Part shown: positions 1-18,770 of the stretch, piece by piece
How positions within the stretch are numbered: position 1 is the stretch's first letter
How the letters are laid out: the number at the start of each line of letters is the position of its first letter
Virus record (IMG/VR): IMGVR_UViG_3300045988_178189
Length of the DNA: 18,770 bases
Strand: one strand, 5' to 3'
DNA from: a virus
The notes under the pieces: generated by a model
The model's input: only the letters and a program-made list of their open reading frames with translations
The model's database searches: none
What the model was told of the DNA's origin: nothing
Position numbers and translations under genes: made by a program

Positions 1-99
1 CATGCACATACCAAATAGCCACAACTCAACACTAACCAATGGCACTACAATGCAAACAAATGTTTTGGTATTGCAATGGTATAGTATTTGTGGTATACT
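1..99. repeat. Left inverted terminal repeat (99 bp), perfect reverse complement of 18672-18770
   Basis: Reverse-complementing the last 99 nt of the window reproduces nt 1-99 exactly. The match breaks at nt 100 (a, against t in the mirror). Confidence 0.95.
71..99 (+). promoter_or_regulatory. Sigma-A-type promoter embedded in the left ITR (TTGCAA - 17 nt - TGgTATACT), directing rightward transcription
   Basis: -35 ttgcaa at 71-76, a 17-nt spacer, and an extended -10 tgg tatact at 91-99. A strong RBS (aaggaggg, 113-121) and an ATG at 131 follow. Confidence 0.55.
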
Positions 100-130
100 A
101 ATACCATCAATTGAAAAGGAGGGTTATATT

Positions 131-280
131 ATGGAAAAAACAATTGATAAATATCTTAATAATTTAGATGTTGAAGTAGCATATTTAAAATATGTAGCTG
201 AACAACTAAAATTATTAAATGAAGAATTAAAAGAAACAGAAAGAGGTGTAAAAGATGAATCAAGTGCTACTAGTAGGTAG
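131..280 (+). CDS. Small hypothetical protein (49 aa, predicted coiled-coil). This is the listed ORF 2..280 re-started at an internal ATG.
   Basis: An ATG at 131 sits 7 nt after a strong RBS (aaaggaggg). The listed start at nt 2 lies inside the ITR with no RBS and is implausible. Confidence 0.45.
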   Translation: MEKTIDKYLNNLDVEVAYLKYVAEQLKLLNEELKETERGVKDESSATSR

Positions 281-554
281 AATTACTAATAATATTAAAA
301 TACAAGAAACAGAAGAAAATACAAAATATATTGTAGTAAGATTATCAGTTCCAAGGTCTTTTAAAAATTCTGAGGGTGTATATGATAATGATTATGTAAA
401 TGTAAAATTTACAGGTCAAATTGCTGAACAATGTTCGTCTTATATTGAAAAAGGTGATATGATAGGTGTTAAAGGAAGATTATCAGCAATTAAAGATGAT
501 AAGATAGAAGTATTTGCTGAAAAGGTAACTTTTTTATCAAATAAAAGAAAATGA
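255..554 (+). CDS. ssb: Bacterial-type single-stranded DNA-binding protein (OB-fold SSB, 99 aa, no acidic C-terminal tail)
   Basis: The N-terminus MNQVLLVGRITNN... follows the canonical bacterial SSB pattern (MNxVxLxGRLTxDPEL..., ...GxLxxVxGRL...). RBS gaaagaggtg precedes the ATG. Confidence 0.7.
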   Translation: MNQVLLVGRITNNIKIQETEENTKYIVVRLSVPRSFKNSEGVYDNDYVNVKFTGQIAEQCSSYIEKGDMIGVKGRLSAIKDDKIEVFAEKVTFLSNKRK

Positions 555-566
555 GGTTGAATAAAA

Positions 567-923
567 ATGAAAAAAATAACAAAAAAGGATTTATATATAA
601 CACTTGAGTATTTTAAAGGTAAAAAACAATACTTATTTGCAACTTTTAAAGGTGATATAGAACATTATATTGATATTTTAGAAAATACTGATTTAACAAC
701 ACGAGAAGAACATATCAGCAATACTTGCAGATATATAAATATTTTTAAAGTATTATCAAATGGGTTTAAAATAAATGATAGTAGCTATTATTTTAATAAT
801 AAAACTATTATCTACCAAATTGATGTTTATAAATATGTTTATATTATCTTATATCAACCAAATATAAATAGTATTGTAATATTTGAACATGATAAAAGTG
901 AGGTACTAAATAATGATAAATAG
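567..923 (+). CDS. Hypothetical protein (118 aa)
   Basis: ORF with RBS (gaggttga) and AT-rich codon usage consistent with its neighbours. Confidence 0.5.
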   Translation: MKKITKKDLYITLEYFKGKKQYLFATFKGDIEHYIDILENTDLTTREEHISNTCRYINIFKVLSNGFKINDSSYYFNNKTIIYQIDVYKYVYIILYQPNINSIVIFEHDKSEVLNNDK

Positions 924-1179
924 AAAAAAATTAGCTAGATTTTTATATAATCAATATTGTGATAGTGATACATTATTTATAAAATCTTGTACATTGTACG
1001 CAGTAACAAAAAATAATAAGAAAATAGATAATAGCTTAAATGAATATGCATATGCACTTATGAAATATGAAATTTACCAAACTAATGAAAATTACGATGA
1101 GGTTATGGATAAATTAGTAGATTTACTAAAGGTAATGAAAATATATAAGATTTGGATAAAATTAGCAAATGAACTATAA
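913..1179 (+). CDS. Hypothetical protein (88 aa)
   Basis: ORF with RBS (gtgaggt) that overlaps the end of the upstream gene, suggesting translational coupling. Confidence 0.45.
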   Translation: MINRKKLARFLYNQYCDSDTLFIKSCTLYAVTKNNKKIDNSLNEYAYALMKYEIYQTNENYDEVMDKLVDLLKVMKIYKIWIKLANEL

Positions 1180-1444
1180 CGACAGGATAAACGAGTTAGA
1201 TAGTAACATTAATATGTTACTAGACCAAATTTATAATGAAGATTATCCATACACAGAATCAGAGATAAGAGCAATTATGCACCAAGTGGATAGATTAGCA
1301 ATTAGGCGTGATTTATTGCGAGAGAGGGTAAATGTACTAGAACAAAGTAAAAACGCCTCAGAGGTGCCTAAAAAAAGATATAAATGGTATATCTTATATG
1401 TTGTATATTTAATAGCTTTACTACTTAGATTGCTATCTAAGTAG
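1169..1444 (+). CDS. Hypothetical protein (91 aa) with a C-terminal hydrophobic/transmembrane segment (WYILYVVYLIALLLRLL)
   Basis: ORF overlapping the upstream gene. The RBS is weak. The C-terminal hydrophobic stretch suggests a tail-anchored membrane protein. Confidence 0.4.
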   Translation: MNYNDRINELDSNINMLLDQIYNEDYPYTESEIRAIMHQVDRLAIRRDLLRERVNVLEQSKNASEVPKKRYKWYILYVVYLIALLLRLLSK

Positions 1445-1460
1445 TTTTTTCTTATGTAAC

Positions 1461-1487
1461 AGTACAAACAAATGTACTAATTTTATA
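1461..1487 (+). terminator. Weak hairpin plus T-tract after the left-arm operon (agtaca-aacaaa-tgtact followed by aattttatat)
   Basis: 6-bp stem, 6-nt loop and a U-rich tail 17 nt downstream of the stop at 1444. The stem is short and AT-rich. Confidence 0.3.
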
Positions 1488-1636
1488 TACCTATACAGAC
1501 AATTGTATGATAGATTTAGCAACATTTTTACTCAATGAAAAATACGAACAATTGTGTATAGATAGTAATAAGTAAATGGTAACAGATGTTACCACAGAAT
1601 TTCTATATACAAAAGGCACTTTTTATAGAAAAAGCA

Positions 1637-1667
1637 AAAGACACAAAATTTTTAATTTCGTGTCTTT
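1637..1667. terminator. Candidate bidirectional hairpin (aaagacac-15 nt-gtgtcttt) in the convergent intergenic region
   Basis: 8-bp perfect stem. On the - strand it is followed by tgctttttct, and on the + strand by agaataatttt. It lies between the convergent + operon (ends 1444) and the polymerase gene (ends 1810). Confidence 0.3.
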
Positions 1668-1809
1668 AGAATAATTTTAATTGACGATGTTCTAATTTGC
1701 AATATTCAAGTGATTTTCCCCACTAAAATGTAAAGGCATGGTCTCCCATGGATAAATCCTTTAAGCAAATAAATAATGCTAAATTAGGTCCTCAATTACT
1801 TATATTATA

Positions 1810-3531
1810 TCACTTAGGGCTTGTAATTGTAAAGGGTGTATTAACTAAAACAACACCACCTTTAACATTTTTAGGTTTTAGTTTTAAGTCGCTTGTAAAT
1901 CCATATCTAAAATTTTCCCATGTAACAGTCTCTTTTACCGCTGGATTCATACCAGCACATTTAACATCAAATTTCCAAGTATCAGATTTTTCATCATAAA
2001 TCTCCTCAATATAAGTTTTAGCTCGTAAGAATCTAGCACGTCTAGGGTTACTTTCTAATTTAAAATATCCAAGTTTTAGATCATCAATAGGTATATTAGG
2101 TTTTTCGCCACATTTACAAACATGAAGAGAGTCTGTATCTGCATACGCAAAAACATCTATACATGCAACAGCTGATCGGATAGTTAAATCTCTTGCCCAA
2201 GCAGTAATAAAGCATGCTAGGGCAGTATAAACAGGTTCTCTAGGCTTATCCTCTACTGTTTCATATCCAATACTCTCATCTTCTTTTAGAAAAGGTATTT
2301 TGCTACTTGTTTTAGTAGCACTTGCCATTTTACCATAGATATTATTAAGCATAAGTTTAGCAATTGTACGCATAACTTTATTACCAGTTTTAGTAGCTTC
2401 CATTTTAACATTGTTCCAATAATCAATATATGAATTAAACATATCGAATGATGCATTAAACTTATATCCATCAATGTATTCAATAGTAAAAATATCGTAC
2501 ATATCGCAAAATAATTTAAAATCTACACTTGTTAAGTATATTTCGAGTGGTTCTAGTCCATCTGTATATTCTGTTATATATTCTGTTGCAGAAAATATTC
2601 TGTTATGCTTATCTTGAATACAAGGAAGCTTATTTTTCTTTAACTTAAATGTTACTAGAATATGACAAATATAAAGTGGATATTCTGGATCATCTACATA
2701 TTTACCTTGATAATATTTTGGAATACCTCTAGGTAGTAGACAATACCTCATACGTGATGGATATAACGAGTTTACATCATATACTTCCATTTCTCCAAGG
2801 TCCACATTTTGGAATCTCGGATTAACATAGCACCATCCACCTCGGTAAGATTTTCTAATAAAATCATCTATATTTTGTTCAAGTACGGGAAACATTTCCC
2901 TAAATGGTATCATAGACATAACACTAGCTAGTGCGTCTGCCCCAATAGTCATTTTATCAAGACCTTGGGCAAATTGTTGATTAAGTGCCATAGCAACAAT
3001 TTTTGTATCGTGCATAACATATTCTTTTTCTATTTCTGTAAGTTGATATCCAATTGGTCTATCCTTATTATAATCAATTTCTAACTTATTTATAGGTAGT
3101 CCAAAGTCCTTAGGTATTTTTTCAACTGGGGTAGGTATTTTCTTATAGCTATCTAGAAATTTTATCCTAACACCTTTTTTTATCTTTACTTCAATAGCAT
3201 AAAAGACCCCTAAGCCACTAATAAGGGTTGTAAAAGATTTCTCGGGCATACGTTTTCCACCCTCATGATATATGTACCCATGTGTTAAAATGTAATAAAG
3301 GATAAATTGTGAATCGAAACGCAAATTATGAAAATATACAGTACAACTACCAAGATGTTCAAGTTCTATAAAAAAATCTTCAATGGTAAGTCCTACAATA
3401 GTATTATCTTCATTTCCTATCTCAGAGATAGAAAAACACCAAACTCGACAATCGTCAAGTTTAGTGGTAGTTTCAAAGTCAGCAACGTACGATCTAGAGC
3501 AAATCTTTAATGTCTGTTTTTTCTCTTGCAT
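1810..3531 (-). CDS. Protein-primed family-B DNA polymerase (phi29 gp2-like), 573 aa from the RBS-supported ATG
   Basis: Exo I motif DFETTT with adjacent DCRVW. Exo II YFHNLRFD. NSLYP motif. Kx3NSxYG motif KLMLNNIYGK. YxDTDS motif YADTDSLH. KCAGM motif. Size matches phi29 pol (about 575 aa). The internal Met17 is preceded by aaggaga plus 6 nt, so the start was moved from 3579 to 3531. Confidence 0.95.
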   Translation of the reverse strand: MQEKKQTLKICSRSYVADFETTTKLDDCRVWCFSISEIGNEDNTIVGLTIEDFFIELEHLGSCTVYFHNLRFDSQFILYYILTHGYIYHEGGKRMPEKSFTTLISGLGVFYAIEVKIKKGVRIKFLDSYKKIPTPVEKIPKDFGLPINKLEIDYNKDRPIGYQLTEIEKEYVMHDTKIVAMALNQQFAQGLDKMTIGADALASVMSMIPFREMFPVLEQNIDDFIRKSYRGGWCYVNPRFQNVDLGEMEVYDVNSLYPSRMRYCLLPRGIPKYYQGKYVDDPEYPLYICHILVTFKLKKNKLPCIQDKHNRIFSATEYITEYTDGLEPLEIYLTSVDFKLFCDMYDIFTIEYIDGYKFNASFDMFNSYIDYWNNVKMEATKTGNKVMRTIAKLMLNNIYGKMASATKTSSKIPFLKEDESIGYETVEDKPREPVYTALACFITAWARDLTIRSAVACIDVFAYADTDSLHVCKCGEKPNIPIDDLKLGYFKLESNPRRARFLRAKTYIEEIYDEKSDTWKFDVKCAGMNPAVKETVTWENFRYGFTSDLKLKPKNVKGGVVLVNTPFTITSPK

Positions 3532-4573
3532 ATTTTCTCCTTGTTTTTTTATAATGTATTCTATCTTGATATTCAGCATTGTTCCTTAGCATTTCCATAG
3601 TAATAGCACCAATTAAATAAGGTATTTCCTCATCTTTATTAAGGTCAATATAATGATTACTGTCTATATCAACTCTAATACCACCAAGGCTACCTTTTTT
3701 ATATTCTTCTGGTATTGCAAATACATTTAATCCCTCTAGGTATTCTTTTGCAGATTCTGCTTGTTCCATTGTAACCTTATCTGGGTTAACTTGTTCAACA
3801 AAATTAACTAAATGAGTGGTCATATAACTAAGGACGTTCATCATTTCTACTTCATCATAGATATAGGTAAAATCAGAAAATTCTTCTGATTCAAAGTAAG
3901 CCATAAATTCATCAACAGAAAGACTTTGTATTAAATTACATAGTGGTTCTGCTAAGTTACCAAACATATTTCTTAGGGCTTGAGTATAATTTGATTGCAT
4001 TTGTTTTTGTTTCTTTTTAAGAGACTTAGCACTCTGATATTTTTTAATGGCATAGCTAAATTTTTTCCAAGTACCAGCACTTGTTATGTATTCAGTATTT
4101 AAGTGTATAGGTTTATAAGATGAATAATCATAAACAAGCCTACCTTGAGGTACATGAGCAGAGTGTATTATAGTAGCAAGTCTTGTTTGTTGTTTTTTAC
4201 CTTTAACGGACACTTTAACTTGCTTAAAAATTTGAGCTTGCCTTCTGTTATAAGCATTTCTTTTAGCAATAATTCTTTTTATTTGTAAGTATTCGTCTTT
4301 TGGAATAGCAAAAGGCACTTCCAAACCTTTTTCACTAAAATATCTAGAAACAATTCCACCCTTGACATAAGCATGAGTGCCTCTAAGTAGAAATACTTTT
4401 AAATTTCGCTTGTAGGTATTTAATTCAGCCCTTGAGGTAAATTCGCTCGGTTTTTTAATTTTAAATTTGGCATTAACATTAAATGTTTCTTTTAATCTAG
4501 TCTTTTTAGATCTCGCACTAGCATTATGACTATAAAGCCACTTTTTTTCTTTACTTGATATTCTTAAAGCCAT
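3494..4573 (-). CDS. Putative terminal protein (primer protein for replication), 359 aa, basic N-terminus
   Basis: It sits immediately upstream of the polymerase and overlaps it by 38 bp, as gene 3-gene 2 do in phi29. The N-terminal half is Lys/Arg-rich. An acidic segment ...FESEEFSDFTYIYDEVEMMNVLSY... resembles the region around the priming Ser of phi29 TP as I recall it. No database check was possible. Confidence 0.5.
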   Translation of the reverse strand: MALRISSKEKKWLYSHNASARSKKTRLKETFNVNAKFKIKKPSEFTSRAELNTYKRNLKVFLLRGTHAYVKGGIVSRYFSEKGLEVPFAIPKDEYLQIKRIIAKRNAYNRRQAQIFKQVKVSVKGKKQQTRLATIIHSAHVPQGRLVYDYSSYKPIHLNTEYITSAGTWKKFSYAIKKYQSAKSLKKKQKQMQSNYTQALRNMFGNLAEPLCNLIQSLSVDEFMAYFESEEFSDFTYIYDEVEMMNVLSYMTTHLVNFVEQVNPDKVTMEQAESAKEYLEGLNVFAIPEEYKKGSLGGIRVDIDSNHYIDLNKDEEIPYLIGAITMEMLRNNAEYQDRIHYKKTRRKYAREKTDIKDLL

Positions 4574-4590
4574 AATGTAACCCTTTCTTT

Positions 4591-4623
4591 AAAATAAAAT
4601 AAGGGAGATTTTAAATCCCCCTT
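4591..4623 (-). terminator. Intra-operon intrinsic terminator or attenuator between the p5-like SSB gene and the TP gene
   Basis: On the - strand: caagggggatttaaaatctccctt followed by attttatttt. The stem pairs 7 of 8 bp through a GC-rich core. Confidence 0.45.
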
Positions 4624-4638
4624 GCACAAATATTTTAA

Positions 4639-5049
4639 CTAAATGGTTTTAATTACGAATGTTTTACCACCATTTTTGATTCCAACTTCTTCAACTTTAA
4701 TTTTAACTGGGTTAGTCCATGTACTAGGTTCTCCCATAATTGCTAGAAATTGTCCAAGACTTCTATAAAGTCCTTTAGATCCAGAAGCATAAGTTTTACC
4801 ATCTTTATCAATTAAGATAACACGATATTTATCTTCTAGAGTACCATTTTCATCATCAATAGTTTCAAATTTTTGTACTAATACATCTTTAAGTTCAATT
4901 TCAGTATTTAATTTATCCGAAACACGATAATCGCAGTTACCAAGTAAATTAAATAATTTCTTTTTATCTTCTTCAGTATCAATAGTCATAGAGCAATACA
5001 TTTGTTTTGAGTTATTATCCATTTCTTCTATTAATGTTAAATTATTCAT
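4639..5049 (-). CDS. Putative phage-type SSB (phi29 p5-like), 136 aa
   Basis: It lies upstream of TP and pol, as phi29 gene 5 does. Segments (TIDTEEDKKKLFN..., ...DGKTYASGSKGLYRSLGQFLAI..., VKIKVEEVGIKNGGKTFVI) look alignable with phi29 p5 as recalled from memory. A strong RBS gaggtgg sits 6 nt before the ATG. Needs an HHpred/BLAST check. Confidence 0.45.
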   Translation of the reverse strand: MNNLTLIEEMDNNSKQMYCSMTIDTEEDKKKLFNLLGNCDYRVSDKLNTEIELKDVLVQKFETIDDENGTLEDKYRVILIDKDGKTYASGSKGLYRSLGQFLAIMGEPSTWTNPVKIKVEEVGIKNGGKTFVIKTI

Positions 5050-5107
5050 GTCTTTTCCACCTCACTTTCATTTAAAATTTTTTCTAAGGGATAAATATTA
5101 ATTAATA

Positions 5108-5202
5108 TTACAAGCAGAAATTTTTACCAAAACTCCCTTAAAGATTTTGTCAAGCACTAGAAAGAGGTGTTCTTTATTAATACTTATATTTTCTGCTTGT
5201 AA
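5108..5202. repeat. Long-range inverted repeat IR-A: 13-bp arms (5108-5120 ttacaagcagaaa / 5190-5202 tttctgcttgtaa) enclosing 69 nt
   Basis: The arms are exact reverse complements. The repeat lies in the leader about 50-150 nt upstream of the p5-like gene. Confidence 0.8.
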
Positions 5203-5254
5203 ATTAAATATATCACTTAAGTAAAAATATTAAAGCCACATTTTAACTAAAATA

Positions 5255-5296
5255 ACCTTAAGATTTCTTAAGGTTATTATTAAGATTTCTTAAGGT
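5255..5296. repeat. Two tandem copies of an 18-bp palindrome ccttaag-attt-cttaagg (second copy attaag...cttaagg), centres 24 bp apart
   Basis: First copy at 5257-5274, second at 5281-5296. As RNA on the - strand the second hairpin is followed by auuuuaguu. As DNA they are candidate dimer-binding operators. Confidence 0.8.
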
Positions 5297-5409
5297 ATTA
5301 GGGCGATAAAGAAAGTGAGGTTAAACACCCTATTAATATTATAACAAATGTTCGTATTGTTTACAATGAAAAAAGCCCTTATAGAGCATTTTTTCATAAA
5401 TCAAAATAA

Positions 5410-5486
5410 GCAACTGAGATAGGTTATGATTTTGCAGGTTTCGGAGAAATATAAGAAGAAAAAAGTCTTATATTTATCTCAGTTGC
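5410..5486. repeat. Long-range inverted repeat IR-B: 12-bp arms (5410-5421 gcaactgagata / 5475-5486 tatctcagttgc) enclosing 53 nt, with a nested 9-bp stem (aatataaga / tcttatatt)
   Basis: The arms are exact reverse complements. The predicted +1 of promoter P2 falls at or next to the 5475-5486 arm, so the element would sit at the 5' end of that transcript. Confidence 0.8.
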
Positions 5487-5492
5487 AAACAT

Positions 5493-5521
5493 ATAATAGC
5501 ATATTTTAATAAGGTTGTCAA
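5493..5521 (-). promoter_or_regulatory. Promoter P2 for the replication operon: TTGACA - 17 nt - TGcTATTAT on the - strand
   Basis: The reverse complement of 5493-5521 reads ttgaca accttattaaaatatgc tattat, a consensus -35, 17-nt spacer and extended -10. Confidence 0.55.
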
Positions 5522-5566
5522 ATTTTTACTAGTATATAAAAATTAGATAGATTTATCATTATAAAT

Positions 5567-5595
5567 ATTATATCAGAGTATTGTCAATATGTCAA
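5567..5595 (-). promoter_or_regulatory. Promoter P1: perfect consensus TTGACA - 17 nt - TATAAT on the - strand, 74 bp upstream of P2
   Basis: The reverse complement of 5567-5595 reads ttgaca tattgacaatactctga tataat. A second ttgaca copy sits 8 nt downstream as a tgtcaata tandem. Confidence 0.6.
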
Positions 5596-5620
5596 TAAAA
5601 AATTGCACTTTTGTGCAATT
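5591..5620 (-). terminator. Hairpin terminator after the packaging ATPase (palindrome aattgcac-tttt-gtgcaatt with a U-tract overlapping the P1 -35)
   Basis: A perfect 20-bp palindrome at 5601-5620. On the - strand it is followed by ttttattgac. It lies about 50 nt downstream of the ATPase stop. The stem is AT-rich. Confidence 0.4.
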
Positions 5621-5669
5621 TTTATAGTAACCAGCAAGGGGGTGGCTACAAGATAAGTATATCATCTAT

Positions 5670-6659
5670 CTATTTTATATTCAAGTATTTTTGAACATTT
5701 TCCATGTAACCTTTTATTTTAATATCTTCATAATATAAAAAACCATAAGTATAAGCATTTTTAAGCATATCCATAAAGTGAGAATTAGATTTTAATATTA
5801 GATAATTAGGTTGTAAATGATCCACAGTTATACAATACATTGATACATTAGGATTATACTTTCTAGAGGCATAAATTTTACCCTCTTTTACATCAACCCA
5901 TATTCCTATTACTACTTTATCAAATTTTATATTGAATCTATTAATAGCAGTATTACTTTTCTTAGAGATAAAATTATAATTATCTTCTATAAATTCATTA
6001 TCAATTGCGTATCTATCATATCCAGTACCTTTTACAAGTTCTGCAAAATCGGTACATTTTTTAACTTCTCGATATTCTTTTGTATCTGTTACTTCTACTA
6101 TTAATTGATTATTAATTTTATTAAATCTTCCCTTTAATTTTATGTTCCACTCTCTAAAATAAGGATTGTTTTGACTTATTGAGTTAGCCATCATAAATAC
6201 TTTAACTCGTCTTAGTCTGGCGATAGTTTCGTATAGGTCAAAAAGACGGAATACCTCATTATTAAGATAGTGATAATTTGATCCTCTAGGTATTAAAAAT
6301 TCATCAAATGCTATTGCCCATACCCCAGAATAGTTAACAGACTTTTTGGTAATACCTTTTGATAGAGGTATACCAAAACCCATAAGCTTTTTATCACAAT
6401 ATAATTTTTTACCTTTAACAGTTAGTTCATGCTCAGGAAATTCATTATTTTTTATTATATCAGAGAAGAACTCGTCAAAATCATCAAACTCAGTTTCATA
6501 TCTTCTTATCCATACAAATTGTTCCCCAGTTTTTATAAATTTTTTAATAAATAATTTCTTTATACTATAAGTTTTACCATTACCACGTTCTCCAATAATC
6601 ATGCTCCATAGATAGTCAAAGGATAATAGCTTATAGGGTAAATACCAAATATCGTTCAT
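5670..6659 (-). CDS. DNA encapsidation (packaging) ATPase, phi29 gp16-like, 329 aa
   Basis: Walker A GERGNGKT and Walker B-like AIAFDEF. The N-terminal block ...LLSFDYLWSMIIGERGNGKTYSIK...KFIKTGEQFVWIRRYETEF matches the gp16 pattern. It is the last late gene, as in phi29. Confidence 0.9.
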   Translation of the reverse strand: MNDIWYLPYKLLSFDYLWSMIIGERGNGKTYSIKKLFIKKFIKTGEQFVWIRRYETEFDDFDEFFSDIIKNNEFPEHELTVKGKKLYCDKKLMGFGIPLSKGITKKSVNYSGVWAIAFDEFLIPRGSNYHYLNNEVFRLFDLYETIARLRRVKVFMMANSISQNNPYFREWNIKLKGRFNKINNQLIVEVTDTKEYREVKKCTDFAELVKGTGYDRYAIDNEFIEDNYNFISKKSNTAINRFNIKFDKVVIGIWVDVKEGKIYASRKYNPNVSMYCITVDHLQPNYLILKSNSHFMDMLKNAYTYGFLYYEDIKIKGYMENVQKYLNIK

Positions 6660-6660
6660 A

Positions 6661-7293
6661 TTACACGCTCCATTTCAAGACACCACACAATGATAAAGGC
6701 ATTATATCTTTTTTATCTATTGGTGGCTCAGGAGGGATATATGGGGTAAACTCTTTCCAATTATACCCATCACTTTTATAGACATTAGTATCATTAATAC
6801 CTAAGGCATTATAAGAGTGATATTCATTTTTTAAGGTATATCCTTTACCTAAATCTCCATAACCTTGATATTTTCCTTTACCTATAATTAAATGACAATG
6901 ATCCACAGTACCTATTCCGGTTGTCCCAGTATGGCTAAAAACATCTCCTTGATTTCTTGTATCTCCAATTTTATAACTCGAAAAATTATCATCATGTGAG
7001 ACAGAAATAGTTATATAATCAACAGTTCCATCAATAAAATTTACTTTATTTATACTTTCCCAACAAACAGTAGGGGTATTAGTTGATAAAGACCCAACAT
7101 AAACACATTTTATATCACATGGTGCATATAAAGGAGATTTTAATATTTGTCCTGTGGTAGGGGTCCAATTTACTATATCAATTATGTATCTACCATTATG
7201 TCCAGATTCTCCATTAGTAACATATAGATTAGGTAGTGGAAATAATGCATTTTGTAGACCATTTTCTCCAACCATTTTTTGATTCGGTGTCAT
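6661..7293 (-). CDS. Putative M23/LAS-family metallopeptidase (possibly a virion-associated cell-wall hydrolase), 210 aa
   Basis: The segment SHTGTTGIGTVDHCHLI resembles the M23 signature G-TG-STGPHLHF (HxH zinc/catalytic motif). It is adjacent to the endolysin. Confidence 0.4.
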   Translation of the reverse strand: MTPNQKMVGENGLQNALFPLPNLYVTNGESGHNGRYIIDIVNWTPTTGQILKSPLYAPCDIKCVYVGSLSTNTPTVCWESINKVNFIDGTVDYITISVSHDDNFSSYKIGDTRNQGDVFSHTGTTGIGTVDHCHLIIGKGKYQGYGDLGKGYTLKNEYHSYNALGINDTNVYKSDGYNWKEFTPYIPPEPPIDKKDIMPLSLCGVLKWSV

Positions 7294-8105
7294 TTTTTAT
7301 ATTCCTTACAATAGTATTTACCACTTGCACCCTTAAGACAAACATAACCGTTAAAATTCTTTATCCAAATGTATTTACCATTTTCTTCGAGCTTAATACA
7401 AGTAATGGTAGTACCTTTCTTTATTACAGCATTACAATTTGGTTTTTTATATTTTAAGGCATTACGCATAGCAGGGTAGCAGTCTTTTACTTTAACGGGT
7501 GTTCCTACTTTAGGCTCTTTATTAATATATAAATCATCTAACGTAGTGTAATAAGTATATTCTTCTTTAGGACTATCCTCATATTTTTTCCAAGTTATTC
7601 CTGCGTCTTCTTTAATAGTGGTAAAATCATCTATAAATAAAAGTTCTTCTGGCTTTTTTGCACCCTCAGTGGTATTTAAGCACCATACCCCATTTTTATT
7701 TTTTAACCAGCCAGATCCTTTTATCATACCTTTACCAACACTTACATGATTATGAGGTCCAGTTGAAAGTGCGTCTTTATGTTCATGGCAGATAACCTCT
7801 CCTTGTTTATAGCTACTACCCACTTTTATTTTATTATATTCTGCACAACTAATATGTCCTACAAGTATTGTAACAAATGTTTTACCAGATGGTGTTTCTA
7901 CTTTTTCAATAGACGTTAGCCATATCTGATTAGTTTTTGCTTTTGCCTTTTTTACTATCACAGAATCAAATGGGGAATAAAAAGCTCCATTACTACCACC
8001 GTAAGTCTCATCTATTGGAAAGTCTTCTGGGTTATGTAATTTATGATTACCTTTATTATAACTTTGTGATATACTCATTATTTTAGCAAAATATCTAGCA
8101 TACAT
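7290..8105 (-). CDS. Endolysin: N-terminal M23-like peptidase domain plus C-terminal SH3b cell-wall-binding domain, 271 aa
   Basis: ...CHEHKDALSTGPHNHVSVG matches the M23 HxxxD...STGPHxH signature. The C-terminus VKVKDCYPAMRNALKYKKPNCNAVIKKGTTITCIKLEENGKYIWIKNFNGYVCLK has the bacterial SH3 pattern. RBS aaaggagga. It lies immediately downstream of the holin. Confidence 0.65.
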   Translation of the reverse strand: MYARYFAKIMSISQSYNKGNHKLHNPEDFPIDETYGGSNGAFYSPFDSVIVKKAKAKTNQIWLTSIEKVETPSGKTFVTILVGHISCAEYNKIKVGSSYKQGEVICHEHKDALSTGPHNHVSVGKGMIKGSGWLKNKNGVWCLNTTEGAKKPEELLFIDDFTTIKEDAGITWKKYEDSPKEEYTYYTTLDDLYINKEPKVGTPVKVKDCYPAMRNALKYKKPNCNAVIKKGTTITCIKLEENGKYIWIKNFNGYVCLKGASGKYYCKEYKK

Positions 8106-8107
8106 AA

Positions 8108-8278
8108 CTAGTCCTCCTTTCTGGTAAAAAAATAAGTGATGATCGCTCCGTAACTAGTACAATATAATGCTACTATTTCAGTAGGGGGATTAATATTTGG
8201 TACAAGTAAAAGTACCATTAATCCAATAGTCATTATAATTGTAACAAAGCTTTTAACATCAATCCATGCTTTTTTCAT
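8108..8278 (-). CDS. Holin (56 aa, two TM segments, charged C-terminus), absent from the supplied ORF track
   Basis: Manual translation of the - strand gives MKKAWIDVKSFVTIIMTIGLMVLLLVPNINPPTEIVALYCTSYGAIITYFFTRKED*. RBS gaggag sits 5 nt upstream. Its last codons aggaggac-tag form the RBS of the endolysin, a classic holin-endolysin coupling. Confidence 0.6.
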   Translation of the reverse strand: MKKAWIDVKSFVTIIMTIGLMVLLLVPNINPPTEIVALYCTSYGAIITYFFTRKED

Positions 8279-8301
8279 AAAATCTCCTCACTTTCTATTA
8301 A

Positions 8302-8601
8302 TTATTTTTCATAATTTGTTAGTGCAATTTCACAATGTTTTTTAGTTACACTATTATAACCTTTTTGAATATAAATATCACATGCACTTAATCTATCACT
8401 AATAGGAATACTATCGTTCCAGATAATAGATTTTAAGCTCATTTGTTCATTAGTTTTAATAGTTACTAATATTTCATTATATGCATTATCTATTTTTTCA
8501 TGATATTTTGATAACTTCCATGTATTAGTTATAATAATTATTAAAATACTTGCTACTACCCCTATTAACCAATATAGATTTTTCACTTTTTCTATTTTCA
8601 T
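8302..8601 (-). CDS. Membrane protein (99 aa from ATG; N-terminal signal-anchor LYWLIGVVASILIIIITNTW, extracytoplasmic C-domain) in the lysis cassette
   Basis: The ORF track starts it at a GTG. An ATG (MKIEKVK) preceded by gggag is more plausible. It sits between the fibre gene and the holin, so it could be an antiholin or holin partner, or a superinfection-exclusion protein. Confidence 0.5.
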   Translation of the reverse strand: MKIEKVKNLYWLIGVVASILIIIITNTWKLSKYHEKIDNAYNEILVTIKTNEQMSLKSIIWNDSIPISDRLSACDIYIQKGYNSVTKKHCEIALTNYEK

Positions 8602-10151
8602 CTGCCTAAATACTCCCACTCAGTTTTTATTTCTAGTTTTTGTAAATATTTATCATCGTAAATATCTCCATTTTCATTGATAACAATATCTCCTATAAAA
8701 GGTGTATCAAATTTGGTAGGATAATATTTAACAGAGCCTCTTGTAATATAAATAGAATATAGAGTTTTATCATCTATGTTAAAAAACGCATTAAGAGTAC
8801 TATAATTAATATTATGTATAGGATATCCGTGATTAGCAATATACATTACACTTAAGATATTAAATTGTAATTGGTATGGCTCTCCCAAAATTGTAAAAAG
8901 GTTTTCATTTTTACTAAATTCTAGTCTATTAACATTACCAGTTGCATAGTATGTGCCACCTTTAAAAATAGTTGCATTTGCTAAGTTTTTGTCTGATGTT
9001 GCATAAATACTTCCACCTGTGGTAGGTACAAACACTATATTTTCTTCAATTTCGCCAATAATTATTACTTCGTTATTATCATACATTACTTTATCAAATT
9101 TGTTATTTATCTCATCATATAAGTATGATCCGAAAGATGAAGTAGTTATATATAAGTTATTATTACATACTCTAAATGTTATTAGACCACTTGCACCAAT
9201 ACTACCTACGTTTGCCCAGTGAATTAAATCTGTTGACTTAGCAATATACGGGATAGACCCGTCAGTTTTTAAATAAAACATAAAATAATAGTCGTTAAAT
9301 TTTTTAATAATATAATGATTATTGTTACTTAGATAAACATTTGAAAAATCAGTTGGCATTACTAAATTTTCATATCGTGTTAGTTCTTTAGTAGTTAAAT
9401 TAATCATTTTAATTGAGTAAGTTGTCTCACTTCCACTTACAGAAGAAGCAAAATAGCAAGCATTATTAATATCACAAAATCCTATAAAATAACCATTTTC
9501 AGTTGTGGGAAATAATTTTTCTTGTAAAACCCCATATGCTTTTTTATAAAGGACATTATTTTTATATTTTATTATCTTATTTATTTCTCCATCATTAGTG
9601 ATATGATCTCCATAATAAACTTGCTTATCACTTGTACAATATCTATATCCACTTGCTTCAAGGGGTGGGGTCGATACAATATCCACTAAATTAACATTAG
9701 TATCATAAATTCCTTTATCTTCTTTATTCCATTTAGAATAAGGTGTATCATTATTAGTAAGTAAGAATGCAACATCTAATATACCTTTAGTAAATACATC
9801 TGGGTTATTAGTAAAATAAGTATTACCAAAATTATTAATTTTATCTAATATTTCCGTAAATCTATTTAAAATATTTAAAGTTATTTCACTTTCTTTATTT
9901 GAAATATTAGTTTTTATTTCATCTTCTCTATTTTTAAATTCCGTATTACTTGTAGTTATAGTTGTTTTAATATCATTAATTTTTTTCTTTAAATCAGTTA
10001 AAAATGTGTCAAATAATGTTGCGTTATTATCTTGTTTACTTTTTATATCTAAAAGTATAGGAATAAGTTCATAAATAATTTGTTCCAAAGATTTTTCATT
10101 TGTAAACTCTAAGGGTGTTAGGGAAGATATCCAAGCCTTATATTTATCCAT
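8598..10151 (-). CDS. Putative tail fibre / receptor-binding protein (517 aa): N-terminal coiled-coil, beta-rich C-terminal domain
   Basis: Large late-region ORF downstream of the collar genes with a Ser/Thr/Asn/Tyr/Gly-rich C-terminal half. RBS agggaggg. The assignment is positional. Confidence 0.45.
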   Translation of the reverse strand: MDKYKAWISSLTPLEFTNEKSLEQIIYELIPILLDIKSKQDNNATLFDTFLTDLKKKINDIKTTITTSNTEFKNREDEIKTNISNKESEITLNILNRFTEILDKINNFGNTYFTNNPDVFTKGILDVAFLLTNNDTPYSKWNKEDKGIYDTNVNLVDIVSTPPLEASGYRYCTSDKQVYYGDHITNDGEINKIIKYKNNVLYKKAYGVLQEKLFPTTENGYFIGFCDINNACYFASSVSGSETTYSIKMINLTTKELTRYENLVMPTDFSNVYLSNNNHYIIKKFNDYYFMFYLKTDGSIPYIAKSTDLIHWANVGSIGASGLITFRVCNNNLYITTSSFGSYLYDEINNKFDKVMYDNNEVIIIGEIEENIVFVPTTGGSIYATSDKNLANATIFKGGTYYATGNVNRLEFSKNENLFTILGEPYQLQFNILSVMYIANHGYPIHNINYSTLNAFFNIDDKTLYSIYITRGSVKYYPTKFDTPFIGDIVINENGDIYDDKYLQKLEIKTEWEYLGR

Positions 10152-10797
10152 TAGCTATACTTCCCTCCCTTAAAACTTTTTTACCATTTTCTTCTACTAC
10201 AACATATAAGTGTCCATTAAAATAGTAAAAACAACTCTCAAGTAAATCTACCGCTTTTACTACACTACCTTGCTTGTGATATAATACATCTTCACTTGTA
10301 TTATAATAGTAAGCACTATTATATGTAATATTAGGGTTGCTACTATAATCTGCTAAAACATATACACTTTTTACAATTGTTTGATATAGATTTTTAAAAT
10401 AATCTGTATTAAGTTGTGATGTAAAATAGCTACTTACAGAATCAGTTAAATCAATATTATTTAAAGTATTATCTACCTCATTAGATTTGTTAGTTATTTC
10501 TGTGTCTGTGTCGTTTTTATATTCCACTAGACTATTTAATAGTTCAGTTTCAAAAATCAAATAATTAGATTTTTGCTCTCTTACAAATTCAGATAAAGCA
10601 TTACTTAAATCTGTAATAGATGTATTTGTTTCTTTCTTTAAATCGTTAAAGCTTGACTCTAGAATACTTTCTCTATCAATTAGATTATTAATATAATCAA
10701 CCATTTTACCTACGATAGGTACTAGAGAAACATCATTTGTTAAGAATAACGGTTTATTTCCTTGTATAAAAATGTTTAGATGATTAAATTCGTTCAT
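10144..10797 (-). CDS. Putative tail/appendage structural protein (217 aa from ATG)
   Basis: The ORF track start is a GTG. The ATG at 10797 is preceded by gaggtgg plus 5 nt. It overlaps the downstream fibre gene by 8 bp. Confidence 0.45.
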   Translation of the reverse strand: MNEFNHLNIFIQGNKPLFLTNDVSLVPIVGKMVDYINNLIDRESILESSFNDLKKETNTSITDLSNALSEFVREQKSNYLIFETELLNSLVEYKNDTDTEITNKSNEVDNTLNNIDLTDSVSSYFTSQLNTDYFKNLYQTIVKSVYVLADYSSNPNITYNSAYYYNTSEDVLYHKQGSVVKAVDLLESCFYYFNGHLYVVVEENGKKVLREGSIANG

Positions 10798-10827
10798 ATC
10801 TTCCACCTCAATTCTATTATATCATAT

Positions 10828-11550
10828 TTAATCATAAATTAGAAGAAATAAGTCATATAGCTCAGTTACGATAGCCTCATCTACATTTATAATATTTTCT
10901 CTGTATCTGGCTATCATTTCTTGCTTAGAATAATTAGAAAGACCAGTAATTGTTCTTTTCATATTCTCATTACCATTACTTCTTCCCTCATTGATGCTAG
11001 TACTTTGTGTATTTATATTATTAGTAGTGATATTAGTTGCATAATCTTCATTACCAAGCTCACTAGTAGGGGTATCCTCAAATTTTTGTCTACTAGTAGA
11101 GGTATCATTACCACTTGCATTACCACTTGTTTCGTTAGTAGATTCTGTGATTCTTGTCTCAGTTATTTCATTATTACTGATAGGATTTTCGCCATTTAAT
11201 GAAACACTTTTATATAAATCATTAAAGTAAGGCATTATTAAATTTAATTTTTCATTTAATGCTAGCTTAAATCTACCCCATGATCCAAAACCAATTTCTC
11301 TCATATAATAATGCTTAATTATTTTAGTCTCTAGACTTATTTTAGTCTCATCACTATTATTAGGTTTCGGATACTCAAAATCAAATATCTTAGTTCTAAC
11401 TTTACTAATAATTGTATCTATATCTGGCACATTAAATGGATTTTCTAAATCGGGTAATACCATATTTTCAAAAGTATTATTAAGATAATAATCTTTTTCA
11501 TTATATAAGCATTCGCAAACATCACATAGTCTTAATGTATATCTACTCAT
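10828..11550 (-). CDS. Lower collar protein (phi29 gp11-like), 240 aa from the RBS-supported ATG
   Basis: It sits immediately after the portal gene with an 8-bp overlap. Internal Met15 (MSRYTL...) is preceded by aagggagga. Size and position fit gp11. Confidence 0.5.
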   Translation of the reverse strand: MSRYTLRLCDVCECLYNEKDYYLNNTFENMVLPDLENPFNVPDIDTIISKVRTKIFDFEYPKPNNSDETKISLETKIIKHYYMREIGFGSWGRFKLALNEKLNLIMPYFNDLYKSVSLNGENPISNNEITETRITESTNETSGNASGNDTSTSRQKFEDTPTSELGNEDYATNITTNNINTQSTSINEGRSNGNENMKRTITGLSNYSKQEMIARYRENIINVDEAIVTELYDLFLLIYD

Positions 11551-12433
11551 TATCTTGTCCTCCCTTTTCTTCTCTATTAAAATCTTCAACATCTTCTATA
11601 TCACTTTCATATCTAAATTTAACATCAATATTAAGACCAAACATTTTATTTATCTCTTTACAAGCTTGCTTTCTAGCATTTAAGTAAGATAGTCTAGTTA
11701 AAGCGACATCTTCTTCATTACTAGTTATTTCGCCGGCTAGTAGACGTTCTTTTTTATCATCAGAAAAATTATTTATTCCCAAGTCTCCTAGAGCTTCATT
11801 ATAGTATTTTTTCTTTAATGCGTATAGCTCTAACGTATTATTAGGGGTTATGGTATTTTGAATACCTAAGTTTTCTAACTCAAGTTCACTTGCCCCAATA
11901 ATAATTTCTTCATTTTCTTTAATTTTTCTAAATAGAGCCTTAACACTTGCCACTTTATTTTCTGGTACTAAGAATATAAAAGGTCTTTTTAATTGATTAA
12001 TATTAATTTCAATAGTTCTTTCAATATCTGCAATTTTATTAGCATTATAGTATATTTTAGGCAGTGTTGGTGTGTGTGTCCAATTGTTATATATTATAAC
12101 ACTATTAGTGGCATTTCTACTGGCATTATATCCACTTGGTGTATAAATTCTATAATCAGTAGGTAAATTATATACATTAAATTTACCTCCTAGTGTACAT
12201 TGTAAAGCTAAATAAACATCAAGCTCTTCATCTTTAAAGAAGCATATATGACCTTGAGTACATAAAACAATTTCTAAATATCTTTCATCAATTGTAGGTG
12301 GTAGATTAATCCACTCAAACATAGAAATAGCCTTATTGTATAACCTATCTACATTATACCAAGTTACTTGATCGTTTCTTAAATTACTTTTCTTAGGCAT
12401 AAAACCTAAATTAAATATTGGTTGATTATTCAT
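11543..12433 (-). CDS. Portal / head-tail connector (phi29 gp10-like), 296 aa
   Basis: The motif FEWINLPPTI and the C-terminal ...LNIDVKFRYESD... resemble the phi29 connector as recalled. Size (296 against about 309 aa) and position between tail knob and lower collar fit. Confidence 0.7.
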   Translation of the reverse strand: MNNQPIFNLGFMPKKSNLRNDQVTWYNVDRLYNKAISMFEWINLPPTIDERYLEIVLCTQGHICFFKDEELDVYLALQCTLGGKFNVYNLPTDYRIYTPSGYNASRNATNSVIIYNNWTHTPTLPKIYYNANKIADIERTIEININQLKRPFIFLVPENKVASVKALFRKIKENEEIIIGASELELENLGIQNTITPNNTLELYALKKKYYNEALGDLGINNFSDDKKERLLAGEITSNEEDVALTRLSYLNARKQACKEINKMFGLNIDVKFRYESDIEDVEDFNREEKGGQDNE

Positions 12434-12445
12434 ATTTTTTCCTCC

Positions 12446-14317
12446 TTAGATTTCATCATTATTAAGCTTATAGTTACATACATCTGTCGTGTGCCAGATA
12501 GTTATACCTTGATTAAACATTGTTTTAATCTTTTCTAAGCTATCTTCATTAATGTTAGCCTTTATATTACAGTCTACTGTTCTTATATAATCCCATGATT
12601 TTCTAGTATGTAAATTAGGGGTTTCAATTTTATTGTAGGCATAACCAAACTTTTTAAAGAAATCTTCTAATACTTTTATGTATTCATCACTTATTTGTTT
12701 ATAAACTAGGCAATATCCACTATATTGATTCTGATATGTAAAATATACATCTCCACCTTGTAGTGATACATTGTCTGCTACATTTTGTGCGTCTTGCTTT
12801 TTAGCAAGAGCGTTACTAATTGCTTTTTCGCTAGTTAAATTACCTTGTAATTCGGTATTTTCAAGGTCAGCTTGTGTTATTAAATAGTTACCATAGGCAT
12901 TAATACCACCCTCGCCAGCACCACTAAAACCTCCAGCAATAGCACCTGGCAAACCACCTTTACTTCCTCCTATTGACATACCAGACACTATACTACCTAG
13001 TGCTTGCCAAAAACTAGCCTCTCTACTTGCATTTACTCTATTGCTTGCCATAGTATTATTAAGTTGCGTTTGGCTTAATGTATTAGCAATAGACTGGTTA
13101 ATTTGATTTGCATTACCTTGTAAGTATGCTGAGCTATAAGAATCACTAATAGTTAAGTTATTAGGAAAGCTATTAATAACCCCATTACCAAGTTCCCATC
13201 TACAATAATTTAACTGTATTCCTTTATATCTATAATGATCCACTATATGAGCTTGTTTACTGTTAAGTCCACCACTTGTAAATGTACGAACATTTATTTG
13301 TGTATCGTCTAGATATTCATTTTTAATATCAAAGCTATTTCCTTGTCCATCTACTAATTGAACATAAGAATATGGATACATTAATAACTTACTTTCCGTA
13401 ATATTATTTTTTAAATTACCATATTTTGGAAAAGTTCTTAAAACATTATGAGGATTAGAACTACTAGACCTGTAAGGTAAACTAATAGTTGGTAAATCAG
13501 TAACTTGATATTCCCATATAATTAAATCTTCTGCTCTGATTACTATTTCATTAGTTGTATTATCAATAGTATAATCATATTCAAAAGGTGGCTCAGAGAC
13601 AATAAATGCACTTACTAACTTATTAGCAAGACTTGTAGCAGTTCTAAAAGCATTTAATACATCTGGAATACCCGTTTGTGATTTTCCATCTTTTCGCCAT
13701 TTTACTATTGTTTTATTAGTTGTTTTATAAACGGGATAATAAAATATTGATAAAATAGTGGGTACATCTTGAGGTTGCCCAAGCATTACTTCACTATTAA
13801 ATAATGATGTAACAAGACAAACCCAGTATAAATCGTTATTATATTCTCTATGATCTTTTACTATATATTCCCCACCAAAATCTAGTCCCTCATCTTGAGT
13901 GTTTATAACAGGTGTTCCGTCACTATTCCATCTAGTACAATGTTTTCTCTCAATAAAACAGTCTCTAAATTCTAAATTAAAGCACCATGTTTGCCACTCA
14001 TCAATTACAAAACTTACTAAACTAGTATTAGGATTAACATATTCAATATTAGTAATAAATGCATAAAATGTTTTATTACTATAATTTTTATTGGTAAAAC
14101 TCATATAATTATATTCAAGTATACTATCTCTTTCGGCTTTAACTTTTATTTTACCATTACTACGAACATATGTTACATTATCAAAAACTTTATTTTCCAA
14201 AGAATTAAAATACTCTGTTTGTTTTGCCGTATTTTCAAACAAAATAACATTCTTATAGTCTATGGAAAAAGGTACACTCTTAATTAAGTGTACCTCATTT
14301 GTTGGTTTTATTTCCAT
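12446..14317 (-). CDS. Tail knob / distal tail protein (phi29 gp9-like), 623 aa
   Basis: The N-terminal VPFSIDYKNVILFEN and NKTFYAFITNIEYVN blocks resemble gp9 (VPFSNDYKN..., NKWFYAFVT...) as recalled. Size is about 600 aa. It follows the capsid gene. Confidence 0.65.
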   Translation of the reverse strand: MEIKPTNEVHLIKSVPFSIDYKNVILFENTAKQTEYFNSLENKVFDNVTYVRSNGKIKVKAERDSILEYNYMSFTNKNYSNKTFYAFITNIEYVNPNTSLVSFVIDEWQTWCFNLEFRDCFIERKHCTRWNSDGTPVINTQDEGLDFGGEYIVKDHREYNNDLYWVCLVTSLFNSEVMLGQPQDVPTILSIFYYPVYKTTNKTIVKWRKDGKSQTGIPDVLNAFRTATSLANKLVSAFIVSEPPFEYDYTIDNTTNEIVIRAEDLIIWEYQVTDLPTISLPYRSSSSNPHNVLRTFPKYGNLKNNITESKLLMYPYSYVQLVDGQGNSFDIKNEYLDDTQINVRTFTSGGLNSKQAHIVDHYRYKGIQLNYCRWELGNGVINSFPNNLTISDSYSSAYLQGNANQINQSIANTLSQTQLNNTMASNRVNASREASFWQALGSIVSGMSIGGSKGGLPGAIAGGFSGAGEGGINAYGNYLITQADLENTELQGNLTSEKAISNALAKKQDAQNVADNVSLQGGDVYFTYQNQYSGYCLVYKQISDEYIKVLEDFFKKFGYAYNKIETPNLHTRKSWDYIRTVDCNIKANINEDSLEKIKTMFNQGITIWHTTDVCNYKLNNDEI

Positions 14318-15624
14318 TAGTCTTTAACTTTAATAGTTGCAGTTCCCGTAACGGCTTTAGGTTCACTGTCTCCAAATTTTGCATTTGTTGTAGCAGTAAT
14401 AGTAATTAATTTACTTGTTTCATCTGCACCAATAAATACATGTCCATCTTGAGTTATTTTACTATTTTGTGAATTATTACCACTTATTGAAAGTACATAA
14501 CTTAAATCGCCCGTACCGTCATAGTCCATTTCCACTTTTACATCAGTTTCAAACCCTTTTCTTACACTTTGTGCCTCTGGAATTACATTTACACTATTAA
14601 TTTTAAATGTATCTGTACTTGTAGCAAAGCAAATCGCATTACTAAATGGAGAACTTGCAATTACTTGATGATGGTGTAAGAAATGATTCCAGTATCTATG
14701 TTGTGGATTATAAATACTTTCAGTTGTAAGTAATACATCATAGATCATACTAAATTCATCATCTGTAATACCACCTAAAATACTATCGTGATTATCTCCA
14801 AAATCATCAACAATAATCATTCTGTTTGATAATGGTTTACCCATATTAATATTGAAGTTATTTGCAAGTTGCGTAACATCAATTACTGGTACAACATCTT
14901 TATGCAAGAAGATTATTTGTCTATTAATTGGTGTAACATTCATTACCCCAGCTTGATTATAATCTCTTGTAGGGTAAGTAAGTGATAACCCAGCTTGTCT
15001 TAATGCAATACTAAATGATTCACTTGTAGCTTTATCAGTAGGTTTTACCACTACCATTTTATATGCATTATCTAAACAGTCTCCTAGTAATTGTTTAAAA
15101 ATGATATATTCATCTACATTATCACTTGTTTGCATTGAGCTAAATATACCAGCAATAAATCTTGTAAAAGCAGTATAACTTGTAAATGCTTTTTGCAATT
15201 CTTTTTCAGTAATTGTTTGTTTATAATAATCTTGTCTATTGATTTTATGAAACGCACTTAATACTTCTGGTTTTTCAACTTTCCATACATCACTTTCTTC
15301 TCCAGTAGCTGGTGTTACACTATATGTATGTGCTTTACAGATATCTACAAATACTTCTTCGATAGTGTCTCCCCACTCTAGAAATCCTCTTTTTAAAACA
15401 GCTAATTGATTAGAGTACATAGCTTCTTTAACATATGTTAAGCCTATCTTATTGAATAATGTATTTAAAAATTCATTTAAGGCAGGTTTATAACTAAATA
15501 ATGCTTGTCCTACATCTTTTAGGTTTTCTTGCGTTGCCTCAGGTATTCTATCTGCAAAATCGATAATATTACCGTTTTCAATGATAGAGTTTCTAAGGAT
15601 ATTAATTGTTTGATAATTTGCCAT
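14317..15624 (-). CDS. Major capsid protein (phi29 gp8-like) with a C-terminal BIG2-like Ig domain, 435 aa
   Basis: It follows the scaffold gene with a 1-nt stop/start overlap. The C-terminus ...ITITATTNAKFGDSEPKAVTGTATIKVKD is typical of a bacterial Ig-like group 2 domain, as in phi29 gp8. Confidence 0.7.
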   Translation of the reverse strand: MANYQTINILRNSIIENGNIIDFADRIPEATQENLKDVGQALFSYKPALNEFLNTLFNKIGLTYVKEAMYSNQLAVLKRGFLEWGDTIEEVFVDICKAHTYSVTPATGEESDVWKVEKPEVLSAFHKINRQDYYKQTITEKELQKAFTSYTAFTRFIAGIFSSMQTSDNVDEYIIFKQLLGDCLDNAYKMVVVKPTDKATSESFSIALRQAGLSLTYPTRDYNQAGVMNVTPINRQIIFLHKDVVPVIDVTQLANNFNINMGKPLSNRMIIVDDFGDNHDSILGGITDDEFSMIYDVLLTTESIYNPQHRYWNHFLHHHQVIASSPFSNAICFATSTDTFKINSVNVIPEAQSVRKGFETDVKVEMDYDGTGDLSYVLSISGNNSQNSKITQDGHVFIGADETSKLITITATTNAKFGDSEPKAVTGTATIKVKD

Positions 15625-15944
15625 TAATTTTTACCTCCTAACATATCATGCACAATTTCTTCATAAGTAGGTAATTTTTCTTGAGGTTTTCCCTCATCGG
15701 ATTCTAAGTCATCGCTAGGATTTTCAGGCTTAGTACCTTGTTTGAAAAATTCATCTACTTTTTTAGCTTGTAAACTTTTATAATCTTCTTGTAACTTAGC
15801 AGTATTTGATACAAGTTCTTGATACTTGTCATTGGATTCTTTTCGATCATTTTTAAGTGTATCTACGATTTCAACTTTTCGCTCAAGTGTTGTTTCATCT
15901 TTTGCTATTTCACTTAAAAGACTATCAAATTCTTCATCTTTCAT
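15624..15944 (-). CDS. Scaffolding protein (acidic coiled-coil, 106 aa; phi29 gp7-like)
   Basis: First gene after the late promoter. The protein is very acidic with a predicted helical coiled-coil. RBS ggagg. 1-nt overlap with the capsid gene. Confidence 0.55.
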   Translation of the reverse strand: MKDEEFDSLLSEIAKDETTLERKVEIVDTLKNDRKESNDKYQELVSNTAKLQEDYKSLQAKKVDEFFKQGTKPENPSDDLESDEGKPQEKLPTYEEIVHDMLGGKN

Positions 15945-15963
15945 GTTTAACCTCCATAATTAA

Positions 15964-15992
15964 ATTATAACATAAAAGCATTTGTTTGTAAA
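15964..15992 (-). promoter_or_regulatory. Late promoter: TTTACA - 17 nt - TGtTATAAT on the - strand, about 20 nt upstream of the scaffold gene
   Basis: The reverse complement reads tttaca aacaaatgcttttatgt tataat. The RBS ggagg and the ATG at 15944 follow. Confidence 0.6.
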
Positions 15993-16061
15993 TACAATTG
16001 TTCGTTTTTTGAAAGTTCAAAATAATATATATTATGTTAACTAAAATACAAAAAATAAAAA

Positions 16062-16140
16062 GAACGAAAATTTTAATATTTTCGTCCCATATTTTAATAT
16101 TTTCGTCCCATATTTTAATGTTTTCGTCCCATATTTAATC
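16062..16140. repeat. Three tandem 21-bp repeats (ttttaatattttcgtcccata; third copy a->g) with a partial fourth copy and a flanking inverted half-site (gaacgaaaa)
   Basis: Copies at 16071-16091, 16092-16112 and 16113-16133, then a partial copy to 16140. 16062-16070 is a near-reverse-complement of the ttttcgtcc core. The array lies between the early operon end (16231) and the late promoter (15964-15992). Confidence 0.9.
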
Positions 16141-16230
16141 TACAATATATATTTTCAACTTCCTTAAATAATATAATTACACTTACTAAACTAAGTCCGT
16201 TCGTTATACAAAGTGTTATTAATATAAAAT

Positions 16231-16500
16231 CTAACATTTCTTATCCCCTTTACTTTTTATTTCTTTCTTTAACTTACCACTTTTAACATCATTTATTAAT
16301 TTTTGTATATTTATCCCAATTTCATATTCAGTTTGATTACATCTATTATGGATTAAATCAATTAAATATCCACGTTCTTTATCAATTCTTTTTGATAATT
16401 CTTTATAAATATAACTTATATGAAGTGCATTAATAATTGTGGTAAATGCTAATAATATAATTGCTATATTCATTATAAATTCCCACATCTCCATTCCCAT
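16231..16500 (-). CDS. Small membrane protein (89 aa; N-terminal TM FIMNIAIILLAFTTIINAL), last gene of the early operon
   Basis: ORF overlapping the upstream gene by 28 nt. No clear independent RBS, so translational coupling is possible. Confidence 0.4.
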   Translation of the reverse strand: MGMEMWEFIMNIAIILLAFTTIINALHISYIYKELSKRIDKERGYLIDLIHNRCNQTEYEIGINIQKLINDVKSGKLKKEIKSKGDKKC

Positions 16501-16673
16501 GCGTCTTTAATCATGTCTATTACCTCATTATAGGTCTTTTTTTCATCATCTACATAAAAAGCTATTAGAGAGACAATAATTGCCATAATCTCTCCATCAG
16601 AGCCGTTTAAGACCGTCTGTTCAATGTCTACTTTTTCTTCTTCAATGTTTCCTACTGCTTTAATTTTTATCAT
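16473..16673 (-). CDS. Hypothetical acidic protein (66 aa)
   Basis: RBS gaggt sits 7 nt before the ATG at 16673. Confidence 0.45.
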   Translation of the reverse strand: MIKIKAVGNIEEEKVDIEQTVLNGSDGEIMAIIVSLIAFYVDDEKKTYNEVIDMIKDAWEWRCGNL

Positions 16674-16685
16674 TTTTTAACCTCG

Positions 16686-16823
16686 CTATCTACTTTTCAA
16701 CACTTCTAACATTTTATTATATTGATCGAATAAATCATCCAAATCAATATGACAAAAATCTAATATCGGCTTATTTAAATAATAAAATTCTATTAATTTA
16801 AAACAAATTTCTTCTTTATTCAT
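16686..16823 (-). CDS. Small hypothetical protein (45 aa), not in the ORF track
   Basis: Manual translation gives MNKEEICFKLIEFYYLNKPILDFCHIDLDDLFDQYNKMLEVLKSR*. RBS agaggtag precedes it. Its ATG overlaps the upstream stop in an ATGAATAA arrangement, and the ORF fills an otherwise empty 142-bp gap. Confidence 0.3.
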   Translation of the reverse strand: MNKEEICFKLIEFYYLNKPILDFCHIDLDDLFDQYNKMLEVLKSR

Positions 16824-17091
16824 TTTCTACCTCTTTATCTTTTCCATTTTCTATTTCATTTATTGTAAGTAAATTATTTAAAAAATTTCTTTCTGACTTT
16901 GTAATATCCCTTTTATTTAATCTTTTTTGGACTTGTCTTTTTATACTATCAAGTTCAGTTAAACTCATAAGCATAGTATTATTAGTTGTATTAACATATA
17001 TATTAACATCACATGGAAGTGTTATATTCATAGATTCTACTATCGCTTTAGGAATATATATTCTTCCAGCTTTATCCATTACTACTTTCAT
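16816..17091 (-). CDS. AbrB/MazE/SpoVT-type (swapped-hairpin) DNA-binding protein, putative transcriptional regulator, 91 aa
   Basis: The N-terminus MKVVMDKAGRIYIPKAIVESMNI matches the AbrB-N/MazE pattern (K...D..GR+.IPK.+R+.+G+). Confidence 0.5.
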   Translation of the reverse strand: MKVVMDKAGRIYIPKAIVESMNITLPCDVNIYVNTTNNTMLMSLTELDSIKRQVQKRLNKRDITKSERNFLNNLLTINEIENGKDKEVENE

Positions 17092-17398
17092 TTTTACTCT
17101 CCTTTTTAACTGGGGTAAGTCTCATATAACAATTATTAAAATCTAATAATGCACTTTTAAAACCAGTTAGAAAATTCATACAGTCCACTACCTTATCACA
17201 GTAGATAATATATTCCATATCTTTAGATTTTATATTTAATATCTTATCTTTAAAACTATAATCTATTTCTAAATCACAACACCCTCTTAATTCCTCAATA
17301 AATTCTTCAAGATTTTTTAAATCAGTTTTAGTTGGCATTACTAACATTTGCAATACTCTTAAACCCTTATTTTTATTTACTTGCTTTTTCTTTGACAT
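17072..17398 (-). CDS. Hypothetical Cys-rich early protein (108 aa)
   Basis: ORF with overlapping start and stop. Cysteines are clustered (GCCD, YCDKVVDC, NNCY), which hints at a possible metal-binding site. Confidence 0.4.
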   Translation of the reverse strand: MSKKKQVNKNKGLRVLQMLVMPTKTDLKNLEEFIEELRGCCDLEIDYSFKDKILNIKSKDMEYIIYCDKVVDCMNFLTGFKSALLDFNNCYMRLTPVKKESKNESSNG

Positions 17399-17661
17399 TT
17401 TGCTATCTCCTTAATTAAAGTAGCTGTGCTATCTATAATATCTAAAACATCATCATTAAATTTATTATTCTCTAGAGCAAGTGCTATTGATACCATTAAC
17501 TCAATAATTCCTACTTCAAGACTCTTATCAGAATTCTTTTTACTTTTAACATCAAGCCTTACAAAGTCTTTATCAACCTCTAATATTATTTTATGATTAC
17601 CTAAAATTTTATTTGACAATTTAAAATTTTCTTTTATTAATCTTTCCTTATCATTATCCAT
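17377..17661 (-). CDS. Hypothetical early protein (94 aa)
   Basis: ORF in the early operon with compact spacing. Confidence 0.4.
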   Translation of the reverse strand: MDNDKERLIKENFKLSNKILGNHKIILEVDKDFVRLDVKSKKNSDKSLEVGIIELMVSIALALENNKFNDDVLDIIDSTATLIKEIAKCQRKSK

Positions 17662-17664
17662 TAT

Positions 17665-17934
17665 TTATTCTCCTTTCTTATCACAAGCTTTTGTTATTGA
17701 TAAAAGTTGCAATGCTAATTGAAGTAGTTGTTCAGTTGTAAATTTAGTATTATCACTAATTATTACATTTTCAATATAAATGAGTAAACTAAGTAGTATA
17801 TCAAATCTTGGTACATCTATGTTATTAGTTACAAACATAATTTTTTCATCACATTTTGTAATTATTCCTTCAAAATTAGGTGTTTTATTTAATATTCTTT
17901 CATTCATAATTTTTTGATTTTTAAATTTATACAT
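17665..17934 (-). CDS. Hypothetical early protein (89 aa)
   Basis: ORF in the early operon with an 8-bp overlap with its neighbour. Confidence 0.4.
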   Translation of the reverse strand: MYKFKNQKIMNERILNKTPNFEGIITKCDEKIMFVTNNIDVPRFDILLSLLIYIENVIISDNTKFTTEQLLQLALQLLSITKACDKKGE

Positions 17935-18196
17935 TTTCTTTTTCCTCCTTATTTAAATAAAGTTTTAATGTATCAAAACCATAATTTAACGATTTTCTTT
18001 CACGATCACTTAATTTAACACCATTTTCAAGTAATTTAATCAGTATAAATTGAATAACACTTAATATTTGAAAATCATTACCCTGTAATAGATATAATCC
18101 TATTTTAGGATTAATACTAATTTCGCACTCATAATTATTTTTCATTGCTTTTAGCAATTGTTTATCATTTTTAGTTAATTTTATATTAGATATCAT
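17927..18196 (-). CDS. Hypothetical early protein (89 aa)
   Basis: ORF in the early operon. RBS aggagga is upstream. Confidence 0.4.
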   Translation of the reverse strand: MISNIKLTKNDKQLLKAMKNNYECEISINPKIGLYLLQGNDFQILSVIQFILIKLLENGVKLSDRERKSLNYGFDTLKLYLNKEEKENV

Positions 18197-18208
18197 TATT
18201 TTTCCTCC

Positions 18209-18646
18209 TTATAAATTTAATTCATCTAATGTATAGTCTTTATCTAATTTCATACCTTTATACATAGTGTTAGGTTTAAAACTAGGTAAATTTATACAAC
18301 CACGTATATTTTTATTTAAATCTTTATACATTATTGATATATACTCATTACCATGATAAGTATCCTTTGTAATATGTAATATTTTATCCCTAAAAGGTCC
18401 TATTATACCTTTTAAATATTCCTTTTCTACTTTATCTAAAATATTATATATACACACTAGAAAACTATACTTAAAAGTAGGTGTTGTAAATGATAAGTAA
18501 AAACCCTCATCACTTCTATACATATAATTTAAATCGGAACAACCTATTTTATAATAATGTCTATCATGATATATAATTTCATCGGGCATTAATCCCCCCG
18601 TATGCCACCTATAATATAAATTACAAGCAGAGATATTTTGTCTCAT
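18209..18646 (-). CDS. First right-end early protein (145 aa from the RBS-supported ATG; positional analogue of phi29 gene 17)
   Basis: The listed ORF starts inside the ITR. Internal Met42 (MRQNISAC...) is preceded by aaaggagga plus 6 nt, just downstream of the ITR promoter. Confidence 0.5.
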   Translation of the reverse strand: MRQNISACNLYYRWHTGGLMPDEIIYHDRHYYKIGCSDLNYMYRSDEGFYLSFTTPTFKYSFLVCIYNILDKVEKEYLKGIIGPFRDKILHITKDTYHGNEYISIMYKDLNKNIRGCINLPSFKPNTMYKGMKLDKDYTLDELNL

Positions 18647-18671
18647 AACTATTCCTCCTTTCGATACATAA

Positions 18672-18700
18672 AGTATACCACAAATACTATACCATTGCAA
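18672..18700 (-). promoter_or_regulatory. Mirror copy of the ITR promoter (TTGCAA - 17 nt - TGgTATACT) directing leftward transcription of the right-end early operon
   Basis: Identical to 71-99 by ITR symmetry. The downstream sequence diverges, leading to RBS aaaggagga and the ATG at 18646. Confidence 0.55.
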
Positions 18701-18770
18701 TACCAAAACATTTGTTTGCATTGTAGTGCCATTGGTTAGTGTTGAGTTGTGGCTATTTGGTATGTGCATG
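18672..18770. repeat. Right inverted terminal repeat (99 bp)
   Basis: Exact reverse complement of 1-99. Confidence 0.95.

What the first reader, a model, noticed from the sequence alone, without database searches (positions are those of the whole stretch)
5050..5669. 620-bp non-coding island with tandem consensus promoters and three structured elements: a candidate pRNA-like ncRNA or regulatory leader
This is the largest gap in a tightly packed genome, located right after the packaging ATPase. Two near-perfect sigma-A promoters (P1 5567-5595, P2 5493-5521) fire leftward. The P2 transcript would begin with a 12-bp stem enclosing a nested 9-bp stem (IR-B). It is followed by two tandem ccttaag-N4-cttaagg hairpins, the second with a U-tract, and then by a 13-bp long-range stem (IR-A) just upstream of the p5-like gene's RBS. 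A phage with a gp10-like portal and gp16-like ATPase is expected to need a prohead RNA, and no pRNA gene is evident at the termini, where phi29 keeps its own. This region is the best candidate for one. Alternatively it could be an attenuator-controlled leader for the replication operon.
Basis: partly seen in the sequence, partly recalled or inferred. Interest (0 to 1): 0.8.

Follow-up and report, generated by a model that had tools for sequence, protein, structure and literature searches.

The report
Replication-operon control region, not a pRNA
The 620-base gap after the packaging ATPase of this phi29-like phage is a conserved control region for the replication genes, made of small RNA cassettes, a phased DNA repeat array and a knotted mRNA leader, while the phage's likely packaging RNA lies elsewhere, just after the DNA polymerase gene.

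Summary
The described features are all present: the largest non-coding gap of the genome, consensus leftward promoters, IR-B, the CTTAAG hairpins and IR-A.

The pRNA reading is not supported. A better pRNA candidate lies at 1678-1804 (- strand), directly after the DNA polymerase stop. It has a three-way junction, a bulged arm, complementary bulge and loop, and a 3' hairpin. Three relatives keep it with compensatory changes.

The island is a modular control region found between ATPase and SSB in all 19 related loci recovered from metagenomes (172-620 bp). It holds:
- The late terminator.
- Three promoter-hairpin-terminator cassettes with pyrimidine-rich loops. IR-B is cassette 2. The loop of cassette 3 is complementary to the SSB ribosome-binding site and changes with it.
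- Four CTTAAG hexamers at fixed -50/-60/-70/-80 from the -10 box of a fifth promoter, P4.
- The SSB mRNA leader. IR-A is its 5'-terminal stem, with strong covariation. The IR-A loop pairs with a segment downstream, which gives a pseudoknot ahead of an A/U-rich spacer and the ribosome-binding site.

I propose post-transcriptional control of SSB, analogous to the T4 gene 32 operator, plus factor control of P4. The functions are inferred, not shown.

The parts
5656..5684 (-). P0: TTGAAT-17-TATACT promoter with an extended -10 (TG), overlapping the ATPase stop codon
   Evidence: Read from the sequence. The same TTGAAT-17-TATAAT/TATATT promoter with TG sits at the same place in L002 (3979-4007) and L001 (3976-4004). 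The TGnTATAnT box is seen next to the ATPase stop in most relatives.
5594..5649 (-). RNA1 cassette, about 55 nt. Hairpin 5627-5649 with the C-rich loop CCCCCUUGC, then terminator T1 (arms 5598-5608/5613-5623 plus a U-run). T1 also ends the late operon.
   Evidence: Fold z = -4.60. Inverted repeat I18 pairs 11/11. C-rich motifs such as CCCCCCUUG and CCCCUUUU recur in L001, L034 and L007.
5558..5595 (-). P1 and P1': two overlapping consensus sigma-A-type promoters. They are specific to this window and have no counterpart in relatives.
   Evidence: 12/12 with TG, and 12/12. The alignment shows no counterpart in relatives.
5493..5521 (-). P2: TTGACA-17-TATTAT promoter with TG
   Evidence: The counterpart in L002 is 4096-4124, TTGACT-17-TATATT with TG.
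5366..5487 (-). RNA2 cassette (IR-B), about 120 nt. Outer stem 5475-5486/5410-5421, coaxial inner hairpin 5466-5474/5448-5456, 26-nt unpaired strand 5422-5447 (UCUCCGAAACCU...), and intrinsic terminator T2 5366-5397.
   Evidence: Fold -32.6 kcal/mol, z = -5.83. Terminator-like site 5387..5375. L002, L010 and L011 keep the architecture with an entirely different 12-bp stem (AUGAAACGGGUA/UACCCGUUUCAU). L001 and L006 have a 25-bp closing stem. All share an unpaired CUCY..AAAACCU motif.
5338..5366 (-). P3: TTGTAA-17-TATAAT promoter with TG
   Evidence: Conserved in L002 (4276-4304, 11/12 with TG) and L001 (4267-4295). It is a local conservation peak of about 0.7 in a region that otherwise scores 0.1-0.5.
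5299..5332 (-). 5' hairpin of RNA3: a 7-bp stem (5326-5332/5299-5305) presenting a 20-nt loop. The loop contains ACCUCACUUUC (5308-5321), which is complementary to the SSB ribosome-binding site.
   Evidence: Fold z = -4.95 for 5243-5332. Pair I7 matches 13/14. The exact 11-mer occurs only here and at the SSB ribosome-binding site. The loop covaries with the binding site in L002 and L001. The SSB start region is the best or tied-best target in three genomes.
5251..5296 (-). CTTAAG array: four palindromic hexamers, one degenerate (CTTAAT), spaced 10-12 bp. The array can also fold as the 3' hairpin of RNA3, followed by a weak U-tract (5244-5250).
   Evidence: Identity to relatives is 0.81-0.94. 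The hexamers start at -50/-60/-70/-80 from the P4 -10 hexamer in 9 relatives; in the window they start at -50/-60/-72/-82. The site is scored terminator-like in L001 and L002.
5234..5243 (-). AAATGTGGCT box between the CTTAAG array and P4
   Evidence: It is nearly invariant in the clade with at least 74% ATPase identity. A similar box follows GGTAAC palindromes downstream of the pRNA-like gene in L010, L011 and L185.
5207..5215 (-). P4: an extended -10 element (TGaTATATT) with no good -35. It is the proximal promoter of the SSB-TP-DNA polymerase operon. The predicted transcription start is about 5200.
   Evidence: A TGnTAnnnT box lies 5-7 nt upstream of the IR-A 5' arm in 10 of 13 lineages.
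5190..5202 (-). IR-A 5' arm: stem 1 of the leader pseudoknot, at the 5' end of the P4 transcript
5108..5120 (-). IR-A 3' arm (stem 1)
   Evidence: On a sequence-only MAFFT alignment of 15 leaders, 90.6% of cells are paired against 76.4% in shuffles (0 of 500 reach the observed value). Twelve of 17 pairs change on both sides. Slid controls give 34-52%.
5134..5142 (-). Segment b (UUUAAGGGA) inside the IR-A loop: 5' strand of stem 2
   Evidence: Partner sequences differ by lineage. Examples are TAAGGGA/TCCCTTA, TAGGGTG/CACCCTA, GAGGGT/ACCCTC, AGTGCG/CGCACT, GTAAGTGGT/ACCACTTAC, ACCTCGT/ACGAGGT and CCCGTA/TACGGG.
5085..5091 (-). Segment b' (UCCCUUA): 3' strand of stem 2, just after the AT palindrome
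   Evidence: Duplex energy against 1000 loop shuffles gives p between 0.001 and 0.3 per lineage. Fisher's combined p is 6e-9 over 12 sequences, which form about 9 independent lineages.
5094..5109 (-). Perfect 16-bp AT palindrome AATATTAATTAATATT, between stem 1 and b'. It could be an RNA hairpin or a DNA operator.
   Evidence: Unique in the genome. Identity is 0.98 in close relatives. Distant relatives have different perfect palindromes instead: AATATTATATAATATT, AGTTTTAATTAAAACT and AAATATTTTATAAAATATTT.
5047..5084 (-). A/U-rich spacer (AGAAAAAAUUUUAAAUG), the SSB ribosome-binding site GAAAGUGAGGU (5059-5069) and the start codon (5047-5049)
1678..1804 (-). Outside the finding: a pRNA-like RNA behind the promoter 1833..1804. 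It has a long bulged closing helix and a three-way junction. One arm has a 7-nt bulge and a GAGA loop. The other is a hairpin with a GGAAAA loop. A 14-bp hairpin follows at 1637-1667.
   Evidence: Fold -43.9 kcal/mol, z = -4.80. RNAalifold on 4 sequences gives 25 pairs, 13 with changes on both sides. The covariance model R1 hits L185, which was not used to build it, at E = 4e-17 directly after the polymerase stop.

Best explanation
The island is the control region between the late (structural and packaging) operon and the replication operon (SSB, terminal protein, DNA polymerase) of a phi29-like phage. It is not the prohead RNA gene. Reading the - strand, it has four parts.

1. **Late terminator.** T1 ends the late operon.

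2. **Three small transcription units.** Each has a sigma-A-type promoter with an extended -10, a transcript that begins directly with a stable stem, an exposed pyrimidine-rich (anti-Shine-Dalgarno-like) unpaired segment, and an intrinsic terminator.
   - RNA1 is about 55 nt.
   - RNA2 is about 120 nt and contains IR-B.
   - RNA3 is about 90 nt. Its loop is antisense to the SSB ribosome-binding site.

3. **A DNA-level repeat array.** Four CTTAAG hexamers with a 10-bp period and an AAATGTGGCT box sit at fixed distance upstream of P4. P4 has only an extended -10 and no good -35. The array is most likely the binding site of a transcription factor that controls P4. As RNA, the same array doubles as the weak terminator of RNA3.

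4. **The P4 transcript.** Its first nucleotides form IR-A (stem 1). A G+C-rich segment in the IR-A loop pairs with a segment just past an AT palindrome (stem 2). This gives an H-type pseudoknot at the 5' end of the SSB mRNA. An unstructured A/U-rich spacer and the ribosome-binding site follow.

**Proposed working (inferred).**
- The 5' pseudoknot protects the message.
- The pseudoknot may also nucleate cooperative SSB binding that spreads over the A/U-rich spacer onto the ribosome-binding site, as in T4 gene 32.
- RNA3 masks the same ribosome-binding site, either in trans or in cis on read-through transcripts.
- RNA1 and RNA2 are abundant small RNAs whose targets are unknown, possibly host ribosome-binding sites.

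**Shown:** the anatomy, its conservation, the covariation of IR-A, the statistical support for stem 2 and for the anti-ribosome-binding-site pairing, and the fixed phasing of the array.

**Inferred:** transcript ends, every function, and the identity of any binding protein.
For: **Position.** An ATPase-SSB gap exists in all 19 related loci recovered, with ATPase identity 49-87% and gap length 172-620 bp.

**Promoters and terminators.** Sites in the window are. Sense-strand promoters with TG are conserved at the same relative places in L002 and L001.

**RNA folds.** RNA1 gives z = -4.60, RNA2 z = -5.83 and RNA3 z = -4.95. RNA2 relatives keep the closing stem with a completely different sequence.

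**IR-A.**
- The 5' arm starts 5-7 nt after the -10 hexamer in 10 of 13 lineages, combined p = 2e-9.
- In the covariation test, 90.6% of cells are paired, against 76.4% in shuffles and 34-52% in slid controls. Twelve of 17 pairs change on both sides.

**Stem 2.** Fisher's combined p is 6e-9.

**RNA3 loop against the SSB ribosome-binding site.**
- The pairing is 13/14. The 11-mer is unique to the two sites.
- It covaries across lineages, combined p = 1e-4.
- The SSB start region ranks first of 26 ORFs in L185, first of 24 in L011, and tied first of 36 in the window.

**CTTAAG array.** Identity is 0.81-0.94 while the flanks drop to 0.1-0.5. Hexamers sit at -50/-60/-70/-80 from the -10 hexamer in nine relatives. 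This includes L009 and L037, where a strong terminator and no promoter precede the array.

**No known RNA family.** Rfam gives nothing in the whole window, even at E up to 10.

**Precedent.** The T4 gene 32 operator is a 5' pseudoknot followed by an unstructured UUAAA/UAAA stretch and the ribosome-binding site (PMC535899).
Against: - No transcript data exist. All transcription starts and 3' ends are predictions.
- The nested fold of the whole leader is not unusually stable (z = -0.41).
- A length-only test of stem 2 is weak (p = 0.025). In 28% G+C sequence, short A/U-rich pairings arise easily.
- Pyrimidine-rich loops match purine-rich ribosome-binding sites generically. The RNA3 loop also fits three other ribosome-binding sites in the window. 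The pairing is not significant in L181-L184, L034 and L038.
- No consistent phage target was found for RNA1 or RNA2.
- The G-U versus A-C asymmetry that would prove an RNA-level stem is inconclusive (4 against 2 internal cases).
- L007 has a divergent leader without a clear stem 1 or stem 2.
- No candidate protein for the CTTAAG array was identified.
- phi29-type SSB is not known to regulate its own translation.
Confidence: 0.6

Rival explanations
1. The island, specifically the P2 transcript with IR-B, encodes the prohead RNA of the packaging motor.
For: - RNA2 is driven by the strongest promoter matches in the genome.
- It has a closing helix formed by its 5' end and an internal 3' segment, followed by a 3' hairpin. 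This loosely resembles pRNA domains I and II (PMC5066667).
- It lies next to the ATPase gene.
- phi29-based covariance models are known to miss pRNAs outside the Bacillus phages (PMC6266182). The absence of an Rfam hit is therefore not decisive.
Against: - RNA2 has no three-way junction, no bulged CE-type arm, no D-type hairpin, and no conserved complementary pair of loops.
- It lies in the fastest-evolving part of the island. It has no counterpart in relatives with gaps of 172-283 bp, which have the same ATPase and connector.
- A separate RNA at 1678-1804 has every structural hallmark of pRNA and the phi29-like gene position. It is conserved with compensatory changes.
- The model built from that RNA finds nothing in 5050-5669.
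Confidence: 0.04
2. One long attenuator-controlled leader. P1 and P2 are the real replication-operon promoters. T2 and the CTTAAG hairpins are attenuators that set read-through into SSB. IR-B, the hairpins and IR-A are all parts of a single leader of about 440 nt, and there are no independent small RNAs.
For: - Consensus promoters lie about 440-510 nt upstream of SSB on the same strand.
- The U-tract after the CTTAAG hairpin is interrupted, so read-through is likely.
- The anti-ribosome-binding-site loop of RNA3 could act in cis only on such long transcripts.
Against: - Each terminator is followed by its own conserved promoter with an extended -10: P3 and P4.
- T2 is a strong terminator, with a 14-bp stem and U6.
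- P1 is absent from relatives.
- Distant relatives have only a P0 cassette plus the P4 leader.
- IR-A starts exactly where P4 transcripts would start.
- This rival is not fully exclusive of my model, because read-through transcripts may coexist with the short ones.
Confidence: 0.16
3. A DNA-level reading only. The palindromes (IR-A, the AT palindrome, the CTTAAG array) are protein-binding operators or replication or packaging signals on double-stranded DNA. The predicted RNA structures are by-products.
For: - The CTTAAG array is invariant in sequence rather than covarying. It is phased with the helix and fixed relative to the -10 box.
- The AT palindrome is a perfect palindrome in every lineage, as dimeric operators are.
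- The G-U versus A-C asymmetry is inconclusive.
Against: - The IR-A arms are 21-70 nt apart, with loops of variable length. That is unlike an operator, and the arms covary freely in sequence.
- Stem 2 pairs two non-palindromic segments across IR-A.
- All stems sit exactly at predicted transcript 5' ends.
- T1 and T2 have canonical U-tracts.
- I accept this reading for the CTTAAG array, and possibly for the AT palindrome, as part of my model. I do not accept it for IR-A or IR-B.
Confidence: 0.12

Closest known systems
phi29 prohead RNA (pRNA; Rfam RF00044)
   Same: RNA2 shares only generic traits with pRNA. It is a small non-coding RNA of a phi29-like phage, made from a strong promoter, with a closing helix and a 3' hairpin. 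By contrast, the RNA at 1678-1804 shares the full architecture described in PMC5066667:
- a domain I of about 120 nt with a bulged closing helix;
- a three-way junction;
- an arm with a bulge loop and a hairpin;
- a second hairpin whose loop is complementary to the bulge;
- a short single-stranded linker and a domain-II-like hairpin;
- a gene position beyond the polymerase gene.
   Different: RNA2 has no three-way junction and no interlocking loops, and it is not conserved across the family. Neither RNA scores with the Rfam model. Binding to the prohead or the ATPase is untested for both.
T4 gene 32 translational operator, the autogenous control of a phage single-strand-binding protein
   Same: A pseudoknot lies at the 5' end of the mRNA of a phage SSB gene. 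An unstructured A/U-rich stretch with UUAAA/UAAA motifs follows and runs into the ribosome-binding site (PMC535899; window 5047-5202). The structure is kept while the sequence diverges between relatives, as between T4 and RB69.
   Different: - The sequences are not homologous, and the SSB family is unrelated (phi29 p5-type, Pfam PF17427, rather than gp32).
- Stem 1 is much longer (10-18 bp), with a loop of 12-70 nt.
- An AT-palindrome hairpin sits in the third loop.
- Repression by the SSB is purely hypothetical here.
Small RNAs of Firmicutes with C-rich or anti-Shine-Dalgarno loops, such as RoxS/RsaE (from general knowledge, not tested here)
   Same: They are short RNAs with their own promoter and intrinsic terminator. 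They present unpaired pyrimidine-rich segments in loops that can pair with ribosome-binding sites. Here the segments are CCCCCUU, UUUCUCC and ACCUCACUUUCUUU.
   Different: These RNAs are phage-encoded, arranged in tandem, and evolve fast. Only RNA3 has a supported target, the adjacent SSB gene. There is no sequence similarity to any Rfam family.
5'-terminal stem-loop mRNA stabilisers of Bacillus and other Firmicutes (from general knowledge)
   Same: All five predicted transcripts start with a stem 5-7 nt after the -10 hexamer. A stem at the very 5' end is the arrangement that blocks 5'-end-dependent decay.
   Different: Stability was not measured and the host is unknown. The leader has an extra tertiary pairing that a simple stabiliser does not need.
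Control of phi29 promoters by protein p4, which binds upstream of a promoter lacking a -35 (from general knowledge)
   Same: Repeated sites phased with the helix lie at about -60 to -90 upstream of a promoter that has an extended -10 but no good -35. This sits at the boundary between early and late functions of a phi29-like phage.
   Different: The site sequence differs (CTTAAG hexamers), no p4 homologue was identified, and the regulated genes are the replication genes rather than the late genes.

Membership tests
pRNA (prohead RNA), tested on the finding's RNA2 / IR-B (5366-5487) | Closing helix A formed by the 5' end and a 3' segment of a domain of about 120 nt | tested here: met
   A 12-bp stem joins 5475-5486 and 5410-5421 at the predicted 5' end. 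A closing stem alone is not specific to pRNA.
pRNA (prohead RNA), tested on the finding's RNA2 / IR-B (5366-5487) | Three-way junction joining helix A, a bulged C/E arm and a D hairpin | tested here: not met
   The minimum-energy and centroid folds show one coaxial hairpin plus a 26-nt one-sided loop. The homologues in L002, L010, L011, L001 and L006 show the same.
pRNA (prohead RNA), tested on the finding's RNA2 / IR-B (5366-5487) | Two loops (CE and D) that are mutually complementary and covary, allowing intermolecular ring formation | tested here: not met
   Only trivial U-run/A-run matches exist in the window. No corresponding complementarity exists in L002 or L001 (by inspection).
pRNA (prohead RNA), tested on the finding's RNA2 / IR-B (5366-5487) | Match to the Rfam pRNA covariance model, or to a model of the family's own pRNA-like RNA | tested here: not met
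   No Rfam hit at E up to 10. Model R1 finds nothing in 5050-5669 at E up to 10.
pRNA (prohead RNA), tested on the finding's RNA2 / IR-B (5366-5487) | Present in all relatives that share the connector and the gp16-type ATPase | tested here: not met
   Relatives with gaps of 172-283 bp (L003, L181-L184) have no RNA2-type unit.
pRNA (prohead RNA), tested on the finding's RNA2 / IR-B (5366-5487) | Binds the prohead connector and the ATPase, and is required for packaging | not testable with these tools
   This needs prohead purification and in vitro packaging.
pRNA (prohead RNA), tested on the RNA at 1678-1804 (outside the finding) | Domain I with a bulged helix A, a three-way junction, a bulged arm with hairpin, a second hairpin, then a linker and a domain-II hairpin | tested here: met
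   (z = -4.80). The RNAalifold consensus on 4 sequences has 25 pairs, 13 of them with changes on both sides. The features are as described in PMC5066667.
pRNA (prohead RNA), tested on the RNA at 1678-1804 (outside the finding) | Bulge loop and hairpin loop complementary to each other, with covariation between phages | tested here: inconclusive
   - In the window, AUUUAUCC faces GGGAAAAU, giving 4+3 pairs around one mismatch. L010 has UUCC/GGAA.
- Both loops are nearly invariant within the clade, so there is no covariation there.
- Between distant groups the pairing changes: ACCAC/GUGGU, ACCA/UGGU, UGUCA/UGACA and UCC/GGA. These were read by eye from folds.
pRNA (prohead RNA), tested on the RNA at 1678-1804 (outside the finding) | Own promoter, with the gene lying beyond the polymerase end of the replication operon as in phi29 | tested here: met
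   The promoter 1833..1804 matches 11/12 with TG. The position directly after the polymerase stop holds in the window, L185, L010 and L011.
pRNA (prohead RNA), tested on the RNA at 1678-1804 (outside the finding) | Match to Rfam RF00044 | tested here: not met
   No hit at E up to 10 on 281 nt. phi29-based models also miss the proposed Cp-1 pRNA (PMC6266182).
H-type pseudoknot in an mRNA leader (SSB leader, 5085-5202) | Stem 1 conserved with covariation | tested here: met
   (0 of 500 shuffles reach the observed values; slid controls collapse)..
H-type pseudoknot in an mRNA leader (SSB leader, 5085-5202) | The loop of stem 1 pairs with a segment 3' of stem 1 (stem 2) | tested here: met
   Lineage-specific complementary pairs give Fisher p = 6e-9 on duplex energy. 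The length-only test is weaker, p = 0.025. Whether both stems form at once was not tested.
T4 gene 32-type autogenous operator | A 5' pseudoknot followed by an unstructured A/U-rich stretch that includes the ribosome-binding site of an SSB gene | tested here: met
   Reference anatomy is from PMC535899. In a 28% G+C genome the A/U-rich spacer is weak evidence.
T4 gene 32-type autogenous operator | The SSB binds the operator and represses its own translation | not testable with these tools
   This needs gel-shift and toeprint assays, or in vivo reporter assays.
Small-RNA gene (promoter, structured RNA, intrinsic terminator) | A sense-strand promoter and an intrinsic terminator bracket a stable structure, and the arrangement is conserved in relatives | tested here: met
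   Expression itself was not tested.

The most novel reading that the evidence does not exclude
A phi29-like phage controls its replication proteins with two RNA devices that have not been described for this phage group.

1. A pseudoknotted 5' leader on the SSB mRNA works as an autogenous translational operator. This would be convergent with T4 gene 32, although the SSB family is unrelated.
2. A tandem array of fast-evolving phage small RNAs carries anti-Shine-Dalgarno loops. One of them (RNA3) is a dedicated antisense regulator of the SSB ribosome-binding site. The others target host or phage translation.

In addition, the phage and a large set of gut phi29-like phages would carry a previously unrecognised, Rfam-invisible pRNA next to the polymerase gene. 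This would extend pRNA-dependent packaging beyond the Bacillus phages.
Probability: 0.3. Interest if true: 0.7.

Novelty: new variant of a known kind. Interest (0 to 1): 0.5.

Why it matters
**For annotation.** The obvious big gap next to the ATPase is not where this phage keeps its packaging RNA. The pRNA-like gene sits after the polymerase gene and escapes Rfam.

**For phage biology.**
- The island suggests that small phi29-like phages regulate SSB, terminal protein and polymerase after transcription. They would use a covariation-supported 5' pseudoknot and a small RNA aimed at the ribosome-binding site.
- phi29 itself is known for protein-based (p4/p6) transcriptional control, not for this kind of control.
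- If the SSB represses its own message through the pseudoknot, this would be a second, independent invention of the T4 gene 32 solution.
- The phased CTTAAG array upstream of a promoter without a -35 gives a concrete operator to match to a regulator.

**Side observation.** Current reviews regard pRNA as unique to phi29 and related Bacillus phages (PMC11476376). pRNA-like three-way-junction RNAs next to the polymerase gene in many uncultivated phi29-like phages would widen that distribution.

Tried and rejected
- **DNA searches.** Megablast of 4600-6700 against the phage collection found nothing. Distant blastn of the island gave only short chance matches with E above 0.05.
- **Rfam.** Nothing passed gathering thresholds or E up to 10 on the whole window. 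Nothing was found for 1560-1840 or for 11 related loci.
- **Relatives from a single protein.** The search for relatives in viral contigs found none. An alignment query and exact-protein look-ups were needed instead.
- **Reach of model R1.** Built from three close sequences, R1 cannot reach the distant groups. The only signal was a weak hit (E = 0.3) at the expected place in L112. Homology between the window's pRNA-like RNA and those of the distant groups therefore rests on architecture, not on a model score.
- **RNA2 pair counts.** MAFFT misaligns the 5' arm of RNA2 between the window and L002. I did not run pair counts on RNA2 and rely on separate folds.
- **Targets of RNA2.** The search for phage targets of the conserved RNA2 motif gave 10 matches against 7.2 expected. 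No target start region was consistent across three genomes for RNA1 or RNA2.
- **Stem 2, length only.** The test is weak in AT-rich sequence (p = 0.025). An energy-based test replaced it.
- **RNA versus DNA stem.** The G-U versus A-C asymmetry is inconclusive.
- **A + strand small ORF.** One behind the ribosome-binding-site-like GAAAGTGAGGT at 5311-5321 was rejected. No start codon lies within reach, and the reading frame is not conserved in L002.
- **TGTGGCT in the terminal repeat.** It shares only a 7-mer with the AAATGTGGCT box and was judged to be chance.

Full report
**What the window is.** The 18,770-base window is a complete phi29-like phage genome with 27.6% G+C and 99-bp perfect inverted terminal repeats.
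- The - strand carries, in order: small early genes, then scaffold, major capsid, tail, connector, lysis genes and a gp16-type packaging ATPase (5670-6659). The gap in question follows. After it come a phi29-type SSB gene (4639-5049), the terminal protein gene and a type-B DNA polymerase gene (1810-3579).
- A short + strand block lies at 2-1444.
- No close relative exists among deposited phages. The ATPase is at most 39% identical to those of Enterococcus and Bacillus phi29-like phages.
- Metagenome assemblies hold a graded series of relatives.

**Checking the observation.**
- P1 (5595..5567, 12/12 with TG), an overlapping P1' (5587..5558, 12/12) and P2 (5521..5493, 11/12 with TG) are the three best promoter matches of the genome.
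- IR-B is a perfect 12-bp stem (5475-5486/5410-5421) around a nested stem.
- The CTTAAG unit is a 17-nt direct repeat. One copy forms a perfect 13-bp inverted repeat.
- IR-A has a 13-bp core (5190-5202/5108-5120).
- The gap has no ORF longer than 35 aa.
  - terminator T1 (5598-5623), just after the ATPase gene;
  - a strong intrinsic terminator T2 (5366-5397), right after IR-B;
  - three more promoters, P0 (5684..5656), P3 (5366..5338) and P4 (extended -10 at 5215-5207);
  - a 13/14 complementarity between 5308-5321 and the SSB ribosome-binding site.

**Relatives.** I recovered 19 related loci with ATPase identity from 87% down to 49%.
- All have the same gene order, ATPase then gap then SSB then terminal protein then polymerase.
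- The gap ranges from 172 to 620 bp.
- The SSB-proximal 250 bp of the island is highly conserved. The array-to-AAATGTGGCT stretch scores 0.81-0.94, the IR-A 3' arm 0.8-0.93 and the AT palindrome 0.98.
- The distal 370 bp, holding P1, P2 and IR-B, is barely alignable at 0.1-0.5, except for P3.
- The most distant relatives keep only one small cassette plus the SSB leader.

**IR-A is the 5' stem of the SSB mRNA and part of a pseudoknot.**
- In 10 of 13 lineages an extended -10 box (TGnTAnnnT) lies 5-7 nt upstream of the 5' arm, so the transcript would start at the foot of the stem (combined p = 2e-9 for the stems).
- I tested the stem and the following AT-palindrome hairpin on an alignment of 15 leaders made from sequence alone.
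  - 90.6% of cells are paired, against 76.4% in shuffles. None of 500 shuffles reaches the observed value.
  - 12 of 17 pairs change on both sides.
  - Sliding the partners by 1-3 columns drops pairing to 34-52%.
- In every lineage a G+C-rich segment of the IR-A loop is complementary to the segment just past the palindrome, with a different sequence each time. Examples are TAAGGGA/TCCCTTA, TAGGGTG/CACCCTA, AGTGCG/CGCACT, GTAAGTGGT/ACCACTTAC, ACCTCGT/ACGAGGT and CCCGTA/TACGGG.
- The energy of this pairing beats loop shuffles, with Fisher p = 6e-9. A length-only test is weak, p = 0.025.
- The two pairings cross, which is the topology of an H-type pseudoknot.
- An A/U-rich spacer and the ribosome-binding site follow.
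- This anatomy matches the T4 gene 32 operator: a 5' pseudoknot, then an unstructured UUAAA/UAAA stretch with the ribosome-binding site. There the SSB represses its own translation (PMC535899).
- Autoregulation here is my inference, not a result.

**The 'tandem hairpins' are primarily a DNA array tied to P4.**
- In nine relatives the hexamers start at -50, -60, -70 and -80 from the first base of the P4 -10 hexamer. In the window they start at -50/-60/-72/-82. In L037 the two remaining copies start at -49/-59.
- This holds in L009 and L037 as well. There the sequence between array and promoter has diverged, and a strong terminator with no promoter precedes the array.
- The array does not covary. 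It is nearly invariant, whereas true terminators in the island, such as T2, change sequence freely.
- P4 has no good -35.
- A protein-binding array on one face of the helix at about -60 to -90 is the simplest reading.
- As RNA, the last unit can still act as a weak terminator for P3 transcripts.

**Small RNA cassettes.**
- P0, P2 and P3 are conserved at the same relative places in L002 and L001, always on the sense strand and with TG.
- The three predicted RNAs fold far better than shuffles, with z = -4.6, -5.8 and -5.0.
- Each starts with a stem at the predicted transcription start and ends at a terminator.
- Each exposes a pyrimidine-rich segment: CCCCCUUGC, UUUCUCC and ACCUCACUUUCUUU.
- RNA2 (IR-B) keeps its architecture in L002, L010 and L011 with a wholly different 12-bp stem. 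It shares an unpaired CUCY..AAAACCU motif with L001 and L006. I found no consistent target for it.
- RNA3 has a supported target, the SSB ribosome-binding site.
  - The 11-mer GAAAGTGAGGT occurs only at that site and, as its complement, in the RNA3 loop.
  - The loop changes together with the binding site in L002 (GCGAGG with CCUCG) and in L001 (16 pairs including 3 G-U).
  - Among all start regions, SSB is the best target in L185 (first of 26) and L011 (first of 24). It is tied best in the window (of 36).
  - In L003 the single cassette carries a 10-nt match to the SSB start region.

**Why the island is not the pRNA.**
- pRNA is defined by a domain of about 120 nt with a bulged helix A, a three-way junction, a bulged arm and two stem-loops whose CE and D loops pair between molecules. 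A linker and domain II follow (PMC5066667).
- RNA2 has only the closing helix.
- The 171 nt after the polymerase stop (1628-1798, - strand) sit behind a TTTACA-18-TATAAT promoter with TG. They fold at -43.9 kcal/mol with z = -4.80 into exactly that architecture.
- Relatives keep this fold.
  - L010 and L011 keep it, with 9 pairs changed on both sides.
  - A model built from these sequences finds L185, which was not used to build it, at E = 4e-17 directly after its polymerase stop.
  - With four sequences, 13 of 25 consensus pairs show changes on both sides.
- The bulge (AUUUAUCC) and the hairpin loop (GGGAAAAU) are complementary.
- More distant gut phi29-like phages have the polymerase gene directly before the ATPase gene. 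The gap between the two holds an RNA of the same design. Its bulge and loop complementarity differs by group: ACCAC/GUGGU, ACCA/UGGU, UGUCA/UGACA and UCC/GGA.
- Rfam sees none of these RNAs. This is consistent with the report that phi29-based models miss the proposed Cp-1 pRNA (PMC6266182).
- Packaging function is untested.

**Verdict.** The pRNA interpretation is not supported. The 'regulatory leader' alternative is right in spirit for IR-A, but with a different transcript and mechanism.

The island is best described as the replication-operon control region. It combines the late terminator, tandem small-RNA cassettes (one aimed at the SSB ribosome-binding site), a phased operator-like array and a pseudoknotted SSB leader.

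Its kinds of parts are known. Their combination, and the pseudoknot before a phi29-type SSB gene, are not described, so I rate it a new variant of a known kind with moderate interest.

Noticed in passing
window 1628-1833 (- strand): A pRNA-like RNA lies directly after the DNA polymerase stop, behind the promoter 1833..1804. It has a bulged closing helix, a three-way junction, an arm with a 7-nt bulge and a GAGA loop, a hairpin with a GGAAAA loop, a linker of about 11 nt and a 14-bp hairpin. It folds with z = -4.80. L185 (14270-14396), L010 (5781-5905) and L011 (11915-12039) keep it with compensatory changes. Rfam does not detect it.
   Followed up: yes
L139, L163, L168, L113, L176, L167, L165, L112 and their groups: the gap between the DNA polymerase and ATPase genes (about 2300-2500 in each locus): Distant, mostly human-gut phi29-like phages place the polymerase gene directly before the ATPase gene. 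The gap of about 190 bp holds a comparatively G+C-rich RNA of the same three-way-junction design. Its bulge and hairpin loop are complementary, and the pairing differs by group (ACCAC/GUGGU, ACCA/UGGU, UGUCA/UGACA, UCC/GGA). Helices covary within the L139 group, for example UGAUAU/AUAUCA against UAACAU/AUGUUA. There is no Rfam hit.
   Followed up: partly
window 1576-1595 and 1518-1527; L185 14499-14535; L010 6040-6160; L011 12150-12270: A composite element lies downstream of the pRNA-like gene and is repeated up to three times in L010 and L011. It is a GGTAACAnnTGTTACC palindrome followed by GAAA(A/G)TGTGGC. It mirrors the CTTAAG palindrome plus AAATGTGGCT box upstream of P4, so the two boundaries of the replication module carry similar palindrome-plus-box elements. 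Its function is unknown.
   Followed up: partly
window 5649, 5486, 5332, 5200, 1797 (- strand): All five predicted non-coding or leader transcripts begin with a stable stem 5-7 nt after their -10 hexamer. This consistent design suggests protection of the 5' end.
   Followed up: partly
window 567-923 (+), 913-1179 (+), 8108-8278 (-): The anti-ribosome-binding-site loop of RNA3 also fits the ribosome-binding sites of these three genes, which use the unusual AAGTGAGG/AATGAGG Shine-Dalgarno variant. The duplex energies are -16.9 to -18.9 kcal/mol. RNA3 might therefore act on a small set of genes rather than on SSB alone.
   Followed up: partly
window 255-554 (+): A second, unrelated SSB-like gene (PHROG 44, E = 1.5e-15) lies in the left early block. 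The phage therefore encodes two single-strand-binding proteins.
   Followed up: no
window 1-99 and 18672-18770; ORFs 2-280 (+) and 18209-18769 (-): The inverted terminal repeat is 99 bp and perfect. The first ORF at each end starts inside it, so the two products share their first 33 residues (MHIPNSHNSTLTNGTTMQTNVLVLQWYSICGIL).
   Followed up: no
L003 1247-1444: A relative with 58% ATPase identity carries a 65-aa gene in its lysis region with a Pfam Acb2_Tad1_hairpin hit. That family consists of anti-defence nucleotide sponges. The window has no such hit at the corresponding place.
   Followed up: no
L038 3520-3640: In the 65%-identity relative the place of the CTTAAG array is taken by three tandem GGTAACAnnnGTTACC palindromes. 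The arrangement, tandem palindromes upstream of the SSB promoter, is kept while the sequence is replaced.
   Followed up: no
window 5122-5147 versus 5241-5266: The part of the IR-A loop that holds segment b (AAAUCUUUAAGGGAGUUUUGGUAAAA) is 73% identical to the last CTTAAG unit plus its tail. In L034 it is an exact ATCTTAAGG. The stem-2 strand may therefore have arisen from a duplicated CTTAAG unit, or it may be a fifth site downstream of P4.
   Followed up: no
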